Shown: in pieces, positions 1 to 64,000 of the stretch | How the letters are laid out: each line of letters opens with the position of its first letter | Numbering within the stretch: the stretch's first letter is position 1 | Assembly (NCBI GenBank): GCA_021817245.1 | Contig: JAKAVQ010000001.1 | Coordinates: 212,265-276,264, forward strand | DNA: 64,000 bases | Reading direction: 5' to 3' | Source of the DNA: Thermoplasmata archaeon | GTDB taxonomy: Archaea > Thermoplasmatota > Thermoplasmata > Lutacidiplasmatales > UBA184 | Program-made: the position numbers and the translations under genes | Notes under the pieces: generated by a model | The model's database searches: none | What the model saw: only the letters and a program-made list of their open reading frames with translations | Told to the model about the DNA's origin: nothing

Positions 1-321
1 GAGTCGGTCCATCCGGGAGTCGAGCCCTTGGCGGGCCGTCCCGAGAAGGTCGATGTCGTGGGAGAGCGTGGAGAGCCGCGCCGAGACGTTCCCGGCCCAC
101 AGATCGAATCGGCGGGTCGTGACCAGGTCAAAGTCCTCGACGATGTGCGGGAACCGGTCCTTGAAGTAGAGACCCAGGTGGCTGACGCCGGCCCGCTCGT
201 ACGCCCGACGCCGGCGGCTGTCCCGCAGTATCCAGGCGACGATCCAAGTGACCGCCGCGGCCAGCGCGACGATCAGGATCGCCACCAGCACCCCGACGAC
301 GACCGTGATGGTGTCGACCAT
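1..321 (-). CDS. membrane-anchored hypothetical protein (N-terminal part; C-terminus lies beyond the window start)
   Basis: Reading the minus strand from ATG at 319-321 gives MVDTITVVVGVLVAILIVALAAAVTWIVAWILRDSRRRRAYERAG..., a clear TM helix followed by a positive-inside stretch. A GGAGGAAC SD-like motif lies just upstream. The + ORF 28..357 is its antisense shadow. Confidence 0.5.
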   Translation of the reverse strand, partial: MVDTITVVVGVLVAILIVALAAAVTWIVAWILRDSRRRRAYERAGVSHLGLYFKDRFPHIVEDFDLVTTRRFDLWAGNVSARLSTLSHDIDLLGTARQGLDSRMDRL

Positions 322-331
322 GGTTCCTCCC

Positions 332-607
332 TCACCTCGCCCCTAGGCCGTACTTGACCTCGAGACGCGAGAGCCGCTTCTGGATCGTCTCGAGTCGGCG
401 GACCGAGGCTCCCCGCCAGCCCTCCAGGTCCGCGATCCGGTCGTGGTGGCGACCGATCTGCTCGTCCAGGGGCCGGATACGCTCCTCGGTCGCGAGCTCG
501 TGCTCGCGGATCAGACGGGGCATCTGCTCGGTGAGATACTGGTCGAGCCGGTGGGTGGGACCGCGGTCCCGGACGTAGGCCCGGGTCCGTTCTCCGATGT
601 TCGGCAT
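332..607 (-). CDS. small coiled-coil hypothetical protein (91 aa)
   Basis: Internal Met of the 332..1123 ORF (MPNIGERTRAYVRDRGPTHRLDQYLTEQ...RLSRLEVKYGLGAR) has non-Arg-biased helical composition. It lies 3 nt downstream of the preceding gene's stop, and the upstream ORF extension is Arg-rich junk. Confidence 0.5.
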   Translation of the reverse strand: MPNIGERTRAYVRDRGPTHRLDQYLTEQMPRLIREHELATEERIRPLDEQIGRHHDRIADLEGWRGASVRRLETIQKRLSRLEVKYGLGAR

Positions 608-609
608 CT

Positions 610-1011
610 TCACTCCTCTCCTTCGGACGGGAGTTTCTTGGGACGCAGCTTCCGCTCGATGCCGCGGCCGAGGTCCCGCGCGCCTTCGCGCACGATGACC
701 GCCGCAGGGAGGTACGGGCGGATCTCCACCTGCTCCCCGATGGCGACGCCGAGACGCCGCATGTCGGGCTCGCGCAGCAGGATCTCGTCCCTCCCGATCC
801 GCTCGTCGGCGAACAGTCGGAGGGCGAGCGTCCTCTTCCCGAAGTTCACCTCCACGAGCGTGTTCGACGCGAGACCGAGCTCGGCCCGGACGGACTCGTG
901 GATGCGGACCGCCCCGCCGGGGCGGATGTCGCTCGAGCGGACGGTGAGCGGGCGGCCTCCGATCCCCATCTGTGGCGCATGTTCGGGCACCGCTTCCTTC
1001 GCTGTGGCCAT
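610..1011 (-). CDS. hypothetical protein with beta-barrel-like (AbrB/VAT-N-like) composition, 133 aa
   Basis: MATAKEAVPEHAPQMGIGGRPLTVRSSDIRPGGAVRIHESVRAELGL...GEQVEIRPY. An AGGAGGGAAACTC motif lies immediately upstream of the ATG at 1009-1011 (strong SD). An AT-rich TATA-like sequence (CATAAATGG / GTATTTCAC) sits ~130 nt upstream. Confidence 0.55.
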   Translation of the reverse strand: MATAKEAVPEHAPQMGIGGRPLTVRSSDIRPGGAVRIHESVRAELGLASNTLVEVNFGKRTLALRLFADERIGRDEILLREPDMRRLGVAIGEQVEIRPYLPAAVIVREGARDLGRGIERKLRPKKLPSEGEE

Positions 1012-1410
1012 GAGTTTCCCTCCTGTTTTCCCGGTCCGAAGACCGCGACGCGGGCCGGGGGCCATCGCCCCGCTCGGCCTTCGGCCTCGTCGGGTCTCCC
1101 GATCGCTGGTTGTGGGTGCCCATCGGGAGCGCGCGACATAAATGGTCCGTTCACTGTATTTCACGGTGCGATTCCCCCGCAATTCCGGCGCGGAAACGGT
1201 CGTCCTATCGTGAGTGAGGATGGCTCCCGGTGCGGCGCTCCCGCCCCCCCGCGGTCGAGCCGTTCGGCTGAAGTGGCGCCGTCCGCCGGGGTCGTCGGGC
1301 TCCGGGGGCCAGGGCGCGGAAGATCCTCCCCGCGGGGGCCGAAGGGCGGAGGATGGGCCCGGCACGGTCCCGGCGCGGAGGGCCGAGGTGCGGGTCGCCC
1401 CGACCCCCCT

Positions 1411-4400
1411 TCATCGCGGAACTTCTCTCGGCTCCCCATCGCCGGCGGCCGATTCGCCCTGCGGCACCGAGCGCTCAACAGACCCCTGCGTCCCGGTGGA
1501 GGCGCCAGGACCCGGCGGCGGGGCCTCGAAGCCCCGAACCCGACGCTGCCACGCCCAGACCGCCGCAGCCCCGAGCACGATCAGACCCACGACGATGATC
1601 GTCCACGCCGCCCACGAACCCGGATTCTCGAGGTCGAGGACCGAGGTGGGGGAGGCGTCGACGGTGAAGCTCACCTCGCTCGAGTCGCGCGCCCCGACCG
1701 CGTCCGTGAGGTAGACGGTCACGTCGTGGCTCCCCCAGGTCGAGGTCGGGCAGTCGACGCTCGGGCGATCGTTCGCGACACACCCCTCGGGCAACCCGCT
1801 GTAGGCGTACGAGTACGGTTCTACCCCACCGGACACCTCGGTGGTCAGGGAGACGATAGCGCCGGCGCGAACGTGGCCCGCGCTCGCCGCGAACCGGTCG
1901 ATGTTCGGGAGCGGTTCCACGACGACCGTGACGCTGGTCTCCGACGACGCGCCGATCGTATCGTTGGCCCAGAGGGCGATCGTGTAGGTCCCCGGCTCGC
2001 GGAACGCGTGGTAGGCCGTCGCTCCCTCGCCGGATTGCCCGTCGCCGTAGCTCCACTGCCAGGCAAGATCGCCGGTGCCGCCGACGGCGGCCCCGGAGAA
2101 CTGCACGGGGAAACCGATGTCGGTGTGGTACGGTGCGGCAGAGCTCGCGGAGATCGAGGGGAGTGGGTTGACCACCACGACGGCGGTCGCGGCGGCCGCC
2201 TGTTCGAACGCATCGTCGACCTCGAGGTGGACCTCGTAGGTCCCGGAGAGACCGTAGGTATGGGTCGCCTCGGCCGTCTCTCCGACGGCGCCGTCTCCGA
2301 ACGACCAGTGGGCCCGGTGCGGCCCCACGCCGTCGAAGATATGGGCCGTGAAGTTCACCGGGAACCCGACGTCCGTCTCGAGGTGGGATGCCTGCACCTG
2401 GACCGACACGCGGCCCTTCACTTCGATGCCCGCCGCGGAGGAGGAGGCGGTGCCTCCGAAGCTGTGCGCCCCGAAGGTCACCGAGTAGTTGCCCGAGGCA
2501 CCGAACGTGTGGTTCGTGCTGGCACCGGTCGATCTCGTTCCGTCCCCGAAGTCCCAGTGGGTGCGCACGGGAGGCGCCCCTCCCGAGACCTCGGCGGAGT
2601 ACGCCCCCGAGACGCCGACCTCCGCATACGATCCTGCGGGGTGCCAGCTCGCCACGAGCGACGGGTAGACCCACGTGGAGAGGGTCCGGCGGCTGACGTT
2701 CCCGTTCGCATCGGTGACGGTCAGGCTGACCGGTCGTTCGACCGCGGTCGAGGCCGCGGTCGCGTAGGCGTGGAGCGGCGCAGCCTCCGTGCTCGTGTTC
2801 CCATCTCCGAAGTCCCACCCGTACGTGTAGGGGGTCGTCCCGCCGTAGATGGCGACCTGGTACTGCACCTCCACTCCCGCGTCGACGACCGGGTGGGTCA
2901 GCATCGGCTGAGCGAGCAGGACGATCCACGCCCACGTGTCGGAACGGACGGACGACCCGTCGAACCCTCCGAACGCGATCAGGTAACCGTCCGAGGGGCT
3001 ATAGATCGAAGCGCCGCCCGATCGGGGGGCCGGCGAAGTGGCCTCTGTCTCCCCCTCGGTAACCTCCCCGCGACCTTCGGGGGGTCCGCCGCCTCCCTCC
3101 GAGGCCGCGGGCGGGATGAGCTCCCAGGTGCCGCCGACGAACTTCCACATGTCGTTGATGGAGGCGTTCGTCAGGTTCGTGCCTCCGACCAGGACCGCAC
3201 TCGGCGACGGGACCGTCGGATTCCATGCCAGGCTCGCGTTCGAACGCGCGGACGGGCCCGAGTCGGAGAACGCGGTCCACTGCGAGGGGCCGGAGCCGTT
3301 CGGCGCGGTGACCTCCCAGGTGTCGCCGAGGTAGCCGCTCTCGCCGAGCCCGCCGAAGATCAGGACCGCGCCGGTCGCGGGGTCGAAGGTCGACGAAGCG
3401 AACGCCCGCGCGGACGGGGAGTACTCGTGTCCGGAAGACCCGGCGCGCTCGACCGGGGCCCAGCCCGGGACCGAAGCGTTGAACTGCCAGGTGTCCGAGA
3501 GATAGCCGGACGCTCCGAGTCCTCCGTAGAGGAAGAGCGAGCCCGTGGCCCCGTCGGGCGAGAGGACCATCCCGCTCCGCGGGCTGGGGGCGTCGGTCAC
3601 GGCGAGCGGAGTCCAGGTCCCGTTCGCGTACGCCCAGGTGTCTCCCAGGTAGGCGCCGTCGTACCCTCCGAAGAGAACGACAAACCCCTGCGTGCGGTCG
3701 GTTCCGTTCTGCACGTACGCGAGGCCCGCGTTCGCCCGAGGCGGCGGCGCGACCCCGCGGACGGGCGCCGGTGACCATACGCCCCGGGCATAGGTCCACG
3801 TGTCACTGAGGTATCCCGTCTCGGAGGAGCCGCCGAAAAGGAGCACCTCGCCGGTCGCGCCGTCCAGCGCGACGCTGGCCCCCGCCCGTGCGGCGATTTG
3901 GGCGTCGGCCGACCGTTGTGTCCAGCCGGAGTCCCCGAACAGCCAGACGTCGGCGTAGGCCCCCGAACCGCCGGTGCCGCCGAAAAGGACGACCTGCTCC
4001 AGGTTCGGGTCGTAGGCCATCATCGCTCCGGCGCGGGCCGAAGGTCCGGGGGGAAGCAGGTGCCAGCTCGCACCGCGGAACGCCCACGCGTCGCCGAGCG
4101 GTCCCGATGCGCCCTGGCCCCCGACCAGGACGATCTGGCGGTTCGCATCGTCCCACGTGACGGCCGCCGAACTACGGGCGGCCGGCGCGACCGCGCCGAC
4201 GGTCGAGGTGGCGTCCGTCCAGGCGCCCTCCCGGAACGTCCAGGTGTCGTTGAGGGGACGCCCGTTGAAGGCACCCCCGAAGAGGACGAGTTCGCCGAGC
4301 GCGGGGTCGTAGACCAGCGACGCATTGGCCCGGGGGCCGGGCGAGATTGCCAGCGGCGCTTGGGTCCAAGAGCCGCCCGCGTAGTACCAGGTGTCGCCGA

Positions 4401-5244
4401 AGTACGTCGAGCTGACCGCGCCGCCCTGATGGGTCGTCGAGTAGCCCCCGTAGAGCACGACGACATGGTCGGCCGGGTCGTAGGCCAGTGCCGCCCCCGC
4501 GCGGGGGGCCGGAGAGACCGGCAGGTCTCGCAGCCAGCTCCAGGCCCCGGACTGGTACGTCCAGGTCTCGGAGAGGTAGTGCGCGCCGCGGTACCCGCCG
4601 AACAGGAGGACATAGTCATCGAGGCCATCGTAGGCCATGCTGATGCCGGCATGGACGCTCAGGCTGGAGGCGATGAACAGCCGGGTCCAGTTCCCGTTCT
4701 GGTACTCCCAGGTGTCGCCGAGGGCCTCCCCCGATGCGATCCCGCCGAAGAGGATCTCGCTCTGAGTCACTGGATCGTAAACGAAACCGCCCGCACTGCG
4801 GGCATGCGCCACCGATAGCCACGTACCATTGCCGACGGCTTCGGTCCCGTTCTCCCCGCCGGTGTCGCCTTCTCCGGGGTTCGTGATCGTGAGGCCGGTG
4901 CCGCCTTCGGAACTGCTCGCGCCCGGCCCGCCGAGCACGCTCGGAGACGGGGAGGAACGCGGTGCGCAGACCACCTGCGTCTCGGTGATCGGGACGCAGT
5001 CAAGGGTTGCGTCGGACGGCGAGCGCTCGCCGTTGCCGAGAGTTCCCAGCGCGGGGTCCAGCTCCGACGGCGAGGTCGGGTCTCCCGCGCTGACCGCGGC
5101 CATCGGTGGCGGACTCGACAAACCTCCCGTGAGCGACCCTCCGACGGGGACCGCCATCAAGACGGCCACAAGGAGGGGAAGGAAGGGAACGGCCGGCGAA
5201 CGGCGAGCCCAGAGATGAGACGGCGATTCCGCTGCGCGCATCAA
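1411..5244 (-). CDS. cell-surface protein: signal peptide, Kelch-type beta-propeller repeats, four PKD domains, C-terminal TM anchor
   Basis: N-terminal hydrophobic leader; repeated ...LFGG...DTW... Kelch-like blades; PKD signatures (WDFGDGNTST, WDFGDGTRSTG, HWSFGDGAVGE, WQWSYGDGQSGE); C-terminal WAAWTIIVVGLIVLGAAAVWAWQRRVRG TM helix followed by basic residues. The + ORF 898..3774 is an Arg-rich shadow. Confidence 0.85.
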   Translation of the reverse strand: MMRAAESPSHLWARRSPAVPFLPLLVAVLMAVPVGGSLTGGLSSPPPMAAVSAGDPTSPSELDPALGTLGNGERSPSDATLDCVPITETQVVCAPRSSPSPSVLGGPGASSSEGGTGLTITNPGEGDTGGENGTEAVGNGTWLSVAHARSAGGFVYDPVTQSEILFGGIASGEALGDTWEYQNGNWTRLFIASSLSVHAGISMAYDGLDDYVLLFGGYRGAHYLSETWTYQSGAWSWLRDLPVSPAPRAGAALAYDPADHVVVLYGGYSTTHQGGAVSSTYFGDTWYYAGGSWTQAPLAISPGPRANASLVYDPALGELVLFGGAFNGRPLNDTWTFREGAWTDATSTVGAVAPAARSSAAVTWDDANRQIVLVGGQGASGPLGDAWAFRGASWHLLPPGPSARAGAMMAYDPNLEQVVLFGGTGGSGAYADVWLFGDSGWTQRSADAQIAARAGASVALDGATGEVLLFGGSSETGYLSDTWTYARGVWSPAPVRGVAPPPRANAGLAYVQNGTDRTQGFVVLFGGYDGAYLGDTWAYANGTWTPLAVTDAPSPRSGMVLSPDGATGSLFLYGGLGASGYLSDTWQFNASVPGWAPVERAGSSGHEYSPSARAFASSTFDPATGAVLIFGGLGESGYLGDTWEVTAPNGSGPSQWTAFSDSGPSARSNASLAWNPTVPSPSAVLVGGTNLTNASINDMWKFVGGTWELIPPAASEGGGGPPEGRGEVTEGETEATSPAPRSGGASIYSPSDGYLIAFGGFDGSSVRSDTWAWIVLLAQPMLTHPVVDAGVEVQYQVAIYGGTTPYTYGWDFGDGNTSTEAAPLHAYATAASTAVERPVSLTVTDANGNVSRRTLSTWVYPSLVASWHPAGSYAEVGVSGAYSAEVSGGAPPVRTHWDFGDGTRSTGASTNHTFGASGNYSVTFGAHSFGGTASSSAAGIEVKGRVSVQVQASHLETDVGFPVNFTAHIFDGVGPHRAHWSFGDGAVGETAEATHTYGLSGTYEVHLEVDDAFEQAAAATAVVVVNPLPSISASSAAPYHTDIGFPVQFSGAAVGGTGDLAWQWSYGDGQSGEGATAYHAFREPGTYTIALWANDTIGASSETSVTVVVEPLPNIDRFAASAGHVRAGAIVSLTTEVSGGVEPYSYAYSGLPEGCVANDRPSVDCPTSTWGSHDVTVYLTDAVGARDSSEVSFTVDASPTSVLDLENPGSWAAWTIIVVGLIVLGAAAVWAWQRRVRGFEAPPPGPGASTGTQGSVERSVPQGESAAGDGEPREVPR

Positions 5245-5345
5245 AGGAGAATCACCGAGGCCCGCCGATTTACAGCCTCGGTCAACCCCGGTTGATTCGA
5301 GGTCTCGGCCGGCGGGGATCGAGGGGACGGCCCGCCTTCGCGGGG

Positions 5346-5355
5346 CCCCCCCCCC
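5346..5355. repeat. poly-C homopolymer (~10 nt) in a divergent intergenic region
   Basis: CGGGGCCCCCCCCCCGCCTCCCCTCC between the Kelch/PKD gene (minus) and the 5477 gene (plus). Confidence 0.5.
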
Positions 5356-5476
5356 GCCTCCCCTCCAGGAAGAAAGCCGGTCGCGCGGCGGCCGAAAGGA
5401 GTTCGGTCGCGCAACACGTCATCTTACGTTGACATGAACCCTTTACGGGGTCCCGCGCTCCACGACGCGATGGCCT

Positions 5477-6811
5477 ATGTTCGCGGGATTGGATTCACCG
5501 GTTCGTAGCGTCGTGACGGTTGCGCTGCTGCTGACCGCATCGTTCCTTGGCGCATGGGCGGGAGCGGTGCCGGTCGCCGCGGGGGCCTCGGTGCCGGTCG
5601 TTCTCGCCGACTCCTGGGCGTTCGGCGCGGAGAAGTGGTTCAATCTCTCCGTGAGCACGCCTCAGGGGATCCATGTCATCCAGGCGTTCATGGGCTGGTA
5701 CTCGATCTTCGAGCGCACCAATGTCTCCTCCACGGTCACTCAGCTGAGCGTGGAGAACACCGTCGTCTCCAACTTCTCGGCGCAGTACTGCTCGCCGGAT
5801 TGCTCCTCGCCCCAGGTCAACGTGATCCTCCAGCACGCCACGTACGAGCACGTGCTCGGCTACCTCAATCTGACCCGCGCCGGCACGGTCTACGAGGGCG
5901 GCACGGCGGTGCCGGCGATCGCCCTGCTCGACTCCTCCGCGAGCGCGAACGGATGGGCCCGTTCGTCCGCGGACATCACGGTCGTCACTCCGCAGGGAAC
6001 GAAGCACGCGACCGAATCGTTCAGTGCCCAGGGCCAAGCGGCCGCGAGCCTCGCGTTCTCTCCGGCGCTCGGGCTGATCCCCTTGACGCTGAATCTCGGC
6101 GACACCTGGAACGCCACGAGCGCCTACACGGGCAGCGGCGCCTGGTCGGTAGGGTGGACCTACGAGAAGACCAACGCGAGCGGCGCGACCGTCGTGATCT
6201 CGGGAACTCCCTCGGGCAGCCTCAACGCGACCGGTGAGGTCTCGGTCGAAGGCACGGTCGTCGGCTCGATGCCGCTCCCGGGCGGGGTAGTCGTGCCGAC
6301 GGTCCTCCTGTCGTTCTCGAGCGACCTCGAGGTGCTCGACGGGATGATCATCCTTCCGCGGGGCGCCGGCTTCTTCGACGGCGCAGTCCAGCCGTGGGAC
6401 CAGTACCGGCTCGGCTTCGCCTCGCTCCAGATGCACCAGCTCGGCGTCCAGTACAACCCGGTCTCGGGCTCCTTCCGCCTTGTCGCGGCGACCGGCCTCT
6501 ACGGAACGAGCGACACCTCGGTGTCGATGGGCGACCAGATGCGTGCCTCGGTCGGTGTCGGAATGACGCCCTCGGTCGTCAACTCGACCCCCGGGGTCAC
6601 CGCCACCGAGGTCGCCGCAACCCCGGTGAGCGTCGCCGACGCCGAGACCGCGACGGCGTGCTTCAGCACCGGAGCCTCCTGCGGCGCGACCGCGCCGGCG
6701 TCGAGCGGTTCGGGGGACTTCACCTGGGTCTACCTCGCCATCGGGATCGCGGCGGTCCTCATCGTGGTCGCTGCCTCGGGATACCTGGTCCTGAGCCGGC
6801 GCCGGCCATAG
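5477..6811 (+). CDS. secreted/surface glycoprotein-like hypothetical with C-terminal TM anchor
   Basis: Signal peptide MFAGLDSPVRSVVTVALLLTASFLGAWAGA. At least 10 N-x-S/T sequons. Ser/Thr/Gly-rich. C-terminal WVYLAIGIAAVLIVVAASGYLVLSRRRP anchor. Confidence 0.75.
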   Translation: MFAGLDSPVRSVVTVALLLTASFLGAWAGAVPVAAGASVPVVLADSWAFGAEKWFNLSVSTPQGIHVIQAFMGWYSIFERTNVSSTVTQLSVENTVVSNFSAQYCSPDCSSPQVNVILQHATYEHVLGYLNLTRAGTVYEGGTAVPAIALLDSSASANGWARSSADITVVTPQGTKHATESFSAQGQAAASLAFSPALGLIPLTLNLGDTWNATSAYTGSGAWSVGWTYEKTNASGATVVISGTPSGSLNATGEVSVEGTVVGSMPLPGGVVVPTVLLSFSSDLEVLDGMIILPRGAGFFDGAVQPWDQYRLGFASLQMHQLGVQYNPVSGSFRLVAATGLYGTSDTSVSMGDQMRASVGVGMTPSVVNSTPGVTATEVAATPVSVADAETATACFSTGASCGATAPASSGSGDFTWVYLAIGIAAVLIVVAASGYLVLSRRRP

Positions 6812-6908
6812 CCCGGGGAGCGCCCCGAGATCGGCCGCGGGAATTCGCCGGGCAGCCCCGGACGAGACGGCTCCCCGGCGTACCGCGTTGGCCGCGGGTC
6901 CGTCCGCC

Positions 6909-7730
6909 TCACTTCCCGGGGGGAGGGTACGCACACGCGCTCGCGGGGGCCGGACAGGCGCTCGCGGCGACGGGGCGGGCGATTGCGCTCAGGAAGACCC
7001 CGTAGGGACTCGACGGGGGAAACTGGTTCCCGCTTCCGAGGTACAGCCCCGCAAGGGAGAAGTACGCACGGAACGCGGCCGCGCCCTGGCAGTTCGTCCC
7101 GCACCCGTCGCAGACCTCGGGGTTGCTCCCATCGGCCCGCGGATCGACCGTCATCTCGGCGATCTCGTGGCTGACCGCCTCCGCGTAGAGATCGGTCGGG
7201 TCCCCGAGGGCAAAGCCGGACCCGAGCAGGTTCACGAAGCTGTACGGGACGGTCGCGAGGCCGTGGTAGCCGAGCACGCCGACGCCCCCGGATTCCTTCG
7301 CGTCGCGATTCACCAGGCCGGGAGGATTGAGCACGAGGATCGCCGCGCCCGGTCCGAGGCGTTCCGCGATCACGAGCGCGTTGACCCACTGCTGGAGGTC
7401 GGCGTCGGAGTACTCCCCTCCGACCGTCGCCACCGTCCTCAAGGGAAGCGGGGGGCCCAGCGCGAGGGAGTTCGGACCGTACTGCGACGCGTAGGCCGAG
7501 ATTGGAGGAAGGACGTGCCCAAGGTACGCCCGTACGACCGCACTGTCGGCGGCAGCGACGGTGGCCGGTGCACCGGCGCCGGTGAACGCGAGGTTCGCGA
7601 GATAGACGGTCCCCGAGAGCAGCGGCCCGGACACGCTCGCGGTCGGAGGGGTCGGGGCGCGGCCCAATGCCCGATCGCGGGTCGTCTTCCATCGACGAGT
7701 CACGCACACTCGCGCGCCCACCTTGCCCAC
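6909..7730 (-). CDS. hypothetical protein (possible metal-binding; HEIAE motif plus Cys cluster)
   Basis: 273-aa ORF with non-Arg-biased composition. VSHEIAEMTVDPRADGSNPEVCDGCGTNC resembles a degenerate metzincin/archaemetzincin HExxH...C..C...C region. The N-terminal 30 aa are Arg-rich, so the true start may be internal or non-ATG. Confidence 0.45.
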   Translation of the reverse strand: MGKVGARVCVTRRWKTTRDRALGRAPTPPTASVSGPLLSGTVYLANLAFTGAGAPATVAAADSAVVRAYLGHVLPPISAYASQYGPNSLALGPPLPLRTVATVGGEYSDADLQQWVNALVIAERLGPGAAILVLNPPGLVNRDAKESGGVGVLGYHGLATVPYSFVNLLGSGFALGDPTDLYAEAVSHEIAEMTVDPRADGSNPEVCDGCGTNCQGAAAFRAYFSLAGLYLGSGNQFPPSSPYGVFLSAIARPVAASACPAPASACAYPPPGK

Positions 7731-7784
7731 CCTCGATCGGAATCCCCTGCCGTACCGGTGGCCGGTCGATAAGCTCTCGGTGCG

Positions 7785-8453
7785 ATGGCGCGAGCACGGG
7801 CCGTCGCGCCTCCGAGCTCCCCGCGCCGAGGTTCCGCCGGTTTCCGCCCGAGCGGAGGAGCGACCCGGCGCCGGGAACGTCGGAGCGGGGATTATCTCGG
7901 GCTAAGGGCTGGGGACCCCGCGAAGGGCATCGACGTGGGAGCGAGCTCCGGCGTCCATCCGCGGGTTCCGTCCGGCCACGACGGCTGCGCCCAAGTCCCG
8001 GGGGATCCGCTGGTCCGATTCGAGCTCTCCCGCCTCGATCTCTCCCGGTCGGAGCGGCTCATCTACCGTCTTTTCGAGGAGAGCCGGGCACGATGGCGCG
8101 CGCTCGAGACCGACCCGGGGAGCCAGATCCTCTTTCGGCAAGAGGGCACGGACCATTTCCGTAGCGTGGTCTGGGTTAACCCGAGCCGCCTGACCTCGGC
8201 GATCGATGTCCGCCGACGGTCTCCCGAAGCGATGATCTCCCACGGCCACCAGCTGCGCGGCGACGAGGTCAACTGCGCGATCCACCGGTACCGGGTCTCG
8301 GGAGAGGGAACGTCGGGACAGCTCCGGGAACGGGTCGAGCTGCGGTCGACGAGCCGCGTCGCGACCTTCTACCGAAAGCGGACCGAGCGCGACGCGATCC
8401 GCGCGGCGGAAGCGCGCCTCGACGAGCTCCTTCGGGAGTTCCGCGGGGCGTGA
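7785..8453 (+). CDS. hypothetical protein (true start probably ~7900-7940)
   Basis: The C-terminal ~170 aa (…RFELSRLDLSRSERLIYRLFEESRARWRALETDPGSQILFRQEGTDHF…RLDELLREFRGA) look protein-like. The first ~40 aa are Arg/Gly-rich and the overlapping minus ORF 7902..8807 looks spurious. Confidence 0.35.
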   Translation: MARARAVAPPSSPRRGSAGFRPSGGATRRRERRSGDYLGLRAGDPAKGIDVGASSGVHPRVPSGHDGCAQVPGDPLVRFELSRLDLSRSERLIYRLFEESRARWRALETDPGSQILFRQEGTDHFRSVVWVNPSRLTSAIDVRRRSPEAMISHGHQLRGDEVNCAIHRYRVSGEGTSGQLRERVELRSTSRVATFYRKRTERDAIRAAEARLDELLREFRGA

Positions 8454-8460
8454 GCCGGCC

Positions 8461-10164
8461 CTACCAGCGGGCCGGACGCGGGCGGCGACCGCCCGAAGGC
8501 GCCGGTGCCCCGGACGAGGGCCGCCGCCGGGCGTTTCGGGGGCCGCCGCCCCGGCGATCGCCGCGGCCGAACCGGCCCCGCATGCGGTCGCCCCGGCCCA
8601 TCGGTTCGGCCAGGCGGGGCGGCGGTGCCTGACGGTAGTCAAACCCCGGCAACGTCGATCGGGGGACCGAGAAGCCGAGCAGACGCTCGATGCCTGCGAA
8701 ATCGGCCGCCTCTTCGGGCGCCAGGAGCGTGTACGCATCGCCGCGGCGCTGGGCCCGCGCGGTCCGTCCGACCCGATGGATGTACGCCTCGGGTTCGTGC
8801 GGCACATCGAAGTTCACGACGTGGGAGACTCCCTCTACATCGATCCCCCGCGCGGCGATGTCGGTCGCGACCAGCACGCGATGCTCCCCTCCCCGGAACC
8901 CTTCGAGCGCGCGCTGCCGCTGGCTCTGGCTCCGGTTCCCGTGGATGACCCCGGCCGACAGCCCCCAGTGGCCGAGCTGGCGGGCCAGTCGGTCGGCACG
9001 ATGCTTCGTGCGGGTGAAGACGAGCACGCTCGTCATCGTCTCGTCGGCGAGGAGCTCGCGGAGCAGGAGGGCCTTGAGGTGGCCGGCCACCGGCAACGCG
9101 AGGTGCGAGACTCCGACGGCGGCCACGACCTTCGGGTCGACGTGGACCATCCGCGGGTCGCGCAGGAAATCCCGCGAGAGACGGACGACCTCGGGCGGCA
9201 TCGTCGCGGAGAACAGCATCGTCTGCCGGTGGGTCGGCAAGGTGGCGAGGATGCGCCGCACATCGGGGAGGAAGCCCATGTCGAGCATCCGGTCGGCCTC
9301 GTCGAGGACCAGGATCCGCAGCTCCCGGAAATCGACGTATCCCCGTTCCATGTGGTCGAGCAGGCGCCCCGGCGTAGCGACGATGATCTCGGTCCCCCCG
9401 CGCAGCGCGCGGACCTGGGGCTCCATCCCGACCCCCCCGTAGACGGCGGCGCCGCGGACCCGGGTGTACCGACCGAGCTTTCCCAAGAACTGCTCGGCCT
9501 GCACCGCAAGCTCGCGCGTCGGGGTGAGGACCAACGCGTGGATCCGGCCGGGCGGCATATCGAGCGTGCGCTCCAGGATCGGCAGCAGGAACGCGGCGGT
9601 CTTTCCGGTACCGGTCTGCGCCGTCGCGACGACGTCCCGGCCGAGGACCGCTTCGGGGATCGCCCGGCTCTGGATCGGGGTCGCGGAGTGGTAACCCATC
9701 TCCCGAGCGCCTCGGCGGAGTTCCGGACGCAGCGGGAGCTCCTCGATGGGAACGTTCGTCGACTCGGGAGCGTCCCGAGACTGCTCGGTGTCGGACGTGG
9801 GCACGGGCTCTGCCCCCTCGACGGCAGATAACGCTTCGGTGTCCCCCACCCCATCGGCCGGTCGACTCGCGTTGACCGAATCCTTACCCGATGGGCGGGG
9901 CGGCGCCCCCCCCCGAGGCGTCTCAGGGTGTCGCTCCACGCCAAGATCGGGATCGTCTTCCTTGGGTTCCTGCTCGCCCTCGAGCCCGATCCCGGCCCGG
10001 TGCCGACCGACGCGCACGTCGCGTTGGGGATCGGGACCCGCTGGCGCTGGCCTACCGGAACCTCTCGTGCCCCCAGGACGACGCCACCGGCGCGGTTCGA
10101 GCGCGTCGCGTCGGCCTCGGCAAGCCTTGCGCTCCCGGCCGCGCTCGTCGGACGGGCCGTCCAA
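8461..10164 (-). CDS. DEAD-box ATP-dependent RNA helicase with C-terminal RGG/Arg-Gly tail
   Basis: Q motif (GYHSATPIQ), motif I AQTGTGKT, PTRELA, DEADRMLDMGF, SAT, HRIGRTAR. The C-terminus carries RGDRMRGRFGRGDRRGGGPRNARRR. The N-terminal ~138-aa acidic, low-complexity extension has no internal Met, so the start may be a downstream GTG/TTG. Confidence 0.9.
   Translation of the reverse strand: MDGPSDERGRERKACRGRRDALEPRRWRRPGGTRGSGRPAPAGPDPQRDVRVGRHRAGIGLEGEQEPKEDDPDLGVERHPETPRGGAPPRPSGKDSVNASRPADGVGDTEALSAVEGAEPVPTSDTEQSRDAPESTNVPIEELPLRPELRRGAREMGYHSATPIQSRAIPEAVLGRDVVATAQTGTGKTAAFLLPILERTLDMPPGRIHALVLTPTRELAVQAEQFLGKLGRYTRVRGAAVYGGVGMEPQVRALRGGTEIIVATPGRLLDHMERGYVDFRELRILVLDEADRMLDMGFLPDVRRILATLPTHRQTMLFSATMPPEVVRLSRDFLRDPRMVHVDPKVVAAVGVSHLALPVAGHLKALLLRELLADETMTSVLVFTRTKHRADRLARQLGHWGLSAGVIHGNRSQSQRQRALEGFRGGEHRVLVATDIAARGIDVEGVSHVVNFDVPHEPEAYIHRVGRTARAQRRGDAYTLLAPEEAADFAGIERLLGFSVPRSTLPGFDYRQAPPPRLAEPMGRGDRMRGRFGRGDRRGGGPRNARRRPSSGAPAPSGGRRPRPARW
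9906..9914. repeat. poly-C homopolymer (~9 nt) within the putative 5' region / N-terminal extension of the DEAD-box helicase gene
   Basis: GGCGCCCCCCCCCGAGG; encodes …GGAPPRP… if the annotated ATG at 10164 is used. Confidence 0.4.
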
Positions 10165-10531
10165 TCCGAGGTCGGGAGCTCCGCATCCGTGCGGCCCGGG
10201 CGATCCCGTTGGGACCTGCGGACCGTCTTCCTGTCGTGCTGGGGGTCGCGATCATGACCCAATCGGCGGCGGTCGCCATCGCCTTCGACATGGGGGAGAA
10301 CCGGGAGTTCGAGCCGGAGACCACCCCCGGGGGAGATCCCGCGGCCGGCCCCGCGTCGTTCCGAGGGCTCGATAGCTCCTCCCACGGGCCGCCCCCGCGG
10401 CTCGCGATCCGCCCGTGTCCGCGGGTCCGCTCCGGCCGCTCGACCGCCCGACCTCACGGCGGTGCCGCTCCGAAACGCCTTCTAGGGGAGTTCCTTGTCT
10501 GTCGGAACTTGGCGGAGATCTGAGGAGCACC

Positions 10532-11182
10532 ATGACCGAGGGACGGAAGGTGGGGATCCTGGGAAGCGGGACGGTCGCGCAGCGCCTGGGCCGCGGGTTC
10601 GCCGAGCATCGGTTCGACGTGATGCTCGGGACCCGGGACCCGAAGAAGCTCGAAGAGTGGAAGGCCGCGTCGCACGGAAAGGTATCGGTCGGGAGCTTCG
10701 CCGCGGCCGCCGCCCATGGAGAGATCGTGGTCCTCGCGACGGCCGGCAGCGGGACCGAAGCCGCGCTCGACCTCGCGGGCCCAGAGCACTTCATCGGCAA
10801 GCTCGTGCTCGACGCGTCGAACCCTCTCGACTTCTCGCACGGAATGCCGCCCGGCCTCCTCTACGGAACGTCCGACTCCCTCGGCGAGCGGGTGCAGCGC
10901 AAGCTCTCCCACGCTCGGGTCGTGAAGTGTTTCAACACCGTCAGCCACGCCCAGATGGTCGACCCCCACTTTCGGGAGGGGATCCCGTTGATGATGATCT
11001 GCGGGGACGATCCCGGAGCGAAGGCCGAGACCGAGAAGATCCTCCGGGAGCTCGGCTGGCCGGGCGCGCTCGACGTCGGCGGCATCGACGCCGCCCGGTG
11101 GCTCGAGGCCCTCGTCCCGCTCTGGGTCCGGGTCGGGGGGCGGCTCGAGACCTACGAACACGCGTTCCGCGCGGTCCGCTAG
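10532..11182 (+). CDS. F420-dependent NADP(H) oxidoreductase (Fno/NpdG-like)
   Basis: MTEGRKVGILGSGTVAQRLG Rossmann N-terminus, ~216 aa, similar to Fno/NADPH-dependent F420 reductases. GGAGATCTGAGGAG SD lies upstream of the ATG. The upstream part of ORF 10415..11182 is Arg-rich. Confidence 0.8.
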   Translation: MTEGRKVGILGSGTVAQRLGRGFAEHRFDVMLGTRDPKKLEEWKAASHGKVSVGSFAAAAAHGEIVVLATAGSGTEAALDLAGPEHFIGKLVLDASNPLDFSHGMPPGLLYGTSDSLGERVQRKLSHARVVKCFNTVSHAQMVDPHFREGIPLMMICGDDPGAKAETEKILRELGWPGALDVGGIDAARWLEALVPLWVRVGGRLETYEHAFRAVR

Positions 11183-11253
11183 AGGGCTTCCCGACGCGCG
11201 TGGCGGCCGAGCCCCTCTCGAGGTCCGACGCCGTGGCGCGATTCCCGGAACCG

Positions 11254-12006
11254 ATGGACGCGGAGGAGGAGACGAGCGTTGCCGACCTCCTTCCCGACTC
11301 TCCGTCGTGCTTCGTCGTCCGGTCGGTCCTGCACCGCCATGCCGGGCGGGCCTGGACGTCCGAGCCCGGGGACCCCCTCCGCGCGCTCGTGGTGGAGCGG
11401 GCGAACGGGTCGGGCTCCTGCTACTGCCTCGGAACGGACACGGTCGAGATCGTCCGTCTGCTCGGGGGCGCTCCCGAGTGGCGGTGGATCCGCTGCCTCC
11501 CCGAGCAGTCCGGGGCGCTCCGGAACGCGCTCGAGGCCGGCAAAGGCCGCCCGGTCCGGAGCACGCGCGAGCGCGTCCAGCGACTGATCGCGCCGGTGGT
11601 CCCCATCGCCCACCCCTGGGTGCGCCGGCTCGGGGAGGACGATGCAGAGCTTCTCGACGGAGCGGCTCCCGCGCTCCGGCCGGTCGGTTTCCAGTCGAGC
11701 CTGGCGGCGCTCAGCGGAGGGGTCGCGGCCGGGGCGATCGTCGAGGGGCATCTGGTCGGCTCGGTGTCGATGGGTCTCTCCTCGGCCGATCACGCCGAGC
11801 TCACCGGTGGTGTGCTCCTTCCCTGGCGAGGCCGCGGGATCGGGACCGCCTCCATCAGCCTCGTGGCCGCGACCCTCCAGGAGCGGGCTCTCATCCCGGT
11901 CTGGACGATCGACGACGACGACCCGATCGCACGTCGGGTCGCGGATAAGCTCGGATTCGAAACGTGCGGCGAAACGGTCCGGTTCGTGCGGGAGCCCCGT
12001 TCTTAG
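11254..12006 (+). CDS. GNAT-family N-acetyltransferase-like protein
   Basis: C-terminal ...GGVLLPWRGRGIGTASISLVAATLQERALIPVWTIDDDDPIARRVADKLGFE matches the GNAT acetyl-CoA binding core. Start taken at MDAEEETSV; the 5' part of ORF 10495..12006 overlaps the F420 reductase gene and was discarded. Confidence 0.55.
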   Translation: MDAEEETSVADLLPDSPSCFVVRSVLHRHAGRAWTSEPGDPLRALVVERANGSGSCYCLGTDTVEIVRLLGGAPEWRWIRCLPEQSGALRNALEAGKGRPVRSTRERVQRLIAPVVPIAHPWVRRLGEDDAELLDGAAPALRPVGFQSSLAALSGGVAAGAIVEGHLVGSVSMGLSSADHAELTGGVLLPWRGRGIGTASISLVAATLQERALIPVWTIDDDDPIARRVADKLGFETCGETVRFVREPRS

Positions 12007-12103
12007 GGGGTTGATCGACCGCCCGGGTCGCGGCCCAGACCCGGTCCGCCCGCCGGGGGGGCGCCGAGGCGCCCGGGAGGCTCTCTCGGCCCGGTCCAAC
12101 GGC

Positions 12104-14539
12104 TCAGGGCCCGGCGGACCGGCCACCGCGGCGCGGGAGTGGAGCCGCGGTCACCGCATAGTCCCGGCCTTCCCATCGATCGGCGAGCGGCCAGTAGAAC
12201 GTGAACCGCCAGCTCCTTCCGGACGCGCCGAGCGGCGCGAGGTCGACGTAGTGGAGGTCGAGCCCGGTCGCCCGCGAGTCGAGATCCGAGGAGGACCTCC
12301 AGTCGTCCTCGCTCGCGTGGAGCCGGAAGGGTACGTCGGCGACGACCCGCACGACGGCCGAAGGGTCGGCCCCGGCCGGACGTCGCCGGAACGTCCAGAC
12401 CTCGATCGGGGCGCCCCGGCCCCGACCGTGCGCGTAGCGTTCTGAGACTTCGGGAACCTGGTCGAAGATCCGGCCGTCGGCGACGGAGCGGAGGAGGGAG
12501 ATGTACTCGGCATGCGCCCACGCGAGCGGCATCGCCGCCTCCGTCGGACGCCCCAGCGCGAGGTGAAGGGCCGGGCGGTCGGTCTCGTCCCAGACCTGCT
12601 CGGTCAGGAGGCCGGTCGCCGTCGCGAACCGCTCCATCGCCGAGAGGTACGGGCCGGGATCACGCCCCAGGGCGAGCTCATAATGGCCACGCTCCCCGGT
12701 CAAGAGCGGCCATGCCCGGCCCACGCCCCAGTCGGCGTACGGCCCACCGTCGTCGCGTTCTCCGTACCCGTCGTGGTTGTACCGGCGCCACACGGGGCCG
12801 TACGGCGTATCGACCCGCAGGAGCCGGTCGACGACCCTCAACGAGTCGGCGACGAGCGAGTCGTCCGGCCGGCGAACGCCGTATCGGACGAGGTCGAGGA
12901 AGCCCGCGCTGACGATCTCGCTCGCGCGGAACCGTCGGGGGGCCTCCGGCGGGAGGTTCGGCAGCTCGATCCAGCCGAGGTCCGCGCCCTCGTCGGGTGT
13001 TGGGTCATCGGTCGAGACCGGACGGATGCGGACGTAGTGCTCCGGGACTCCCGGTAGGAGCGTGCCCCCGGTCGTGACCGTCCACGGCTCCACGTGGGAC
13101 TCGAGGAAGTCCGCGTACCTCTGAACGAACTCTGCTGCGACTGCGTCGCCCGCGCTGCGTGCGAACCGGGCCGCCTCGGTGAGCCCCGCGATGCAGGCAG
13201 CGAGGGTCGAGGGAGAGTAGCCGCCGACCTCCTCCCAGCGGTCCTGCTGCGTCACCGGTCCGTGCGTGATCAGGAACCGCGCGGCGCGACGGACCATCGG
13301 ATACGGGTCGAAGTCGGCGAGGCCGCCGGCGCGGGCGAGCTGGCCCGCGAGGAGGATCGGGAGGGCGACCTCGTCCAGCTGCAGGCCTTGCCAGTACGGC
13401 GTCCCGTCGACCCAGAAGTTCTGCGGAAAGCCGCCGTCCGGCCGCTGCCGCGTCGCGAGGTAGACGAGCGCCCGTCGCGCGGACTCGGTCGCTCCCGAGG
13501 CGAGCAGCGCCCGGGCCGTATGGACCATGTCTCGGGTCCAGACGAGGTGATAGCCGCCGCGGTCCTCGTCGGACTTCGCGGCGCCCCAGGGAATAGAGAG
13601 CGAGGCGATGAACGCGCCCGGGAACGCCTTGTCCTCGTGCGCCAGCAGGATCGCGCGGCTCGCTCCGTAGAGCCGACCGCCGTCCCGCGCGGAGGAGGCG
13701 AGGGGGCGAGCGCTCGCGGCGGCGCGGTCCCATTGCTCCGCGAACCGACGGGCATGCACGTCGAACGGTTCACTCATCGCCTGGAAGAGCGAGGTCACCG
13801 CGGACGGGACCGACGTCCCGAACGCGAGCGCGACCGTGAACTCCTCGGTCGGCGCCGAGACCGGCAGCTCACCGAGGAGCGCGACGTTCCCGTTCGGCGC
13901 CCGGTCGAACTCCCAGGTCATCGAGCGGTGGTGCGCAAGGTCCGTCCAGCCATCGCTCGCCCCCACGTAGCCGACCGAGCTCCGCACGAACGGACGACTG
14001 GCCGCAAGGACGAGCGCGACGCCGTCCTTCTCCACCGTGAGGACCTCCTGCCCCGCGATCCGCTGGACCGATGCCGAGTTCCCCCAACCCCCGACGTCCA
14101 GATGGGGGGCCCCGAGGAGGAAGAGTCGCAGCCGGTCGGTCAGCTCGGGGCGCCGCACCTCGAGACGGGTGTGGAGGAGCAGGCAGGGAAGATGGGGGGC
14201 AGCGATGATGGTCTTCTCGAGCCGGTACCGCCCCTCGGGCTCCTCCGATCGCACGAGGTACCCGAGCGCGTGGTCGGACAGGCGCTCGATCCGACGGACC
14301 AGGTGACGCTTCTCCTCATGGAAGAACGTGGCCCCGTCGGTGAAGAGAAACTCGAGGTCCCGCAGCTGGGGGCGGTCGATCCGGGGGAAATAGACCTCGG
14401 TGACGATCCCCCGCCAGAGGGTGAACCACAGCGGGGAGTCGGCCGAGTACGCGGTCCCGATCCCGTCCTTGTTGCTGTGGGACCACCGCGGCTCGATCCC
14501 CGGCGCACCGAACGCCACCCGGTCTCCCCGCGGTTCCAA
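12104..14539 (-). CDS. glucoamylase / glucan 1,4-alpha-glucosidase (glycoside hydrolase family 15)
   Basis: 811 aa. N-terminal beta-sandwich plus (alpha/alpha)6 catalytic region with GYHLVWTRDMVHTARALL (GH15 WTRD signature) and ...QQDRWEEVGGYSPSTLA... Confidence 0.85.
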   Translation of the reverse strand: MEPRGDRVAFGAPGIEPRWSHSNKDGIGTAYSADSPLWFTLWRGIVTEVYFPRIDRPQLRDLEFLFTDGATFFHEEKRHLVRRIERLSDHALGYLVRSEEPEGRYRLEKTIIAAPHLPCLLLHTRLEVRRPELTDRLRLFLLGAPHLDVGGWGNSASVQRIAGQEVLTVEKDGVALVLAASRPFVRSSVGYVGASDGWTDLAHHRSMTWEFDRAPNGNVALLGELPVSAPTEEFTVALAFGTSVPSAVTSLFQAMSEPFDVHARRFAEQWDRAAASARPLASSARDGGRLYGASRAILLAHEDKAFPGAFIASLSIPWGAAKSDEDRGGYHLVWTRDMVHTARALLASGATESARRALVYLATRQRPDGGFPQNFWVDGTPYWQGLQLDEVALPILLAGQLARAGGLADFDPYPMVRRAARFLITHGPVTQQDRWEEVGGYSPSTLAACIAGLTEAARFARSAGDAVAAEFVQRYADFLESHVEPWTVTTGGTLLPGVPEHYVRIRPVSTDDPTPDEGADLGWIELPNLPPEAPRRFRASEIVSAGFLDLVRYGVRRPDDSLVADSLRVVDRLLRVDTPYGPVWRRYNHDGYGERDDGGPYADWGVGRAWPLLTGERGHYELALGRDPGPYLSAMERFATATGLLTEQVWDETDRPALHLALGRPTEAAMPLAWAHAEYISLLRSVADGRIFDQVPEVSERYAHGRGRGAPIEVWTFRRRPAGADPSAVVRVVADVPFRLHASEDDWRSSSDLDSRATGLDLHYVDLAPLGASGRSWRFTFYWPLADRWEGRDYAVTAAPLPRRGGRSAGP

Positions 14540-14646
14540 AATCCCCCCGTCGCGGCGCCCACCGTCCCGGGGGACTTGAAGCTTCGTGAGGTCGCCGGGC
14601 CCGGCGGCCGCGGGGGGGCTTTTCTGTCGGAGATGTTCCCGGCGGC

Positions 14647-15501
14647 GTGGACCTGTCGCTCTTCCTCGTGCTGATGCTCCTCACCGGCATCGTCGCGGGC
14701 ATCGTCGGCTCCCTCACCGGGCTCGGGGGTGCGGTGATCGTGATCCCGGTCCTCGTGATCGCCTTCGGGATCGACTTTGCGACGGCCGCCGGGGTCGGAT
14801 TCGTGACGATCCTCACCACCTCTTCGACGACCGGCGCGGCGTACGTCCGGGACCGTCTCAGCGATCTCCGCATCGGGATGTTCCTCGAGATCGCGACCGT
14901 TCCCGGGGCGTTCTTGGGCGCCGCCGGCACCGTGCTCCTCGCCCACGCCGACCTCAACAGCGTGCTCCTGATCGCGCTCGGCGGAGTGCTGCTCGCGATC
15001 ATCCCCGGCACCCTCGCCCGCCGCAACGTCGAGCTTCCCGCGGGGATCGTCCCCGATCGGCGGTCGCGTCGCCTCGGGTTCGAGGGCAGCTACCACGACG
15101 TCGCGCTGAAGCGAGAGGTGGAGTATGCGGCGGGCGACACCTCCTCGGCGCTCGGGGTGATGTTCGGCGCGGGGATCGTTTCGGGCATGTTCGGGATCGG
15201 CGCCGGGGTGTTCAAGGTGCTCGCGCTCGAGCGGTACCTCGGGCTGCCGATGAAGGTGGCGACGGCGACCAGCAACTTCATGATCGGCGTCACCGCGGCG
15301 GCCGGCGCCGGGATCATGCTCTCCGCGGGGTACATCAATCCGGTCGTCGCGGCACCGGTGGCGATGGGCACCGCCCTCGGGGCGTACCTCGGGAGCCGAC
15401 TGCTCCCGAAGCTGAAGAACCGCACGGTGCGCCTCCTGTTCGTGCCGGTGGTCGCCGCGCTCGCGATCGAGGTCATTCTCCGAGGGCTCGGATTGCCGTG
15501 A
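14647..15501 (+). CDS. TauE/SafE (DUF81) family sulfite/anion exporter permease
   Basis: GTG start. Polytopic membrane protein with internally duplicated Gly-rich TM segments typical of DUF81 (…GGAVIVIPVLV…, …GAGVFKVLALERYLGLPMKVATATSNFMIGVTAAAGAG…). Confidence 0.8.
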   Translation: MDLSLFLVLMLLTGIVAGIVGSLTGLGGAVIVIPVLVIAFGIDFATAAGVGFVTILTTSSTTGAAYVRDRLSDLRIGMFLEIATVPGAFLGAAGTVLLAHADLNSVLLIALGGVLLAIIPGTLARRNVELPAGIVPDRRSRRLGFEGSYHDVALKREVEYAAGDTSSALGVMFGAGIVSGMFGIGAGVFKVLALERYLGLPMKVATATSNFMIGVTAAAGAGIMLSAGYINPVVAAPVAMGTALGAYLGSRLLPKLKNRTVRLLFVPVVAALAIEVILRGLGLP

Positions 15502-15920
15502 CGGCCCCGGAGCCGACGGTCGCCGTCCCCTCCCGCGAGCGGTCGCTTCCCCCGGAAGCGTACCGACGGATGACGCTCGTCCTCCGGGCCGGCCTTCTCA
15601 CCGCGCTCGTCCTGCTCGTGGCCGGGGTGATCGCCTACCGCTTCGTCGACCCCTCGGTGGGGTCGGGGGAGGTCGTCCGCTCGAACCCGATCGCCGGGTA
15701 CCTCGACCCCCTCGGCCTCGCCCACGGGCTCGCCGCCGGCTCGGTCGAGGCATATCTCACGCTCGGGCTTCTCGCCCTGATCGCGACGCCGATCCTCCGC
15801 GTCTTCTCGGGGTTCTACTACTTCCGGCGCGGAAGGGAGCAGACGATGGCGGCCGTGACGCTCACGGTCTTTTTGCTCCTGCTCGCGGGCCTCTTCGTGG
15901 TGGGGCCGTTCCTGCGCTAA
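15498..15920 (+). CDS. DUF1634-like small membrane protein (partner of DUF81 permeases)
   Basis: GTG start overlapping the TGA stop of the preceding gene (GTGA). 140 aa with 3 TM helices (LTALVLLVAGVIAYRF…, LLALIATPILRVFSGFYYF…, VTLTVFLLLLAGLFVVGPFL). Confidence 0.6.
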   Translation: MTAPEPTVAVPSRERSLPPEAYRRMTLVLRAGLLTALVLLVAGVIAYRFVDPSVGSGEVVRSNPIAGYLDPLGLAHGLAAGSVEAYLTLGLLALIATPILRVFSGFYYFRRGREQTMAAVTLTVFLLLLAGLFVVGPFLR

Positions 15921-17305
15921 GCGCGCGGAGACTCCTCCGGCGGGAGTGCGTCCACGGCCGACCGGACGAGCGCGAGCCCGCGCTCCGCGAGCGCCCTCGC
16001 GCGCGCCGGCTCCTTCGCCTCGGCGAAGACGCGGAAGAGCGGCTCGGTCCCCGAGGGGCGGAGGAGGAGCCATCCGCCCTCCAGCCACGCCTTGACGCCG
16101 TCCAGCGTCTCGACGCGCTCGCTGTCCTTCTGGAGGGCGAGCAAGACCCGTTCGAGGACTGCCGCGCGATGCTCCGCCGGGCAGGCGACCTTCTCCTTGA
16201 CGAGGGTGTAGTGGGGAAGCTCGGAGAGCACCTCGGCGAGGCCGGAACCCCGCCGCGCGAGCAGATCCAGGACCGCGGCGGCGGTCATCGCGCCATCCCG
16301 CGCGAGCTGGTGAGCCGGGAAGATCAGTCCGCCGTTCTCCTCGCCTCCAAACACCGCGCGCCGGGTCTGCATCTCGTGAGTGACCGCCGGCGACCCGATG
16401 CGGGTGTAGACGACCGAACCCCCGAAGGGCTGGATCGCCTCTTCGACGGCCTGGGAGCCCGACACCGGTGTCACGACGATCCCGCCGCCCGCCCGGGCGA
16501 CGGAGTCCCGCGCGAGGAGGGTCAGCGTCTCCTCTCCCGGCACGTACCGTCCGCTCCCATCGACGAAGACCGCGCGGTCGGCGTCGCCGTCGTGCGCGAT
16601 CCCGAGGTCGGCCCCGACCGTGTGCACGAACCGGGTGAGGTCGACGAGGTTCGCGGGCGTGGGCTCGGAGAGATGGCCGGGGAACGTTCCGTCGACCTGC
16701 GCGTTCAGCGAGACGACCCGACAGCCGAGCCGGCGGAGCAGCCGCGGGCTCGTCATCGACGACGCGCCGTTCCCGCAGTCGAGGACGACCGTGAACTTCC
16801 GCTCGGAGATCTTCCCGACATCGACCCGGCTCAGGATCCCTTCGACGTACCGCTCCCCGCCGGTCGGATCCGGCAGGATCTCCCCGATCCCCGAGAACCG
16901 AGCGGCCGGGGTGGCCGAGCGATCGATCCCGGCCTCGATGCCCTCCTCGAAGGCCCGAGGGACCTCGAGCCCGTCCGGCCCGATGACCTTCACCCCGTTG
17001 AACTCGGGGGGATTATGCGACGCCGTCAGGATCACGCCGAGCGCCGCGTCGTGTCGGGGGACGAGGTACTGCACCGCCGGCGTGGGGAGCAGCCCGACCT
17101 CCACGACCCGGTGGCCGCCGAGCGCGAGGGTGGCGGTCATGATGCGCGCGAACGCGGGGCTCGAGGTCCGCCCGTCCCAGCCGACCACGATCGGCCGGCC
17201 GGGCGGGACCATCGCCGAGATCGCCCCCGCGACCCGCGTGACGAACGGCGCGGTGAGCTTTTCCCCGACGACCTCGCGGATGCCGTTCGTACCGAAGAGC
17301 CGCAC
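15917..17305 (-). CDS. phosphoglucosamine mutase / phosphomannomutase (alpha-D-phosphohexomutase family)
   Basis: VRLFGTNGIREVVGE N-terminus (GTG start), catalytic TASHNPPEFNG, Mg loop DGDADR, sugar-binding GGEENGG. The 5' 167 codons of ORF 15917..17806 are Arg/Gly junk. Confidence 0.85.
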   Translation of the reverse strand: MRLFGTNGIREVVGEKLTAPFVTRVAGAISAMVPPGRPIVVGWDGRTSSPAFARIMTATLALGGHRVVEVGLLPTPAVQYLVPRHDAALGVILTASHNPPEFNGVKVIGPDGLEVPRAFEEGIEAGIDRSATPAARFSGIGEILPDPTGGERYVEGILSRVDVGKISERKFTVVLDCGNGASSMTSPRLLRRLGCRVVSLNAQVDGTFPGHLSEPTPANLVDLTRFVHTVGADLGIAHDGDADRAVFVDGSGRYVPGEETLTLLARDSVARAGGGIVVTPVSGSQAVEEAIQPFGGSVVYTRIGSPAVTHEMQTRRAVFGGEENGGLIFPAHQLARDGAMTAAAVLDLLARRGSGLAEVLSELPHYTLVKEKVACPAEHRAAVLERVLLALQKDSERVETLDGVKAWLEGGWLLLRPSGTEPLFRVFAEAKEPARARALAERGLALVRSAVDALPPEESPRA

Positions 17306-17383
17306 GGTCGCTCGAGCAACGGCGCACACGTTCCGACCTATAAAGGGCCCGAGGGTGCCCGTCCCGGGCTCGAAGGAGGAGGA

Positions 17384-17860
17384 ATGACGGTACCGCGCTG
17401 GCTGGCCGACGAGATGGTCGGACGCCTCGCGCGGTACCTGCGCTTCGTGGGCTGCGACACCCTCTACGTCCGCGGCCTCTCCGACGACAAGATCCTCGCA
17501 TGGGCGCAGCGGGAGGACCGCGTCCTGCTCACCCGAGACCGTCGGCTCGCGGCCCGCGCTCCGCGGAGCCTCCTCCTCGACAGCCCCGAGATCGGGGCGC
17601 AATGGCGCTCCGTCCGCCGCGCCTATCCCGACCTCCCGAACGATGTCCGCTTCGAGCGGTGCACCGAGTGCAACGGCGAGCTGGAACTCTACCGTCCCGG
17701 CCCCGAAGCGCCGAGAGAAGGTCCCGTGCCCTGGGACCGGGTCGACCGGGGCCTTCTGCTCTACCGGTGCCGAGCGTGCGGCCACCTCTATTGGGAGGGT
17801 TCCCACACCGCCAGCATCCGGAGCCGGCTCGCAGCCTGGGCGGATCTCGGAGCGCGATGA
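17384..17860 (+). CDS. Mut7-C RNase-domain protein (PF01927-like) with C-terminal Zn ribbon
   Basis: MTVPRWLADEMVGRLARYLRFVGCDTLYV…; CTECNGEL…CRACGH zinc ribbon. GAAGGAGGAGGA SD lies immediately upstream. Confidence 0.7.
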   Translation: MTVPRWLADEMVGRLARYLRFVGCDTLYVRGLSDDKILAWAQREDRVLLTRDRRLAARAPRSLLLDSPEIGAQWRSVRRAYPDLPNDVRFERCTECNGELELYRPGPEAPREGPVPWDRVDRGLLLYRCRACGHLYWEGSHTASIRSRLAAWADLGAR

Positions 17861-18894
17861 TGCGCGTGTACGTCGAGCTCTCCGGCGAGGCGCCGTCGCT
17901 CGCGTCGGCCGAAGCGGAGGCGGCGGCCGAGGCGATCGGAGGAGGACCGGCGGCCGACGCGGTCGATCTCCCCGGCACGCGGGCGGTCGAGCTGGCGAGC
18001 GCGCGCGACGCCTCCCGGCTCGCCGCGCGGCTGGCGCTCGCCCGTCGATGCCTCGAGCTCCGGGCGGAGGCGGCCGCGGTAGGCGACACGACAGAACGCG
18101 AGGGCCGCACCGGACATGCGGCCGCGTTCCGGCGACTGGGACGTCCCACGGGGGGCGGAGACGTCGACCTCCTCGAACTGGGTCGGCGGTACAAGCACGG
18201 CGGGGGTCGGATCGACCTCGAGCGACCGGAGCGGTGCTTCTGGCTCGCCCGGAGCACCGAGGGGATCGACGTGCTGCTTGAGGAGATCGCGACGGTCGAC
18301 CGGCCGGCCGCCGGCCGGCGGCGGATGCCGCTCCTCCCCTTCCAGCGCCCGGTGAGTCTTCCCCCCCGGCTCGCCCGGGCCGCCGCGAACCTCGCCCGGG
18401 TGCGGCCGGCCGACCGGGTCGTCGATCCGTTCGTCGGCACCGGCGCGCTGCTCGCGGAGGCCGGGCTCCTCGGGGGCCGTACGTATGGGGTCGACCTCGA
18501 CGCGGAGATGGTGCGGGGGGCGTTGCGGAACTTCGCCCACCTGAAGGTGGTCGCCGAAGAGCTCCGGGTGGGGGACGCGGGAGAGGTCGAGTTCTCCGAG
18601 CCCGCCGCGCCCTTCGACAGCGTCCTCACCGACCCGCCCTACGGTCGCTCGTCGTCCACGGGCGGGGAGACGGCCGACGCGCTCGTGCTCCGGGTGCTGC
18701 CCCGCTGGGCCGAGCGGGTCCGCCCCGGGGGCCGGGTCGTGGTCGTGAGCCCGGCCGGCGCCGCCCGGCTGTCGGCTCCTTGGGAGCTGCGGACCGCGGT
18801 CCCCGTGCGGGTCCATCGCAGCCTGACCCGGGAGTTCCGGGTCTACGAGCGGTCGGAGGCTCCGGGCGGACCGATCAGCCAAAGACCGGCGTGA
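17857..18894 (+). CDS. tRNA (guanine-N2)-methyltransferase Trm11/Trm-G10-like (THUMP + SAM-MTase)
   Basis: Start ATGATG overlapping the upstream TGA. N-terminal THUMP-like region, methyltransferase motifs VVDPFVGTGALLAEA and LTDPPYG. Confidence 0.7.
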   Translation: MMRVYVELSGEAPSLASAEAEAAAEAIGGGPAADAVDLPGTRAVELASARDASRLAARLALARRCLELRAEAAAVGDTTEREGRTGHAAAFRRLGRPTGGGDVDLLELGRRYKHGGGRIDLERPERCFWLARSTEGIDVLLEEIATVDRPAAGRRRMPLLPFQRPVSLPPRLARAAANLARVRPADRVVDPFVGTGALLAEAGLLGGRTYGVDLDAEMVRGALRNFAHLKVVAEELRVGDAGEVEFSEPAAPFDSVLTDPPYGRSSSTGGETADALVLRVLPRWAERVRPGGRVVVVSPAGAARLSAPWELRTAVPVRVHRSLTREFRVYERSEAPGGPISQRPA

Positions 18895-20452
18895 ACTTCG
18901 CGTTGGCCGTGCCCCCGCCGCCGGACGGAGGGCACAGCTGCTCCACGTTGACGTAGAGGGTCGCGGCCCGGGCCGGCTCGGTGTTCCAGAACACCACCAG
19001 CAACGGATAGCTGTGGGCACCGGTCGAATTGATCGTGAGGAAGTCGCTCTCGGGCAGCGCGACCGAGGCACCGGACAGTCGGACGACGTTGCCCCCCGGG
19101 AGGAAGAACTCCCACGTCGAATTGACGGCCCAGTCCGTCAGATTGGCCCCGGTGAGGTAGTCACCGGTCGAGTTCGTGACGTTCGCGACCGACGCGGAAA
19201 GCAGGTAGCCGTGGGGGAGCGGGTCGCCGTTAACGATCGTGACCGAGAGGTTCGCCCCGACGGACGCCCCGATCGGCAGGTGCGCGGGGACCGACGAGGT
19301 CGCGCCCTCCGTGGAGAGCGCGCCGGGCGGCACCGCGATCGGGACGACGACGAAGCCGGTCACGAGGATCGCGAGGACGAGCGCACCGACGAGATAGCGG
19401 CCGGTGCCGAGCGGGGTCTGGTCGTTGAGCGGGGGCGGATGCCGTAGGCCGAGGAAGAGGACCAGGATCGCGAAGAACCACCAACCCGTGTAGTAGATCC
19501 CAAGCGCGAAGAGCAGGATCACGACCCCGTAGCTGACGTAGCGCGTCCGGTCGCCAAAGAGGGCGCGGAAGACGTGGCCGCCGTCGAGCTGGCCCGCGGG
19601 GAGGAGGTTGATCGCGGTGACGAAGATGCCGACCCACCCCGCCAGCGCGAGCGGGCTCAAGTTGACGAGTCCGCTCGGTACGAACAACGAGAGCACGCCC
19701 CAGAACAGCGGCGTTCCGATGAGGAGGTTCCCGTAGCTCTGGCCGAGGATCGTCGGCCCGCAGTAGCTCGCGGGCAGGACCGGCGCGTGGACCGAGAGGA
19801 ACAGCCCCGCGATCGCGATCGGGATCGACGCGGCGAACCCCGCCAGCGGTCCGGACGCCCCGATGTCGAAGAGCGCCTTCTTGTCGGGGAACGGCTCCCG
19901 GATGCTGACGAACGCGCCGAGCGTTCCGAAGAGGAACGGGGGGGGCACCGGGATGAAGTACGGCAGTGAGGCATCGAGCCGGCGCCGCCGGGCCATGAGG
20001 TAGTGGGCGAACTCGTGAAGCCCGAGGATCGCCATCACGGGCAGGCCGAAGTAGAGGCTGCCGTAGAGGAAGTCCGTCGCTCCGAGCTGCATCTGGCCGA
20101 TGTAGGTGAGCCAGATCACGGCGCCGGCGAACGTCGTGGTCGCGACCGTGCCGGCGAGGAGGAGGAGGTTGATCCACAGGCGCGTGCGACCGGCCTTCGG
20201 TCGCCGGACGACCTCGACGAAGTCCTCGCCGGAATCCCGACGGAGCACGGGGACGTACCCCTGCGTCCAGAGCTCCTGGCGCATGCGATCGAACTTGTCG
20301 GAGAGCACCGCGCGGTCGACGTGGACCGCGAACAGGACGGACTGTGGCCCGCTACGGGTCTCGTAGACGGGGAAGTAGGTGCTGACCGTCCGGCGCAGGC
20401 GGTCGAGCTCGGAGTTGCCGGAGGAGGGGAGCGGTCCGGCGCCGGTGGCCAT
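18875..20452 (-). CDS. site-2 protease family (M50) membrane metalloprotease with glycosylated C-terminal ectodomain
   Basis: LGLHEFAHYLMARRR (HExxH), NLLPAGQLDGGHV (LDG motif), multiple TM helices. The C-terminal ~130 aa are soluble with 6 N-x-S/T sequons. Contains an 8-G homopolymer (encoding PPP). Confidence 0.85.
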   Translation of the reverse strand: MATGAGPLPSSGNSELDRLRRTVSTYFPVYETRSGPQSVLFAVHVDRAVLSDKFDRMRQELWTQGYVPVLRRDSGEDFVEVVRRPKAGRTRLWINLLLLAGTVATTTFAGAVIWLTYIGQMQLGATDFLYGSLYFGLPVMAILGLHEFAHYLMARRRRLDASLPYFIPVPPPFLFGTLGAFVSIREPFPDKKALFDIGASGPLAGFAASIPIAIAGLFLSVHAPVLPASYCGPTILGQSYGNLLIGTPLFWGVLSLFVPSGLVNLSPLALAGWVGIFVTAINLLPAGQLDGGHVFRALFGDRTRYVSYGVVILLFALGIYYTGWWFFAILVLFLGLRHPPPLNDQTPLGTGRYLVGALVLAILVTGFVVVPIAVPPGALSTEGATSSVPAHLPIGASVGANLSVTIVNGDPLPHGYLLSASVANVTNSTGDYLTGANLTDWAVNSTWEFFLPGGNVVRLSGASVALPESDFLTINSTGAHSYPLLVVFWNTEPARAATLYVNVEQLCPPSGGGGTANAKFTPVFG

Positions 20453-20455
20453 CCG

Positions 20456-20785
20456 CTACGCTCCCGGACCGGTGGGGGCCGACGCGGACTTCCGCAGGCG
20501 CTTCGCGCGCTCCTTCGAGTTGAACCCGGTGACCTCCTCGAGGAACCGATTGTACCGAGCGATCGTCTCCCGGGCGACGTCCTCGGGGACCTTCGGGTTC
20601 ATCGTCACGTCGATCTCGAGCTCCCGGCCCACCGCGCGGCAGACGAGCCGGGAGATCGCGCCGAAGGAGGACGTCACCCGGTCCTCGGTGCGTTCGACGG
20701 TGTCGAAGTGGGCACGGGCGATCCTTTCGAGCTCCTCGGGGACCAGGTGGGCCCGGTGGCTCGCCCGGACGGGGTACTGCTGCAC
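20456..20785 (-). CDS. small conserved archaeal hypothetical protein (possibly DUF5611-like)
   Basis: 109 aa, MQQYPVRASHRAHLVPEELERIARAHFDTVERTEDRVTSSFGAISRL…ARYNRFLEEVTGFNSKERAKRLRK. Ends 4 nt before the S2P start, on the same strand. The family assignment is from memory only. Confidence 0.5.
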   Translation of the reverse strand: MQQYPVRASHRAHLVPEELERIARAHFDTVERTEDRVTSSFGAISRLVCRAVGRELEIDVTMNPKVPEDVARETIARYNRFLEEVTGFNSKERAKRLRKSASAPTGPGA

Positions 20786-20859
20786 GGCTCCGCGACGAAC
20801 CGGGCTCGGTAAATAGGCTCTCTGGGCCGACGCGAAGTCGCCGGGGGGCCCCGCAGGAA

Positions 20860-21081
20860 CTAGACGGTCTCGATCTCGACGAGCACGCGCAGACCCCGCA
20901 GCTGACGGGTCAGCTCGTCGGAGAGGTCAAGGATCTGCTCCCGGTTCGCCGGACCCGACCAGTCGTACACGAAGTCGTAGTTGCCCTGCGTCGGCGCGAA
21001 ACCGCACAGCCGCAGTCGGTCCGCGACGACCGAGGGCTTCGCGCCCTCGCTCGAGAACGTCACCCGGAGGTACGTCTCCAT
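20860..21081 (-). CDS. small hypothetical protein (73 aa)
   Basis: METYLRVTFSSEGAKPSVVADRLRLCGFAPTQGNYDFVYDWSGPANREQILDLSDELTRQLRGLRVLVEIETV. The upstream 285 codons of the ORF are Arg-rich junk. Confidence 0.45.
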   Translation of the reverse strand: METYLRVTFSSEGAKPSVVADRLRLCGFAPTQGNYDFVYDWSGPANREQILDLSDELTRQLRGLRVLVEIETV

Positions 21082-21920
21082 CGCTGGCGGGACGTCGGCG
21101 GGCGCACAAAGACCTTGCGGCCGAGATCCGGTCGTACGAGGGCGAGGAGCGTCCCTTCCAGGGCGCCGGCCCCCCCGGGGGGAAACCGGCGCGCCGGAAG
21201 CCCGACCCCCGCCGAACGGACCGCGACCGCGCCGCTCCCGCGGGCGGCCCTCGCGACGCCGATCCCGAGATCGGCCCCGTCGATCGCCGATTCGGCGAGA
21301 TGTCGAGCCCGCGCCGTGGTCCGCGCCCGCGATGAAACCCGGGGGGACCGCGCGGCTCGCACGCGGGGCGCGGGGAACGCCGCGGCGAGCGCGGCGACGA
21401 TCGCGGGAAGGTCGGCTCCGAGCTCGACCGCGACCCGGATCTCGAGCGGCGCCCGTCGACGTCCCTGGGCATCGATCGTCCCGGCCCGGATCCGGCGGGA
21501 GCTGACGGGCTCCAGGTCGTCGGCGAGGGCGACCGGGACGACCACGAGCGGCAGGCGGGATCGACCGAGACGGCGCCGCTCCGCGTTCACGGCCCGGCCG
21601 CCGGCGACCGTGTCCGCCGAGACGACCAGCGCATCGACCCCGTCCTCGACCGACCGTCCAAAGCGATTCTCGAGGGGGACGAGCCGCCAGCGCCGGGCCG
21701 GGTAGTGCGACCGAAGCCACCGCTCTAGGTTCGCCCGACGTCGTCGGTAAGGCTCGAGCTCGCGCGGGAACGGCTTCGGGTGCTCGGCGAGGTAGGCCTC
21801 GGTGGTGAGCCCGATCGACACCGACCGGCCGACCCGGAACGCCGTGGCGAGCAGGGCCTCGTGACCGACGTGCAGGTGGTCGAAGGTCCCCCCCAGCACG
21901 GCATGCCGGACGCGACCCAC
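21060..21920 (-). CDS. coaD: phosphopantetheine adenylyltransferase, archaeal type (cytidylyltransferase fold), with an unusual ~120-aa C-terminal extension
   Basis: AGGAGG SD then GTG. HAVLGGTFDHLHVGHEALL (H/TxGH nucleotidyltransferase motif). C-terminal …ISRRIRAGTID typical of archaeal PPAT. The frame then stays open ~120 codons further (Ala/Arg-rich); this may be a real extension or GC-driven read-through. Confidence 0.65.
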   Translation of the reverse strand: MGRVRHAVLGGTFDHLHVGHEALLATAFRVGRSVSIGLTTEAYLAEHPKPFPRELEPYRRRRANLERWLRSHYPARRWRLVPLENRFGRSVEDGVDALVVSADTVAGGRAVNAERRRLGRSRLPLVVVPVALADDLEPVSSRRIRAGTIDAQGRRRAPLEIRVAVELGADLPAIVAALAAAFPAPRVRAARSPRVSSRARTTARARHLAESAIDGADLGIGVARAARGSGAVAVRSAGVGLPARRFPPGGAGALEGTLLALVRPDLGRKVFVRPPTSRQRWRRTSG

Positions 21921-21928
21921 GGACCCTC

Positions 21929-22120
21929 CTAGGCAAAGAGCCGGCTCAGGAACGCGATCAGCAGGATGGCGATCGCGCCGTAGAGCAGGTAGGTGTACAT
22001 CCGCCGCGTCGCGATCTGCTGGGCCCGCTTCTCCCGACACGCCCGGCTGCAGGTCTCCTCGTCGACCGCGCAGACCCGTCCGCAGACCCGGCAATGTCGG
22101 TGGTCGGTCTCCGAGGGCAT
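21929..22120 (-). CDS. DUF2116-like small Zn-ribbon membrane protein
   Basis: 63 aa. CRVCGRVCAVDEETCSRAC (C-x2-C…C-x3-C) followed by a single TM helix LLYGAIAILLIAFLSRLF. Confidence 0.55.
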   Translation of the reverse strand: MPSETDHRHCRVCGRVCAVDEETCSRACREKRAQQIATRRMYTYLLYGAIAILLIAFLSRLFA

Positions 22121-22176
22121 GGCGGCGGCAGGAAGGGACTCGGCTTATCGTTGCGGGAGCTCGGGCCGCGGGGGGC

Positions 22177-25100
22177 CTAGGTCCGGCGAACGCGGCGACG
22201 CAGATCACGGTCCGACGGATCCGGCCCCAGCGCCGGCGTCGGGTCCATCGGGTTCGGGGGGTCCGATTCGGCAAAGGAGCGGTACGCCGCCGCCGCCCTC
22301 AGCTCCGCGTCGAGCTCGTCGTCGGTCGGGATCGGGGGCGGTGCGGGACGGGAGGGCCGGGCCGCCGGCCGGGGGCCGGCCTTCAGGACATCGTGGGTCT
22401 CTGCCGAGAGCTGCTTCAAGAGGTTCAGCCAGATCCGGCCCTGGTGGGCGATCGTCCCCTCGAGGCGATCGCGCAGGTCGCTCGTCTGCTCGAGGAGCTC
22501 GCCCTCCACGCGGCGGAGCTCACGGACCAGCTCCCGGCGTAGCTCGTTGACGCGCGACTCGGTCTCCTCGGAGGCCGGACCGCGCTTCTCGAGCTCGGCG
22601 ACCTTGAGCCAGGTCTTCCGGACGACGGGGAGGACCCGGTCGCTCAGCACCAGCAGGCGCCGGTCGAGGTCGTCGGCCTCCTGCCGGATCGACCGCTCGA
22701 CCCGCGCGAGGTCGGTCTCGCGCTGCTGCAGCTTCGTCTCGAGCCGCTCGAGCCGAAGGATCGACTCCGCCTGCGCGGCCTTGAGCCGGAGCTCCGCGTC
22801 GGCGAGTCCCGCGGCGACCACCTTCTCCTGGTCGCCCCGGGCCGACTCGAGCGCCCGCGCGACCCGGTCCCTCACCGCGGCATCGAACCGGCTCGAGTCG
22901 ATCGTCTTCGAAAGGGCCTGATCGACGTCGGCCTTGAGCCGCGCGAGCAGCTCGACGTACTTCTCGCGCTCCCGCTCCTGGTTCTCCCTCAGCTTCTGCT
23001 CGAAGAACGCCTGGAGCCGGACCTGGAGGCCCGCGACGGCCGACGAGTTCGCGTCCGCGATCTCCGCGATCCGCGCCTCGCGCTCGGTCTCCGCGCGCTT
23101 CTCGACGTCGTCGATCCGCTCGTCGGCCAGCTGGAGGAAGTGCTCCCGTTGGTCGGCGATCTGCGTGGCGAGACGGCTCTCGAGGTCCTTCGCGCGCCCC
23201 TCGACCAGGATCGCGACCCGTTGCTCGAGCTCGCGGACCTCCCGGACCCTGTGCTGTTCCGCCGCGTCCGACTGGGACTTGAGCAGCTCCCGAACGCGCG
23301 CCTCGAGCTCCTCCCGGACGGCGGTGACCTGTTCCTTCGATTCCGCCACCTCGAGGTCGAGCTGGGCGACGAGGGCGGCCCGCAGCTCCTCCTCGGATCG
23401 GGCGGACCGTGCCTTGATCTCCTCGAGGTTCTGGCGCAGCTCTTCGCGCAGGCGCTGGGCCCAGAGCTCCCCGGTCGACTGCACCGCCTGCCGGACCTTC
23501 TCCGAAAGGTCGGGAAGGGCGGCGTCCAGCGAGGCGCGCAGCCGCTGCTCAAGGTCGGTGGAGAGCGCGGTGACATCGACGGCCGGCCGGGCCTCGAGCG
23601 GGGCGAGGCGCGCGCCGAGATCGGTGCCGAGTCGAAGGATCCCCTGGGCGGACCGGTCCGAGACCTCGCGGAGGCGCGTCTCCATCGTTCCGAGGAGCTT
23701 CGTTTCGAGCATCGCCGGGTCCGGCGGGGCCGGGGAGCGCTCGAGCGCCGCGACACGAGATTCGAGGAGCCGAAGCGCCTCGCCGTCCGGTTCTCGGGCG
23801 GCCGGCGCCAAGGGGCGCGCGGTAGGAAGACCTGTCACCGGGGGGAACGGGCGGTCCGGCTCGGGGGCCGGCGGGGGTGCCACGGAGGCGAGCCCCGTGG
23901 GGCGGATCTCGGGAGGAGGGGCCGAGGGCCGGATCGACGGATCGTCGCTCACGGAGACGGGCACCGAGGCGGACGGCGGGACCCGTACCTCGGTCGGACG
24001 CTGGAGCCACGGCGGCACCGTCGACGCGACCGGGTCGGAGGGGTCGAGGACCGGTGGGGCGGTCGGAGAGAGACGGCTCTCTTCGAGTCGCGGCAGCAGG
24101 ACCGATGGCTGCGCCTGCACGTACTCGTTCGCGCGCTTCGCGGTCTCGCCGCTCATCGGGACCGAGCGACCCTTCGGGCGGCTCAGGAGGATCGCGGCGG
24201 TCTCCATCGCGGTCGCGATCCGCCACATCTCCTTGCGCCGGTCGCGGCCGCCCTGGCGCTCGGGGTCGTGAAGGTGCGTGACGGAGCGGCCGGACTCGAC
24301 CACGTCGACCCGCCGGGCGATCTCGGCGAGCTTCGATTCGAGCCCGTCCCGGGCGTACTGGAGAACGAGCGGCAGCGACTCCCGGGCGCGAGCGGTGGGC
24401 GGGTGGGTGAGGTCGCGGACGCTGACCGGGGCGAGTTCCCAGGACTGGATCCGCTTGGAGTGCCGGTCCCCCTGAGCCTCCCCCTTCGGCACGCGCATCA
24501 GCGCGAGCGTGAGCGGGATCTGCTCGGTGAACTCGTGGGTGTTGACCTTCGCCTCGGGCAGGAAGTAGGGGAAGACGAGGAACGCGCCGAGGGAGAGCAG
24601 GGAGCCGGGCAGGAGCCGCACCATGTCCTGGACGACCTGGTTCCCCGCCTCCCACTGGTCGGCGGCAACGACGACGACCGGATCGCTCGTCCCCCGATGG
24701 AAGAGGAACCCCTCGCCGACGGCCTGGTAGACCGACGGGTCCGGGTCGACGGTCGGGTGGGTCGGCTGCGCGGGCCCGCCCATCGTCGCGTGGGCCCGCA
24801 GCACCGCAGGTCCGAACTCGCCGGTCGCGAGCAGGTCGGCGGTCGCGAAGACGAGCGTCTTCATGCCGAGCCGGGGACGGTCCTCGGTGGAGAGGAACAT
24901 CCGGCCGACGCACGTGTACCGTCCGTTGGCCGCCGGGTACAGGAACAGGTTGGGGTAGAACGAGAGCGGCTGGGCCGGGTCCGGATCCCAGTAATCGTGG
25001 GTGTCGGCGATGTTGATCGTCAGGTTGCCGACGATCCGGATCGCCTCGAGCGTCTCGCGCCGGCCCGGGAACTCCTCGGGGATGGTCGTGTACCCCGGGC

Positions 25101-25185
25101 TCTCGGCCTCGTTGTCGACCTGGCGGCACCAGACGACCGCGACCGGCGAGAGTCCGGCCGCGACCGGCCCGGATCCGAGCGCCAT
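22177..25185 (-). CDS. 1002-aa protein: novel N-terminal globular domain (~330 aa), Pro-rich linker, ~500-aa coiled coil, acidic C-terminal region
   Basis: Start MALGSGPVAAG at 25183-25185, overlapping the TGA of the upstream GTPase gene (ATGA). The N-domain has an alpha/beta-like pattern (…AVVWCRQVDNEAESPGYTTIPEEFPGRRETLEAIRIVGNLTINIADTHDYWDPD…). The linker is PPxP-rich (residues ~500-600). Then comes a long heptad-rich Glu/Arg/Leu/Ala coiled coil. The 5' 176 codons of ORF 22177..25713 overlap the GTPase gene in another frame and were discarded. Confidence 0.7.
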   Translation of the reverse strand: MALGSGPVAAGLSPVAVVWCRQVDNEAESPGYTTIPEEFPGRRETLEAIRIVGNLTINIADTHDYWDPDPAQPLSFYPNLFLYPAANGRYTCVGRMFLSTEDRPRLGMKTLVFATADLLATGEFGPAVLRAHATMGGPAQPTHPTVDPDPSVYQAVGEGFLFHRGTSDPVVVVAADQWEAGNQVVQDMVRLLPGSLLSLGAFLVFPYFLPEAKVNTHEFTEQIPLTLALMRVPKGEAQGDRHSKRIQSWELAPVSVRDLTHPPTARARESLPLVLQYARDGLESKLAEIARRVDVVESGRSVTHLHDPERQGGRDRRKEMWRIATAMETAAILLSRPKGRSVPMSGETAKRANEYVQAQPSVLLPRLEESRLSPTAPPVLDPSDPVASTVPPWLQRPTEVRVPPSASVPVSVSDDPSIRPSAPPPEIRPTGLASVAPPPAPEPDRPFPPVTGLPTARPLAPAAREPDGEALRLLESRVAALERSPAPPDPAMLETKLLGTMETRLREVSDRSAQGILRLGTDLGARLAPLEARPAVDVTALSTDLEQRLRASLDAALPDLSEKVRQAVQSTGELWAQRLREELRQNLEEIKARSARSEEELRAALVAQLDLEVAESKEQVTAVREELEARVRELLKSQSDAAEQHRVREVRELEQRVAILVEGRAKDLESRLATQIADQREHFLQLADERIDDVEKRAETEREARIAEIADANSSAVAGLQVRLQAFFEQKLRENQEREREKYVELLARLKADVDQALSKTIDSSRFDAAVRDRVARALESARGDQEKVVAAGLADAELRLKAAQAESILRLERLETKLQQRETDLARVERSIRQEADDLDRRLLVLSDRVLPVVRKTWLKVAELEKRGPASEETESRVNELRRELVRELRRVEGELLEQTSDLRDRLEGTIAHQGRIWLNLLKQLSAETHDVLKAGPRPAARPSRPAPPPIPTDDELDAELRAAAAYRSFAESDPPNPMDPTPALGPDPSDRDLRRRVRRT

Positions 25186-26357
25186 CAGCTCCCCTTGGTC
25201 GCGCGGCGCTCGAGCACCCGCTCGCAGGCGCGGGCGAGGGGGAGGGTCGTGTTGACCATCACCGGTACCCCCATCGTGGGGGTTCCGACGTTCGGCGACT
25301 CCTCGCCGGTCTCCCCGACGAACATCGGATGGCCCTCCCCGGTCGAGACGGCGCTCGACACGAGGAAGACGTCCTCGCGGACGGATAGGCCACGACCGTC
25401 CTGGGCGACGAGGATCGTCCCCATCCCGGCACCGTCCCGACGGAGGAGGAACTCGACCGGATCGAACGCGCTGTGGTACGTCCGGTCGCGCACCGACTGC
25501 TCGACCTCGGAGTAGAAGTCCTTGAGCTTGTCTGCCTTCGAGATCGCGATCACGAGCGGGAGGTTGCGGCTGCGGACATAGCGGAAGACGCCGCGCGCGA
25601 GGTTGACCTGCTGGGCCTGGTCGCGGAGCGATGGGAGCGCCGGTGAGAGGAGCAGGATGACGGCGTCGGCCCCCTGGACGAACCGTCCCAGCAGGGTGAG
25701 ACCCCGACGCCACAGGTCGCGCCGGTCCGGGCGCCAGGAATCGAAGTGCGGGATCACGCGGCAGGTCTTCTCGCTGACCTCGCCCTCGGGGGAATCGATC
25801 CAGAGCCGGTCGTAGGTGAAGTAATCCGCGATGATCCCGCCGGCCTCGTCGATCGTGCGGAGCTCCATCGGGCGGGACGCCGCTTCGCCGTTCGGCGCCC
25901 CGTAGCGGAAGCGCATCGTCATCTCGACGAACTGGTTGAACTTCGTCGGCAGCGGATACTTCGTCAAGACGCCCTGATCTTCGCGTCCCGCCGCAAGCTC
26001 CACCCAGAGCTTCCGCCGGTCCTCCATCGGACGATTCACGTAGTACCGGGTCGTCGTCTCGAGGCTTCCCTCGGGGTCCGTGGGGTCGGTCGTCTCGTAC
26101 GTCGTCTCCTCGAGGGCGACGTCGTTCTCGAGCTCCCCGTAGAGCGGGAGCGTCCCGTTCTCCGGGCGGGTCGGCACGTAGAGGATCGGCAGGTTGAGGC
26201 CGAAGTGGCCCGAGAGGAAGCGGAAGTAGGTCGTCTTGCCGGACGCGGGGATCCCGACCACGGCGATGCGGGCCGTGTCGAACGACGGCTTCGACTCCCG
26301 TTCGCGTTTGGACCCGGCTCCCCGGCGGGTGCGCGTCGTGACCTTGACCTCGGGCAT
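25185..26357 (-). CDS. divergent Arf/Sar/SRbeta-like small GTPase with insertions and a C-terminal extension (390 aa)
   Basis: G1 VVGIPASGKTTYF (cf. Arf GLDxAGKTT), G3 TIDEAGG (DxxG), G4 ISKADKL ([NT]KxD-like), G5 VSSAVSTG (SAx). There is an ~80-aa insert between G1 and G3, and a ~100-aa Gly/Val-rich tail. Confidence 0.7.
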   Translation of the reverse strand: MPEVKVTTRTRRGAGSKRERESKPSFDTARIAVVGIPASGKTTYFRFLSGHFGLNLPILYVPTRPENGTLPLYGELENDVALEETTYETTDPTDPEGSLETTTRYYVNRPMEDRRKLWVELAAGREDQGVLTKYPLPTKFNQFVEMTMRFRYGAPNGEAASRPMELRTIDEAGGIIADYFTYDRLWIDSPEGEVSEKTCRVIPHFDSWRPDRRDLWRRGLTLLGRFVQGADAVILLLSPALPSLRDQAQQVNLARGVFRYVRSRNLPLVIAISKADKLKDFYSEVEQSVRDRTYHSAFDPVEFLLRRDGAGMGTILVAQDGRGLSVREDVFLVSSAVSTGEGHPMFVGETGEESPNVGTPTMGVPVMVNTTLPLARACERVLERRATKGS

Positions 26358-26376
26358 CGAACGGCCTAGCGCCTCC

Positions 26377-27879
26377 TCACCGCATCTCCGCGAGGCATAT
26401 CTCGATGAAGTCGAGCGCGCCCTCGACGGCGGGCCCGCCGGTCGAGAGCTCGAGGCGCGCGTCCTGCAGGAGGCCGAAGACCTCCTCGACGGCCGACTCG
26501 TGCTTCAGTGCGGCGTCCTGGAGATCGCCCTCCCCGGCGAGGCGGGTGAGCTGGTACGTTCCCCGCAGATCGAGCAGCTTGGCGAAGAGGTCCATGAGTT
26601 GCGTCCGCGCCCCGGCGTTCCCGTTCGCGAGCGCATGCTCGGTCGAGTCGATGAAGCGCACCAGCGTCTCGGTCTCCTTGTCGTTCTGCATCCGGGCCTG
26701 GAGCATCGCGAGCCGGCGGAGGACCGCGCCCTGCGACGGTGACGGGAGCTTCTCCGCTTCGGTCCACGCCTGGAGCAGCGCCCGTGCCGCCTCGACGACG
26801 GCATGGCGGGCGTACTGCACCCGGGCCTCCCAGTACAGTCGTGTCACCGCCGGGAGCACCAGTTGGGCTTTCGCGATGCGGGAGAGCGCAAGGTCGTACT
26901 CCCCCTGGAGGTACGCCTCGACGATCTCGCCGAGCGGACCGTACCGTTCCTTGAGGTACGCGGGAGGGCCGGCCGCGCTCGCGAGCACGCCGACCTCGAG
27001 GTCGGGCGCCTCCGTGTACGCGTTCACGCCGTTCGCCCGGGCCGCGACCTGCGCGCTGCGGATCCGCGCGACCGTCGCGTGCTGCTGCGGCTCTTTCAGC
27101 GCGCGGGCGGCGTTCGCGGCATGCCGAGCGAGCTCTTCGGGATGCATCTCTTCGAGTGCAAGGTCGCTGTCGTACGAGACGTCGATGAACGCATGGACCA
27201 TCTGGGTGAAGAGCGCGGTCCCCGTGGTCACCTCTTGGAATCCGAACGGCGCCGGCAGCCCGAGCGCCTGGGCGCGCGCGGTGAGCTGATCGATCAGCTG
27301 GTTCATCCGGCCGGCGTCGACGCCCTTGTCCCGCTCCGTCCCGTTCCCGATGCCGATCAGGCGCAGCGAGAGCCGGGAGTTCGCGGGGAGCAGGTACGGG
27401 ACGAGATCGACCTTTCCCTCGGGCAACGCGGCCCCGGGCGAAGCCCGGACATCGAAGCGGCCCGAGGCGTTGTCCCATCCGTCCGTCACGAGCACGAGGT
27501 TCCCGCGCACGCCGTCCGTGCCCTGGCGCAACAGGTCGGCGCCGGTCGCGATCGCGTCCCAGATGGCGGAGCGGCCGCTCGGCGTCAGGAGCGAGATGAG
27601 GTTCTCGATGTAGGGGAGGTTCTCCTTGTGGATCTCCCCGAGCGGTACGGGGACCCGGACCACTTCCGTGAACGTCACGAGACCGAAGAGCGCCCCCGAG
27701 TTGGCGGCCTCCTCGAGGATGCGAAAGACGGCGGTCCGGGCGACCTCGACCTTCTGGCGCTCCGGCCGGCTCGTGTCGGGATCCGGTAGCGGCGCGAGCA
27801 TGCTCTTCGAAAGGTCGAGCAGGAGCACATGGCGCTCGCGGGCAGCGGCCGGTACCGAAGCAGGTGCGTCGTTCAACAT
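26377..27879 (-). CDS. von Willebrand factor A (vWA) domain protein with MIDAS motif and C-terminal alpha-helical domain
   Basis: HVLLLDLSKSM (DxSxS), …SGRSAIWDAIATGADLL…, NLVLVTDGWDNAS (T…D of MIDAS). ~300-aa helical C-terminal half. Lies 19 nt upstream of the GTPase gene on the same strand. Confidence 0.8.
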   Translation of the reverse strand: MLNDAPASVPAAARERHVLLLDLSKSMLAPLPDPDTSRPERQKVEVARTAVFRILEEAANSGALFGLVTFTEVVRVPVPLGEIHKENLPYIENLISLLTPSGRSAIWDAIATGADLLRQGTDGVRGNLVLVTDGWDNASGRFDVRASPGAALPEGKVDLVPYLLPANSRLSLRLIGIGNGTERDKGVDAGRMNQLIDQLTARAQALGLPAPFGFQEVTTGTALFTQMVHAFIDVSYDSDLALEEMHPEELARHAANAARALKEPQQHATVARIRSAQVAARANGVNAYTEAPDLEVGVLASAAGPPAYLKERYGPLGEIVEAYLQGEYDLALSRIAKAQLVLPAVTRLYWEARVQYARHAVVEAARALLQAWTEAEKLPSPSQGAVLRRLAMLQARMQNDKETETLVRFIDSTEHALANGNAGARTQLMDLFAKLLDLRGTYQLTRLAGEGDLQDAALKHESAVEEVFGLLQDARLELSTGGPAVEGALDFIEICLAEMR

Positions 27880-28057
27880 CGGATGGTTGCAGGGAATCGG
27901 GAGGACGTCACTGGTTTCCTAGAGCCCCACGGTTCCCCGGTCCGCTCTGCCCATGTGCACGCCGTATTTACCTCGGAGAAGGTATTTGTGGCTTCCGACG
28001 GTTATACGCCGCGGAGGCCCGAAAGGACGCCAAATCCGTTCCGGCGCGGCTCGGGTA

Positions 28058-28068
28058 ACCTTATAGTC
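28058..28068 (+). promoter_or_regulatory. TATA-like box (CCTTATAGTC) ~27 nt upstream of the S17e ATG; leaderless-type promoter
   Basis: AT-rich hexamer in otherwise ~70% GC DNA at archaeal TATA spacing from the start codon; no SD. Confidence 0.4.
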
Positions 28069-28092
28069 CGGACTCGAAGTGGCCCCGCCCGC

Positions 28093-28317
28093 ATGGGCAA
28101 CATCCGCCAGACGTACATCAAGCGCGTCGCGATCGAGCTGATCCGTCACTATCCCGAATCGTTCGGCGGGGACTTCGCCCAGAACAAGCAGAAGGTCCTC
28201 GAGCTGACCGACCTCGGCGTGTCCGTCGACGGGAAGACGCACGTCACCCACAAGAAGCTCGCGAACCGGATCGCCGGCTATGCGACCCGGTACATGAAGC
28301 GCAAGCGCGGCACCTAG
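28093..28317 (+). CDS. rps17e: 30S ribosomal protein S17e
   Basis: MGNIRQTYIKRVAIELIRHYPESFGGDFAQNKQKVLELTDLGVSVDGKTHVTHKKLANRIAGYATRYMKRKRGT. The 5' part of ORF 27829..28317 is non-coding. Confidence 0.9.
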   Translation: MGNIRQTYIKRVAIELIRHYPESFGGDFAQNKQKVLELTDLGVSVDGKTHVTHKKLANRIAGYATRYMKRKRGT

Positions 28318-28346
28318 CCGTTGCGCTGAACCCGGGTCCCCCGGGC

Positions 28347-29012
28347 CTAGTCGAGGATCCCCAGCCCTTCCTGCAAGTGGACGATCTCGACCGGGGTGGT
28401 GGGCCGGCCGACGAGGAAACCGCGGGAGTTCGCGACGACGCAGGCGCCCACGATCGGTACTCCGAAGTTCGCGGTCGACCGGTGGATCGGGACCTTGAAG
28501 ATCTCGTGCAAGAGCTCGACCTCTCGCTCGGTCGCCTTCGGATGGACGACGACGCCCCGGTTCGTCGCCACGCCGGCCATGCCGACGGTCCCGAGCCCGG
28601 CGATCGTGGCGCGACGGGCGGGGACACCGAGCGCCCGGCCGATCGCGTTGACGGTCTCGGGGGGGAACTCCGGGTGCACGACGGCGCCCGTGTCGTTCGC
28701 AAGGATGTTGTTGCCCATCGCGTTCTGCCGCTGGCGCACGATGTGGACCGGGGCGATCTCTTCGAGGCGGCGGCGGTCCGCCGCGTCGACGTCGTCCCCG
28801 AGGACGATGCCGTGGGAGTTCGCGGCGACCATCGCGCCCACGACCTCCGAGTCGAAGACCCCGCAGCGAACGAGGCGGATTCCGAGTAGGCGTTCGAGGT
28901 CGTGCTCGATGGCGCGCGGAGCGCTCTGCGGTCCGATCGCCACCGCCTCCCCCGCCCGCAGGTAGACCCCGAGATAGGGGCTGCCCGCAAAGAGGGTGCG
29001 TCCGACCGGCAC
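28347..29012 (-). CDS. eif6: translation initiation factor 6 (aIF6)
   Basis: 221 aa with the pentameric repeat character of IF6 (…GSPYLGVYLRAGEAVAIGP…, …NSHGIVLGDD…, …NDTGAVVHPE…, …NRGVVVHPKA…, …NSRGFLVGRP…). Confidence 0.85.
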   Translation of the reverse strand: MPVGRTLFAGSPYLGVYLRAGEAVAIGPQSAPRAIEHDLERLLGIRLVRCGVFDSEVVGAMVAANSHGIVLGDDVDAADRRRLEEIAPVHIVRQRQNAMGNNILANDTGAVVHPEFPPETVNAIGRALGVPARRATIAGLGTVGMAGVATNRGVVVHPKATEREVELLHEIFKVPIHRSTANFGVPIVGACVVANSRGFLVGRPTTPVEIVHLQEGLGILD

Positions 29013-29034
29013 TCTAGGCGTCTCCCGGGGAGGG

Positions 29035-29331
29035 CTACTGGGTCTCGAGGAGGTCGACCTCGATCAGGCCGTCCTCGAAACGGATCGCCTTCACCCGGAC
29101 CTGGCGCGGAATGTGCTGGACTCCCCGTTCCCATATGCGCTCGTTGAGGCGCGGGTCGATCCAGACGTCCTCGGGCTGGCCCTTCATGTGTCGGACGACG
29201 AACCGCCGGACGGTCTCGAGGGCATGACCGGCGCGGCGCCGTCGGGAGGGCTGGTGCTGGCTGGCTCGCAGGGGGATCACGTACTCCCGCTCGAGCTCCT
29301 CGGCGTGTCGGGTCGTGGTCTTCGCAGGCAC
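29035..29331 (-). CDS. rpl31e: 50S ribosomal protein L31e
   Basis: MPAKTTTRHAEELEREYVIPLRASQHQPSRRRRAGHALETVRRFVVRHMKGQPEDVWIDPRLNERIWERGVQHIPRQVRVKAIRFEDGLIEVDL. GTG start with GGAGGAG SD 6 nt upstream. Confidence 0.9.
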   Translation of the reverse strand: MPAKTTTRHAEELEREYVIPLRASQHQPSRRRRAGHALETVRRFVVRHMKGQPEDVWIDPRLNERIWERGVQHIPRQVRVKAIRFEDGLIEVDLLETQ

Positions 29332-29346
29332 GGTCGTTCTCCTCCG

Positions 29347-29505
29347 TTACTTGTGCAGGTGGCCCCGCTTCCAGGTATGGCGCTTCGGGTGGCGGGTGAC
29401 CTGCCGGTTCGTTCGCTGCATGACCCAAGCCGGGACCCGGCGGTTCGAACGCACCAGGCGCAGCAGGCGGGTCTTGCGGGCGAGGCTCTTCCTACGGTTC
29501 GCCAT
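29347..29505 (-). CDS. rpl39e: 50S ribosomal protein L39e (52 aa; below the ORF-track length cutoff)
   Basis: Minus-strand translation gives [56 protein letters not shown] lies 8 nt upstream. Flanked by the L31e and PDCD5-like genes, as in the conserved archaeal cluster. Confidence 0.8.
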
Positions 29506-29517
29506 CGGTTCGACTCC

Positions 29518-29877
29518 TCAGCGGCGGGTGATCGTGATCTCGCGGCGGTCCGGCGCGATCCGCTCGAGCAGGGCTCGGAGCGTCGCGTCGTCGACCTGTC
29601 GCTGCAACCGCCCGCTCGCCGCCAGCGCGATCAGCTGCTGCTCGACCGTGGAGGCGACATCGGGCTTCGCGAGGCGAATGCGGCCGAGCCGTTCGCGGGC
29701 CTCGGGCGTGAGGATCCTCCGGAGCACCTCGCTCCGCTCCGACTCGCGGCGCTGCATCTCGGCCTCTTGGGCCGCGTACGCCTGAGCGTTCGCGCTTTCG
29801 GAGACCTGCATCTGCTGGAGCTGCTGAAGGCGACGCCGACGGATCTCGGTGAGCTCGGCATCCTCCCCGTACGCCAT
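29518..29877 (-). CDS. PDCD5-like DNA-binding protein (archaeal COG2118 family)
   Basis: MAYGEDAELTEIRRRRLQQLQQMQ…LRRILTPEARERLGRIRLAKPDVASTVEQQLIALAASGRLQ…; sits at the conserved position between S19e and L39e. The remainder of ORF 29518..31374 is shadow. Confidence 0.8.
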   Translation of the reverse strand: MAYGEDAELTEIRRRRLQQLQQMQVSESANAQAYAAQEAEMQRRESERSEVLRRILTPEARERLGRIRLAKPDVASTVEQQLIALAASGRLQRQVDDATLRALLERIAPDRREITITRR

Positions 29878-29909
29878 CGACCGCTCCCCCCCGCCCCACC
29901 GTACGGCCC

Positions 29910-30365
29910 TCAGAGGTACTTGGCGAGTTCGGGTCGCTCGGACGCCAGCTTCTCGAGGATCCCTTTCGAGATCGACGCGAGCAGCTTCTCGCCCTCCGCG
30001 CTGACCCGTCGACCCTGGGTCTTGTAGCGCTGGACCAGGCCGGACTTCTCGAGCTGGTGGACGATCTCCCGCAGGATCGCGCGTGAACCGGTGCGAGCGT
30101 GATAGGGGGCGCTGCCCCGGTCCCGCTTGCCGCCGTACTCGCTGCTGAGGCGGGTGACGCCGATGTGACCCTTCACGTAGATCTTCCGAAGGACCGAAGC
30201 GCTGCGGAGGTACCACCAGTCCGTGGCCACGGGCGCGCGCTGCTTGTGGACGCCGGTCTTGACGAAGGTCGCCCACTCGGGCGGCTGGACCGCTTGCCGG
30301 TTCTTGAGCTCCGTCGCGAGCTGGGGGAGCAGGAGGGACGGAGGGACGTCGTTCGGATGGGTCAT
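29910..30365 (-). CDS. rps19e: 30S ribosomal protein S19e
   Basis: MTHPNDVPPSLLLPQLATELKNRQAVQPPEWATFVKTGVHKQRAPVATDWWYLRSASVLRKIYVKGHIGVTRLSSEYGG…. Confidence 0.9.
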   Translation of the reverse strand: MTHPNDVPPSLLLPQLATELKNRQAVQPPEWATFVKTGVHKQRAPVATDWWYLRSASVLRKIYVKGHIGVTRLSSEYGGKRDRGSAPYHARTGSRAILREIVHQLEKSGLVQRYKTQGRRVSAEGEKLLASISKGILEKLASERPELAKYL

Positions 30366-30387
30366 GGAGCGGCGCGGCCACTCGGCT

Positions 30388-30402
30388 GAGGTATTTAAAA
30401 AC
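30388..30402 (-). promoter_or_regulatory. TATA box (TTTTTAAATAC on the minus strand) ~27 nt upstream of the S19e ATG; promoter of the S19e–PDCD5–L39e–L31e–aIF6 operon
   Basis: Plus strand reads GAGGTATTTAAAAACTAAC, the most AT-rich 17-mer in the region. The spacing implies a leaderless or short-leader transcript. Confidence 0.5.
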
Positions 30403-30577
30403 TAACGCCGGTCCACGGAGAGAGGGAGGGCTCCGGTTCCGGCCGTTCCGGTCGCCCGTGCGCCACCGGGAGGCGGGAGAGACGGGGTCGCAGGCCGTCC
30501 TCGCCGCCCCCGGAGCGCGGGACTCGAGGTTAACTAGCGGGCGCCGCGTGGGGGATGCGGAGCTCGAACGGAGCGCG

Positions 30578-31186
30578 ATGGCGAACGCGGCGCTCATCCT
30601 CGCGGCCGGAGCGTCGAGCCGCTTTGGCGGCTCTCCGAAGGCCCTTCTACCGGTCGACGAGCGCACGGCGGTGCGTCGGATTGCGGAAGTGGCGCTCGCC
30701 GAGGGCGCCTCGCCGGTCGTTGTCGTGATCGGGGCGCTCCGAGGTCCGATCGCGCACGAGCTGCGGGGACTGCCAGTTGAGCTGGTCGAGGCGGAGAACT
30801 GGTACGAGGGAAGGACCGCATCGATCCAGGCCGGCGTGCGCGCGCTCCCTGAGGAACACGACCTCCTGTTCTGGCCGGTCGACCACCCTTTCGTGACGGA
30901 ACGCACCGTGGGGACGTTGTTCGCGCTGAAAGAGCGGGACCTCCTTGGGACGTGGTTCATTCCGACGTACCAAGGGCGCGGCGGCCACCCGGTCCTCTGG
31001 CGGGCCTGCGTGCGGACGGCCTTGCTCGAGCTGCGCACCGACGCTCCGGTCCGGTCCCTGTTGCCCGAGCTGGGACCCCAGGTCCGGCGCTTTTCGGTCG
31101 ACGATCCCGGGGTGCTCGAGAACGTCGACGACCCCGAGCAGTTCCGGGCCGCCCACCAAGCGTGGCGTGCTCGCGAGGGGGTCTGA
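30578..31186 (+). CDS. MocA/MobA-like molybdenum-cofactor nucleotidyltransferase (probable MCD synthesis for the Mo-hydroxylase)
   Basis: MANAALILAAGASSRFGGSPKALLPVDERTAV… matches the NTP_transf_3 N-terminal motif (LAAGxSxRxG). ~200 aa. Confidence 0.75.
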   Translation: MANAALILAAGASSRFGGSPKALLPVDERTAVRRIAEVALAEGASPVVVVIGALRGPIAHELRGLPVELVEAENWYEGRTASIQAGVRALPEEHDLLFWPVDHPFVTERTVGTLFALKERDLLGTWFIPTYQGRGGHPVLWRACVRTALLELRTDAPVRSLLPELGPQVRRFSVDDPGVLENVDDPEQFRAAHQAWRAREGV

Positions 31187-31192
31187 CCGCCC

Positions 31193-32038
31193 GTGGATCG
31201 GCGAGAACTGCACGAGGCGCTCCGGCTCGTCGAGGCGCACCGGCCGTTCGTCCGCGCGGTGGTGGTGTCGGCGACGGGCTCCGTGCCGGGGAAGCCGGGG
31301 GCCTCGATGCTGGTGCGCGAGGACGGCTCGGCCATCGGGACGGTCGGCGGGGCCGCGCTCGAGGAGCGGGTCAAGGAGCTGGCCCGAGCCGCGTTCGAGC
31401 AAGGCTCGGGAGGGCTCCATCACTTCGACCTCGCCGCCTGGAGGTCCGGGGGGCTCCCGAGCCTCTGTGGCGGCTCCGTTGAGATCGCGATCGAGTACGT
31501 CGGAGCTCGCCCGCACCTTCTCCTCTGGGGCGGGGGCCACGTGGCACACGCCCTCGCCGCGCTCCTTCCTCCGCTCGAGTACGACTACAGCGTCGCCGAC
31601 GATCGGGAGGATTGGGTCGGCGAGGAACGGTTCCCCTTGGCGGGGCGACGGGCGGTGGTGGCGCCGACAGCGCTGTGGCAGACGTTCGAGCCCGATGAGT
31701 ACACGCACCTCTTCGTCCTCGGCTACGACGCACGCAAGGATCTCGAGGTGCTCGCCGCGTCGATCGAACGATTCCCGGGGGCGATCGGGCTCATCGCGAG
31801 CGCCGCGAAGCGCGAGCACGTGTTCGCGTCGCTCCGGGATCGAGGGTTCTCCCGGGAGTCGATCGACCGCGTCCGATCCCCGGTCGGGATCGGGATCGGG
31901 GCCGAGAGCCCGCCCGAGATCGCCGTGAGCATCGTCGCCGAGCTCGTCGCCGAGCGCCACCCCCCGCGGTTCCGTACTCGAACAGTTGATAGTCGAGCGC
32001 AGCTTCGCGAGCGCGATGGCCAGCCCCGACCGCGTTAG
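31193..32038 (+). CDS. XdhC/CoxI-family Mo-hydroxylase maturation factor
   Basis: GTG start. …RAVVVSATGSVPGKPGASMLV…, LLLWGGGHVAHALAAL…, HLFVLGYDARKDLEVL…, VRSPVGIGIGAESPPEIAVSIVAELVAERH (Rossmann-like XdhC C-terminal domain). The C-terminus overlaps the next gene by ~23 nt. Confidence 0.8.
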   Translation: MDRRELHEALRLVEAHRPFVRAVVVSATGSVPGKPGASMLVREDGSAIGTVGGAALEERVKELARAAFEQGSGGLHHFDLAAWRSGGLPSLCGGSVEIAIEYVGARPHLLLWGGGHVAHALAALLPPLEYDYSVADDREDWVGEERFPLAGRRAVVAPTALWQTFEPDEYTHLFVLGYDARKDLEVLAASIERFPGAIGLIASAAKREHVFASLRDRGFSRESIDRVRSPVGIGIGAESPPEIAVSIVAELVAERHPPRFRTRTVDSRAQLRERDGQPRPR

Positions 32039-32486
32039 CTTCCGGCTGAACGGACAGCCGGTCGAACCGTCCTGCCCACCGGAGCGGATCCTCCTCGATC
32101 TCCTCCGCGAGGAGCTGCGGCTCACCGGGACGAAGCGCGGGTGCGACCTCGGCACCTGCGGCTGCTGCACCGTCCTCGTTGACGGTCGGCCGACCTTGAG
32201 CTGTCTTACCCTCGCGCGCCTCGTCGACGGTCGGTCGGTCGATACGATCGAGGGCCTGTCGCCGGCCCAAGGCCTCTCGCCGGTCCAGCGGTCGTTCGTC
32301 GAGCACGGGGCGACCCAGTGCGGGTTCTGCACGCCCGGGTTCGTCGTGACGGCCACCGCCCTTCTCCGGCGGAACCCGCACCCCTCGCGCGCCGAGATCG
32401 AGGGCGCGATCGCGGGCAATCTCTGCCGGTGCACCGGATACCGGAAGATCGTCGAGGCGATCGAGGCGGCCGCCGGAGGACGCTGA
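32016..32486 (+). CDS. [2Fe-2S]-binding small subunit of a xanthine dehydrogenase/CO dehydrogenase-family molybdoenzyme
   Basis: …GTKRGCDLGTCGCCTVLVDGRP… (plant-ferredoxin-type cluster) and …QCGFCTPGFVV…CRCTGYRKI (second cluster). Confidence 0.9.
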   Translation: MASPDRVSFRLNGQPVEPSCPPERILLDLLREELRLTGTKRGCDLGTCGCCTVLVDGRPTLSCLTLARLVDGRSVDTIEGLSPAQGLSPVQRSFVEHGATQCGFCTPGFVVTATALLRRNPHPSRAEIEGAIAGNLCRCTGYRKIVEAIEAAAGGR

Positions 32487-34810
32487 TGGCGTCGGTGTCG
32501 GAGAGTCCGTACCGGTTGCTCGGCCGGCGGATCCCGTACGTGGAAGGGCCTCTCAAGGTCACCGGCCGGGCCGAGTACACGGACGATCTCCAGCGGCCCG
32601 GCATGCTGGTCGGCCGCCTGTTGCGGAGCCCCTGGCCGCACGCGCGTCTGCGCTCGATCGACGTCACCGCAGCCCGTGCCGTGCCGGGAGTGCACGCCGT
32701 GCTGACGGGCGACCGGTACCCGACCCCGTTCGGGGTCCTCCCGATCACGCACGACGAGACGGCGATCGCGGTCGGCAAGGCCCGCTACATCGGCGACATC
32801 GTCGCCGCCGTCGCGGCGAGCGACGAGCGTACGGCCGAGCGGGCCCTCTCGCTCGTGCGGTTCGACGTCGAGCCCCTGCCGGAGCACTCGGATCCGCGCA
32901 TGGGCGTCTCGAAGGTCGACGAACCGATCCACGCCCGGGGGCTTGCCGGTTCCAACGTCCAGAAGGAGGTCGTGCAGCACTTCGGAGATGTCGATCAGGC
33001 GTTCGCACGGGCCGCGCACTCGGTCCGGGTCCGCGGCACCTTCGCCGGCGTCACTCACGCATTCACCGAACCGATGGCCACGGTTGCGGAGGCGACGCCG
33101 GACGGGCGGCTCACCGTCTATAGCGCGACGCAGGTGCCGCACTACCTCCACCGCGCGCTCTCCGAGGTCCTGGGCCTCCCGATGCACCGGATCCGGGTGA
33201 TCAAACCCGAGGTCGGCGGCGGGTTCGGAGGGAAGTCCGATCCATTGCCCCACGAGATCGTCTGCGCCGCGCTCGCGATCGAGACCGGGCGCCCGGTGAA
33301 GATCCTCTTCGATCGGGAGGACGTCTTCTACACGAACCACGGGCGTCACCCGACCCAGAACGACGTCCGCATCGCGACCGACGCCGACGGAAACCTTCTC
33401 GCCTACGACATCGAAGCGCTGATCGACGGCGGCGCCTGGAGCTCGTTCGGGACCGTCACGACATACTACAACGGCGTCCTCTCCATGGGACCGTACCGCG
33501 TTCCGAACTTCCGGTACCGGGGACGACGCGTCTACACGAATCGGCCGCCGTCCGGCGCGATGCGCGCGCACGGCGGCACGAACATCCGCTACACCATCGA
33601 GGTCGCCCTCGACCGGCTCGCGGAGGAGATCGGGACCGACCCGTTCGACCTCCGCGTGCGGAACGCCCTCCCGCCGGACTCCACGACGATCAACCAGTTC
33701 CGCATCACCTCGAGCTCGTTCCTCGAATGCCTTTCCGCCGTCCGGACCGCGAGCGGATGGGACGAGAAGTTCCGAAAGCTCCCCTACGGCCGCGGCGTCG
33801 GGCTCGGCTGCGGCTTCTACATCTCGGGATCGAACAGCCCAATCCACTTCACGCCGAAGATGCCCCAGTCGACCGTCCATCTGAAGGTCGACATGGACGG
33901 CGGGATCGCGGTGCACTCGATGCAGGCCGACATCGGCCAAGGGTCGAACACGCTCCTCGCGGCGATCGTCGCCGAGGTCCTCGGCGTGGACCTCGATCGG
34001 GTGCACGTCCAGCGCGTCGACTCGGACGTGAGCCCGATCGATCTCGGATCGTACTCGAGCCGCGTGACGTTCATGATGGGCAACGCCGCCCGGCGCGCGG
34101 CCGAGGAGCTGAAGGAGCGCTTGCTCGCCGCCGCCGCCGAGCTGCTCGGACGGCCGGCGGCCTCCCTCAAGGTCGGCCACGAGCGGTTCGAACTCTCGGA
34201 GGACCCGTCGGTCGGCGTGCCGTTCCTCGAAGCCCTCCACCGCGCGATGGAGACGACCGGGGCGCTCACCTCGAGCGGGTCGTACCAGACCGACCCCCGG
34301 GGCGGCGCGTTCAAGGGGGCCAAGGCCGGGACGGCCCCGGCCTATTCGTTCGCGGCGTACGTCGCCGAGGTCGAGGTCGATCATGAGACCGGTGAGTACC
34401 GGGTCGAGAAGGTCTGGGCCGGGTTCGATTGCGGCCGGCCGCTCAACCGCCTGGCGGTCGAGGGCCAGATCGAGGGGTCGATCCACATGGGCCTCGGGCA
34501 GGTGCTCGGCGAGTCGATGAACTACCGGGGGGCCCGCCTGTTCAACCCGTCGCTCCTCGAGTACAAGATCCCGACGCCCCAGCAGATGCCCGAGGTCGAG
34601 ATCCTCCTGGTGGGACGGGACGACCCGGCCGGGCCGTTCGGCGCGAAGGAGGCGGGGGAAGGGCCGCTGATCGCCACGCTCCCGGCCGTGGGCAACGCGC
34701 TGTACGACGCGATCGGCGTGCGGTTCACCGAGCTGCCGATCACTCCGGATCGGGTCCTACGCGGGATCGACCGCCGGCACGCCGAGGGCCGCGGCTGGAA
34801 GGGGAGGTAG
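32486..34810 (+). CDS. molybdopterin-binding large subunit of a xanthine dehydrogenase/aldehyde oxidase/CO-dehydrogenase-family enzyme
   Basis: ATG overlaps the small-subunit TGA (TGATG). 774 aa with Ald_Xan_dh hammerhead and MoCo-binding regions (…AHGGTNIRYT…, …GQGSNTLLAAIVAEVLGV…, …GAKEAGEGPLIATLPAVGNAL…). Confidence 0.9.
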   Translation: MASVSESPYRLLGRRIPYVEGPLKVTGRAEYTDDLQRPGMLVGRLLRSPWPHARLRSIDVTAARAVPGVHAVLTGDRYPTPFGVLPITHDETAIAVGKARYIGDIVAAVAASDERTAERALSLVRFDVEPLPEHSDPRMGVSKVDEPIHARGLAGSNVQKEVVQHFGDVDQAFARAAHSVRVRGTFAGVTHAFTEPMATVAEATPDGRLTVYSATQVPHYLHRALSEVLGLPMHRIRVIKPEVGGGFGGKSDPLPHEIVCAALAIETGRPVKILFDREDVFYTNHGRHPTQNDVRIATDADGNLLAYDIEALIDGGAWSSFGTVTTYYNGVLSMGPYRVPNFRYRGRRVYTNRPPSGAMRAHGGTNIRYTIEVALDRLAEEIGTDPFDLRVRNALPPDSTTINQFRITSSSFLECLSAVRTASGWDEKFRKLPYGRGVGLGCGFYISGSNSPIHFTPKMPQSTVHLKVDMDGGIAVHSMQADIGQGSNTLLAAIVAEVLGVDLDRVHVQRVDSDVSPIDLGSYSSRVTFMMGNAARRAAEELKERLLAAAAELLGRPAASLKVGHERFELSEDPSVGVPFLEALHRAMETTGALTSSGSYQTDPRGGAFKGAKAGTAPAYSFAAYVAEVEVDHETGEYRVEKVWAGFDCGRPLNRLAVEGQIEGSIHMGLGQVLGESMNYRGARLFNPSLLEYKIPTPQQMPEVEILLVGRDDPAGPFGAKEAGEGPLIATLPAVGNALYDAIGVRFTELPITPDRVLRGIDRRHAEGRGWKGR

Positions 34811-34815
34811 GCCGG

Positions 34816-35802
34816 ATGCACCTCGATCCGTTCGAGCTCCACCGGCCCACGAGCGTGGAGGAGGCGGTGCGGCTGGCCCGCGAGCTCGCGGGCCGGTGCG
34901 ACTACCTCGCCGGCGGTACGGACCTCCTGCCCAACTACAAGATGCACCTCAATCTCCGGCCCCACCTCATCGCGCTCGGGGACGTCCGGGAACTTCGCGG
35001 ACATTCGCTCGACCGCGTCGGGGCCGCCGAACCCCTCGCCGATCTGGAGGCCGACCCGGAGTTCCGCGCCGCGTACCCCGGCGTCGCGGACGCCCTCGGC
35101 GAGGTCGCGACCCCCCTCGTGCGGGCGAGCGGGACGCTCGGCGGGAACCTATTGGTCGAGACCCGCTGTTTCTTCTTCAACCAGAGCTACTTCTGGCGCT
35201 CGAGCCTCGGCTTCTGCCTCAAGGCCGACGGGGACAAGTGCCACGTCGTTCCGCAGAAGGAACGGTGTTACGCGACGTTCTCGGGCGACCTCGCGCCGGC
35301 GTTCCTCACGCTCGACGCGGAGGTCGAGGTCGCCGGTCCCTCGGGCCGCCGACGCCGGCCACTTTCCGAGCTCTACGACGCCGCGGGCGATGGGATACGC
35401 CGTCTCTCGCTTGCACCGGGCGAGCTGGTGGTGGCATTGCATCTGCCGAGGGCCGCGCGGGGCCAGCGCGGTCGGTACAAGAAGCTGCGGGTGCGCCCCT
35501 CGTTCGACTTCCCCGAGCTCGGGGTCGCGGTCGCGGGTCGCTGGGACGAGCGCTCGGTGGACCGTCTCTCGCTCGCGGTCGGGGGCGTCGAGACCTACCC
35601 CCGCCGGTTCGACGAGCTCACCTCGCCGCTCCTCGGCGCCCCCCTCACGACCGACCGCGTGGACGAGCTCGCCGAAGCGGTCCTGAGAAAAGTACGGCCG
35701 GTCCACAACACGTTTCTCTTGCCGGATTACCGCCGGCGCATGGTGGCGGTCTACGTCCGACGCGCGCTGGCCGAGGCCCGAGAGGGCGGAGCCGCCGGAT
35801 GA
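34816..35802 (+). CDS. FAD-binding medium subunit (CoxM/XdhB-like) of the Mo-hydroxylase
   Basis: MHLDPFELHRPTSVEEAVRLARELAGRCDYLAGGTDLLP… (FAD_binding_5) and a CO-dehydrogenase flavoprotein C-terminal domain. The upstream 129 codons of the ORF are Arg/Gly junk. Confidence 0.85.
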   Translation: MHLDPFELHRPTSVEEAVRLARELAGRCDYLAGGTDLLPNYKMHLNLRPHLIALGDVRELRGHSLDRVGAAEPLADLEADPEFRAAYPGVADALGEVATPLVRASGTLGGNLLVETRCFFFNQSYFWRSSLGFCLKADGDKCHVVPQKERCYATFSGDLAPAFLTLDAEVEVAGPSGRRRRPLSELYDAAGDGIRRLSLAPGELVVALHLPRAARGQRGRYKKLRVRPSFDFPELGVAVAGRWDERSVDRLSLAVGGVETYPRRFDELTSPLLGAPLTTDRVDELAEAVLRKVRPVHNTFLLPDYRRRMVAVYVRRALAEAREGGAAG

Positions 35803-36275
35803 GCGAGCCGGAGTTCCGACTCGTCCCGATCGCCCACCTGAGGGCCCACGAACAGTACGAGGAGCCGAACGTCCGGGACCTGGTCGAGGAGATCCGGGCG
35901 AAGGGGGTCTTCGCCGACCCGATCTGGGTCGCCCGGGACACCTACGTCATCCTCAACGGACACCACCGCGTCGAAGCGGCCCGACGGCTCGGGCTCCGCG
36001 AGGTCCCGGCGTGGGTCATCGAGTACGACTGCGATCTGATCTCGCTCGAGCCGTGGTCGCCCGGTCCGCCGATCGCGAAGGCGGAGGTCGTCCGCCGGGC
36101 CCTCGCCGGCGAGCTGTTTCCGCCGAAAACCACCCGGCACCGGTTGCGCGTCACGCTGCCGATGCGGTCGATGTCGCTCGGGGAGCTCCTCCGGACGGGC
36201 GAGCGCCCCGCCGCTCAGGCCGATCGGGGGGACGTCGCGCCGGCGCGGAAGCTCTCGCCGGGGCGGAGCGGATAG
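35799..36275 (+). CDS. ParB/Srx-fold (ParB N-terminal nuclease-like) domain protein
   Basis: ATG overlaps the TGA of the FAD subunit (ATGA). …VRDLVEEIRAKGVFADPIWVARDTYVILNGHHRVEAARRLGL… matches the ParB/sulfiredoxin-like core. Confidence 0.55.
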   Translation: MSEPEFRLVPIAHLRAHEQYEEPNVRDLVEEIRAKGVFADPIWVARDTYVILNGHHRVEAARRLGLREVPAWVIEYDCDLISLEPWSPGPPIAKAEVVRRALAGELFPPKTTRHRLRVTLPMRSMSLGELLRTGERPAAQADRGDVAPARKLSPGRSG

Positions 36276-36874
36276 GGCAGCGGAAGCTCCCCGAGCGCGA
36301 ACCGCCGGATCGTCTCTGAGAGCAGGCGGACCTCGACGGGGTGCACCCGGTCCCGCAAGGTCGCCGGGGTGTCGCCCGGTTCTACCGGTACCGCTTCCTG
36401 GACGAGGGCGGGTCCGCCGTCGACCTCCTCGGTGACCAGCTGAACCGTGACTCCGGTCTCCGTCTCGCCACCGGCGAGGACGGCCTCGTGGACGTGCGCG
36501 CCGTACATCCCCATGCCTCCGTACTTCGGCAGGAGCGACGGATGGATGTTCAGCGCACGCCCCCGCCAGTGGGCGACCCAGGAGGCGGGGAGGATCGAAA
36601 GGAACCCGGTGAGCACGACGAGCCGGACGCCGTGGTCGTCGAGCTCGCGGGTGAGCCGGTCGGACCATTCCTCCCGATCGACGCCCCGCGACGGGAGGAG
36701 GAGCGTCGGGAGCTCTCGGCGACGCGCCCGCTCGATCGCGCGCGCGTTCGGCCGGTCAATGACGACGAGGGCGATCGCGGCCGGGAGACGTCCGATGGCG
36801 ATCTCCTCGGCCAGCGCGTCGAGGGTCGTCCCTTCTCCCGAGGCAAGGACCCCGAAGCGGAACGCCGCGTCCAC
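36215..36874 (-). CDS. purN: phosphoribosylglycinamide formyltransferase
   Basis: FGVLASGEGTTLDAL…, NIHPSLLPKYGGMGMYGAHVHEAVL…, LVTEEVDGGPAL (formyl_trans_N signature). Confidence 0.9.
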   Translation of the reverse strand: MDAAFRFGVLASGEGTTLDALAEEIAIGRLPAAIALVVIDRPNARAIERARRRELPTLLLPSRGVDREEWSDRLTRELDDHGVRLVVLTGFLSILPASWVAHWRGRALNIHPSLLPKYGGMGMYGAHVHEAVLAGGETETGVTVQLVTEEVDGGPALVQEAVPVEPGDTPATLRDRVHPVEVRLLSETIRRFALGELPLPYPLRPGESFRAGATSPRSA

Positions 36875-37110
36875 GTCGCCACGAGCGGTCCCGGTTAAAA
36901 GAGCGTGGCGGAAGCGAGGGACCGCGGCGGACGGGCCTTTCGGCGGAGAGGTCCCGTGGTTCCGGGGTCCTTCCCCGACGCCCTCTCTCTGTCCGGGAAG
37001 GTCGATCCCTTCTCGGGCCGCTCCGAGGATCCGACGCGAGGACAGGGCGGTTGCCGGCGGGCGCGGCCGGCCGGGGAACGCTCAAGTGGCCGCGCGCTCC
37101 GGTCCGGCCG

Positions 37111-37803
37111 ATGCCGGGAGACGAACGGTCGGGAGAGAGCTGGGCGGCGGTGGACCGGTACTTCGAGGAGCGGATGGCGCTCTCCGACCCGGTGCTCGAC
37201 GCGGCGCTCGAGGACAGCCGGGCCGCGGGGCTGCCCGACATCCAGGTGAGTCCGGCCCAGGGGAAGCTCTTGCAGCTCCTCGCTCGGGCCCTCCGCGCGC
37301 GGACGGTACTCGAGGTCGGCACGCTCGGAGGCTACAGTGCGATCTGGCTGGCCCGAGCTCTGCCTCCCGATGGGCGCCTCGTCTCGCTCGAGCTGAGCCC
37401 GGTGCATGCGGCCGTTGCGCGCAGGAACCTCGAGCGGGCCGGCGTCTCCGACCGGGTCGCGATCCGAGTCGGGCCGGCGATCGAAACCTTCCCGACGCTC
37501 CTCCGGGAGAAGTTCGGGCCGTTCGACCTCGCGTTCATCGACGCGGACAAGCCCTCGACCGCCGACTACTTCGAGTGGGCGCTGCGGCTCGCCCGGCCGG
37601 GGAGCGTCATCGTCGTCGACAACGTCGTCCGCAACGGGGCGGTCTCCGATCCCACGAGCCGGGACCCGAACGTTCTCGGGATCCGACGGTTCTTCGACCG
37701 GCTCGCGCGCGAGCCGCGGGCGAACGCGACCGCGATCCAGACCGTGGGTACGAAGTCGTACGACGGCTTCGCGGTGGTGCTCGTCGGGGAGACCCCGACG
37801 TAG
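37111..37803 (+). CDS. class I SAM-dependent O-methyltransferase (family 3, caffeoyl-CoA OMT-like)
   Basis: …VLEVGTLGGYSAIWLARAL…, …FDLAFIDADKPSTADYFEWALRLARPGSVIVVDNV…. Confidence 0.8.
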   Translation: MPGDERSGESWAAVDRYFEERMALSDPVLDAALEDSRAAGLPDIQVSPAQGKLLQLLARALRARTVLEVGTLGGYSAIWLARALPPDGRLVSLELSPVHAAVARRNLERAGVSDRVAIRVGPAIETFPTLLREKFGPFDLAFIDADKPSTADYFEWALRLARPGSVIVVDNVVRNGAVSDPTSRDPNVLGIRRFFDRLAREPRANATAIQTVGTKSYDGFAVVLVGETPT

Positions 37804-37856
37804 GCAGTCGCCGGGGGCCGCGGCCCCACCAGAGGCCGATCGCGACCGTCGCCCGA

Positions 37857-38825
37857 TCAGAGCATCACGCGAAGGTTCAGCTTGTCGGTGAGCTCCTTGT
37901 AGCGGTTGCGGATTGTCACTTCGGTCACGCCCGCGACCTCGGCGACCTCCCGCTGGGTGCGGCGTTCGCCGCATTGGACGCTGGCGATGTAGATCGCGGC
38001 GGCCGCGACGCCCGTGGGGCCACGGCCGCTCGTGAGCTCGCGCTCGGTCGCCTCCTTCAGGATGTCGTTCGCGCGAGTCTGGATCTCGCCCTTCAGCTTG
38101 AGCTCCGAGCAGAACCGCTGGATGTAGTCCTGCGGCCGGGTCGGCATGAGCTTCAGGTGGAGCTCCCGCGTCATGAAGCGGTACGTGCGGCCGATCTCCT
38201 TGCGACCGATCCGGGACTTCGACGCGATCTCGTCGAGGGTCCGCGGCACGTTGCACTGCCGGCAGCTGCCGTAGAGCGACGCCGCGACGACCCCTTCGAT
38301 CGAGCGGCCGCGGATCAGGTTGCGATTGACCGCCTTACGGTAGATCATCGCCGCGGTCTCCCGCACGTTCCGCGGGAGCGCCATCCCCGACGCGATGCGG
38401 TCGAGCTCGGCGAGCGCGAAGGCAAGGTTGCGTTCGGTCGCGTTCGAGACCCGGATCCGTCGCTGCCACTTGCGAAGTCGGTAGAGCTGCGCGCGGTTCC
38501 GGGTCGGGATCGACTTCCCGTACGGGTCCCGGTTCTTCCAACCGATCTCGGTCGAGAGACCCTTGTCGTGGATCGTCAGCGTCGTCGGAGCGCCGGTCCG
38601 CGCCCGCTTCTCTCCCTGCTCGGCGTCGAACGCCCGCCAGTCCGGTCCCTGGTCGATCATCGACTCCTCGAGGACGAGGCCGCACTCGTCGCAGACGAGC
38701 TCCCCGCGCTCGTAGTCGCGCGTGAGGTGCGTCGACCCGCAGCTCGTGCAGCGGGTCGGCACAGCGAGGTCCTCCGGTCGGGCCGCGGGCTTCTCCGGGT
38801 TCGTCGGCGCCTCTTCGTTCTGCAT
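37857..38825 (-). CDS. tfb: transcription initiation factor IIB (TFB)
   Basis: N-terminal Zn ribbon [25 protein letters not shown]-finger/linker, two cyclin-fold repeats. 322 aa. Confidence 0.95.
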
Positions 38826-38839
38826 TCGTTCCGGTCCTG

Positions 38840-39106
38840 CTACTCTCGGACGAGCGTCGAGCCGATCAGCGCGAGTCCCTCTTCCGGCGTCGGGGTGCGG
38901 CGGGGCCGCACGCTCAGGTACGGCCGGGCGACCGGGCCGAAGACCCGGACGACCTTGCCGCGGAGATGCCCCCGCGTGTCGCGGACCGGCGTCCCTTCGA
39001 TCGCGACCTCGGCCGACGGAGCGCGCACGGTCAGAGTTCCGGTGGGGGTCACCGAAAGAACCGTGCCGACCTCGCGCGTTGCCGACCGGACGCCGCCTCG
39101 CGACAA
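38840..39106 (-). CDS. gar1: H/ACA snoRNP protein Gar1 (probable TTG start)
   Basis: …[76 protein letters not shown] matches the archaeal Gar1 beta-barrel. It lies directly upstream of tfb, as in many archaea. The Arg/Pro-rich N-terminal ~100 codons of the ORF were rejected; no in-frame ATG is present. Confidence 0.7.
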
Positions 39107-39127
39107 GTGGTATAAACCACTTGCGAT

Positions 39128-39140
39128 ACGTATTAAAGGA
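39128..39140 (-). promoter_or_regulatory. TATA-like box (TCCTTTAATACG on the minus strand) ~25-31 nt upstream of the Gar1 start; promoter of gar1–tfb
   Basis: A 34-nt AT-rich island (TGGTATAAACCACTTGCGATACGTATTAAAGGA) sits between two minus-strand genes. Confidence 0.45.
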
Positions 39141-40328
39141 TTACGGTCGGGGGCGCGACCGGGTTCGAGCCCGCCCCGCCGGGGCGTCCGCGGACCCCTC
39201 CTCGGCCGGAAGGGAGAGGTCGCGGGGCGGGGAGAGATCCGGAGGAACGTACGGGACGTAGAGCGACTGACGGTACGCGCGCTCCTCGGGCAACTCCCTC
39301 GACTCCTCGGGGGGCCCCTCGGGGTCGGCCACCGGATCGGGCCCGAGCGGTTCGTCGACCTCGGCGAGCTCGTCCGTGCTCCCGGAGTCGGGCGGCGGCG
39401 TGGCATCGAGGTCGCTCTCCAGGCCTGAGGCGAGGTCGAGCGGCTCGTCCGTCGCTTCCTCGGTCGAGAGTGGTGGGCCCTCGGCGGCCAGCTTCCGCTC
39501 GTGCGTGAGCCGGCTGACCTCCGCCCAGAGCGCCTCGATCTCCTCCTCGGGGCTTCCGTACCGACGGTCCTCGCTGATCGCGGCGCGGACCTGCGCCATC
39601 AGCCGCGCCGCGCTCTGCGCGTTCTGCGCTCTCCCCTTGATGCGCTGGAGCCGGCGGGCGAGGTTCCGCGCCTCGATCAGGATCTCCTCCTCCTCGCTCG
39701 GGGTCACCGAAGGAAGCGCGGGCGCCCGCGGGATCCGGGCGACCGCCCGGCGAAGCTCGAGAAGCCGCTCCGCCGTCGACGGGATGTTCGCATCCTGCGC
39801 CGCTTGGACGAGAAGAGAGAACTGGCGGGTCGCTTCCGAGACTTCCTCGCCCCGGTTCCGGGCGCGGCGGATCGATTCGCCGAGCTGCTGGCCCTCCTGG
39901 AGGCAGAACTTCGGGATCGCATCGTTGAGGACGGCGAGCGCGAGGGAGGCGCTCGCCGCCGCCTTTTCGAGCGAACCCGCGCTGAGCGGCTCGTCCTTCA
40001 ACCGACGGCGGGGGTGGCCGACCCGGGCATCGAGGTGCGCGACGTCGACGCCGATCGTCTGCGCGATCGCGCGGAGATCGTCGACCCGTCGCAGGAGCTC
40101 GCGGACCCACGTCCAGTCCGGGCCGACCCGAGCGAGGAGCGCTTCGCCCCGCTTCACGACCGCGAGCGCCTGGAGGGGCGCGTCCTCGTCGAGCGCCTGC
40201 TCGAAGGCCGTCCCAATCTGTTCCGTCGGGAACGGCAGACCCTCCGCCTCGAGGAGCCGGCCACGCTCGAGCACCGCGCGCAGCCGGGCGCGTCCCTCCC
40301 CGAGCGCCGGGTCCTCCACGACCGCCAT
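39141..40328 (-). CDS. acidic alpha-helical hypothetical protein (395 aa)
   Basis: Ala/Leu/Glu-rich with low Arg bias: MAVVEDPALGEGRARLRAVLERGRLLEAEGLPFPTEQIGTAFEQALDEDAPLQALAVVKRGEALLARVGPDWTWVRELLRRVDDLRAIAQTIGVD… . Starts 3 nt after the stop of the upstream gene. Confidence 0.5.
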   Translation of the reverse strand: MAVVEDPALGEGRARLRAVLERGRLLEAEGLPFPTEQIGTAFEQALDEDAPLQALAVVKRGEALLARVGPDWTWVRELLRRVDDLRAIAQTIGVDVAHLDARVGHPRRRLKDEPLSAGSLEKAAASASLALAVLNDAIPKFCLQEGQQLGESIRRARNRGEEVSEATRQFSLLVQAAQDANIPSTAERLLELRRAVARIPRAPALPSVTPSEEEEILIEARNLARRLQRIKGRAQNAQSAARLMAQVRAAISEDRRYGSPEEEIEALWAEVSRLTHERKLAAEGPPLSTEEATDEPLDLASGLESDLDATPPPDSGSTDELAEVDEPLGPDPVADPEGPPEESRELPEERAYRQSLYVPYVPPDLSPPRDLSLPAEEGSADAPAGRARTRSRPRP

Positions 40329-40331
40329 GGC

Positions 40332-41597
40332 CTACGACCCTCCGCTGGCCGCGAGCACCCGCATCAGTTGCGTGAGCGTCTCGTCGGCCTCGCGCAGTCG
40401 GCGCGCGCGCAGCAGGTCGGTGGCCTGGCGGATCTGGACCGCGGCGTCGTGGGCGGTCTCGCTCTCCGGCGGGAGCGTGCGGACTCGGCCGGCGAGGCTG
40501 CGGGCCTTCCGAAGCAGCCGGTCGAGCATCGCGTCGTCGCTCTCCGTCGGGGAACCCGGGGCGGGAGCCGAGGAGGGAGGCGGGGGCAGTCGCTCGAGCT
40601 TTTCGAGCTCGCGGCGGAGCTCGCGAACGCTCTGGATCGCCTCGGAAAGCCTCCCCTTCTTCAAGTGGCGGGAGGCTTCGGCGTGGAGGCGGCGGGCGCT
40701 TGCGCCGACCGCATGCTCTTCGGGAAGCACGTCGAGGACCGAGCCGCTCCGCTGGAGCTCGGCTTCGAGCGATCCCGGGATCGCTTCGTGCAGCAGCATG
40801 AGGGTCTGCGCGGCCTCCTGGGCGAACGTGTCGAGCGCTTCCTCGGTGATCTCCGCGTCGCGGATCCGATCGCGCAACGCTTCGAGCTCTCCGGAGATCT
40901 CGCCGAGCGGGAGGCCGAGCTCCGCGGCGTCGTTGCGCAGCGACTCGATCCGGCCCAGCAGACCCTGAAGGCCCTTCCAGTCGGACTCGAGCTGGGATAG
41001 TCGGCGTTCGGCCTCGACCAGGAGCCCGACCGCCTCGGGCCGACGACCTCCCTCTAGGGCGTCCGCGATGCGTTCGAGCTCGTCGCCGAACGCGAAGCGG
41101 ACGTCCGCGCCGCGCAGCGCGTCGCGGCGCGCCCCGAGCGAGGCGAGCCGCTGCCGTACGACCTGGTCGGTCTCCGCTTCGATCCGGCTCTGGGCCGAGC
41201 GCAGGACCGTGAGCGCCTCCCCGACCTGGCCGTCGGCTTCCATTAGGGCCGCCTGGCAGAGCTCGCTCGTCACGTCGGGGCCCCGTCCGAGCTCGTGGCT
41301 CAGGTCCATGCGGGCGCGCAGGTCCCGGCTGATCGTGCCGTTGAGCTCGCTCTCGGGCGAAGGCGGCGGCCGGATCCGGGCCCGGGGGCCGGGGGTCGGG
41401 ACGCCGGGCACGGTCGGGGGGCCGGTTCCGCCGTCCGGCCCGGCCGGCCCGGAGGGGGTCGCCTCGACCGCGTGCAGCCCCTCGATCGCGAGCGCCGTCG
41501 GAAAGCCGCAGACCGAACAATGGGCCGCGGTGGAGACGATCGGTTGCTCACAGATCGGGCAGCTGGCTGGCACAGACCGTCGTCCTACGCCGGACAC
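40332..41597 (-). CDS. N-terminal Zn-ribbon plus coiled-coil hypothetical protein (421 aa)
   Basis: CPICEQPIVSTAAHCSVCGF (C-x2-C-x10-C-x2-C), a Pro-rich linker, then a long helical region. Start codon ambiguous (GTG). Confidence 0.5.
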   Translation of the reverse strand: MSGVGRRSVPASCPICEQPIVSTAAHCSVCGFPTALAIEGLHAVEATPSGPAGPDGGTGPPTVPGVPTPGPRARIRPPPSPESELNGTISRDLRARMDLSHELGRGPDVTSELCQAALMEADGQVGEALTVLRSAQSRIEAETDQVVRQRLASLGARRDALRGADVRFAFGDELERIADALEGGRRPEAVGLLVEAERRLSQLESDWKGLQGLLGRIESLRNDAAELGLPLGEISGELEALRDRIRDAEITEEALDTFAQEAAQTLMLLHEAIPGSLEAELQRSGSVLDVLPEEHAVGASARRLHAEASRHLKKGRLSEAIQSVRELRRELEKLERLPPPPSSAPAPGSPTESDDAMLDRLLRKARSLAGRVRTLPPESETAHDAAVQIRQATDLLRARRLREADETLTQLMRVLAASGGS

Positions 41598-41687
41598 GAC
41601 GATGTCCCAAGTTTATTCCCCTTTGCGTCGAGCGCGCGGCCGAAGGGAATCGGGCGGAACGGCCGGAATCGGGCACCGGCCGGGGGT

Positions 41688-41882
41688 TCAACCGCCGGAG
41701 AAGGTGGAGACGACCGTCAGCCGCATCGTTCGGTCGACCGGCGTGTCGAGCGGCACGGGGGTCTCCCCGTCGAGGACCGCGCAGCCCTCGGGGGCAGCGC
41801 CGATCCGGCGGAGCACCGAGCGCACGGTCGTCCCGCTCCGGACCGTGAGCGAGCGGAGCTCGACCGAACCGGCCCGGGTCAT
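41688..41882 (-). CDS. MoaD/ThiS-fold ubiquitin-like small protein ending in Gly-Gly (SAMP-like)
   Basis: MTRAGSVELRSLTVRSGTTVRSVLRRIGAAPEGCAVLDGETPVPLDTPVDRTMRLTVVSTFSGG. A 100-aa version starting at 41990 is the alternative. Confidence 0.6.
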   Translation of the reverse strand: MTRAGSVELRSLTVRSGTTVRSVLRRIGAAPEGCAVLDGETPVPLDTPVDRTMRLTVVSTFSGG

Positions 41883-42126
41883 CGCGAGGACGACCCCGAG
41901 CTCGGGGGCGGAGGCGCTGAGGGGGAGACTCTCCGTCGCGGGGGGGCGACCCGCCGCGTCCTTTGAACTCCCGCGATGCATACGCATCACCAGATCTCGA
42001 ATCTGGCGCCTTGGCCGAGCTAGGCTACCTCAGCACCCTGCCGGGGGGAAGGCCTCCCGTTCTTAGGTTTTGTCGGGGCGAGGAAGTCCGGTCGGCTCCT
42101 GGGGGATCCCGCGGAGCCGCAGGGGC

Positions 42127-43173
42127 TCATCGGGCGACGTTCGCCGGGTTTCCGATCGCCGCCTTCAGGCGTAGGATCGCCTCGACCGGCAGGGGATCGA
42201 CCTTCCGACGGTCGGCGAGGAAGAGGCTCACGTGGTCCCCGAGCGCGACGCCGGCGAGCAGCGCCTCGAGACGGTCCTCGGCCTCGAGCGGGACACGGAG
42301 GACCCGAGCCCCCCGGGCGCCCAGCAACCGCTCGAGGTAGCGGAAGCTCTTGCGGACCGGCGGGGACTCCTCGGACCACTCGAGCAGCGCCACCGCGTAC
42401 CGTCCCGCCTCCGCGCGGGGAGTGGCATCCCAGCCGACCAGGGCGTTGTGCAAGAGCTCGGGGACCTCGTCGAAGACGGCGAGACGCTTCGCGTTCTCCT
42501 CGATCTGGGTCTTCCACCGGCGGGCGAGCGCGAGGAACGGGTTCTCGGCGTAGATGAACGGAAGACGGGGACCGATCCGTTCCGCGAGGCCGGCCGCAGG
42601 CCCCCGCGGCCGGGCGTACGTCACGATCAGCGCCCGGGTCCGCTCGGCGACCCGCGCGATGCGAGCCTCGTTCGACTCCGGGAACGCCGGGTCGAGGAGC
42701 CCGAGGAGACCTCCCAGGAGATGACCGACGGCCGACCGCGGCGGGAGTCCCGGCGGGACCGCGAGTACCGGGACGCCGTCCGCCCGGGCCTTTTCGGTCA
42801 GCAGACCACCCGAGGAGATGACCGTCCGGCGCGCCCCCGCGCGGGCGGCCGCCGAATAGGCCCGGAGGGTCTCCCAGGTGTTGCCCGAATAGCTCACCAG
42901 CACGACGTGGCTCGTCGGCCCCACCGACCGGGGAAGGTCCGGCGCGCGCGCGATCGACAGCGCGACGGAACTCTCGGACTCGACCACGCCGCGCGCTAGG
43001 TCCGCGGCGATCCCGGAGCCGCCCATGCCGACCCCGACGACCATCGTCGCTCCGCTCTTCACCGGGGGGGCGAGCTCACGGCCGGCCCGGAAACCCTCTT
43101 CGAGCGAGCGCGGCAGGTTCGCCGCGAGCGCTCGCATCCGATCCCGCCCCTCTTCCCTGGCCGTGCGCGGCAT
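42127..43173 (-). CDS. bifunctional phosphoglucose/phosphomannose isomerase (archaeal SIS-domain PGI/PMI)
   Basis: Two SIS-like halves (…MVVGVGMGGSGIAADLA…, …HVVLVSYSGNTWETL…) and a C-terminal …NPAKRLA…-type region. Confidence 0.75.
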   Translation of the reverse strand: MPRTAREEGRDRMRALAANLPRSLEEGFRAGRELAPPVKSGATMVVGVGMGGSGIAADLARGVVESESSVALSIARAPDLPRSVGPTSHVVLVSYSGNTWETLRAYSAAARAGARRTVISSGGLLTEKARADGVPVLAVPPGLPPRSAVGHLLGGLLGLLDPAFPESNEARIARVAERTRALIVTYARPRGPAAGLAERIGPRLPFIYAENPFLALARRWKTQIEENAKRLAVFDEVPELLHNALVGWDATPRAEAGRYAVALLEWSEESPPVRKSFRYLERLLGARGARVLRVPLEAEDRLEALLAGVALGDHVSLFLADRRKVDPLPVEAILRLKAAIGNPANVAR

Positions 43174-43205
43174 GCCCGGAACCGGGGCCAGAGAAGAGAT
43201 ATTCC

Positions 43206-46040
43206 TTGCGGGGCCCCGCGAGTGCCGGGGAAACTACAAGAGGCCAGTCCTTCCATGCTGAGCCCACCGGATGCTCGCCAACCCGTTCGGCGATTGAGGG
43301 ACCCTTGCCCGAGGAGCGCGCGCACGAGCCGCCGCGCACGGGCCGAGTGTCGACCGGGAACACGGGCGTCGATACGATGCTCGAGGGGGGCCTCGTCCCT
43401 CGGCGACCGTACCTCATCGTCGGACCGTCGGGGACCGGAAAGACCACCCTCGCGCTCCAGTTCCTCATCGACGGTGCCCGCCGCGGAGAGCGGACGCTCT
43501 TCGTGACGACGGAGGAGCCCCCGAACGAGGTCCGCCTGAATCATCGCGCGCTGGGTTCCTCGCTCGACGATGTGGAGGTGTTCGACGCGATCCCGGACAT
43601 CATGCGCTACGAGCGCACCCCGTTCAAGGACATCGCGTCGGTGCGGGCGGTGACCCCGTTCCGGGAGGTGCCGCTCGAGATCCGACGCTCCCCCGAGCTC
43701 TCCGCGGTCGAGGTGACGATGACCGGGCTCGAGCAGATGATGCGCAGCGAGGTGCCCCGGCGCGGGTACTCCCGCATCGCGATCGACTCGCTGACCGCCC
43801 TTCAGTACTTCTGCATGAAGGGGTTCGACCCGGTGGCCGGAGCCCAGGCGTTCCTCCGCTTCCTCTCGGACCTCCGCGTCACGACGATCCTCACGGTCGA
43901 GTCCCCGCTCGAGGACGTCGAGACCCCCGAGCGGATGCTCGCGCGCGGCGAGATCCGGCTGTTCCGCTGGGAGCTCGACGGACGCACGGTCCGTGCGATC
44001 GGGGTCGAGAAGTTCCGCGGGAGCAGCCACGATGTCCGGCTTCACCCGTACCGGATCGGATCGCGCGGCCTCGACGTGAACCTGGACGTGACGATCTCCC
44101 GGGACACCCGGCAGATCTTGGAGACCCCGCTCCCTCCGCCGGAGGCCGTCTCCTCGCCCGTTCCCCCGATCCCCGAGGGCACCTCCTCCCCGGTCGACCC
44201 CTTGGGCGACGGGGTCCGAGACCTCGTGCTCGCCGGGGCCGAAGTGGGGCCGGTACGGACCGAGATCGAAGCGGCGCTCGGCGCGGCGGTGGCCGGGGAG
44301 ACCGACCGGCTCCAGGGCCACATCTCGCGCGCCGCCGCGCTCGTCGTCGCGGCGGGAGAGGGGCTGCACGACCGGCTGAAGGACACGGTGCCGAACGACG
44401 CGGTGGTCGCGGGGGCCTATCAGCGGATCCGACAGCGCAACGAAGCCGCGCGGGCCGGTCTGCCTCCCACGACGCTCCCGCCCCCGAAGCTTGTGGGGGC
44501 CCAGCTCGAGTGGGTGCTCTCCCTGTTGCCGCGGACCGCGCCAGGGGGGTCTGGGGGAACGCCGACGGTGGTCCCGCCGGCGACCATGGAGGCTCCGGCG
44601 AACGCCCCTGGGGCTCCGGAGACCCCGGCAGGGGAGCCTTTTGGGCTGGCGCTCGCCGACCGCCCGTCGCGCCTCACGCCCGATCGCCCCGTGGTCTCCG
44701 TTCCGGCCGTCCTCGGGCTCCCGCCCTCCGAGCCCGAGTCACTTCCGCCCATCTCCGTGAGCGGAGGCGAACCGTTGAAGGAGCTGACGACGGACGCGCT
44801 GACCGCCTCCCGCCGCACCGACCTCGGCACCCAAAGCGGAATGGCCGGGGAGGGTGCCCGCGATCCTGAGGTGCTCGCGTCGACGAGCCGTGCTTCTGTC
44901 GCTTCCGATCCGAGGTCCGACCGCCCGATCGAGCTCCGGCCCCTCACCCTGGAAGCGGAGTCCGCCAGTCCACGGGCGCCCCCGCCGCGCCCGGAAATGG
45001 CCGAAACCGGTCGGGTCGGAGAGCCGACCTCGACCCTCCCAGCTCCTCCCATGGCGCCCCCCTCCACGTCGGACGAAGCGGCGCCCACGCCGTCGATTGC
45101 GCACGGCCGATCGGAGCCGACCGGCATCCTCGCCGGCCCGATGGAGGCAACCGCGTCTCCGGCGGTTCCCGCGGCCGGCCCTCCGTCGCTCCCGGTGGGC
45201 GAGATCGCTGAACGGGCTCCGCGCGCTCCTGAGGAGACCCTTCTCCCCCCCGAGGACCGGTCGGCGCCGCCGACCGGCCGGCTGCCGTCTCCGCCCACGG
45301 CCATGGCGCGTCGGCCACCCCTCCCGACCGTCGCGAGCATGGCCCCGCGGCCGAGTCCCCGGCGCACGCCGTCGCGGGCCAGTACCGCCCCGGCGGCGGC
45401 CATCGCCACCGCCCGGGCGGCGGTACCTTTCGCTACCGCCGGCGCCGAGGCTGGACCTCCGGCCGGGTCTCCTACAGTCGCCCCGGTTCCGCCGGTCGCC
45501 GCCCCCCCCGCGGTGGACGCCGGCCCCGTCTCCCCCTCCTCGCCAGTCTCGGCCCCGGCGGGGGGATCCGTCTTCCCGGCCCCCAGCCCTCTGGCTCCGC
45601 CCGAAGCACCAGGGTCGCCCGCCACCGCTGCAGTCCCCCGTCGCCGACGCCGCACCTCCACGCCCAGGAAGAAGGCGGCAGCGCCGGCCCCCGCGGAGTC
45701 GGTTCCGACCGAGACTCCCTTGGTGACCTCGACGAGCGCGGAAGGCGGAGCCGTCGAGGGGACCATCGCCCCGGCAGTCCCTCTGGTGGAGGGTGCGGTG
45801 GCGGCCGGGTCGACGAAGCCGAAGCGCCGGCCGGCCCGTAAGCGCAAGGCGCCCCGAGTACTCGCCGCCAAACCCGGGCCGCTCCCACCCGAGTCGTCGG
45901 ATCCGTCCGGCGGGGACCCGCCACCGGTCGCGGCCCGGGATCCGCCCACCGATCCGATCCCCCGGTCATCCTCCGAGGCCCCGCCGAGCCCACCGTCGGA
46001 ACCGCCGCCGGAGCCCCCACCCCCGTCGGAGCCGTCGTGA
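43206..46040 (+). CDS. KaiC/RecA-superfamily ATPase domain (~300 aa) fused to a ~600-aa Pro/Ala/Ser-rich disordered region
   Basis: …VSTGNTGVDTMLEGGLVPRRPYLIVGPSGTGKTTLALQFLIDGARRGERTLFVTTEEPPNEV… (KaiC-like Walker A region), with an extra Walker-B-like segment RIAIDSLTAL. From residue ~330 onward, low-complexity P/A/S/T. Likely true start at GTG 43347. The downstream gene start overlaps this stop (GTGA). Confidence 0.7.
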   Translation: MRGPASAGETTRGQSFHAEPTGCSPTRSAIEGPLPEERAHEPPRTGRVSTGNTGVDTMLEGGLVPRRPYLIVGPSGTGKTTLALQFLIDGARRGERTLFVTTEEPPNEVRLNHRALGSSLDDVEVFDAIPDIMRYERTPFKDIASVRAVTPFREVPLEIRRSPELSAVEVTMTGLEQMMRSEVPRRGYSRIAIDSLTALQYFCMKGFDPVAGAQAFLRFLSDLRVTTILTVESPLEDVETPERMLARGEIRLFRWELDGRTVRAIGVEKFRGSSHDVRLHPYRIGSRGLDVNLDVTISRDTRQILETPLPPPEAVSSPVPPIPEGTSSPVDPLGDGVRDLVLAGAEVGPVRTEIEAALGAAVAGETDRLQGHISRAAALVVAAGEGLHDRLKDTVPNDAVVAGAYQRIRQRNEAARAGLPPTTLPPPKLVGAQLEWVLSLLPRTAPGGSGGTPTVVPPATMEAPANAPGAPETPAGEPFGLALADRPSRLTPDRPVVSVPAVLGLPPSEPESLPPISVSGGEPLKELTTDALTASRRTDLGTQSGMAGEGARDPEVLASTSRASVASDPRSDRPIELRPLTLEAESASPRAPPPRPEMAETGRVGEPTSTLPAPPMAPPSTSDEAAPTPSIAHGRSEPTGILAGPMEATASPAVPAAGPPSLPVGEIAERAPRAPEETLLPPEDRSAPPTGRLPSPPTAMARRPPLPTVASMAPRPSPRRTPSRASTAPAAAIATARAAVPFATAGAEAGPPAGSPTVAPVPPVAAPPAVDAGPVSPSSPVSAPAGGSVFPAPSPLAPPEAPGSPATAAVPRRRRRTSTPRKKAAAPAPAESVPTETPLVTSTSAEGGAVEGTIAPAVPLVEGAVAAGSTKPKRRPARKRKAPRVLAAKPGPLPPESSDPSGGDPPPVAARDPPTDPIPRSSSEAPPSPPSEPPPEPPPPSEPS

Positions 46041-46816
46041 GCGCTCCCGAGCTCCGACCGGAACACCGGGTCGCCACCGGCATCCCCGGGCTCGACCGGA
46101 TGCTGGGCGGAGGGCTTGTCAGCGGCCGACCGTACCTCGTTACCGGCGGCTCGGGGAGTGGAAAGACGCTCCTGGGGCTCATGTTCCTGCTCGAGGGGCT
46201 GCGTCGGGGCGAGCAGGTGCTCCTGGTCGCGGTCGACGAGCCGCCGGCCGAGATCATGGAGAACGTCGGGGCGTTCGGTTGGGACCTCTCCCAGGTCTCG
46301 ACCCTCGACGCGAACCCGGGCACGCGGGCGATCAAGCGGAACCTCGCCGTGCAGGAGATCCGCACCATGACCGACCTTCGCTCCCTGCGCGAACTATCCC
46401 AGGAGACGAAGCGGACGAGCGACGCCGAAGACGTGTCCGTACAGTCGATCCAGCTCAAGCTGCGGCAGCAGATGGCGGACCGCCCTTTCCGCCGGGTCCT
46501 CGTCGACTCGATCACGTCGGTCCGGCGTTTCACGGTCAAGGCCTCGGTCGACCCGCAGGCGGAGCGGACGGAGATCCAGTCGCTCCTGCGCTTCCTCTCG
46601 GAGTCCGGGGTCACGACGCTGATCACGGCGAATCCGAGCGACCCCGGGGTGCTCACGCCCGAGGAGGTCCTGACCCGGGGGGAGATCCTGCTGAGCCGCA
46701 AGTGGATCGATGACCGATCGGTCCGACAGGTCAAGATCGTCCGGATGCGCGGCTGCGCGCACGACCCCGAGCGTCGTCCGTTCGTCATCACGAACCAGGG
46801 GATCGTGGTCGGCTAG
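46037..46816 (+). CDS. KaiC-like single-domain RecA-superfamily ATPase
   Basis: GTG start. TGIPGLDRMLGGGLVSGRPYLVTGGSGSGKTLLGLMFLLEGLRRGEQVLLVAVDEPPAEIMENVGAFGWDL… and Walker B RVLVDSITSV. 259 aa. Confidence 0.8.
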   Translation: MSAPELRPEHRVATGIPGLDRMLGGGLVSGRPYLVTGGSGSGKTLLGLMFLLEGLRRGEQVLLVAVDEPPAEIMENVGAFGWDLSQVSTLDANPGTRAIKRNLAVQEIRTMTDLRSLRELSQETKRTSDAEDVSVQSIQLKLRQQMADRPFRRVLVDSITSVRRFTVKASVDPQAERTEIQSLLRFLSESGVTTLITANPSDPGVLTPEEVLTRGEILLSRKWIDDRSVRQVKIVRMRGCAHDPERRPFVITNQGIVVG

Positions 46817-46870
46817 TCGGGTCCCCCGCCCGCGACGGATAAAGGGGGGCGCTCCTATCGCCGCTCCGCC

Positions 46871-47371
46871 GTGGCGTTCTGGATCCTGAAGGAGGAGCCG
46901 ACGGTCTACTCCTACCACCACCTCGAGCGCGACGGCGCGACGCGCTGGACCGGCGTCCACAACGCCCTCGCCCTGCGCCACCTCCGGGCGATGCGTCCGA
47001 AGGACCGCGCGCTGTACTACCACACCGGGGCGGAGCGGTCGTGCGTCGGGATCGTCGAGGTCGCTTCGGAGCCTCAACCCGACCCATACGACGACCGCGG
47101 ATCCTACCGCGTGGACGTTCGTCCCGTCCGGGCTCTCCGCCGACCGATCCCGCTCTCCGAAGTGAGGCTCGACCCCGCGCTCGCCGGGATCGCGCTCGTA
47201 CGGCTCCCCCGGCTGTCGGTGCTTCCGCTCTCCGAGGACCAGTGGGTCCGTCTCCTCGCCCACGAAGACGCGACGCCGCGACCCGGGCCGGTCCTCACAC
47301 CAGGAGCGAAGGGTCGCGGGACAACGAGCGTCCCACGGCCCCGGCCCACCGGGGCGCGGCGTAGACGCTGA
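46871..47371 (+). CDS. EVE (PUA-like) domain protein
   Basis: MAFWILKEEPTVYSYHHLERDGATRWTGVHNALALRHLRAMRPKDRALYYHTGAERSCVGIVEVASEP… matches the EVE domain signature. The C-terminal ~30 aa overlap the convergent HD gene and may be read-through. Confidence 0.75.
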   Translation: MAFWILKEEPTVYSYHHLERDGATRWTGVHNALALRHLRAMRPKDRALYYHTGAERSCVGIVEVASEPQPDPYDDRGSYRVDVRPVRALRRPIPLSEVRLDPALAGIALVRLPRLSVLPLSEDQWVRLLAHEDATPRPGPVLTPGAKGRGTTSVPRPRPTGARRRR

Positions 47372-48560
47372 GCGCCCAGTCGGACGGGGGGCGCTCCGCC
47401 AGCGTGCGCCACGGGCTCGTCCCCCGGAACGGGAACGTCGTGCGGCCCCCGACGATCAGTCCGATTTCCCCCCAGTCGTCGCCGGGAGCCGTCCCGGGAG
47501 CGACGCCGATGAGATCGATGAGCACGGACCCGGGCGGCGCCTTCACGCGCGCGGCCACTTGGTCTTCGAGCGCTCGTCGTTCTGCCGGTCGGGCGAGGAG
47601 CCGCCGCCACGCCCGCCGCGCCCTTCCCTCGGCCGTTCGCCGACCGAAGGCCCGCTTGTACAGCCGACGCTCCGTCAATCCCGCGACCAGGGCGCCGCTC
47701 ATTCCCCCGGCCTCGGAAAGGCGCAGGAGAAGCTCGCCGTCGGTCGCCCGGAAGAGCGGACGGGCCGCCTCGGGGTAGCCCGGGAGCCGTTCCACCGCCC
47801 CCTGGGCCATCATCTCGGCGGCGCGGACGGTCTTGTGAAAGTAGACCGAGGAGTACATCAGCGCCCGTGCGACCAGGAACCCCTCGACCGCGCTCCGGCC
47901 CTTCTCGGCGAAAGCGATCCGCTCTCCGGCCGATCGGATCGTGTCGAGCAGGCGGACCGCGTCGACCGCCCCGTGAGCGACCCCGGTGTAGTACGCGTCG
48001 CGTTGCAGGTAGTCGATGCGATCCGCGTCGATCGCACCGTGCAGGATGCGGAGGAGGAGGGGAGCGCCGCCTGCCGCCGGGAGCCGGAGGAGGTCGGCGA
48101 CCGCGCGCGGCGAGATCCCGAACCGCTCGAGGACCCGGGGGACCTCGACCTTGTCGGCCGGCCAGTCCGGGTCCGTGCCCTCGACGCGGTCCCGGGAGAG
48201 CTTTTCGTGCGGACCCCCCAGCACCTCGGCCATCGGGCCGTCGAGGGTGTGGGAGAACGGACCATGGCCGAGGTCGTGGAGGAGCGCGCCGGCCGTCACC
48301 GTCTCTATCGTGGCGGTCGGCAACGCGAGTCCCTCCGCCATGCGGCGAGCGACCCAGTAGGTCCCGAGCGAGTGCTCGAGACGGGTGTGGTTCGCCCCGG
48401 GAAAGACGAGGTGGGCGAACCCGGTCTGCCGGATCCCCCAGAGCCGCTGGAACTCCGGGGTGCCGATCAGCGCGAGCGCGGCCCCCTCGAAGGAGATCGG
48501 TCCGTGTACCGGGTCGAAGATCGACTTCCGCGGACTTCGGCCCGGGCGGCCTCCGGCCAT
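47295..48560 (-). CDS. HD-domain phosphohydrolase (dGTPase/SAMHD1-like dNTP triphosphohydrolase family)
   Basis: …IFDPVHGPISF…FQRLWGIRQTGFAHLVFPGANHTRLEHSLGTY…LLHDLGHGPFSH…IDADRIDYLQRDAYYTGV. Start taken at MAGGRPGRSP (48560); a GTG at 48650 is the alternative. Confidence 0.8.
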   Translation of the reverse strand: MAGGRPGRSPRKSIFDPVHGPISFEGAALALIGTPEFQRLWGIRQTGFAHLVFPGANHTRLEHSLGTYWVARRMAEGLALPTATIETVTAGALLHDLGHGPFSHTLDGPMAEVLGGPHEKLSRDRVEGTDPDWPADKVEVPRVLERFGISPRAVADLLRLPAAGGAPLLLRILHGAIDADRIDYLQRDAYYTGVAHGAVDAVRLLDTIRSAGERIAFAEKGRSAVEGFLVARALMYSSVYFHKTVRAAEMMAQGAVERLPGYPEAARPLFRATDGELLLRLSEAGGMSGALVAGLTERRLYKRAFGRRTAEGRARRAWRRLLARPAERRALEDQVAARVKAPPGSVLIDLIGVAPGTAPGDDWGEIGLIVGGRTTFPFRGTSPWRTLAERPPSDWALSVYAAPRWAGAVGRSLSRDPSLLV

Positions 48561-48635
48561 CGCCCGGCGGCAGGCGTGCCCGACCTTAAGCCCCCGGCCG
48601 CCGGCCCGGCGCGCAACCCGCCAGTCGAGGACGAA

Positions 48636-48646
48636 CGTATTTATGA
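48636..48646 (+). promoter_or_regulatory. TATA-like box (CGTATTTATGA) ~27 nt upstream of the TPR-protein ATG
   Basis: AT-rich motif at archaeal TATA spacing; no SD; implies a leaderless start at 48671. Confidence 0.4.
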
Positions 48647-48670
48647 ACACGTTGACGTCGGAGAACGGTC

Positions 48671-51600
48671 ATGAGTACACAGGGGTCCGCCCAGGACCCG
48701 AACGGCGACCCGGTCGGGGGGATCCACGCGCACTGGCACGCGGTCGAGGAAGCGGAGTCGCGCCCCGACCGAGGGCGGTACCTGGGGGCGCTCAAGGGGT
48801 TCCTTGCGTTCGCCGAGGGCCACGCGGCGGAGCTCGCCAACGCCGCGGCGGAGGCGACCCCGCTGCTCGAGGAGGCCGCGATGGCGTTCTCTCGGGCGGG
48901 CCAGCCGGACTTCGCCCGTCGGGCGGTCGACCTCGGGCTCTCCCTCACCCCGGGCTCCGCCTCGCTGCTCCACCAGAAGGCGCTCGTCCTGCTCGCGCAG
49001 AACCAGGACCTTCCCGAGGTCGTCCGCCTTACCGACCAGGCTCTCGAGGCGAACCCGCACGACAAGGGCCTCTGGGCGACGCGGGCGGATGCGCTTCGGC
49101 TTGAGGGGCTTACGGCCGAGGCGGTCGAGTCGTATCTCAAGGCCCAGCAGCTCGACGCGGCATCGACCCAGTACGTCGACAAGGCCCTCAAGATCGCACC
49201 GCGCGACCCCCGCGTTCTCCGTACGAAGCTCGACCTCGCCCGCGCGCTCGGCGGCGAACTGCCGGCCCTCGCGGCGTGCGAGGAGCTCCTGAAGGAGCGG
49301 CCGGACGACCTCGAGCTCCTCGATGCCCGGGCGGAGCTCCTCGCCGCCCTCGGCCGGACCGAGGAGGCGCTCGAGCCGCTCGCCCGGGTGCGGGCCGCGC
49401 TCCCGGACGACGTCCGGTCCAACCTGCTCGCGGTCCGCCTGCTCGTCCGTCTCGGACGGGACGAGGAGCTGCTCCCGATCGCGAAGGCGATCGTGGAGGG
49501 CGTTAAGGCCCCGGATCCCGCGGCGCTCGGCGAGATCGCCCACCTCACCGAGACGAAGTTTCCCGAGCTGGCGCTCTCCGCGCGGGAGCACCTCAAGGAC
49601 CTCGACCCGAGGAACCTCCAGAACCTGCTCGATCTGCGGACGCTCGCGACGCGGCTCGACCAGCCCGAGATCGCGCTCGCGGCACTGCGCACCGTCCTCT
49701 CGACTCAGCCCGACAGCCTCGAGGCGATGCGGGGGATCGCCGAGATCGAGCTCGGCCAGGGCCACGGCGAAGCGGCCCTCGAAGCGTACCGCGCGCTCGC
49801 CAAGGCGCATCCCCACGCGGTGAGCGAGCTCCGGAAGGGGCTCGATGCCGCCCGGGAGCTCGGACGCCCGGACCTCCTCCTCGAGTTCGCGCGGGCGATC
49901 CTGGGCGAAGATCCCGCCGACCTCGCCGCGCAGGTCGCGCTGGCCCGAACGCTCGCGTCCGCCGGGCAGCTCGCCGAAGCGCTCCGGGCCTACGACGCCC
50001 TCCTCGCCGCGCACCCCGGCGATCTCGACTACCTTCTCGAGAAGAAGGACGTGGTGGCCCGCGCGGACGATCCGGTCGCTCTCGCCTCGGTGCTGGACGA
50101 CCTGTTCCGCCTCGATCCGACGCGCACCGAGGTCGCCGTGGAGCGCGGGAACCTCCACCTGAACCTCGCGTACGACCGGCCGGAAGGTTCGGCCGAGCGA
50201 GAGCGCGATGCGCGGACCGCGCTCGTCTCCTACGAGCGGGCATCCACGGACCCGCAGGCGGCCGCCATCGCCGGTCTCGGGATCGCCCGCGCCTCTCGAT
50301 TGATCGGGGACCACGAACGGGCGATCCGCGCCTACGAGAGCTTTCTCGCCCCCCCCTCGAACCAGGGGCGGTACGACATCCTGAAAGAGCTCGGTCACGC
50401 GCTCCGGGAGACCGGACGATACTCCGAGGCCGCGGAGGCCTACGGCCGCGCGATCTCGGGCGGCCTCGAGGACCCCGACCTTTTCTGGGGGGCCGCCGAG
50501 GTGCTCGCCCAGCTGAACCAGGACGCCCGGGCCCTGCAGCTGCTCGACCTCCTGCTGCGACGGGAGCCGTCGAACCCCCTCTATCTCCGACGCAAGGGCC
50601 AGCTCCTCCTCAAGGCCGGTCGCCGCGCGGACGCGCTCGCGGTCCTGCAGCAGGCGGTGGCGAGCGCGCACGGGGACCCCCACGCGTACTTCGAGGTCGC
50701 GGAAGCGCTGCGGGCCCAGGGAGCGTACGCCGACGCGGTCTCGTACTACCGGCGCGGGATCGGCCTCGACCCGAAGAACCGCCACGGGCGGCTCGCGCTC
50801 GCCGAGACGCTCGGGCTGGCCGGTCAGTACTCGGAGGTCGTCGACCTCATCGACCCGCTGCTCACCGAGGACCCGAACGATATCGCCGCTTGGAGGGTCC
50901 GGGGCGACGCGCTCCGGGCCCTCGGCCGGCCATCGGAGGTCCTCTACTCCCTACGGGCGATCCTCCTTCTCGAACCGGACAACGGCCCGGCCCTCCTCGA
51001 GATGTACCGTCTCCATCGCGACGCCAAGGAGACGAAGGAGGCGTTCGAGACGCTGAGCCGGCTTCTCGCCTCCGACGCTCCCGAGGCGCAGGACGCGACC
51101 CTCCAGCTCGAGCGCGGAGACCTCGCGGCCAGCCTCGGTCTTACCGAGGAAGCGAACGGCTCCTACGAGCGCGCCGCGCAGATCGACCCGGTCTACGGCG
51201 TCGAGATCGCGATCCGCCGCGCCCGACTGCGCCTCACCGCCGGTCGTCCGGATCTCGCCCTCGAGGTCCTCGACGAGGGGCTGAAGGGCCACCCGGAAGG
51301 TGCGCCGCCGAACCTCGGGGCGCTCCTCCTTCGGGCCGAGATCCTCGACGCGCTCGAGCGACCGGCCGAGTCCCGGGCCGTCTACGAAGAGGTCCGCCGC
51401 CGGGAGCCGAAATCCCCGGTCGCGCTCGCCGGCATCGCGCGGGCGATGCTCGCCCAGGGTCAGCACGCGGACGCCGCGGAGTTCCTGCGCGCTTCGATCC
51501 CTCAGGTGCCGCCGCAGGAATCCCTCTACCTCCTTCTCGCCGAGGCCGAAGGGGGGCTCGGCCACCTCGACCGAGCGACGGAGGCGGTCCGGGAGGGGAC

Positions 51601-53272
51601 CAAGGTCCTCCCGAAGAGCGTCGCGCTCTGGCGCCGCCTCGGAGAGCTCGGGGTGGCCCTGCAGGCCTGGGCCGACGCCGCGGGCGCGTTCGCGCACGCC
51701 CTCTCGATCGCTCCGGCGGAGCTCGAAGTGCTGCTGCGCGCCGGCTTCGTCGCCGAGCGGATGGGGCATCCGAACGAGGCGCTCGCGTTCTACGAGCGCG
51801 CGACGGAGGCCGATCCCGCGTCGAAGCAGGGCTGGACCAGCCGGGGGCTCGCGCTCCTCGCCACGTCCCGGCCCAATGACGCGACGCTCTCCTTCGACCG
51901 CGCGCTGGCGCTCGACTCGGACTACGCCCCCGCGAAGGACGGCAAGAAGGTCGCCTCCCAGAAGACCCGGGACGTCGAGATCCAGAAGCACGGCCGGGAG
52001 GCGCTTCTCCTCGAAGCCCGGCTGAACCGCACGGTCGCGAAGAACGATCTCTTCGTCACGCTCCACGTCCCGTACGAGTTCCTCGAGCCGGTGCTGAGCG
52101 CGATCGGACGGACGCCGAAGATCGACCTCGAGACGCTCGAGGCGGGGGAGGTCCGGGACCTCGAGAACGCCTCCTACCATCTCATCACGTCGGCCCTCGA
52201 GCGGCGTCCCCCCGGGATCGAACGCCGGGGGTTCACGCTCGCGGACGTGGCCGTCCTCGCCCCCCCCGCGTACGCCCTCGACCAGATCCAGCGGCTCTTC
52301 GGCTACCTGAAGGCGGTCCTCGAGGCCGACCTCCGCGCGGAGAACCTTTCGCTCACGCCCGACGTCGAGGAGCTCGCGCGCCAGGCGCTCGGGCTGCCGG
52401 CGGAGCAGCGCACCCTCTTCCAGATCGTGAAGAACCTGCGGGTCGGGATCTTCAAGGCCCGGCTCATCAAGGTCGTCGAGGCAGCGGGAAGCGCGGTCCA
52501 CGCGCCGCTGCCCTCGCTCGATCTCGGCGCCTACTCCCCCGAGTTCCGCAGGGCGGAAGGAGAGGAGGCCGCCTCCGACGGAGAGCGGTTTTTCGCCCCT
52601 GAAAACACCCCGGGGCCCTCCGCGATCGACGCCGTCCCGGCCGGGCACCCCGACTGGTCGGCCGAGCCGCTCCCGGCCGCCCACGTTCCCGAGGCCCTAG
52701 CGCCGTCGGGCCCGGCGGCGCCGGGGCCCGTCCCCGGAGGCTCGGCCCCGGCCCGGTGCGTCGGGTGCGGAGGGATCGCCTCCGTGGTCCACGTCTGTTC
52801 CGCTCCGCTCTGCCAGCACTGCATCGGCCAGTTCCCGAACTGCCCGAAGTGCGGGGAGCCGGTCTCCACCGACTCGACGCATCCGGTGGAGGGGGTGGTC
52901 GTCGTGCGAGCGGCCGCACCGCACTCGGCCGCGCATCCGACCGGTACGCTGAGCGGCTTGCGCGGGGTCTTCGGCCGGTCCAAGTCCGGCCCGTCGAAGG
53001 GCGAGGCGCCGACCGCCCACCCGACCGCGGGAAAGCAGGAGCACCCGCTGAAGCCGGCCCACACCCCGCCCGAGAAGTCGCATCCCTCCGCGGCGCCGGC
53101 CACCGCGCTGCCGGCGCCGAAGAGGGACACCCCCTCTCCGACGCCGGGCCACCCGCCGACCGCCAAGGAACCGAAGCCGGTTCCCGGAAAGCCGATCGCC
53201 GAACCGCCCCCGCCTCCACCCACCCCTCCGCGCCCTCGCCGGGAGAAGCGGGACGACGAGCCCCGTCTCTGA
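48671..53272 (+). CDS. giant TPR-repeat protein (1533 aa) with C-terminal Zn ribbon and Pro-rich tail
   Basis: Dozens of 34-residue TPR-like repeats (A/L/E/R-rich with a W/Y-x-x-A/G-x-A pattern); …CVGCGGIASVVHVCSAPLCQHCIGQFPNCPKCGEP…; final ~150 aa P/K/T-rich. Confidence 0.8.
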   Translation: MSTQGSAQDPNGDPVGGIHAHWHAVEEAESRPDRGRYLGALKGFLAFAEGHAAELANAAAEATPLLEEAAMAFSRAGQPDFARRAVDLGLSLTPGSASLLHQKALVLLAQNQDLPEVVRLTDQALEANPHDKGLWATRADALRLEGLTAEAVESYLKAQQLDAASTQYVDKALKIAPRDPRVLRTKLDLARALGGELPALAACEELLKERPDDLELLDARAELLAALGRTEEALEPLARVRAALPDDVRSNLLAVRLLVRLGRDEELLPIAKAIVEGVKAPDPAALGEIAHLTETKFPELALSAREHLKDLDPRNLQNLLDLRTLATRLDQPEIALAALRTVLSTQPDSLEAMRGIAEIELGQGHGEAALEAYRALAKAHPHAVSELRKGLDAARELGRPDLLLEFARAILGEDPADLAAQVALARTLASAGQLAEALRAYDALLAAHPGDLDYLLEKKDVVARADDPVALASVLDDLFRLDPTRTEVAVERGNLHLNLAYDRPEGSAERERDARTALVSYERASTDPQAAAIAGLGIARASRLIGDHERAIRAYESFLAPPSNQGRYDILKELGHALRETGRYSEAAEAYGRAISGGLEDPDLFWGAAEVLAQLNQDARALQLLDLLLRREPSNPLYLRRKGQLLLKAGRRADALAVLQQAVASAHGDPHAYFEVAEALRAQGAYADAVSYYRRGIGLDPKNRHGRLALAETLGLAGQYSEVVDLIDPLLTEDPNDIAAWRVRGDALRALGRPSEVLYSLRAILLLEPDNGPALLEMYRLHRDAKETKEAFETLSRLLASDAPEAQDATLQLERGDLAASLGLTEEANGSYERAAQIDPVYGVEIAIRRARLRLTAGRPDLALEVLDEGLKGHPEGAPPNLGALLLRAEILDALERPAESRAVYEEVRRREPKSPVALAGIARAMLAQGQHADAAEFLRASIPQVPPQESLYLLLAEAEGGLGHLDRATEAVREGTKVLPKSVALWRRLGELGVALQAWADAAGAFAHALSIAPAELEVLLRAGFVAERMGHPNEALAFYERATEADPASKQGWTSRGLALLATSRPNDATLSFDRALALDSDYAPAKDGKKVASQKTRDVEIQKHGREALLLEARLNRTVAKNDLFVTLHVPYEFLEPVLSAIGRTPKIDLETLEAGEVRDLENASYHLITSALERRPPGIERRGFTLADVAVLAPPAYALDQIQRLFGYLKAVLEADLRAENLSLTPDVEELARQALGLPAEQRTLFQIVKNLRVGIFKARLIKVVEAAGSAVHAPLPSLDLGAYSPEFRRAEGEEAASDGERFFAPENTPGPSAIDAVPAGHPDWSAEPLPAAHVPEALAPSGPAAPGPVPGGSAPARCVGCGGIASVVHVCSAPLCQHCIGQFPNCPKCGEPVSTDSTHPVEGVVVVRAAAPHSAAHPTGTLSGLRGVFGRSKSGPSKGEAPTAHPTAGKQEHPLKPAHTPPEKSHPSAAPATALPAPKRDTPSPTPGHPPTAKEPKPVPGKPIAEPPPPPPTPPRPRREKRDDEPRL

Positions 53273-53331
53273 AGGGACCGGGGGAACGAGCCCTCTTATA
53301 GTCGGCCCGGCCTTTTCGCGCCAGGTGGTCC

Positions 53332-53889
53332 ATGGCGAGCCCTTCGACCGGTCTTCGGCCGGTGCGCGACCGTTGGAGCGGCGCGGTGCTGACCGCGCTG
53401 TTCCTCGTCCTCGCGGTCCTCATCTTCGCGGCGCTGTACTTCGCCTTGCCGGCGCAGTCCCACTTCTACGCGTTGATCGCGATCGGAATCGTCTCCCTCC
53501 TCTTCGCGCTCGGATCCTACCTCGCGGAGGCCGCGTCGAAGCAGCCGACCGCCCAGCGGTCGCTCGCGTGGGGGTTCTTCGGTATGGGGTTCGCCGTGCT
53601 CCTGCTCACGGTCGGTCTCAGCACGACCTACGGGATCCTTGGCATCACGGCGGCGCTTGTCGGCCTCATCCTGATCGTCGTGGTCCTCTTCGTCACGGTC
53701 CTGCTGATCGCCTGGCGGGGCCGGGCCGTGCGCGCGACCGAGAACCAGCAGGTCGCCCGCGCGGCCTGGAGGGCGGAGTCCGCTCCGTCGGCGTTCTCCT
53801 ACGCGACCGCGAACTCGCCGAGCGTCCCCCAGACCGTGCCGGCGCCCCCGACCGGCGGTCCGGCGTCCCCGCCTCCCCGGAGTCCGTAA
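53332..53889 (+). CDS. integral membrane protein (4 TM helices) with Pro-rich C-terminal tail
   Basis: AVLTALFLVLAVLIFAALYFAL…, YALIAIGIVSLLFALGSYL…, LAWGFFGMGFAVLLLTVGL…, ITAALVGLILIVVVLFVTVLLIAW…. Stop is 1 nt before the next ATG. Confidence 0.65.
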   Translation: MASPSTGLRPVRDRWSGAVLTALFLVLAVLIFAALYFALPAQSHFYALIAIGIVSLLFALGSYLAEAASKQPTAQRSLAWGFFGMGFAVLLLTVGLSTTYGILGITAALVGLILIVVVLFVTVLLIAWRGRAVRATENQQVARAAWRAESAPSAFSYATANSPSVPQTVPAPPTGGPASPPPRSP

Positions 53890-53890
53890 G

Positions 53891-54592
53891 ATGGCGACCA
53901 ACGCAAATCCTGCGCCCGCACCGGTCCCGACCCCGACCGTCTGCCCAAAGTGCGGCACCCCGGCCCCCGCCGGGGTCCGCTTCTGCGGAGCGTGCGGTTC
54001 GTCGCTGACGGTCGTCTCGGGCAGCTCGACCGGGACGCTTCCGCCCGCGGCCGCTCCCCCGGTCGATCTCCGTCAGACGGTCGAGGCGAACCGGGGGTGG
54101 CTCAAGCGGCTCCAGCTGCTGATCCCCGGTTTCCGAGGCTACCGTCAGGGGGAGGATATCCGGGAGGCGGACGCCTTCCTGCGCCTCCAGGTCGCCGACA
54201 AGATCCGCAACGCACGCACGACCGTCGAGAACAGCCGCGCGGGCCTCGCGAACGCCGGCCAGTTCGGGGTCCTGAACGACCTGTCGCCGCTGATCGCGAA
54301 CCTCTGGCAGCTCGAAGGAGAGGTCCGCCATGCCGAGCAGGGGTATACGGGCATCTCGCCGGCGGTGCGCGTCAACCCCCAGCAGCTCGACCGCCTCTAC
54401 GAGTACGACTACGGGTTCGCGCAGGCGGCCGACCAGCTGAACACCACCGTCTCCTCGCTCCCCGAGTTGCTCCTGGGTGGGGACGCAACGAAGGCGCCCG
54501 GGGTGATCGCGGCGGCCCGCGGCGAGGTCAACCAGCTCGGCCAGGCGTTCAAGGCGCGTCTCCAGGTGATCGAGGGGATCCGCATCTCGTAG
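53891..54592 (+). CDS. N-terminal Zn-ribbon protein with helical C-terminal domain
   Basis: CPKCGTPAPAGVRFCGACGS (C-x2-C-x10-C-x2-C), a Pro/Ala linker, then a ~170-aa mostly helical domain. Confidence 0.6.
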   Translation: MATNANPAPAPVPTPTVCPKCGTPAPAGVRFCGACGSSLTVVSGSSTGTLPPAAAPPVDLRQTVEANRGWLKRLQLLIPGFRGYRQGEDIREADAFLRLQVADKIRNARTTVENSRAGLANAGQFGVLNDLSPLIANLWQLEGEVRHAEQGYTGISPAVRVNPQQLDRLYEYDYGFAQAADQLNTTVSSLPELLLGGDATKAPGVIAAARGEVNQLGQAFKARLQVIEGIRIS

Positions 54593-54619
54593 CGAGTACC
54601 GGCCGAACGGAGGAGAACG

Positions 54620-55780
54620 ATGGTCACGAACAACCCGATCCCGGCGAAGGGCGGCAGTCTCATCGGCGCGACGACGATCAACTGGGAGGACGTCTACAAG
54701 GGCAACAACGTCCTCTGGCGCGTTCCGCGGAACATCCGCTGGAACGACAACATCGTGGTCCGTGAGGACGAGACCGCGGTCTTCTACCGGGACGGAAAGG
54801 TCCTTGCGTACCTCGATAAGCCGGACCGGTACGCGCTCACCAGCATGAACACCCGCCTGGTCGGCGGGGTGATTCAGGCGCTCTCGGGGGTCCGCCAGGA
54901 GGCGGAGGTCTACTACCTCCAGCGCCGCATCTTCGACGGGAAGTTCGGCAGCGCCGAACCGTACGTCTTCCGCGACCCGGACTTCGGCCTCGTGAACCTG
55001 CGAGTCTTCGGCAGCTACCGCTGGCGCGTCGGCGCGCCGGACAACTTCATCAATCAGTTCGTCGGGACGTTCGGCGCCGTCTCGACGCCCGACGTCGAGG
55101 CGCGTCTGCGGGACCAGATGGTCCTTTTGATCTACAACACGCTCGGCAAGATGAAGGAGCAGGGGCTGCGGGTCACCGACCTCGCCGCCCAGGTGATGAC
55201 GATCGAGCAAGCCGTGCTCGGCTTCGCCCCCCAGCATTTCGGACCTCTCGGGGTCGAGATCAACCAGCTCCAGGGCCTTTCGATCAACCTGCCCGACGAG
55301 GTCACGAAGGCCGTCAACACCCGCTCGAAGATGGGGGTGCTCGGCGTGAACTACATGCAGTACCAGGCCGGCCAAGCGATGACCACCGCGGCCGCGAACC
55401 CCTCCGGAGGTGCCGGCGCGATGGCCGGCGCCGGTGTCGGGCTCGGAGCGGGCCTCGGGATCGGGTACGGCATGGTCGGCCAGATGCAGGGCGCCTACGC
55501 CGCCGGGCCGAGCCAGCCGTGCCGGAAGTGCGGGGCGATGGTCCCGGCCGGGACCCGGTTCTGCCCGAGCTGTGGCAACCCGATGACGGCGCCGCCTCCG
55601 GAGGCGGCCGGGCCCCCATGCCCGAAGTGCGGGCAACCGACCGCTCCGGGCGCGAAGTTCTGCCCGAGCTGCGGAGCGTCGCTCGCACCGGCTCCTCCCC
55701 GAAAGTGCCCGAAGTGCTCGGCGGACGTTCCGGCGGCGAGCAGGTTCTGCCCGAGCTGCGGCACCGCTATGGGGCCGTGA
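54620..55780 (+). CDS. SPFH/Band-7-like (Band_7_1, YdjI-type) protein with three C-terminal Zn ribbons
   Basis: N-terminus …WEDVYKGNNVLWRVPRNIRWNDNIVVREDETAVFYRDGKVLAYLDKPDRYALTSMNTRL…EVYYLQRRIFDGKFG… resembles the PF13421-type SPFH family. The C-terminus carries CRKCGAMVPAGTRFCPSCG, CPKCGQPTAPGAKFCPSCG and CPKCSADVPAASRFCPSCG. Confidence 0.7.
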   Translation: MVTNNPIPAKGGSLIGATTINWEDVYKGNNVLWRVPRNIRWNDNIVVREDETAVFYRDGKVLAYLDKPDRYALTSMNTRLVGGVIQALSGVRQEAEVYYLQRRIFDGKFGSAEPYVFRDPDFGLVNLRVFGSYRWRVGAPDNFINQFVGTFGAVSTPDVEARLRDQMVLLIYNTLGKMKEQGLRVTDLAAQVMTIEQAVLGFAPQHFGPLGVEINQLQGLSINLPDEVTKAVNTRSKMGVLGVNYMQYQAGQAMTTAAANPSGGAGAMAGAGVGLGAGLGIGYGMVGQMQGAYAAGPSQPCRKCGAMVPAGTRFCPSCGNPMTAPPPEAAGPPCPKCGQPTAPGAKFCPSCGASLAPAPPRKCPKCSADVPAASRFCPSCGTAMGP

Positions 55781-55835
55781 CCCCGACGGAGCGCACGGGC
55801 GGACCGACCACCCTCCCCCACCAAGGTAGAGACTG

Positions 55836-56813
55836 ATGTTCTGCGAGAAGTGCGGCACGCAACTGCCCGACGACGCACGCTTCTGCTCCAAGTGCGGCAC
55901 GCCGACCGGGGGAGGGGGCGCGTCCCCGACCGCGGCGTCCTCCGCCCCTTCGCCTCCCTCTCTCGCGCCTTCGGGAGCCCAGGAGCTGAAGTGCCCGAAT
56001 TGCGGTGCGCCGATCAAGCCGGTCCTCGGCGAGATGGTCATCACCTGCGACTACTGCGGTGGCTCGGTCACGCTCGGTGGCGCCGGATGGAAGGAGATTA
56101 ACAAACACACGATGCTGACGCTCAAGGTCGCGGACCGCGCGGCGGCCCTCGAAGTCGTCCGCGCGTACCTCGACCAGGGCTTCTTCCACCGCCACTTCTT
56201 CGAGGAGGCGAAGCTCGTCGAGGGGCGGCTCAGCTTCGTGCCGTTCTGGGTCCTGCCGGCGTCGGCGTCGACGACGTACCAGTACCAGGCCGTTGCGACG
56301 AGCGTCGGCGCGACGGTCGGCACGATCGCCGCGGGCGCCTTGCTCGGCAGCGCGCTCAGCGGCGGCCGCGGGGGCGGCGGGTTCGGTGTGATCCCGATCA
56401 TGGCCGGCCCGGTCGTGAACCCTACCCGCTCTGCCACGATCTCGGGACAGTACGAGTACCCGGTCGTCGCCGTCAAGGCGATGGATCAGTACCAGCCGAA
56501 GGACTACCGGTTCGCCCTCGGCGACCGGACGCTGTTCGACCGCAAGTCGATCCCGAGCGGCACCGCGGTCCTGAACGGAGATCTCGGCGAGGATGCCGCG
56601 CAGCACGCCGCGAAGGCGTACGTCCAGCAGATCCAGTCGGAGGAGGCGCATCACAAGCACAGCATGGTCTCGAACCTCCGGTGCGAGGTCGATGTCTCGG
56701 ACGGGGAGCTCCTCCACGTTCCGATCTGGTACTTCCGGTTCGAGCACAAGGATGCCCAGCCCGCGGTGATCGTGGACGGGAACGCCGGTCGGGTCATCCA
56801 GACGGTCACCTAG
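55836..56813 (+). CDS. double Zn-ribbon protein with C-terminal beta-rich domain (YdjG-like?)
   Basis: MFCEKCGTQLPDDARFCSKCG and CPNCGAPIK…CDYCGG, followed by a ~230-aa domain (…RLSFVPFWVLP…LLHVPIWYFRFEH…). Confidence 0.6.
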   Translation: MFCEKCGTQLPDDARFCSKCGTPTGGGGASPTAASSAPSPPSLAPSGAQELKCPNCGAPIKPVLGEMVITCDYCGGSVTLGGAGWKEINKHTMLTLKVADRAAALEVVRAYLDQGFFHRHFFEEAKLVEGRLSFVPFWVLPASASTTYQYQAVATSVGATVGTIAAGALLGSALSGGRGGGGFGVIPIMAGPVVNPTRSATISGQYEYPVVAVKAMDQYQPKDYRFALGDRTLFDRKSIPSGTAVLNGDLGEDAAQHAAKAYVQQIQSEEAHHKHSMVSNLRCEVDVSDGELLHVPIWYFRFEHKDAQPAVIVDGNAGRVIQTVT

Positions 56814-56903
56814 GCGCCCCTCGGACCGTGGGGAGCGCGTCCCCCCGGCCCGCCGCGCGGGGGAAGGTTTACGTATAGGTCCCTGACCTCGTTCTCAGAT
56901 AGG

Positions 56904-59900
56904 ATGGGCGCCGCGCCGGGGGAGGGATTCGCTCGTCAGTGGGCCGGGACGCGCGGACCGTTCGTGGTCCCCCTCATCATCGCGCTGCTCCTTCTGGCCC
57001 CGACCGGGGCTGCGGCCGTCGGCACCGGGCCTCACGGGACCGCGGTCCCCCTGCTCGGCTTCGCAGGCACCGACGGAACGGTGCGCCTCGCCGCTCGCGC
57101 CATCTCTCCGGCTGCGTTCGTGCCGAGCCCTTCCGGGATCCGAGGAGCAACGCTGCTATCGCCCGCGAGCGCCGGGGCGGTCCTCCGAACCCTCTTCCCC
57201 AACTACAACGCGACGCTTCCCGGCAACTTTTCCGGATCCGTCGCCGGTTGGCAGATCGGTACCCCAGCGTACGACCCCGTGACCGGCCTCTTGTGGCTCC
57301 CGAACCGGGCCGTCGCCGTAGGCTCCGCCCTCCCTCCCCCGGTCGCACCCGCGATCCTGTACAACGCGACCACGAACCAGTTCGAGGGATTCGTCCCCTC
57401 GCTGGAGAACACCTCCGCCTTTGCGTATGATCCAGCGAATGGGCGGATCTACTCGGCCGACTACGCGAACGGGACAGTCGGCGTGGTCGACCCATCAACG
57501 CGCGCGTGGATCCACCGAGCGATCCCCGTGGGGGTTCAGCCGGCAGCTCTCGCCCTGAACGGCACCACCGGACAGCTTTACGTGGCGAACAAGGGCTCCG
57601 ACAATATCACGATCATCGACACCGGCAACGAGTCCGTGGCCATCGGCGGAATCCCGCTGGGAGGAAGCCAGCCGTTCGCACTCGCGCTGGACGGTGTCGA
57701 TCGCCGCCTCTTCGTCGCGGATGCTGGTGACAAGACTGTTCAGACTATCGACACCAAGACCAACACAACTGGCCCTAGCATCCCTTTGTTCGCAAACCCG
57801 GGAGGTCTCGCATTCTCAGCGTCCACCGACACGCTCGGAGTGACGATGCCTTCACAGGCGTTACTCGTTCTCGCAGCCGGTAGCAACCTCGCGGTCAAGA
57901 CCGTTCCAGTGCAGACCGGGATGTCCCCTATCTTATCGAACGTGACTGGAACCTCGTTCATCGTCGGTAACCAAGCTGGCTCAGATCTACAAGTTGTCAA
58001 CCTCACCGCGGCACCCCCAGCAGTTGTGGGTTCTCCAATCTCCGTGGGCACCAACGTCACCCAGCTTACCGGGGGCCCTACTCGCAACTCCCTGTTCGCC
58101 TGGGCCACAGGTTCGAGGAACCTAAGCGTGGTTGACCTGAATACGAGCAGCGTCTTGGCGGTCTCGCCGACTCTCGGTCCCCTACCGGGGAGCGTGGCGT
58201 ACGACCCCACGACCAATCGACTGTTCGTGGCGGACCGCTCCGGTAGCTCCGTCATCGTCCTGAACGCGACGTCGGGCGCTGCATCCGCCCGCAACATCGG
58301 GTTCGGCTCCGAGGTGTTCTCGGTGGCCGTGGACCCCATCTCCAACCTCCTCTACGTCGGGACGATGGGCGCCGTCGATGCCCTCGATGCCCAGACGGGG
58401 TCGCTTGTGGCGAGCAACACCGGTCTCTCGGGCGTCAATGATCCGTTGCTCATCGACGCTGGGGATTCCGAGCTCTGGGTCGCGAACAACCAGACTTCCT
58501 TGGTGGCGCTTGATATCGGCAACCTCACCACGCGGTTCGCGGTCGCGGTACCGGTCCGCGGGACCGGCGAGGACACGATGGCGCTCGATCCGTCCCTGCA
58601 CGAGCTGTTCGTGATCAACGCGATCTCGGGCGCGTTGGACGTGATCGACACCGTTACCGGAGAGATTCTCACCTCAGGAGTTCCCGCGGGACCCGCCCCT
58701 TCGGCGCTGGCGTACGATTCGGCGGACGGGCTCCTCTACGTGCTCGGATCGAACCTCACCGCGATCGACCCAGTGACGCGTCAGATCGTGGCCTCGGACC
58801 TTCCCCTGCCGGCGCATTCGTTCTCCCTGAGCATCGCGTTCGATGCCTCCCGCTCCTTCCTCTACATCACGACCTCGGGGCCCGCACCCGCATACCCCTC
58901 CACCGTCACCGTCCTGGACGGTTCGTCCCTCACCGCCAGTTCGGTTTCGATGGTAACGATCCCCGTCGGACAGCTCGCATCGGACGTGGTGCCGGCGATG
59001 CTCTCGGGGTCGTCGACCTCGTCCTACGCCCCCATCTGGGTCACGAACTACGCCGCGGAGACCGTGAGCCTCATCACGAGTCCGCCCGCGATCACCTACT
59101 TCCGGGCATCTCCCGACCGGGTCGATGCGGGTCAGTCCGCTCAGTTCCTGCTCGGCATCTCGGGAGGGTCGGGCGCGGTGATGGTCTCCTACTCCGGACT
59201 CCCTCCGGGGTGCTCCTCTGCCAACACGGCCACGCTGAATTGCACCGCGCTCGCCGCGGGGAACTACACCGTGAGCGCGACCGTGACCGACAGCTACGGG
59301 CTCGCGGCGAGCGCGACCACAGCGCTCGTCGTGGGAATCGGACCCACCGCCCGTATCGGTTTCGGTCCCGGTAGTGGGCCCATCGTGGACGTGGGCACGA
59401 ACCTCTCGATGCTCGCGAACGTCACCGGGGGGACGAGCCCGTACAACGAGACCTGGTACTTCGGAGACAACAGCGTCGCGTACGGCCCGACCGTTGTTCA
59501 CCGGTACCTCGCACCCGGCTTCTACCTGGTGAACCTGACCGTGAAGGACGCCTCTCAGGTCGTCGTCGCGACCTCGGCCGGTGTCCAGGTCAACCCTCCG
59601 CCCGCGTGTGCGATCGCGGTCTCTCCGTCGAACCGCACGGACCTCGGCGTCCCGATCAGCTTGCGGGCGACCGTGGCAGGTGGCACTTCGCCGGGCACAT
59701 CGACTTGGGCCTTCGGAGACGGATCGAACGCGACCGGCCTCGCGGTCTCCCATGCATGGGTTCGGGCCGGTACCTACACCGTGGACTTCCGCTACGTCGA
59801 TGCGGTGGGCTCGGTGGCTACCGCCGTCCTCGGCATCACGGTCGGAGCTACCCTCAACGCGGTCTTTTCGATCCGCACCCCCGCTTCGGGCACCTCCTTC

Positions 59901-60287
59901 GATGCCGGCCAAGCCCTCGACTTCGTCGCGACGGTGACGGGCGGGGTCGCCCCCTACAACGTCTCCTGGTCGTTCGGCGACGGCTCGTTCGGTGGCGGCC
60001 TCTTTACGACCCACAGCTACGGGAACGCGGGCTCCTACTCCATCTCGGTCGTGCTCACCGACGCGGGAGGCGGGAGAGTCAATGCGACGCTCCCGCTCAG
60101 TGTCGGGGGAGTCGGGACCGGGACCGCTTCGCCGGACGCGCAGCTCTTCCTCGGCATCCTGATCGGCGGCGCCATCGCCGCGATCATCCTCTTCGTCACG
60201 GGCCGCCCGCGCCGGGGCCCGCCGCCCCCGCCGTCGCCGTACGTTCCGCCCGCCGGGATCGCCGAGCCTGAGTGGAAGGAGTCCTAG
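56904..60287 (+). CDS. cell-surface protein: signal peptide, YVTN-type beta-propeller repeats, PKD domains, C-terminal TM anchor
   Basis: FVVPLIIALLLLAPTGAAAV leader; repeated …G..P.(G/A)(L/I)A(Y/L)D…..LYV(A/T)N… ~40-aa units; PKD signatures WYFGDNSVAYGP, WAFGDGSNATG, WSFGDGSFGGG; LFLGILIGGAIAAIILFVTGRPRRG anchor. The minus ORF 58674..60362 is shadow. Confidence 0.85.
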   Translation: MGAAPGEGFARQWAGTRGPFVVPLIIALLLLAPTGAAAVGTGPHGTAVPLLGFAGTDGTVRLAARAISPAAFVPSPSGIRGATLLSPASAGAVLRTLFPNYNATLPGNFSGSVAGWQIGTPAYDPVTGLLWLPNRAVAVGSALPPPVAPAILYNATTNQFEGFVPSLENTSAFAYDPANGRIYSADYANGTVGVVDPSTRAWIHRAIPVGVQPAALALNGTTGQLYVANKGSDNITIIDTGNESVAIGGIPLGGSQPFALALDGVDRRLFVADAGDKTVQTIDTKTNTTGPSIPLFANPGGLAFSASTDTLGVTMPSQALLVLAAGSNLAVKTVPVQTGMSPILSNVTGTSFIVGNQAGSDLQVVNLTAAPPAVVGSPISVGTNVTQLTGGPTRNSLFAWATGSRNLSVVDLNTSSVLAVSPTLGPLPGSVAYDPTTNRLFVADRSGSSVIVLNATSGAASARNIGFGSEVFSVAVDPISNLLYVGTMGAVDALDAQTGSLVASNTGLSGVNDPLLIDAGDSELWVANNQTSLVALDIGNLTTRFAVAVPVRGTGEDTMALDPSLHELFVINAISGALDVIDTVTGEILTSGVPAGPAPSALAYDSADGLLYVLGSNLTAIDPVTRQIVASDLPLPAHSFSLSIAFDASRSFLYITTSGPAPAYPSTVTVLDGSSLTASSVSMVTIPVGQLASDVVPAMLSGSSTSSYAPIWVTNYAAETVSLITSPPAITYFRASPDRVDAGQSAQFLLGISGGSGAVMVSYSGLPPGCSSANTATLNCTALAAGNYTVSATVTDSYGLAASATTALVVGIGPTARIGFGPGSGPIVDVGTNLSMLANVTGGTSPYNETWYFGDNSVAYGPTVVHRYLAPGFYLVNLTVKDASQVVVATSAGVQVNPPPACAIAVSPSNRTDLGVPISLRATVAGGTSPGTSTWAFGDGSNATGLAVSHAWVRAGTYTVDFRYVDAVGSVATAVLGITVGATLNAVFSIRTPASGTSFDAGQALDFVATVTGGVAPYNVSWSFGDGSFGGGLFTTHSYGNAGSYSISVVLTDAGGGRVNATLPLSVGGVGTGTASPDAQLFLGILIGGAIAAIILFVTGRPRRGPPPPPSPYVPPAGIAEPEWKES

Positions 60288-60748
60288 CGCGCCGATCGCC
60301 CGTCGATGCCGGCCTGGGAGAACACGTAGCGGACCGGGACCCGTCGGGTCCCGTGGGTCCAATAGTCGCAGCGGGTGCAGCGCTGGCCCAGGGTCACGGT
60401 GTCGCCGGTGAGCGTCCGATTCTTGATCGGGTGCAGCTCCGAGGCACAGACCGGGCAGCGTTCGAGGGGCCGCGGGTCGTCCCGCTCGGTGTAGCGCACG
60501 CTCAGCCGAACGCCGGGGACGTCGATCAGCAGACGACGGAGTCGGGCCCCTCCCAGCGCCGCGAGCGGTTCGTCCCGGCGGATCTGACGGAGCAGCGCAT
60601 CCAGGAACGCCGTCTGCGAAGAGAACGTCGCCTTGCTTCCACGAACGACCCGGCGCGCGGCCCGCTGGACGAGCTCGGCGGCCGGACGGCGGAACTTCAC
60701 CGACCCGGTGACCTTATCCGGCACGGCCGTGGCCCCCTTCTCGGGCAC
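60284..60748 (-). CDS. hypothetical protein with C-terminal Zn ribbon
   Basis: …RCPVCASELHPIKNRTLTGDTVTLGQRCTRCDYW…. Overlaps the upstream AAA+ gene's 3' end by ~35 nt (possibly a later GTG start). Confidence 0.45.
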   Translation of the reverse strand: MPEKGATAVPDKVTGSVKFRRPAAELVQRAARRVVRGSKATFSSQTAFLDALLRQIRRDEPLAALGGARLRRLLIDVPGVRLSVRYTERDDPRPLERCPVCASELHPIKNRTLTGDTVTLGQRCTRCDYWTHGTRRVPVRYVFSQAGIDGRSAR

Positions 60749-62165
60749 GGATCTCCTCCTCGTAGAACCGGCGGGCGAGGTCGACCTCGAGCTTCCCGAT
60801 CGTGAGCGCGGAGGACGCGGGTTCCTCGAAGTAGCGGAGCAGGGCGGCGGCCGCGGCGAGTCGGACCGCGCGGAGCTTGAGGCGGGGGGAGAACTTCGGG
60901 AAGTTGGTCTTCGATAGCGCGCGCTCCGAGACCTCCCTCAGGCGGTCGTAGAGGTTCCGGTCGAGACGCACGGGCCGTGCGCGAAACTTCCCGGAGAGGA
61001 GCGGATGGCCGGTCTCGATCGCGTGGACCAGGGTCAGGTGGTCCCGGATCGCGGCGGCAAGGGCGAACTCGAGCTCGCCCAGCTCCAGCCGCTCGGCGCT
61101 CGCCTCGACCGCGCGGAACCGCGCGCGGGTCATCGGGTGGAAGCGCAGCAGCATGCGGTCCTCGAGGGCGGCGAAGTTGGGGTCGCCGATCGTAGTCCAA
61201 TAGTCCTGCGCGCCCGAGACACGGACGTTGTAGTTCACCGAGAAGAAGGAGCGGAAAGTGTAGGGGCCGACCGTGCCGAGGGTGGTCTCCCACTTCACCT
61301 CCCGCTGCTCCATGACGAGCTTGAGCGGCTCGACCATCCCCCGATACTTGAACCAGTCATTGAACTCCGGCACGATGAAGTTGAACGTGCGCCCGGAGTA
61401 GGATGACCCGACTCGGAGGAACTGTACGGGAGTGATCCCGCCGCAGTAGCGATTGCGCCCGGGGAGTCCGTGCGCAGGGACCCCGCTCCGCGGATTCCCG
61501 CGGATCAGGTCATCGATCGAGAACGTCTTCCCGGTCCCCGGGGGCCCGAAGAGCGCCAGATGGAACCCGGTCGCGCCGGTCGTGCGCCCCGTCGGCGCGA
61601 TCATCGGGGCGTCCGCGAGCGCGTACTGCTGCAGGATCGAGATCAGCGAGTCGAAGTAGAGCTCCTCGCCGAAGAGGTCCTTGAGGTACTCGGCGAGCTT
61701 CGCGACCTGGAACGACCGGCCGAAAGCAACGGTCGGTTCGAGCCGTGCGCGCAGCACGTCCCGGAGGTGATCGAGGAACTCCGAGTCCATCGAGCGGATC
61801 TCGGCCCGCTCGTCGGGGACGGGCATCACGGGTCCAGGTTCCGGGCTTTCGGACCGCTCGGCCTCGTCCAGCAGGAGCCGGAGGAGTTCCTCGGGGTACG
61901 GCACCTGATAGGTCCGATCCCCGCTTCCGGCCGTCAGCTCGAGGAGGAGCCCCCTTCGCTTAAGGCGGGTCAGGAGGCGGGCCGGGTCCTCGAAGATCCG
62001 GTCGCGGAGGAGTCGACCGCGCAGTTCGGAGAGACGGAAGCGGGCGACCTGCTGGGCCACGCCCCGCACCGTGCGGCGGCGGTCCGAATCGCCGACGACC
62101 TGGGCAAGCACCCGCGCGATGGGAACCTCGCCCGCGCTCAGGTCGACCGACACCGGTGCGGCCAT
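60714..62165 (-). CDS. AAA+/P-loop ATPase-domain protein of unassigned family (483 aa)
   Basis: Walker A FHLALFGPPGTGKTF preceded by an N-terminal ~180-aa helical region. Start chosen at MAAPVSVDL (62165) because a TATA-like GAATATAAGG lies 25 nt upstream on the minus strand. The ORF's first 116 codons were rejected. Confidence 0.6.
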   Translation of the reverse strand: MAAPVSVDLSAGEVPIARVLAQVVGDSDRRRTVRGVAQQVARFRLSELRGRLLRDRIFEDPARLLTRLKRRGLLLELTAGSGDRTYQVPYPEELLRLLLDEAERSESPEPGPVMPVPDERAEIRSMDSEFLDHLRDVLRARLEPTVAFGRSFQVAKLAEYLKDLFGEELYFDSLISILQQYALADAPMIAPTGRTTGATGFHLALFGPPGTGKTFSIDDLIRGNPRSGVPAHGLPGRNRYCGGITPVQFLRVGSSYSGRTFNFIVPEFNDWFKYRGMVEPLKLVMEQREVKWETTLGTVGPYTFRSFFSVNYNVRVSGAQDYWTTIGDPNFAALEDRMLLRFHPMTRARFRAVEASAERLELGELEFALAAAIRDHLTLVHAIETGHPLLSGKFRARPVRLDRNLYDRLREVSERALSKTNFPKFSPRLKLRAVRLAAAAALLRYFEEPASSALTIGKLEVDLARRFYEEEIRAREGGHGRAG

Positions 62166-62188
62166 CGGCCCGGCGAGTCCGCCCACCG

Positions 62189-62199
62189 CCTTATATTCG
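62189..62199. promoter_or_regulatory. shared quasi-palindromic TATA element (CTTATATTC / GAATATAAG) ~25 nt from both divergent start codons (62165 minus, 62223 plus)
   Basis: The only AT-rich 9-mer in a 58-nt divergent intergenic region; its spacing on both strands is consistent with leaderless transcripts. Confidence 0.45.
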
Positions 62200-62222
62200 T
62201 CCCCCATCCGAGAAGGGGGACC

Positions 62223-62777
62223 GTGGTCGGGCGCAGCTTTTCCGGGTACGAACGGGAGCTCCGGACCCTGCTCGAGGGGGACCCTTCCGCGGTCCGGGCC
62301 TACGCACGGTCGCTCTCGCCGACCGAGCGGGCCGGGTTCGAGCGGCTGATCGACCTGCCGTTCCTCGTGATCCGGGGGGCCGGCTCCCTCGGCCTCGACT
62401 TGGTCGCCATGCGCTGGGGGCTTTCGTTCCCGATCGAGGTGAAGGCCTCGTCCGACGACGTGATCCGTTTCACCGCGGCGAGCGGCCGGGCGAACGCCCA
62501 GCTCGCGGCGCACCGCCGGTCGATCGCCCGGGCGGGCCTCGCGGTCCTCTACGCCTACCGCCGTCTCGGAGTGCGGTCCGAGGAAACCTGGAAGATCTTT
62601 CTCGGCAGCGACCTCCCGCCGAGCGGCCGCCTTCGGATCCTCTGCCGAGGGTTGCCTCTTGTCGGCGAGACGCGCAACGGCAACGGGATCCTGCGCTGGC
62701 AGGACGGCCAGCGGCTCTCCCAGTTCCTCGACCGGGCCCGGGTACTGATGGAACCGGACGGGAGCGTGAGCTCCTGA
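62223..62777 (+). CDS. Hjc-like (archaeal Holliday-junction resolvase / PD-(D/E)xK nuclease fold) protein with C-terminal extension
   Basis: GTG start. …SFSGYERELRTLLEG…LVIRGAGSLGLDLVAMRWGLSFPIEVKASSDD… matches the Hjc core (E…D…EVK). ~45-aa C-terminal extension. The upstream 250 codons of the ORF are Arg-rich junk. Confidence 0.55.
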   Translation: MVGRSFSGYERELRTLLEGDPSAVRAYARSLSPTERAGFERLIDLPFLVIRGAGSLGLDLVAMRWGLSFPIEVKASSDDVIRFTAASGRANAQLAAHRRSIARAGLAVLYAYRRLGVRSEETWKIFLGSDLPPSGRLRILCRGLPLVGETRNGNGILRWQDGQRLSQFLDRARVLMEPDGSVSS

Positions 62778-62800
62778 GCGTCCACGTCTCGGCGGTCGGC

Positions 62801-63907
62801 ATGGGCCGGTTCGGCAAGCGGCCGGAGGGGCTCATCGATCTCGCGACGGAGGCGGGGTCGCTCGCGCTCGAAGGCGTCGGTCGCAAACCGATCGATCTGC
62901 TGGTGGGCGCGACCATGCTCGCGCACGGGCCGCATGGCTCGGAGGCTTTCCTGCCCCGGCTGGCCGGGCGGCTGGGCCTCGAGTCGGCCTCGGGATTGCG
63001 CGTCGACTCGGCGAGCGGTACTGGAGGCATGGCGTTCCACGCCGCGGTCCTCGCGCTCGAATCCGGCCGGTTCGAACGCGCGCTCGTGGTGGCCGCGGAG
63101 AAGATGACCGACCGCCCCACGGCCGTGATCACCAAGGAGCTCTCCGCCTCGCTCCACACTAGCGAGGTCGCGGCCGGGGCGACAATGCCGGCTCTGGCGG
63201 CGCTGGTGGTCGAGCAGTACCTGGCCCGGTACAGCCTTCCGACGTCGGTCGTCGACCTCGCTACGGTCCACGGACGGGCGATGGCGGCGCGGAACCCGAC
63301 CGCCCACTTTCGTACCGCGGTGACGTCGGCAGAGGTCGCGGCGAGCCGACCGATCGCGCTCCCGCTCCGCCTCCTCCACTGCTCGGCGATCTCGGACGGC
63401 GCGACTGCCGTCGTCCTCGAGCGGGGCGTCGGTCCGGCGACCGTCCTCGGACTCGGCCAGGGCTTCGATGCGTTCCGACTCGTCGACCGGCCGGACCCTA
63501 CGACGTTCACCGCGACGCGGATCGCCGCGAAGCGCGCCTACGAGTCCGCGCACCTGACCCGCAAGGAGGTCAACGTCGCCGAGGTCCACGATGCCTTCTC
63601 CCCCTTCGGGATGATCCACATCGAGGACCTCGGGATCTGCGGGCCGGGAGAGGGGCCGGCGTGGTTCGAGAAGGGCCGCGCGAACCTCGACGGTTCGGTC
63701 CCGATCAATCCGAGCGGGGGGGTCATCGGGCGGGGCCATCCGATCGCGGCCTCCGGGCTCGCCGAGGTCGCCGAGGTCGCCCTCCAGCTGCGCGGCGAAG
63801 CGGGAGATCACACCATCGGGAGACGGCCAAAGGTGGGCGTCGCCCAGGCTTTGAGCGGGATCGGGGCGCACAACTTCGTGACGATCCTCGGCCGGGAGGC
63901 GACGTGA
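62801..63907 (+). CDS. archaeal-type thiolase (acetyl-CoA acetyltransferase family; SCP-x-like thiolase)
   Basis: …VSAVGMGRFGKRPEG… N-terminus typical of archaeal thiolases; …CSAISDGATAVVL…; C-terminal …NPSGGVIGRGHPIAASGL…. The true start may be ~30 nt upstream (no ATG there). Confidence 0.8.
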   Translation: MGRFGKRPEGLIDLATEAGSLALEGVGRKPIDLLVGATMLAHGPHGSEAFLPRLAGRLGLESASGLRVDSASGTGGMAFHAAVLALESGRFERALVVAAEKMTDRPTAVITKELSASLHTSEVAAGATMPALAALVVEQYLARYSLPTSVVDLATVHGRAMAARNPTAHFRTAVTSAEVAASRPIALPLRLLHCSAISDGATAVVLERGVGPATVLGLGQGFDAFRLVDRPDPTTFTATRIAAKRAYESAHLTRKEVNVAEVHDAFSPFGMIHIEDLGICGPGEGPAWFEKGRANLDGSVPINPSGGVIGRGHPIAASGLAEVAEVALQLRGEAGDHTIGRRPKVGVAQALSGIGAHNFVTILGREAT

Positions 63908-64000
63908 GCGCGCCAACCGTCGGGACCGTGGAGCTTTCCCGCTGCCGCTCCTGCGAGACGCGGTTCCTCCCGACCGACGGCCCGTGCCCGCACTGCGGGG
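63904..64000 (+). CDS. DUF35 (Zn-ribbon + OB-fold) thiolase-partner protein, 5' fragment running off the window
   Basis: GTG overlapping the thiolase TGA (GTGA). VSAPTVGTVELSRCRSCETRFLPTDGPCPHCG is the rubredoxin-like Zn ribbon of DUF35. Confidence 0.6.
   Translation, partial: MSAPTVGTVELSRCRSCETRFLPTDGPCPHCG

Follow-up and report, generated by a model that had tools for sequence, protein, structure and literature searches.

A conserved three-gene operon of Thermoplasmata encodes an orphan Ras-like GTPase, a vWA protein and a giant protein with a predicted longin/DENN-like module

The window, a 64,000-nucleotide stretch of contig JAKAVQ010000001.1 from a Thermoplasmata archaeon, contains three co-directional open reading frames on the minus strand, as originally predicted. 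They encode a vWA protein, a GTPase and a protein of 1002 residues, referred to here as the giant (Table 1). The vWA and GTPase genes are separated by the expected 19 nt, and a gap of 7–22 nt is found in 73 of the 84 related loci scored. The junction between the GTPase and the giant had been described as a 4-nt ATGA overlap. The sequence instead reads ...AGC TGA TGG..., where the ATG of the giant, starting at 25185, shares only its A with the TGA, resulting in a 1-nt overlap. A TGATG or TAATG overlap is kept in 72/86 related loci. Given this conservation and the short vWA-GTPase gap, translational coupling is still the likely reading, and the proposed tight coupling of the operon holds. At 70% GC, long open reading frames are frequent in every frame of this genome. 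The trio is more than a chance arrangement, since protein-level conservation, order and orientation are maintained in every one of the 80 retrieved genome loci, as far as the contigs reach. The three genes are thus conserved together, as the original prediction demanded.

Table 1 Features of the operon and its products. Positions refer to the window.
Feature	Residues	Position	Strand	Basis or remark
Gene 1, vWA protein, 500 aa		26377..27879	-	Pfam VWA_2 E=1.3e-8, intact MIDAS site
vWA domain, N-terminal	about 16-200	27280-27834	-	intact MIDAS site
Conserved helical C-terminal half	about 240-500	26380-27162	-	at least one TPR-like unit
19-nt spacer, vWA stop (TGA) to GTPase ATG		26358..26376	-	starts with GGAGG directly after the stop; sequence read
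Gene 2, orphan TRAFAC/Ras-like GTPase, 390 aa		25185..26357	-	GTPase motifs and predicted fold
Basic N-terminal tail	1-28		-	predicted disordered
G1, G35-I-P-A-S-G-K-T42	35-42	26232-26255	-	
Switch-I-region insertion, about 80 aa	58-135	25953-26186	-	β-rich, nearly invariant
Candidate G2, T138	138		-	
G3, D170-E-A-G-G174	170-174	25836-25850	-	catalytic Gln absent
G4, S273-K-A-D276	273-276	25530-25541	-	
G5, S335-A336	335-336		-	
TGATG stop/start overlap		25183..25187	-	GTPase TGA and giant ATG have one base in common
Gene 3, giant protein		22177-25185	-	
N-terminal module, three predicted parts	1-360	24106..25185	-	
Longin-topology domain, ββαββββαα	14-135	24781-25146	-	predicted
α/β domain	148-262	24400-24744	-	predicted
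Helical domain	270-358	24112-24378	-	predicted
Proline-rich linker, predicted disordered	361-500	23686..24105	-	composition; pLDDT <50 past aa 362
Long charged helical rod	501-940	22366..23685	-	sequence composition; conserved C-terminal segment
Pro-rich acidic C-terminal tail, ends basic R-R-R-V-R-R-T, plus stop codon	941-1002	22177..22365	-	sequence
Possible fourth member, 63-aa DUF2116 protein		21929..22120	-	Pfam DUF2116 E=5e-11

Judged by its sequence, the gene 1 product is a von Willebrand factor A domain protein with a MIDAS site. Its Pfam VWA_2 match scores 35.8 bits against a cutoff of 27. Among 16 orthologues, VWA_2 is detected in all, VWA in 14 and TPR_16 in 2 (E=1.4e-5). The MIDAS residues D22-x-S24-x-S26, S104 and D133 are invariant in this set, confirming the site that had been noticed in the window. 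Motifs of the C-terminal half are likewise invariant, and the terminal L-[AS]-E-M-R is almost so. Inspection of the sequence revealed no transmembrane segment.

The gene 2 product is an orphan, with no sequence relatives detected elsewhere. TRAFAC-class GTPases are recognized by the G1 (GxxxxGK[ST]), G3 (DxxG), G4 ([NT]KxD, responsible for guanine specificity) and G5 (SAx) motifs within an α/β GTPase fold. The motifs of the window protein are invariant in its family and, together with the fold of the AF2 model, place it in the TRAFAC class with a predicted Ras-like fold. A kinase or ATPase fold lacking G4 and G5 had been named as the alternative, but both motifs are present. The model is of moderate quality (pLDDT 70), and the switch-I insertion is poorly modelled; like the model of the giant N-module, it derives from a shallow alignment (22 and 44 sequences in the two cases). 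Residues 1-28 at the N terminus are rich in Lys and Arg, have no hydrophobic face and are predicted with a pLDDT of about 33. The G3 motif lies within T-I-D-E-A-G-G-I-I, which contains neither Trp nor Gln.

The trio had been likened to COPII-type logic, with a Sar1/Arf GTPase, the Sec23/24 vWA trunk and a coiled-coil tether, and could be a true homologue or precursor of this eukaryotic machinery. Arf, Sar and SRβ proteins have a W-D-x-G-G-Q G3 motif with the catalytic Gln, as well as an N-terminal amphipathic helix. In the window GTPase, G3 reads TIDEAGGI instead of WDxGGQ and the amphipathic helix is absent. There is no Pfam Arf match, and MglA, Nog1, aIF5B and many Rabs all score higher than Arf and Sar do. 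The vWA trunk of Sec23 and Sec24 is embedded with zinc-finger, β-barrel, helical and gelsolin-like domains. The gene 1 product has none of these; its Pfam matches are restricted to VWA/VWA_2 and, in two members, TPR, its C-terminal half is helical, and a PDB sequence search gave no match at E<=10. The analogy is thereby reduced to a generic vWA fold, and a true homologue or precursor of COPII is extremely improbable.

Membership of the GTPase in the MglA family was also considered. In MglA, the Asp of DxxG is missing and an intrinsic Arg and Gln are present, and the D-E-A-G-G motif of the window protein is presumably not of this type. No sequence similarity to MglA was found at E<=0.001.

The first 400 residues of the giant match no Pfam family, and neither a DENN nor a longin domain is detectable in the protein by sequence. 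In the AF2 model, the structural neighbours of the head are longins and not tubulin. Longin domains have a β-β-α-β-β-β-α-α fold; the modelled order of secondary structure elements (ββαββββαα) and the similarity to known longins indicate a predicted longin domain, bearing out the original guess. Together with the following α/β and helical parts it would form a DENN-like three-part layout. In the DENN module, a longin/u-DENN domain comes first, then an α/β three-layer domain built around a central 5-stranded sheet, and last a helical d-DENN domain (PMC3521125). Nearly all invariant residues of the N-module fall in the longin β1-β2 loop (W19-C-R-Q-V-D-N-E-A-E-S-P30) and the β4-β5 hairpin (G94-R-M-x-L-S-T-E-x-R-P-R105-x-G-x-K-T), with others in D61-T-x-D-Y-W-D-P68. 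Invariant P30 and G31 are located just before β2, while the invariant residues R21, R95, R103 and R105 lie in neighbouring loops. Longin GAPs carry a conserved GP motif before β2, next to an arginine finger in the catalytic pocket (PMC12290439).

The linker has an overall median identity of only 35% and includes the short conserved motifs V-P-P-W-L-Q-R-P (residues 390-397) and V-S-D-D-P-S (residues 411-416); PPW occurs in 99 and DDPS in 79 of 134 orthologous ORFs. Median identity is 45% for the rod and 58% for its end, which contains L-P-x-x-x-K-T-W at about 851-858 and Q-G-R-I-W-L at 915-920. Residues 559-852, a proline-free stretch of 294 residues rich in E, R, A and L, very probably form a long helical rod. 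The giant had been labelled a coiled coil, but heptad periodicity in residues 501-940 does not exceed that of shuffles in a crude heptad-contrast test (z=1.3). The length of the rod differs between lineages, with the whole giant measuring 950-1250 residues in this lineage and 558-563 in a second one.

Two described systems likewise bring together, in one neighbourhood, a vWA protein, a diverged TRAFAC GTPase and a large protein whose globular head is joined to a coiled-coil or polar tail. FtsZl1-vWA-GTPase is a putative membrane-remodelling system, in which an N-terminal FtsZ/tubulin-like domain with GGGTG(S/T)G is followed by a coiled coil and a helical domain, and the operon includes a vWA protein and a diverged GTPase (Makarova and Koonin 2010, PMC2875224). 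In the DO-GTPase-GAP1 systems, the gene immediately downstream of the GTPase codes for the three-domain GAP1 protein, and vWA and coiled-coil proteins are frequent neighbours (Kaur et al. 2020, PMC7159879). It is possible, though in our estimate unlikely, that the trio is a highly diverged, domesticated relative of such NTPase-partner neighbourhoods. The layout is alike, including the Glu in Walker B/G3 (D170-E171) and a downstream three-subdomain protein with a polar/helical extension (PMC2875224; PMC7159879). The vWA and GTPase neighbours and the long helical region are FtsZl1-type traits, but the giant head lacks the GGGTGxG motif and has longin neighbours instead. Pfam profiles for GAP1-N, GAP1-M, GAP1-C and FtsZ/tubulin gave no match at E<=1-5. 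DO-GTPase2 produces weak matches in 12/44 members of the GTPase family (best E=0.012), but these remain below the cutoff and span no more than 14 residues of the P-loop (profile positions 3-16), whereas membership calls for a DO-GTPase1 or DO-GTPase2 match across the domain. The window operon also lacks the OmpA proteins, kinases, FNIII proteins and effectors. The described systems are mobile and patchy with variable effectors, whereas the trio is fixed in synteny, carries no effector-like domain and is under strong purifying selection, with conservation resembling that of ribosomal proteins.

The trio order is found in every Thermoplasmata locus with sufficient contig, covering at least 123 Lutacidiplasmatales-like species and the second lineage. 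Across the 80 loci, the median identity is 83% for the GTPase, 71-74% for the vWA protein and 72% for the N-module, compared to 87% for L31e, 85% for S17e, 77% for S19e, 68% for aIF6, 61% for M50 and 51% for PPAT. The second lineage is more distant, with identities to the window proteins of 60% for the GTPase, 40% for the vWA protein and about 38% for the N-module. The fixed order and a GTPase identity comparable to L31e and S17e therefore argue for a vertically inherited housekeeping module and not a defence island.

An NTPase-vWA anti-phage or biological-conflict system had also been suggested, as vWA domains are repeatedly found with NTPases and coiled-coil proteins in such systems (PMC7159879). 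PADLOC gave weak matches to PtuA (E=0.014, P-loop) and ZorA (E=0.008, helical rod), but no significant match for the trio, and no nuclease, protease, TIR or pore-former effector domain was found. A single syntenic position amid housekeeping genes across at least 123 species and a GTPase as conserved as ribosomal proteins are the opposite of patchy, fast-evolving defence islands. This reading is already largely refuted by conservation and synteny, and we consider it very improbable.

The neighbourhood suggests another role. In this lineage, the operon adjoins the genes for S17e, aIF6, L31e and S19e in 59-67 of the 80 loci, which would fit a ribosome- or translation-associated GTPase system, such as a lineage-specific assembly or quality-control factor. 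The basic tail of the GTPase and the housekeeping-level conservation are compatible with this role, and the vWA-MIDAS protein could work on ribosomal particles in the manner of midasin and its MIDAS domain. However, the ribosomal genes are absent upstream in the second lineage, where CDC48, a methyltransferase, an MBL-fold protein and a divergently transcribed NOG1 are found, while the downstream link to DUF2116, PPAT and the M50 peptidase is retained. We also know of no ribosome-assembly GTPase with a longin/DENN-like partner or a long helical stalk. A ribosomal function thus appears quite unlikely.

The DUF2116 protein, composed of a treble-clef zinc ribbon and a hydrophobic C-terminal helix, is a possible member of the system based on its position. 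Its gene starts 56 nt after that of the giant, and in the second lineage (L081-L086) it follows the giant homologue by 4-8 nt.

On balance, and with modest confidence, we favour the interpretation of the trio as a lineage-specific, vertically inherited GTPase switch module of soil and peat Thermoplasmata (Lutacidiplasmatales-like and one sister lineage), which supports the candidate undescribed GTPase-regulated system of the original prediction. The trio would be made as one transcript and probably assemble into one complex. The 390-residue protein would be a guanine-specific TRAFAC/Ras-like GTPase without the catalytic glutamine after DxxG. The giant would serve as its cognate regulator, with the longin domain placed within the DENN-like module; this fold and that of the GTPase are both AF2 predictions. 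One face of the longin domain, bearing the invariant WCRQVDNEAESP loop together with the Arg-rich GRMxLSTExRPR hairpin, may meet the nucleotide pocket and provide GAP (arginine-finger) or GEF activity. The helical stalk probably dimerizes the giant, which would create the usual two-longin platform. The vWA protein would bind a partner through the MIDAS metal site and its TPR-like C-terminal half. The MIDAS site may capture an acidic motif, one candidate being the conserved DDPS of the giant linker, and membrane tethering of the assembly may fall to the DUF2116 zinc-ribbon/TM protein. Membrane or cell-shape organization, division and positioning can be named as candidate processes; the data favour none in particular.

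Longin-type folds, from MglB to Ragulator, folliculin, C9orf72-SMCR8 and DENN proteins, bind small GTPases and act as GAPs or GEFs. MglA-MglB is a prokaryotic example, with a Ras-like GTPase and its Roadblock-domain GAP encoded in one operon. Compared to this pair, the window GTPase is larger (390 residues with the switch-I insertion of about 80), the partner has a predicted longin and not roadblock topology, two more subdomains and about 640 residues of linker and helical rod, and the operon includes a vWA protein. Binding of small GTPases to roadblock/longin dimers follows a conserved orientation (PMC10933270).

An Asgard operon combines a Rab-like GTPase with a LAMTOR1-like Roadblock protein and a DENN-domain protein, and FLCN/NPRL2-like longins are also present in Asgard archaea (Liu et al., bioRxiv 10.1101/2020.10.19.343400). 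In contrast, the window operon belongs to Thermoplasmata, its GTPase is of an orphan family and not Rab-like, a vWA protein replaces the Roadblock protein, and the regulator bears a long helical stalk with a DENN/longin module that is not detectable by sequence.

The predicted longin, α/β and helical layout resembles that of C9orf72-SMCR8, FLCN-FNIP, GATOR1 NPRL2-NPRL3 and DENN Rab-GEFs. The most conserved motif of the window family lies in the β1-β2 loop, where longin GAPs have GP (C9orf72 also WD) motifs, and invariant arginines are found 65-75 residues downstream. In SMCR8, 78 residues separate the GP motif (G68-P69) from the arginine finger (R147) (PMC12290439). However, there is no sequence homology to the eukaryotic longin GAPs, the motif is P-G and not G-P, and the spacing differs. 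The eukaryotic GAPs are heterodimers, whereas the window regulator, with its putative GAP/GEF role, would be a homodimer formed via the stalk.

Small GTPases with roadblock/longin regulators form the core of how eukaryotic membrane traffic and nutrient signalling work. To our knowledge, Asgard archaea and eukaryotes are the only groups to which longin regulators of the DENN and FLCN/NPRL2 types have been traced. A bolder reading, which we consider doubtful, is that non-Asgard Thermoplasmata possess a real longin-DENN-type regulator on a helical tether of an estimated tens of nm, with its own Ras-superfamily GTPase and MIDAS-vWA/TPR adaptor, constituting a housekeeping eukaryote-like membrane- or cell-organizing machine. 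If true, the longin-DENN/GTPase partnership would be older and wider in Archaea, or have been invented twice. If the prediction holds, longin/DENN-GTPase modules extend past Asgard, a compact three-protein system becomes available for expression and reconstitution, and an essential-looking, undescribed cell-biological process of Thermoplasmatota is flagged for study. Even if the fold assignment fails, the locus represents an undescribed, strongly conserved GTPase operon, whose hosts are an abundant group of uncultured soil and peat Thermoplasmata.

The three genes named in the original prediction are real genes on the minus strand, despite the ORF-rich background of the window, where a G+C content of about 70% throughout produces long ORFs in every frame. 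They form one tightly packed array, and its stop/start overlap is conserved. As predicted, a spacer of 19 nt, which starts with GGAGG, separates the vWA stop from the next ATG; of 84 scored loci, 73 have a gap of 7–22 nt at this place. The second junction does not have the predicted ATGA overlap. It reads AGC-TGA-TGG, a 1-nt overlap (TGATG), because the downstream ATG and the TGA stop have only the A in common. The stop-start overlap (TGATG or TAATG) is kept in 72/86 loci. No transmembrane segment is predicted in the vWA protein, the GTPase or the giant protein. Three antisense or overlapping ORFs of 445–1279 aa have Arg/Gly/Pro-rich, low-complexity translations and are artefacts typical of 70% GC coding sequence, not genes.

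Features of the array and its surroundings (window coordinates unless a locus of the second lineage, L081 or L084, is named)
Feature	Position	Strand	Remark
vWA protein, 500 aa	26377-27879	-	ORF
GTPase (P-loop protein), 390 aa	25185-26357	-	ORF
GTPase switch-I-region insertion, aa 58-135	25953-26186	-	contains DVALEETTYETTDPTDPEGSLETTTRYYVNRPMEDRRKLWVEL
Giant protein, 1002 aa	22177-25185	-	ORF
N-module part 1, aa 16-133			β-β-α-β-β-β-β-α-α, longin topology (AF2)
N-module part 2, aa 150-260			α/β domain (AF2)
N-module part 3, aa 273-357			helical domain (AF2)
Pro-rich linker, aa 361-500	23686-24105	-	pLDDT <50 beyond residue 362
DUF2116 protein, 63 aa	21929-22120	-	treble-clef zinc ribbon, then hydrophobic helix
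DUF2116 gene, L081	9673-9861		second lineage
DUF2116 gene, L084	9695-9886		second lineage
Small ORF upstream of vWA, L081	5091-5237		second lineage
Small ORF upstream of vWA, L084	4850-5089		second lineage
vWA-S17e intergenic region, 213 nt	27880-28092		divergent
S17e start codon	28093	+	ATG
TATA-like box ACTATAAGG	~28058-28066		
TATA-like box GTATAAC	~28000-28006		
TATA-like box GGTAAATAC	~27963-27971		
Antisense/overlapping ORF	23140-25515	+	artefact
Antisense/overlapping ORF	22934-24271	+	artefact
Antisense/overlapping ORF	30647-34486	-	artefact

The order vWA, GTPase, giant is kept in each of the 80 loci as far as the contig reaches, which bears out the proposed gene neighbourhood. A collection of 5.8 billion proteins contains 354 close relatives of the GTPase, the organism-labelled ones all from 'Thermoplasmata archaeon' MAGs. 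When a single genome was scanned for each GTDB species, the GTPase turned up in at least 123 stretches. The best 80 of these are nearly all titled Thermoplasmata, with one from Candidatus Lutacidiplasmatales, acid-soil archaea whose GC content of about 69% (PMC9287336) matches that of the window. The same trio is carried by a second, more distant Thermoplasmata lineage, with identities of 37–40% in the N-domain, 60% in the GTPase and 40% in the vWA protein. There the genes upstream of the trio are unlike those in the window, while the downstream order is shared: DUF2116, a CTP_transf_like cytidylyltransferase (named PPAT by inference), a small ORF (DUF5611 in the window) and an M50 peptidase.

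The trio is conserved at housekeeping level. Over the best 80 of at least 123 species loci, median identities to the window protein are 83% for the GTPase, 74% for the vWA domain, 71% for the vWA C-terminal half and 72% for the first ~360 residues of the giant protein (N-module), with 35% for its linker and 45% for its rod. The neighboring genes give 87% (L31e), 85% (S17e), 77% (S19e), 68% (aIF6), 61% (M50 peptidase) and 51% (PPAT). Being on par with L31e, S17e and S19e, the module is vertically inherited, and purifying selection acts on it as strongly as on ribosomal proteins. This is the reverse of the defence-island pattern and, together with the lack of any significant PADLOC match, makes the conflict system that had been offered as an alternative very improbable. 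Truncated or split genes, with ORFs down to 137 aa, occur at L063, L074 and several other orthologous loci, and at some loci the GTPase or N-module aligns only partially; the truncated and split orthologues are probably MAG assembly frameshifts, not real pseudogenes.

In the GTPase, the motifs G1 (G35-IPASGKT42), G3 (D170-EAGG174), G4 (S273-KAD276) and G5 (S335-A336) are complete and invariant among 44 sequences from both lineages, and T138, directly before strand β2, is a plausible G2. The motifs directly mark a P-loop GTPase, predicted to be guanine-specific; since a Gly follows DxxG, it lacks the catalytic glutamine. In Pfam, in NCBIfam and in profile searches of PDB sequences, nothing passed threshold, and the matches were confined to the P-loop and the NKxD region of Der, FeoB and EF-Tu. 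We set aside AAA_18, ATP_bind_1, GTP_EFTU, Der and small_GTP as P-loop or NKxD fragments, and dropped a DO-GTPase2 lead whose matches were limited to the P-loop. Run exhaustively against 1.84 billion cluster representatives, phmmer found no distant relatives: 13 of its 15 matches are members or fragments of the family itself, and the borderline proteins P0163 and P0165 are spurious, being Ig-like repetitive surface proteins. By sequence, the GTPase is therefore an orphan family.

The AF2 model of the GTPase shows a Ras-like core (pLDDT 70, pTM 0.77), a basic N-terminal tail predicted to be disordered, and, in the switch-I region, a β-rich insertion of ~80 residues. The insertion, near-invariant between species and rich in Thr, Glu, Asp and Pro, is poorly modelled (pLDDT 40–74). 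Among the structures compared, the model scores highest against MglA (10.9), Nog1 (10.8), aIF5B (10.5), EngA (10.4) and Cin4 (10.2), followed by many Rab/Ras proteins (about 10), Arl13B (9.6), LokiRagO and Arf1 (both 9.5), a Hodarchaeal ArfR (9.3), Sar1 (9.2) and SRβ (8.8). NCBI labels family members hypothetical or 'GTPase domain-containing protein'. In the family (P0166, P0169, P0171), JGI auto-annotation gives some members the name 'signal recognition particle receptor subunit beta' and others 'GTPase SAR1 family protein', names unsupported by our tests.

Residues 1-360 of the giant protein match no Pfam family or PDB sequence. Their conservation is strong, and the blocks W19-CRQVDNEAESP30, D61-TxDYWDP68 and G94-RMxLSTExRPRxGxKT110 are invariant. 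A confident AF2 model of residues 1-400 (pLDDT 81, pTM 0.82) has three parts. The original prediction had asked whether this domain is longin, roadblock or GRIP-like, and the modelled fold points to longin. In a Foldseek search against the PDB, the sole match at E≤0.001 is C9orf72, from its complex with SMCR8, WDR41 and ARF1; next in the ranking come TagF, the Lst4 longin domain, a Lokiarchaeal Roadblock-Longin protein and GATOR1. Sec24c at rank 32 (E=1.2) was discounted as noise. Structural comparison (both values in brackets) gave Loki Roadblock-Longin (8.3; 108), C9orf72 (7.5; 110), NPRL2 and Npr2 (7.3; 118 and 103), LokiRagO, presumably matched in its roadblock domain (7.0; 88), DENND10 (6.9; 176), FNIP2 (6.8; 120), DENND1A (6.7; 170), FLCN (6.4; 101), MglC (5.9; 86) and TagF (5.8; 176). 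A DENN-like, longin-led module is predicted directly after the GTPase. A literature search for a TagF-DENN link matched only author names ('Dennis'). A metagenome scan with the N-module alignment returned only further members of the same lineage (68–82% identity) and no new architecture.

The invariant residues of the N-module lie almost all in the longin β1-β2 loop and β4-β5 hairpin. Eukaryotic and Asgard longin GAPs have a conserved GP motif just before β2, beside the arginine finger of the catalytic pocket; C9orf72 has a WD motif at the same place, and in SMCR8 78 residues separate the GP motif from the arginine finger that follows it (PMC12290439). In the N-module, an invariant P30-G31 precedes β2, and the invariant R95, R103 and R105 follow 65–75 residues downstream, a resemblance and a lead.

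The giant protein is 950–1250 aa long in the window's lineage vs 558–563 aa in the second lineage, its main variable being rod length. The coiled coil is putative: the composition of the charged rod, without proline over 294 residues, fits a helical rod, but heptad periodicity is not significant (z=1.3), so the term continues to rest on composition. The conserved C-terminal segment (LPxxxKTW ... QGRIWL) and the Pro-rich, acidic tail complete the protein; weak Pfam matches to Syntaxin, COG5_N, COG6_N and SKA2 in the tails of a few orthologues were taken as helical or coiled-coil noise. In the otherwise poorly conserved linker, the motifs V-P-P-W-L-Q-R-P and V-S-D-D-P-S-(L-L) are conserved: of 134 orthologous ORFs, 99 contain PPW and 79 contain DDPS. 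Both motifs resemble docking peptides, and an acidic one might serve as a MIDAS ligand.

When the three proteins were scanned with Pfam, NCBIfam and PADLOC, the vWA domain alone passed threshold; VWA_2 is present in 16/16 orthologues tested. The MIDAS site is intact as predicted, with D22, S24, S26, S104 and D133 invariant among orthologues. The last 260 residues, which are conserved, have a helical character, match TPR_16 in two of the 16 orthologues (E=1.4e-5) and end in a near-invariant L-[AS]-E-M-R. The protein has no PDB sequence match and no Sec23/24-specific domain. The suggested likeness to the Sec23/24 trunk is thus not supported, and a true COPII-type homologue is scarcely credible.

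Roadblock/longin domains serve as GAPs or GEFs for small GTPases, to which they bind in a conserved orientation and mostly as dimers (PMC3521125; PMC10933270). We lean slightly towards a GTPase switch with the giant protein as its cognate, longin-led regulator on a stalk, a vWA/TPR adaptor and a candidate DUF2116 anchor. A GAP donating an arginine would be attractive, since the GTPase lacks the glutamine and the conserved N-module loops are Arg-rich; a GEF is equally possible. The invariant WCRQVDNEAESP loop on the longin face and one of R21, R95, R103 and R105 would be placed at the nucleotide pocket, while the stalk would dimerise the giant protein, giving a two-longin platform and reach. 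The vWA/TPR protein may connect the switch with a partner by its MIDAS site contacting an acidic motif, one candidate ligand being the linker DDPS.

The layout is like that of the FtsZl1-vWA-GTPase and DO-GTPase-GAP1 neighbourhoods, but all membership tests were negative, and we consider it unlikely that the operon is a distant relative of either that has become domesticated. The regulator model has precedents: in MglA-MglB, a small GTPase and its roadblock/longin regulator are already linked in the genome, and an Asgard operon encoding a LAMTOR1-like protein, a Rab-like GTPase and a DENN protein, the one exception to DENN being described as eukaryote-only, follows the same linkage logic (bioRxiv 10.1101/2020.10.19.343400). 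The novel features are an orphan GTPase family that has an insertion at switch I, a long rod fused to the predicted longin/DENN-like head, a MIDAS-vWA/TPR protein as obligatory partner, conservation like that of ribosomal proteins, and the host group, Thermoplasmata instead of Asgard.

The DUF2116 gene lies directly 3' of the giant gene in both lineages, at 56 nt in the window and 4–8 nt in the second lineage. From its position, the protein, whose hydrophobic helix is YLLYGAIAILLIAFL in the window, could be the membrane anchor of the system or merely a conserved neighbor.

Just upstream of the vWA gene, the second lineage has a 48–79-aa ORF that overlaps the vWA start and has no Pfam match; the window's intergenic region leaves no space for a counterpart. 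S17e and the vWA operon diverge from this region, which holds the sole AT-rich, TATA-like boxes nearby.

What the first reader, a model, noticed from the sequence alone, without database searches (positions are those of the whole stretch)
22177..25185. Giant protein: unassigned 330-aa N-domain, PPxP linker, ~500-aa coiled coil – tether or cytoskeletal candidate
The N-terminal domain has a mixed alpha/beta signature (…IRIVGNLTINIADTHDYWDPD…, …LLSLGAFLVFPYFLPEAKVNTHEF…) that I cannot place in any family from sequence. It is followed by a Pro-rich spacer and one of the longest uninterrupted coiled-coil regions in the window (heptad E/R/L/A). There is no Walker motif, so it is not SMC/Rad50. Being coupled to a GTPase suggests a GTPase-recruited tether or scaffold.
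Basis: partly seen in the sequence, partly recalled or inferred. Interest (0 to 1): 0.6.

Follow-up and report, generated by a model that had tools for sequence, protein, structure and literature searches.

The report
GTPase-coupled rod protein in Thermoplasmata
This 1002-residue archaeal protein, with an unclassified globular head, a proline-rich spacer and a long 11-residue-periodic helical rod, is always encoded with an orphan GTPase and a metal-binding vWA protein, so it probably belongs to an undescribed GTP-switched scaffold system, but its function is untested.

Summary
The gene is real and the coordinates are exact: minus strand 25185..22177, 1002 aa. Its ATG overlaps the TGA of an upstream GTPase gene.

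**Confirmed**
- The roughly 350-aa N-domain has no family assignment.
- A spacer with 26% proline follows it.
- Then comes a helical region of about 440 aa.
- There is no Walker motif.

**Corrected**
- The rod is not heptad-based. Its hydrophobic period is 3.72 residues, the hendecad pattern, in 54 family members.
A MIDAS-intact vWA protein precedes the GTPase.

**Distribution**
- The order vWA, GTPase, rod holds in all 86 related loci that include upstream sequence.
- 146 GTDB species genomes encode a relative. All loci shown but one mislabelled record are named Thermoplasmata or a parent taxon.
- The locus sits among housekeeping genes.

**Fold**
- A confident AlphaFold model shows three subdomains: a longin/PAS-like sandwich, a P-loop-less Rossmann/AAA+-like domain, and a helical bundle.
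- No solved structure matches convincingly.
- A DENN-like reading is a lead only.

**Interpretation**
The best reading is an obligate partner (regulator or effector) of an orphan GTPase that acts as a GTP-controlled scaffold or tether. The closest described theme is the vWA/FtsZl1/GTPase and DO-GTPase–GAP1 operons. Membership of either family was tested and not met. Interest is moderate.

The parts
26377..27879 (-). vWA protein (500 aa), the first gene of the triad. It has an N-terminal vWA domain with an intact MIDAS motif (D22-x-S24-x-S26, then TDGxxN) and a C-terminal region of about 300 aa with no family assignment.
   Evidence: Pfam VWA_2 matches at E 1.3e-8. The C-terminal 307 aa have no Pfam hit. 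A homologue sits upstream of the GTPase in every locus with enough sequence, at about 60-80% identity. The MIDAS pattern was found in 71 loci and TDGxxN in 74 of 86. The MIDAS residues were read directly from the translation.
25185..26357 (-). Orphan P-loop GTPase (390 aa). Motifs: G1 GIPASGKTT (aa 35-43), G3/Walker B DEAGG (aa 170-174, Glu after the Asp and no catalytic Gln), G4 SKAD (aa 273-276), G5 SSA (aa 334-336). An insert of about 120 aa lies between G1 and G3.
   Evidence: Alignment A3 shows all the motifs invariant. Pfam, NCBIfam and a PDB profile match only the P-loop. The search returned 354 homologues; the 120 listed are 83-100% identical, and those carrying a name are Thermoplasmata. 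DEAGG and SKAD each occur in 82 of 86 loci. A 19-nt gap with a GGAGG sequence separates it from the vWA stop.
22177..25185 (-). The rod protein gene of the finding (1002 aa plus stop).
   Evidence: Translation. ATG/TGA overlap with the GTPase gene. 34 homologues in the first search. 65 representative clusters among 1.84 billion proteins. 146 GTDB species genomes. Complete ORFs have a median length of 1020 aa.
24781..25146 (-). Head subdomain 1 (aa 14-135), a beta-beta-alpha-beta-beta-beta-alpha-alpha sandwich of longin/PAS-like order. It carries most of the invariant residues: WCRQVDNEAESP, DTHDYWDPDP and GRMFLSTEDRPRLGMKT.
   Evidence: Secondary-structure order from the AlphaFold model. Invariant columns in alignment A1. 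Conservation of 0.85-0.94. Only weak Foldseek hits to longin and PAS domains, at E 0.19-0.57.
24406..24738 (-). Head subdomain 2 (aa 150-260), a four-strand alpha/beta Rossmann/AAA+-like domain without a P-loop or Walker B.
   Evidence: Models (pLDDT 88.2 for aa 140-365). Best Foldseek hits are weak matches to AAA+ modules: BchI at E 0.016, RFC, ORC and Rif2. No Walker patterns.
24115..24369 (-). Head subdomain 3 (aa 273-357), a bundle of four helices in the lid/dDENN-like position.
   Evidence: Models. Invariant residues D294, G313, R317, E319 and R322.
23710..24105 (-). Pro-rich, predicted disordered spacer (aa 361-492, 25.8% Pro). It contains conserved short motifs PPWLQR (about aa 391-396) and VPVSVSDDPS (about aa 408-417).
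   Evidence: Composition. pLDDT below 50 from aa 362. Motif conservation. Length varies from 70 to 256 aa across the family.
22381..23709 (-). Alpha-helical rod (aa 493-935) with hendecad-type hydrophobic periodicity. Conserved blocks lie at aa 601-625 and 718-755.
   Evidence: Spectral peak at 3.70-3.75 residues. Family peak of 3.72 in 54 proteins. Autocorrelation at lags 4, 8, 11, 15, 22 and 26. Conservation blocks.
22396..22674 (-). Conserved C-terminal helical module (about aa 838-930): DLDRRLLVLSDRVLPVVRKTWLKVAELEK ... QGRIWLNLLKQLS. It is present in both the long and the short (555-690 aa) forms of the family.
   Evidence: Alignment A1, columns 700-830. Profile positions 460-618 are matched only by members or fragments of this family. 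tblastn gives about 40-70% identity.
22180..22380 (-). C-terminal tail (aa 936-1002). It is Pro-rich and carries the conserved motif DPPNP[MIL]DP (aa 975-982, nt 22240-22263) and a basic end, RRRVRRT.
   Evidence: Tails of 21 family members were listed and compared. The short-form clade lacks this tail.
21929..22120 (-). DUF2116 (63 aa), a treble-clef zinc ribbon with a C-terminal hydrophobic helix, 56 nt downstream. It is a possible membrane anchor or fourth component, but it is not strictly linked.
   Evidence: Pfam DUF2116 at E 5e-11. ORF listed. It lies 9-83 nt downstream in about 43 of 62 loci and in all four divergent clades, but it is lost together with the downstream flank in about 9 loci.

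Best explanation
The gene encodes the large subunit of a three-protein, vertically inherited module found in Thermoplasmata. The gene order is MIDAS-vWA protein, then an orphan GTPase, then the rod protein.

**Shown**
- The three genes form a tight operon: a 19-nt gap, then a 1-nt stop/start overlap.
- The gene order is invariant in related genomes.
- The GTPase has all G motifs but lacks the catalytic Gln (DEAGG).
- The rod protein has a compact three-subdomain head, a disordered Pro-rich spacer, a helical rod of about 440 aa with 11-residue periodicity, a conserved C-terminal helical module, and a tail with DPPNPxDP and poly-Arg.

**Inferred**
- The head docks on the GTPase through the invariant polar loops of subdomain 1 (aa 21-30, 61-70, 99-110). 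It either supplies missing catalytic residues (candidate arginine fingers R21, R103, R105) or reads out the nucleotide state.
- Translational coupling would keep the two proteins near-stoichiometric.
- If the rod is one continuous helix or coiled coil, it is about 65 nm long (my arithmetic: 443 aa x 0.15 nm). It would be a non-canonical coiled coil, straight or right-handed, or a helical bundle. It would act as a structural element whose assembly or attachment is switched by GTP.
- The vWA MIDAS site would clamp an acidic motif of the complex, such as SDDPS in the spacer or DPPNPMDP in the tail.
- The basic tail and/or the neighbouring tail-anchored DUF2116 protein would provide membrane attachment.

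The net function I commit to is a GTP-controlled scaffold or tether at the cell membrane. It would be a housekeeping cell-biological system, not a defence system.
For: **Operon and linkage**
- Operon anatomy and the codon overlap.
- The vWA-GTPase-rod order holds in all loci with upstream sequence and in four divergent clades at 35-47% identity.
- The stop/start overlap occurs in 69 of 75 loci.

**Housekeeping character**
- 146 GTDB species genomes encode a relative, and the loci shown are Thermoplasmata.
- The locus lies in a syntenic core region: ribosomal proteins S19e, L31e and S17e and eIF6 on one side; DUF2116, a CTP-transferase, DUF5611 and an M50 peptidase on the other.
- The triad persists where the downstream flank has changed.
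- The GTPase is about 83% identical across loci, against about 63% for the neighbouring M50 peptidase.
- There are no PADLOC defence hits apart from weak P-loop and coiled-coil matches.

**Protein features**
- GTPase motifs, including DEAGG without a Gln.
- MIDAS intact.
- Confident head model with three subdomains.
- The invariant polar residues concentrate in subdomain 1 and partly fall in the lowest-pLDDT loops. That pattern suits an interface.
- Rod periodicity is significant and conserved across the family.
- The rod contains conserved sequence blocks.

**Precedent**
- Makarova and Koonin 2010 (PMC2875224) predicted a membrane-remodelling role for operons that combine a MIDAS-vWA protein, a diverged GTPase and a protein built as N-terminal NTPase-like domain, coiled coil and helical C-terminal domain.
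Against: - No direct evidence exists for physical interaction, GAP or GEF activity, oligomerisation or membrane association. No complex prediction could be run.
- The head has no convincing structural relative. All Foldseek TM-scores are at or below 0.3, so its role as a GTPase regulator rests on context only.
- The rod protein has no transmembrane segment (maximum 19-aa hydropathy 1.79, inside the head).
- DUF2116 is not strictly linked to the triad.
- The short-form clade lacks the DPPNPxDP and poly-Arg tail, so tail-based attachment cannot be universal.
- The rod's helicity was not modelled.
- An 11-residue periodicity also suits surface-binding amphipathic helices, so it does not by itself indicate a coiled coil.
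Confidence: 0.45

Rival explanations
1. The head is a true, very remote homologue of the eukaryotic and Asgard longin-DENN-dDENN module (the C9orf72, SMCR8 and folliculin type). It would act as the GAP or GEF of the adjacent GTPase. The protein would then be a non-Asgard archaeal DENN-type regulator fused to a rod.
For: - The secondary-structure order fits the tripartite DENN layout described in PMC3521125: beta-beta-alpha-beta-beta-beta-alpha-alpha, then an alpha/beta domain, then a helical bundle.
- The only Foldseek PDB hit below E 1e-3 is a chain of the C9orf72:SMCR8:WDR41-ARF1 complex (7mge_C, E 5.3e-4).
- The Lst4 longin, the Lokiarchaeota Roadblock-Longin protein and TagF appear among the weak hits.
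- The gene is adjacent to a GTPase, as in the Asgard DENN operons.
- The invariant, G/P-containing loop before strand 2 occupies the position of the 'GP motif' of GAP longins (PMC12290439). In this family the order is P-G, not G-P.
Against: - The 7mge_C match has a TM-score of 0.14 and an rmsd of 20 Å.
- I could not establish which protein chain C is. It may be the WDR41 beta-propeller.
- The better model of aa 140-365 (pLDDT 88) retrieves no DENN structure among its top 50 hits, only weak AAA+-like ones.
- No DENN, uDENN, folliculin or C9orf72 Pfam model matches at E<=10.
- hhalign of the family against human C9orf72 gave a probability of 0.2%.
- The GTPase is not of the Rab, Arf or Rag type.
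Confidence: 0.12
2. The triad is an archaeal offshoot of the 'GTPase-centric' conflict (defence) systems of Kaur et al. 2020. In those systems a DO-GTPase is paired with a downstream GAP1 protein of three globular domains, and some versions add vWA and coiled-coil components. The rod would be the sensor or effector scaffold of an anti-invader system.
For: - DO-GTPases are defined by a conserved Glu in Walker B, and GAP1 by three globular domains encoded just downstream of the GTPase (PMC7159879).
- Here the GTPase has an invariant DEAGG, and its downstream partner has a three-subdomain head.
- Some of those systems include vWA proteins and coiled-coil fusions.
- Pfam DO-GTPase2 appears as a weak hit.
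Against: - The DO-GTPase2 hit covers only 14 P-loop residues, at E 0.07-0.25.
- No GAP1-N, GAP1-M or GAP1-C hit appears at E<=10.
- There is no variable effector; the components are constant.
- The triad occupies a fixed position in the core chromosome next to ribosomal genes, across clades only 35-45% identical.
- The GTPase is under very strong purifying selection.
- PADLOC found nothing specific.
- Those systems are described as mobile and mostly bacterial.
Confidence: 0.08
3. Subdomains 2 and 3 of the head are a degenerate AAA+ module (a pseudo-ATPase) related to MoxR or BchI. It would pair with the vWA protein as in MoxR-vWA or Mg-chelatase systems. The complex would be an assembly or maturation chaperone, with the GTPase replacing the lost ATPase activity.
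For: - The top Foldseek hits for aa 140-365 are consistently AAA+ modules. The best is the Mg-chelatase ATPase BchI (6l8d, E 0.016), followed by RFC/Rad17, ORC/Cdc6, Rif2, p97 and NtrX.
- AAA+ proteins recur in the full-head search and in the viral-library search.
- The element order alpha0-beta-alpha-beta-alpha-beta-alpha-beta followed by a four-helix lid fits AAA+.
- A MIDAS-vWA partner is the classical MoxR/BchI companion.
Against: - All these E-values are at or above 0.016 and all TM-scores at or below 0.3.
- Walker A and B, sensor and arginine-finger patterns are absent.
- No AAA or MoxR Pfam hit appears at E<=10.
- The DENN core also has a P-loop-like topology, so these hits do not discriminate between the two readings.
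- The idea does not explain the 440-aa rod.
Confidence: 0.15
4. The helical region is not a coiled-coil tether. It would be a set of amphipathic 11-mer helices that lie on a lipid or other surface, in the manner of apolipoproteins, perilipins or LEA proteins. The protein would be a GTPase-regulated membrane coat or stabiliser in a cell type without a rigid wall.
For: - The hydrophobic period of 3.72 and the lags of 11 and 22 are what 11-mer surface-binding amphipathic helices show (the comparison with those protein classes comes from my own knowledge).
- A very weak profile hit to apolipophorin-III appeared at E 3.9.
- The protein has a basic C-terminus.
- A tail-anchored membrane protein is encoded next door.
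Against: - The sequence blocks inside the rod are conserved. That suggests specific packing or specific partners, not generic amphipathicity.
- The apolipophorin hit is not significant.
- No lipid-binding domain was found.
- The hydrophobic fraction was not analysed for face width.
Confidence: 0.15
5. The protein is a very divergent member of the FtsZl1 (Tubulin_2) family, whose members have the same overall layout and the same operon partners.
For: [quoted passage not shown] They are encoded with MIDAS-vWA proteins and diverged GTPases, and the family includes archaeal examples (PMC2875224).
Against: - The GGGTG[ST]G signature is absent from the sequence.
- No Tubulin or Tubulin_2 Pfam hit appears at E<=10.
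- No FtsZ or tubulin structure is among the Foldseek hits, although the PDB holds many.
- The domain order (beta-sandwich first, Rossmann-like second) is the reverse of FtsZ.
Confidence: 0.03

Closest known systems
vWA/FtsZl1/GTPase operons (Makarova and Koonin 2010, Biol Direct 5:33; PMC2875224), predicted membrane-remodelling systems
   Same: The operon combines a MIDAS-intact vWA protein, a diverged 'hypothetical' P-loop GTPase and a large protein built as an N-terminal globular alpha/beta domain, an extended coiled-coil-like region and a helical C-terminal domain. Archaeal examples exist.
   Different: The head here is not FtsZ/tubulin-like: it has no signature motif, no Pfam Tubulin_2 hit and no structural hit. 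The GTPase G4 motif is SKAD, not TxKD. The rod is hendecad-type. The system is fixed in a core chromosomal position in one archaeal lineage.
DO-GTPase-GAP1 'GTPase-centric' systems (Kaur, Burroughs, Iyer, Aravind 2020, eLife 9:e52696; PMC7159879)
   Same: The GTPase is of TRAFAC type with a Glu in Walker B (here DEAGG). The partner is encoded immediately downstream and has three globular domains. Some versions include vWA and coiled-coil components.
   Different: Pfam DO-GTPase1/2 and GAP1-N/M/C models do not match beyond the P-loop. There is no variable effector, no mobility and no second GTPase copy. The context is housekeeping.
Tripartite DENN module (longin-DENN-dDENN) of eukaryotes and Asgard archaea, including the C9orf72-SMCR8 and folliculin GAP complexes
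   Same: The three-part order of secondary-structure elements matches. The gene is encoded next to a GTPase, as in the Asgard DENN operons. There are weak Foldseek hits to members of this structural neighbourhood.
   Different: There is no sequence or profile similarity. The isolated C-terminal two-thirds of the head retrieves no DENN structure. The partner GTPase is not of the Rab, Arf or Rag type. The lineage is Thermoplasmata, not Asgard.
Long rod-like GTPase effectors and tethers of eukaryotes (golgins, EEA1). This is a functional analogy drawn from my own knowledge.
   Same: A GTPase-binding globular end is joined to a very long helical rod and a second attachment site at the far end.
   Different: Those rods are heptad coiled coils. 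They bind Rab or Arl GTPases and are not operon-encoded. There is no homology.

Membership tests
SMC/Rad50-type coiled-coil ATPases | Walker A and Walker B motifs at the ends of the coiled coil | tested here: not met
   A regex search found no [AG]x4GK[ST] and no hhhhD[DE] in the 1002 aa. There are no SMC or Rad50 family hits.
Canonical (heptad) coiled-coil proteins | Hydrophobic periodicity of 3.5 residues, with autocorrelation at lags 7, 14, 21 and 28 | tested here: not met
   Power at period 3.5 equals that of shuffles. The peak is at 3.70-3.75 and at 3.72 for the family. Autocorrelation at lags 7, 14, 21 and 28 is near zero or negative, while lags 11, 22 and 26 give 0.17.
Hendecad/pentadecad-type helical rods (a structural class, not a homology family) | Hydrophobic periodicity of about 3.67-3.75 residues, with lags 4, 8, 11, 15 and 22 | tested here: met
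   Oligomeric state and supercoil handedness were not tested.
DENN module (longin-DENN-dDENN) | Match to the DENN, uDENN, dDENN, folliculin or C9orf72 sequence models | tested here: not met
   No such Pfam family matches at E<=10, either in 20 members or in 7 isolated heads. hhalign against human C9orf72 gave a probability of 0.2%.
DENN module (longin-DENN-dDENN) | N-terminal longin fold (beta-beta-alpha-beta-beta-beta-alpha-alpha sandwich) | tested here: inconclusive
   The secondary-structure order of aa 16-135 fits. Foldseek hits to longin domains (4zy8, 8yqg) have E 0.2-0.6 and TM 0.25-0.34. A PAS-B domain scores as well or better.
DENN module (longin-DENN-dDENN) | Central DENN alpha/beta domain plus dDENN that superposes on solved DENN structures | tested here: not met
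FtsZl1 / Tubulin_2 | N-terminal FtsZ/tubulin GTPase domain with the GGGTG[ST]G loop | tested here: not met
   The motif is absent from the sequence. There is no Tubulin or Tubulin_2 hit and no FtsZ or tubulin among the fold hits.
FtsZl1 / Tubulin_2 | Operon with a MIDAS-vWA protein and a diverged P-loop GTPase; a coiled-coil region followed by a helical C-terminal domain | tested here: met
   and 11/84, compared with the description in PMC2875224.
DO-GTPase-GAP1 systems | GTPase matches the DO-GTPase1/2 models | tested here: not met
   PF19993 matches only profile positions 3-16 (the P-loop), at E 0.07-0.25, in 3 of 11 members.
DO-GTPase-GAP1 systems | Conserved glutamate in the Walker B motif of the GTPase | tested here: met
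   D170-E171-A-G-G is invariant in alignment A3 and present in 82 of 86 loci. The feature is as worded in PMC7159879. I could not check that the position is equivalent in an alignment.
DO-GTPase-GAP1 systems | Downstream partner with GAP1-N, GAP1-M and GAP1-C domains | tested here: not met
   No GAP1 Pfam model matches at E<=10. The only resemblance is architectural: three subdomains and a downstream position.
DO-GTPase-GAP1 systems | Mobile neighbourhood with variable effector components | tested here: not met
   The triad is constant and has no effector domain. It sits in the same core chromosomal context in divergent clades.
MoxR/BchI AAA+ - vWA pairs | AAA+ ATPase with Walker A and B, encoded with a vWA protein | tested here: not met
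   There are no Walker motifs and no AAA or MoxR Pfam hit. The fold resemblance is weak, with BchI at E 0.016. The vWA partner is present.
Ras-superfamily small GTPases (Rab/Arf/Rag) as the partner | Match to the Ras, Arf or Gtr1_RagA models; DxxGQ motif | tested here: not met
   Only P-loop-level hits were found. G3 reads DEAGG.

The most novel reading that the evidence does not exclude
The head is a prokaryotic relative, outside Asgard, of the longin-plus-P-loop-like GTPase-regulator modules (DENN or GAP1 type). It would be fused to a hendecad rod of about 65 nm. Together with an orphan, extremely conserved GTPase and a MIDAS-vWA clamp, it would form a previously unrecognised GTP-switched cytoskeletal or membrane-tethering machine that is core to a whole order-level lineage of soil Thermoplasmata. 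That would be an archaeal analogue of the eukaryotic arrangement of a GTPase, its regulator and a long tether.
Probability: 0.12. Interest if true: 0.85.

Novelty: new variant of a known kind. Interest (0 to 1): 0.55.

Why it matters
Two of the three proteins, the GTPase and the rod protein, belong to no described family. Even so, they are single-copy, syntenic and strongly conserved in about 146 Thermoplasmata species genomes, mostly from soil and peat metagenomes.

The GTPase is conserved at a level usually seen in cytoskeletal or translational proteins.

If the module is a GTP-switched scaffold or tether, it would add a new system to the short list of archaeal cell-biological machines. It would also give an experimentally tractable example of the vWA-GTPase-coiled-coil theme, which was predicted from genomics in 2010 and has never been characterised.

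If the head proves related to longin/DENN or GAP1 modules, that type of GTPase regulator would extend beyond eukaryotes and Asgard archaea.

The hendecad rod would also be one of the longer natural examples of non-heptad periodicity.

Tried and rejected
**Sequence-family searches with no result**
- Pfam, NCBIfam and PADLOC on the whole protein gave nothing specific.
- Pfam at E<=10 on 20 members and on 7 isolated heads gave only scattered coiled-coil noise.
- A PDB sequence profile search found nothing significant.
- An exhaustive HMMER profile search of 1.84 billion representatives found only the family itself, 65 hits. The 'C-terminal only' hits were contig-broken fragments of the same family.

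**Structure searches**
- Foldseek of the head against PDB gave one hit below 1e-3, 7mge_C, with TM 0.14. I tried to identify chain C by searching recalled C9orf72, SMCR8 and WDR41 sequences and by reading papers that cite 7MGE. This failed, so I discount the hit.
- A second model restricted to aa 140-365 gave no DENN hits, only weak AAA+ ones.
- The BFVD viral library gave nothing significant.
- hhalign against a single C9orf72 sequence gave no signal.

**Other dead ends**
- The supplement of PMC12290439, wanted for its Asgard GAP-longin sequences, is not held.
- A literature search for TagF plus DENN returned only irrelevant papers.
- The DO-GTPase2 Pfam hit proved to cover the P-loop only.
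- P0087, a distant head-like fragment, sits in a conjugative-element-like context without a GTPase and was uninformative.
- P0017 and P0034 looked like GTPase-rod fusions but are frameshifted gene calls.
- No offline HMM libraries exist for a local HHsearch.
- I ran no further search on a C9orf72 family profile. I judged the chance of a decisive result to be low.

Full report
**1. The observation**

The window has about 71% G+C. It carries archaeal ribosomal-protein genes next to the locus.

The finding's coordinates are exact. The minus-strand ORF 25185..22177 translates into 1002 residues. The mechanical ORF list extends it upstream to a GTG at 25713. Two facts place the real start at 25185:
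- The ATG at 25185-25183 shares its A with the TGA (25187-25185) of the preceding ORF.
- All homologues begin 10-40 residues before the first conserved motif.

The protein has no Pfam or NCBIfam match. Its only PADLOC match is a weak ZorA hit over the helical region. A regex search finds no Walker A or Walker B pattern. No 19-residue window is hydrophobic enough for a membrane span outside the folded head.

- a globular part, aa 1-360;
- a spacer, aa 361-492, with 25.8% proline;
- a region, aa 493-935, with 1.1% proline, 38% charged residues and 15% leucine;
- a proline-rich tail of 67 residues.

**2. The 'coiled coil' is periodic, but not heptad**

- Fourier analysis of the hydrophobic pattern shows no excess at 3.5 residues.
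- A strong peak lies at 3.70-3.75 residues: normalised power about 12, against a 99th-percentile shuffle value of 7.7.
- I extracted 63 complete family ORFs from related loci. Of these, 54 long-form proteins could be analysed.
- The incoherently averaged spectrum of those 54 proteins peaks at 3.72, with power 5.3 against 1.0 for shuffles. In 47 of the 54 the best period is 3.7.
- Hydrophobic autocorrelation is positive at lags 4, 8, 11, 15, 18, 22, 26 and 30. It is near zero or negative at 7, 14, 21 and 28.

This is the a-d-h spacing of hendecad or pentadecad repeats. The region is therefore not a compositional artefact, and it is not a canonical left-handed coiled coil. It fits a straight or right-handed coiled coil or bundle. 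It also fits surface-binding 11-mer amphipathic helices.

The rod contains conserved sequence blocks, which a mere spacer would not: aa 601-625, aa 718-755 and the terminal module at about aa 838-930.

I could not model the rod. Both structure-prediction jobs went to the head.

**3. The family and its context**

*Size and spread of the family*
- A search with aa 1-400 found 34 proteins. All are unnamed or 'hypothetical', and every one with a source name comes from a Thermoplasmata metagenome-assembled genome.
- An exhaustive HMMER profile search of 1.84 billion cluster representatives found only 65 proteins at E<=1e-3. About 40 of them carry the head. The rest are contig-broken C-terminal fragments of the same family.
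- Both the head and the C-terminal module are therefore specific to this family.
- In GTDB species representatives, 146 genomes encode a relative. The 80 loci shown are labelled Thermoplasmata, Thermoplasmatota or Methanobacteriota, apart from one record mislabelled 'bacterium'. They include Candidatus Lutacidiplasma silvani, and many come from soil or peat projects.

*The triad*
- I ran tblastn with the window's neighbouring proteins against all fetched loci.
- Every locus with upstream sequence has the same order and orientation: vWA protein, then GTPase, then rod protein.
- Typical identities to the window are 83% for the GTPase, 72% for the vWA protein, 69% for the head and 50% for the C-terminal module. 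The neighbouring M50 peptidase is about 63% identical.
- Four divergent clades, whose rod proteins are only 35-47% identical and 555-690 aa long, keep the same triad.
- The rod gene's start overlaps the GTPase stop (TGATG or TAATG) in 69 of 75 evaluable loci. This count includes cases where my script picked the in-frame GTG one codon upstream of the ATG.
- In the window, 19 nt containing a GGAGG sequence separate the vWA stop from the GTPase ATG.

*Flanking genes*
- On one side lie S19e, L31e, eIF6 and S17e.
- On the other side lie DUF2116, a CTP-transferase-like gene, DUF5611 and an M50 peptidase.
- In some genomes the downstream flank is replaced while the triad stays.
- This is the signature of a vertically inherited core module, not of a mobile defence island. 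PADLOC also finds nothing specific.

**4. The partners**

*The GTPase (390 aa)*
- Its motifs are invariant: G1 GIPASGKTT, G3 DEAGG, G4 SKAD and G5 SSA.
- A highly conserved insert of about 120 residues lies between G1 and G3.
- G3 lacks the glutamine that follows DxxG in Ras-like GTPases, and it has a Glu right after the Walker B Asp.
- Pfam, NCBIfam and a profile search of PDB sequences match only the P-loop.
- Its conservation is striking. The 120 listed clusters are 83-100% identical.

*The vWA protein (500 aa)*
- It has a VWA_2 domain (E 1.3e-8).
- Its MIDAS motif is intact: D22-x-S24-x-S26, then TDGxxN. I read this from the translation, and the pattern is conserved across loci.
- Its C-terminal region of about 300 residues has no family assignment.

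*DUF2116*
- A 63-aa ORF lies 56 nt downstream of the rod gene, at 22120..21929.
- It is a DUF2116 treble-clef zinc ribbon with a C-terminal hydrophobic helix.
- It holds this position in all four divergent clades and in about 43 of 62 loci. It disappears together with the downstream flank in about nine.
- I therefore list it as a possible component, not a proven one.

**5. The head**

*The models*
- AlphaFold2 with a 20-sequence alignment gave a confident model of aa 1-400 (mean pLDDT 80.5, pTM 0.82). The chain is disordered from aa 362.
- A second model of aa 140-365 reached pLDDT 88.2.

*Three subdomains*
- aa 16-135: beta-beta-alpha-(beta)-beta-beta-beta-alpha-alpha, the order seen in longin and PAS-like sandwiches.
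- aa 150-260: four beta-alpha units, a Rossmann or P-loop-NTPase-like sheet without any P-loop.
- aa 273-357: four helices.

*Invariant residues*
- Across members down to 35% identity, the invariant residues cluster in subdomain 1: W19-P30 (RQVDNEAESP), N58-P70 (DTHDYWDPDP) and G94-T110 (GRMFLSTEDRPRLGMKT).
- Two of these stretches coincide with the lowest-confidence loops of the model: pLDDT 59 for aa 21-30 and 65 for aa 61-70.
- That is what I would expect of an exposed interface or active site, and not of a structural core.

*Comparison with solved structures*
- Foldseek of the full head against PDB gave one hit below 1e-3. It is chain C of the C9orf72:SMCR8:WDR41-ARF1 complex (E 5.3e-4), with a TM-score of 0.14 and an rmsd of 20 Å.
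- Weaker hits included TagF, the Lst4 longin domain, a Lokiarchaeota Roadblock-Longin protein and a PAS-B domain.
- This, together with the topology, suggested the tripartite DENN module (longin-DENN-dDENN) as described in PMC3521125. DENN proteins are encoded next to GTPases in Asgard archaea.

*Why I do not accept the DENN reading*
- I could not determine whether 7mge_C is C9orf72, SMCR8 or the WDR41 propeller. All three have the same deposited sequence in 6lt0, 6v4u and 7mge. The modelled length of 365 residues would fit WDR41.
- The better model of aa 140-365 retrieves no DENN structure. It retrieves only weak AAA+-like modules: BchI at E 0.016, RFC, ORC and Rif2.
- AAA+ proteins recur in the viral library, again not significantly.
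- No DENN-clan, GAP1, tubulin or AAA Pfam model matches at E<=10.
- hhalign against C9orf72 gave nothing.

My conclusion is that the head is a well-folded, three-part module with no demonstrable relative. 'Longin/PAS-like plus P-loop-less NTPase-like plus lid' describes it. It does not classify it.

**6. Mechanism**

*Shown*
- A tight, translationally coupled, invariant three-gene unit.
- A complete GTPase that lacks an intrinsic catalytic glutamine.
- A MIDAS-competent vWA protein.
- A rod protein with a conserved head, a flexible spacer carrying two conserved short motifs (PPW and VPVSVSDDPS), a hendecad rod, a conserved terminal module and, in the long-form clade, a tail with DPPNP[MIL]DP and a poly-Arg end.

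*Inferred*
- The head binds the GTPase through the invariant loops of subdomain 1. It either completes the GTPase's catalytic site (candidates R21, R103, R105) or senses its nucleotide state.
- The rod is about 65 nm long if it is continuous. It is the structural output, and its assembly or anchoring is switched by GTP.
- The vWA MIDAS site clamps an acidic motif of the complex.
- The basic tail and/or DUF2116 provide membrane contact.

I put the probability that the protein is an obligate partner of the GTPase within this module at about 0.85. The scaffold or tether role is at about 0.45, and GAP or GEF activity of the head at about 0.3.

**7. Comparison with what is known**

*vWA/FtsZl1 operons.* The closest described theme is the set of vWA/FtsZl1 operons of Makarova and Koonin (PMC2875224).
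- The authors predicted a role in membrane remodelling.
- The head here is not FtsZ-like: the signature is absent, and there is no Pfam or fold hit.

*GTPase-centric systems.* Kaur et al. (PMC7159879) reinterpreted related neighbourhoods as GTPase-centric conflict systems. These consist of a DO-GTPase, defined by a Glu in Walker B, and a downstream GAP1 protein with three globular domains.
- The present pair shares the Walker-B Glu, the gene order and the three-subdomain layout.
- The DO-GTPase2 model matches only 14 P-loop residues.
- No GAP1 model matches.
- The system has no variable effector and is not mobile.

I therefore file the locus as a new variant of the vWA, GTPase and long-helical-protein kind, built from two orphan families. 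I do not file it as a member of FtsZl1, DO-GTPase/GAP1 or DENN.

**8. Verdict**

The GTPase-linked scaffold or tether idea survives as the best-supported inference, but it is untested.

Interest is moderate (0.55). This is a widespread, strongly conserved and completely uncharacterised GTPase module in a poorly known archaeal lineage, with an unusual hendecad rod. There is no evidence yet of a mechanism that would surprise a specialist.

The most novel reading not excluded is a non-Asgard longin/DENN- or GAP1-like regulator at the heart of a new archaeal GTP-switched tethering machine. I give it a probability of about 0.12.

Noticed in passing
window 21929-22120 (-): A 63-aa ORF encodes a DUF2116 treble-clef zinc ribbon with a C-terminal hydrophobic helix, so it looks like a tail-anchored membrane protein. 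It lies 56 nt downstream of the rod gene. It holds the same position in four divergent clades, but it is lost together with the downstream flank in about 9 loci.
   Followed up: partly
window 26377-27300 (-), C-terminal 307 aa of the vWA protein: This apparently all-helical region has no Pfam match. It is a third unassigned domain in the operon.
   Followed up: partly
window 25185-26357 (-); loci L001-L086: The GTPase is about 83% identical across loci in which the neighbouring housekeeping genes are only 50-63% identical. This is unusually strong constraint. The insert of about 120 aa between G1 and G3 weakly hits Pfam DUF6971 in one distant homologue (L085, E 0.004).
   Followed up: partly
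L087:8001-8549 (protein P0087): A 182-aa distant relative of the head (E 2e-6 to the family profile, lacking the STEDRPR motif) lies among TrbL, TraC/VirB4-like and DDE-transposase genes, with no GTPase beside it. It may be a degraded copy on a conjugative element.
   Followed up: partly
proteins P0017, P0034 (homologous loci): These gene calls join the C-terminus of the GTPase to the head of the rod protein. The junction reads like a frameshifted translation of the GTPase C-terminus, so they are probably assembly or gene-calling artefacts caused by the overlapping stop and start, not true fusions.
   Followed up: partly
window 22381-23709 (-), rod region; family-wide: Besides the 3.72-residue peak, the rod shows raised power at period 2.0 (2.14 against 0.92 in shuffles). 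This is unexplained.
   Followed up: no
window 21060-21800 (-) and homologous loci L084, L086: The gene after DUF2116 is a CTP_transf_like cytidylyltransferase. In some relatives it is fused to, or replaced by, an NTPase_I-T domain. The mechanical ORF in the window (21060..22274) runs upstream across DUF2116 and into the 3' end of the rod gene, so its true start must lie further downstream.
   Followed up: no
window 27880-28110: The region between the vWA gene and the divergent S17e gene holds the only AT-rich boxes nearby (ctataag, gtaaatac). These are candidate archaeal TATA elements for the operon and for S17e. They were not analysed further, because the promoter tool covers sigma-70 promoters only.
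   Followed up: no
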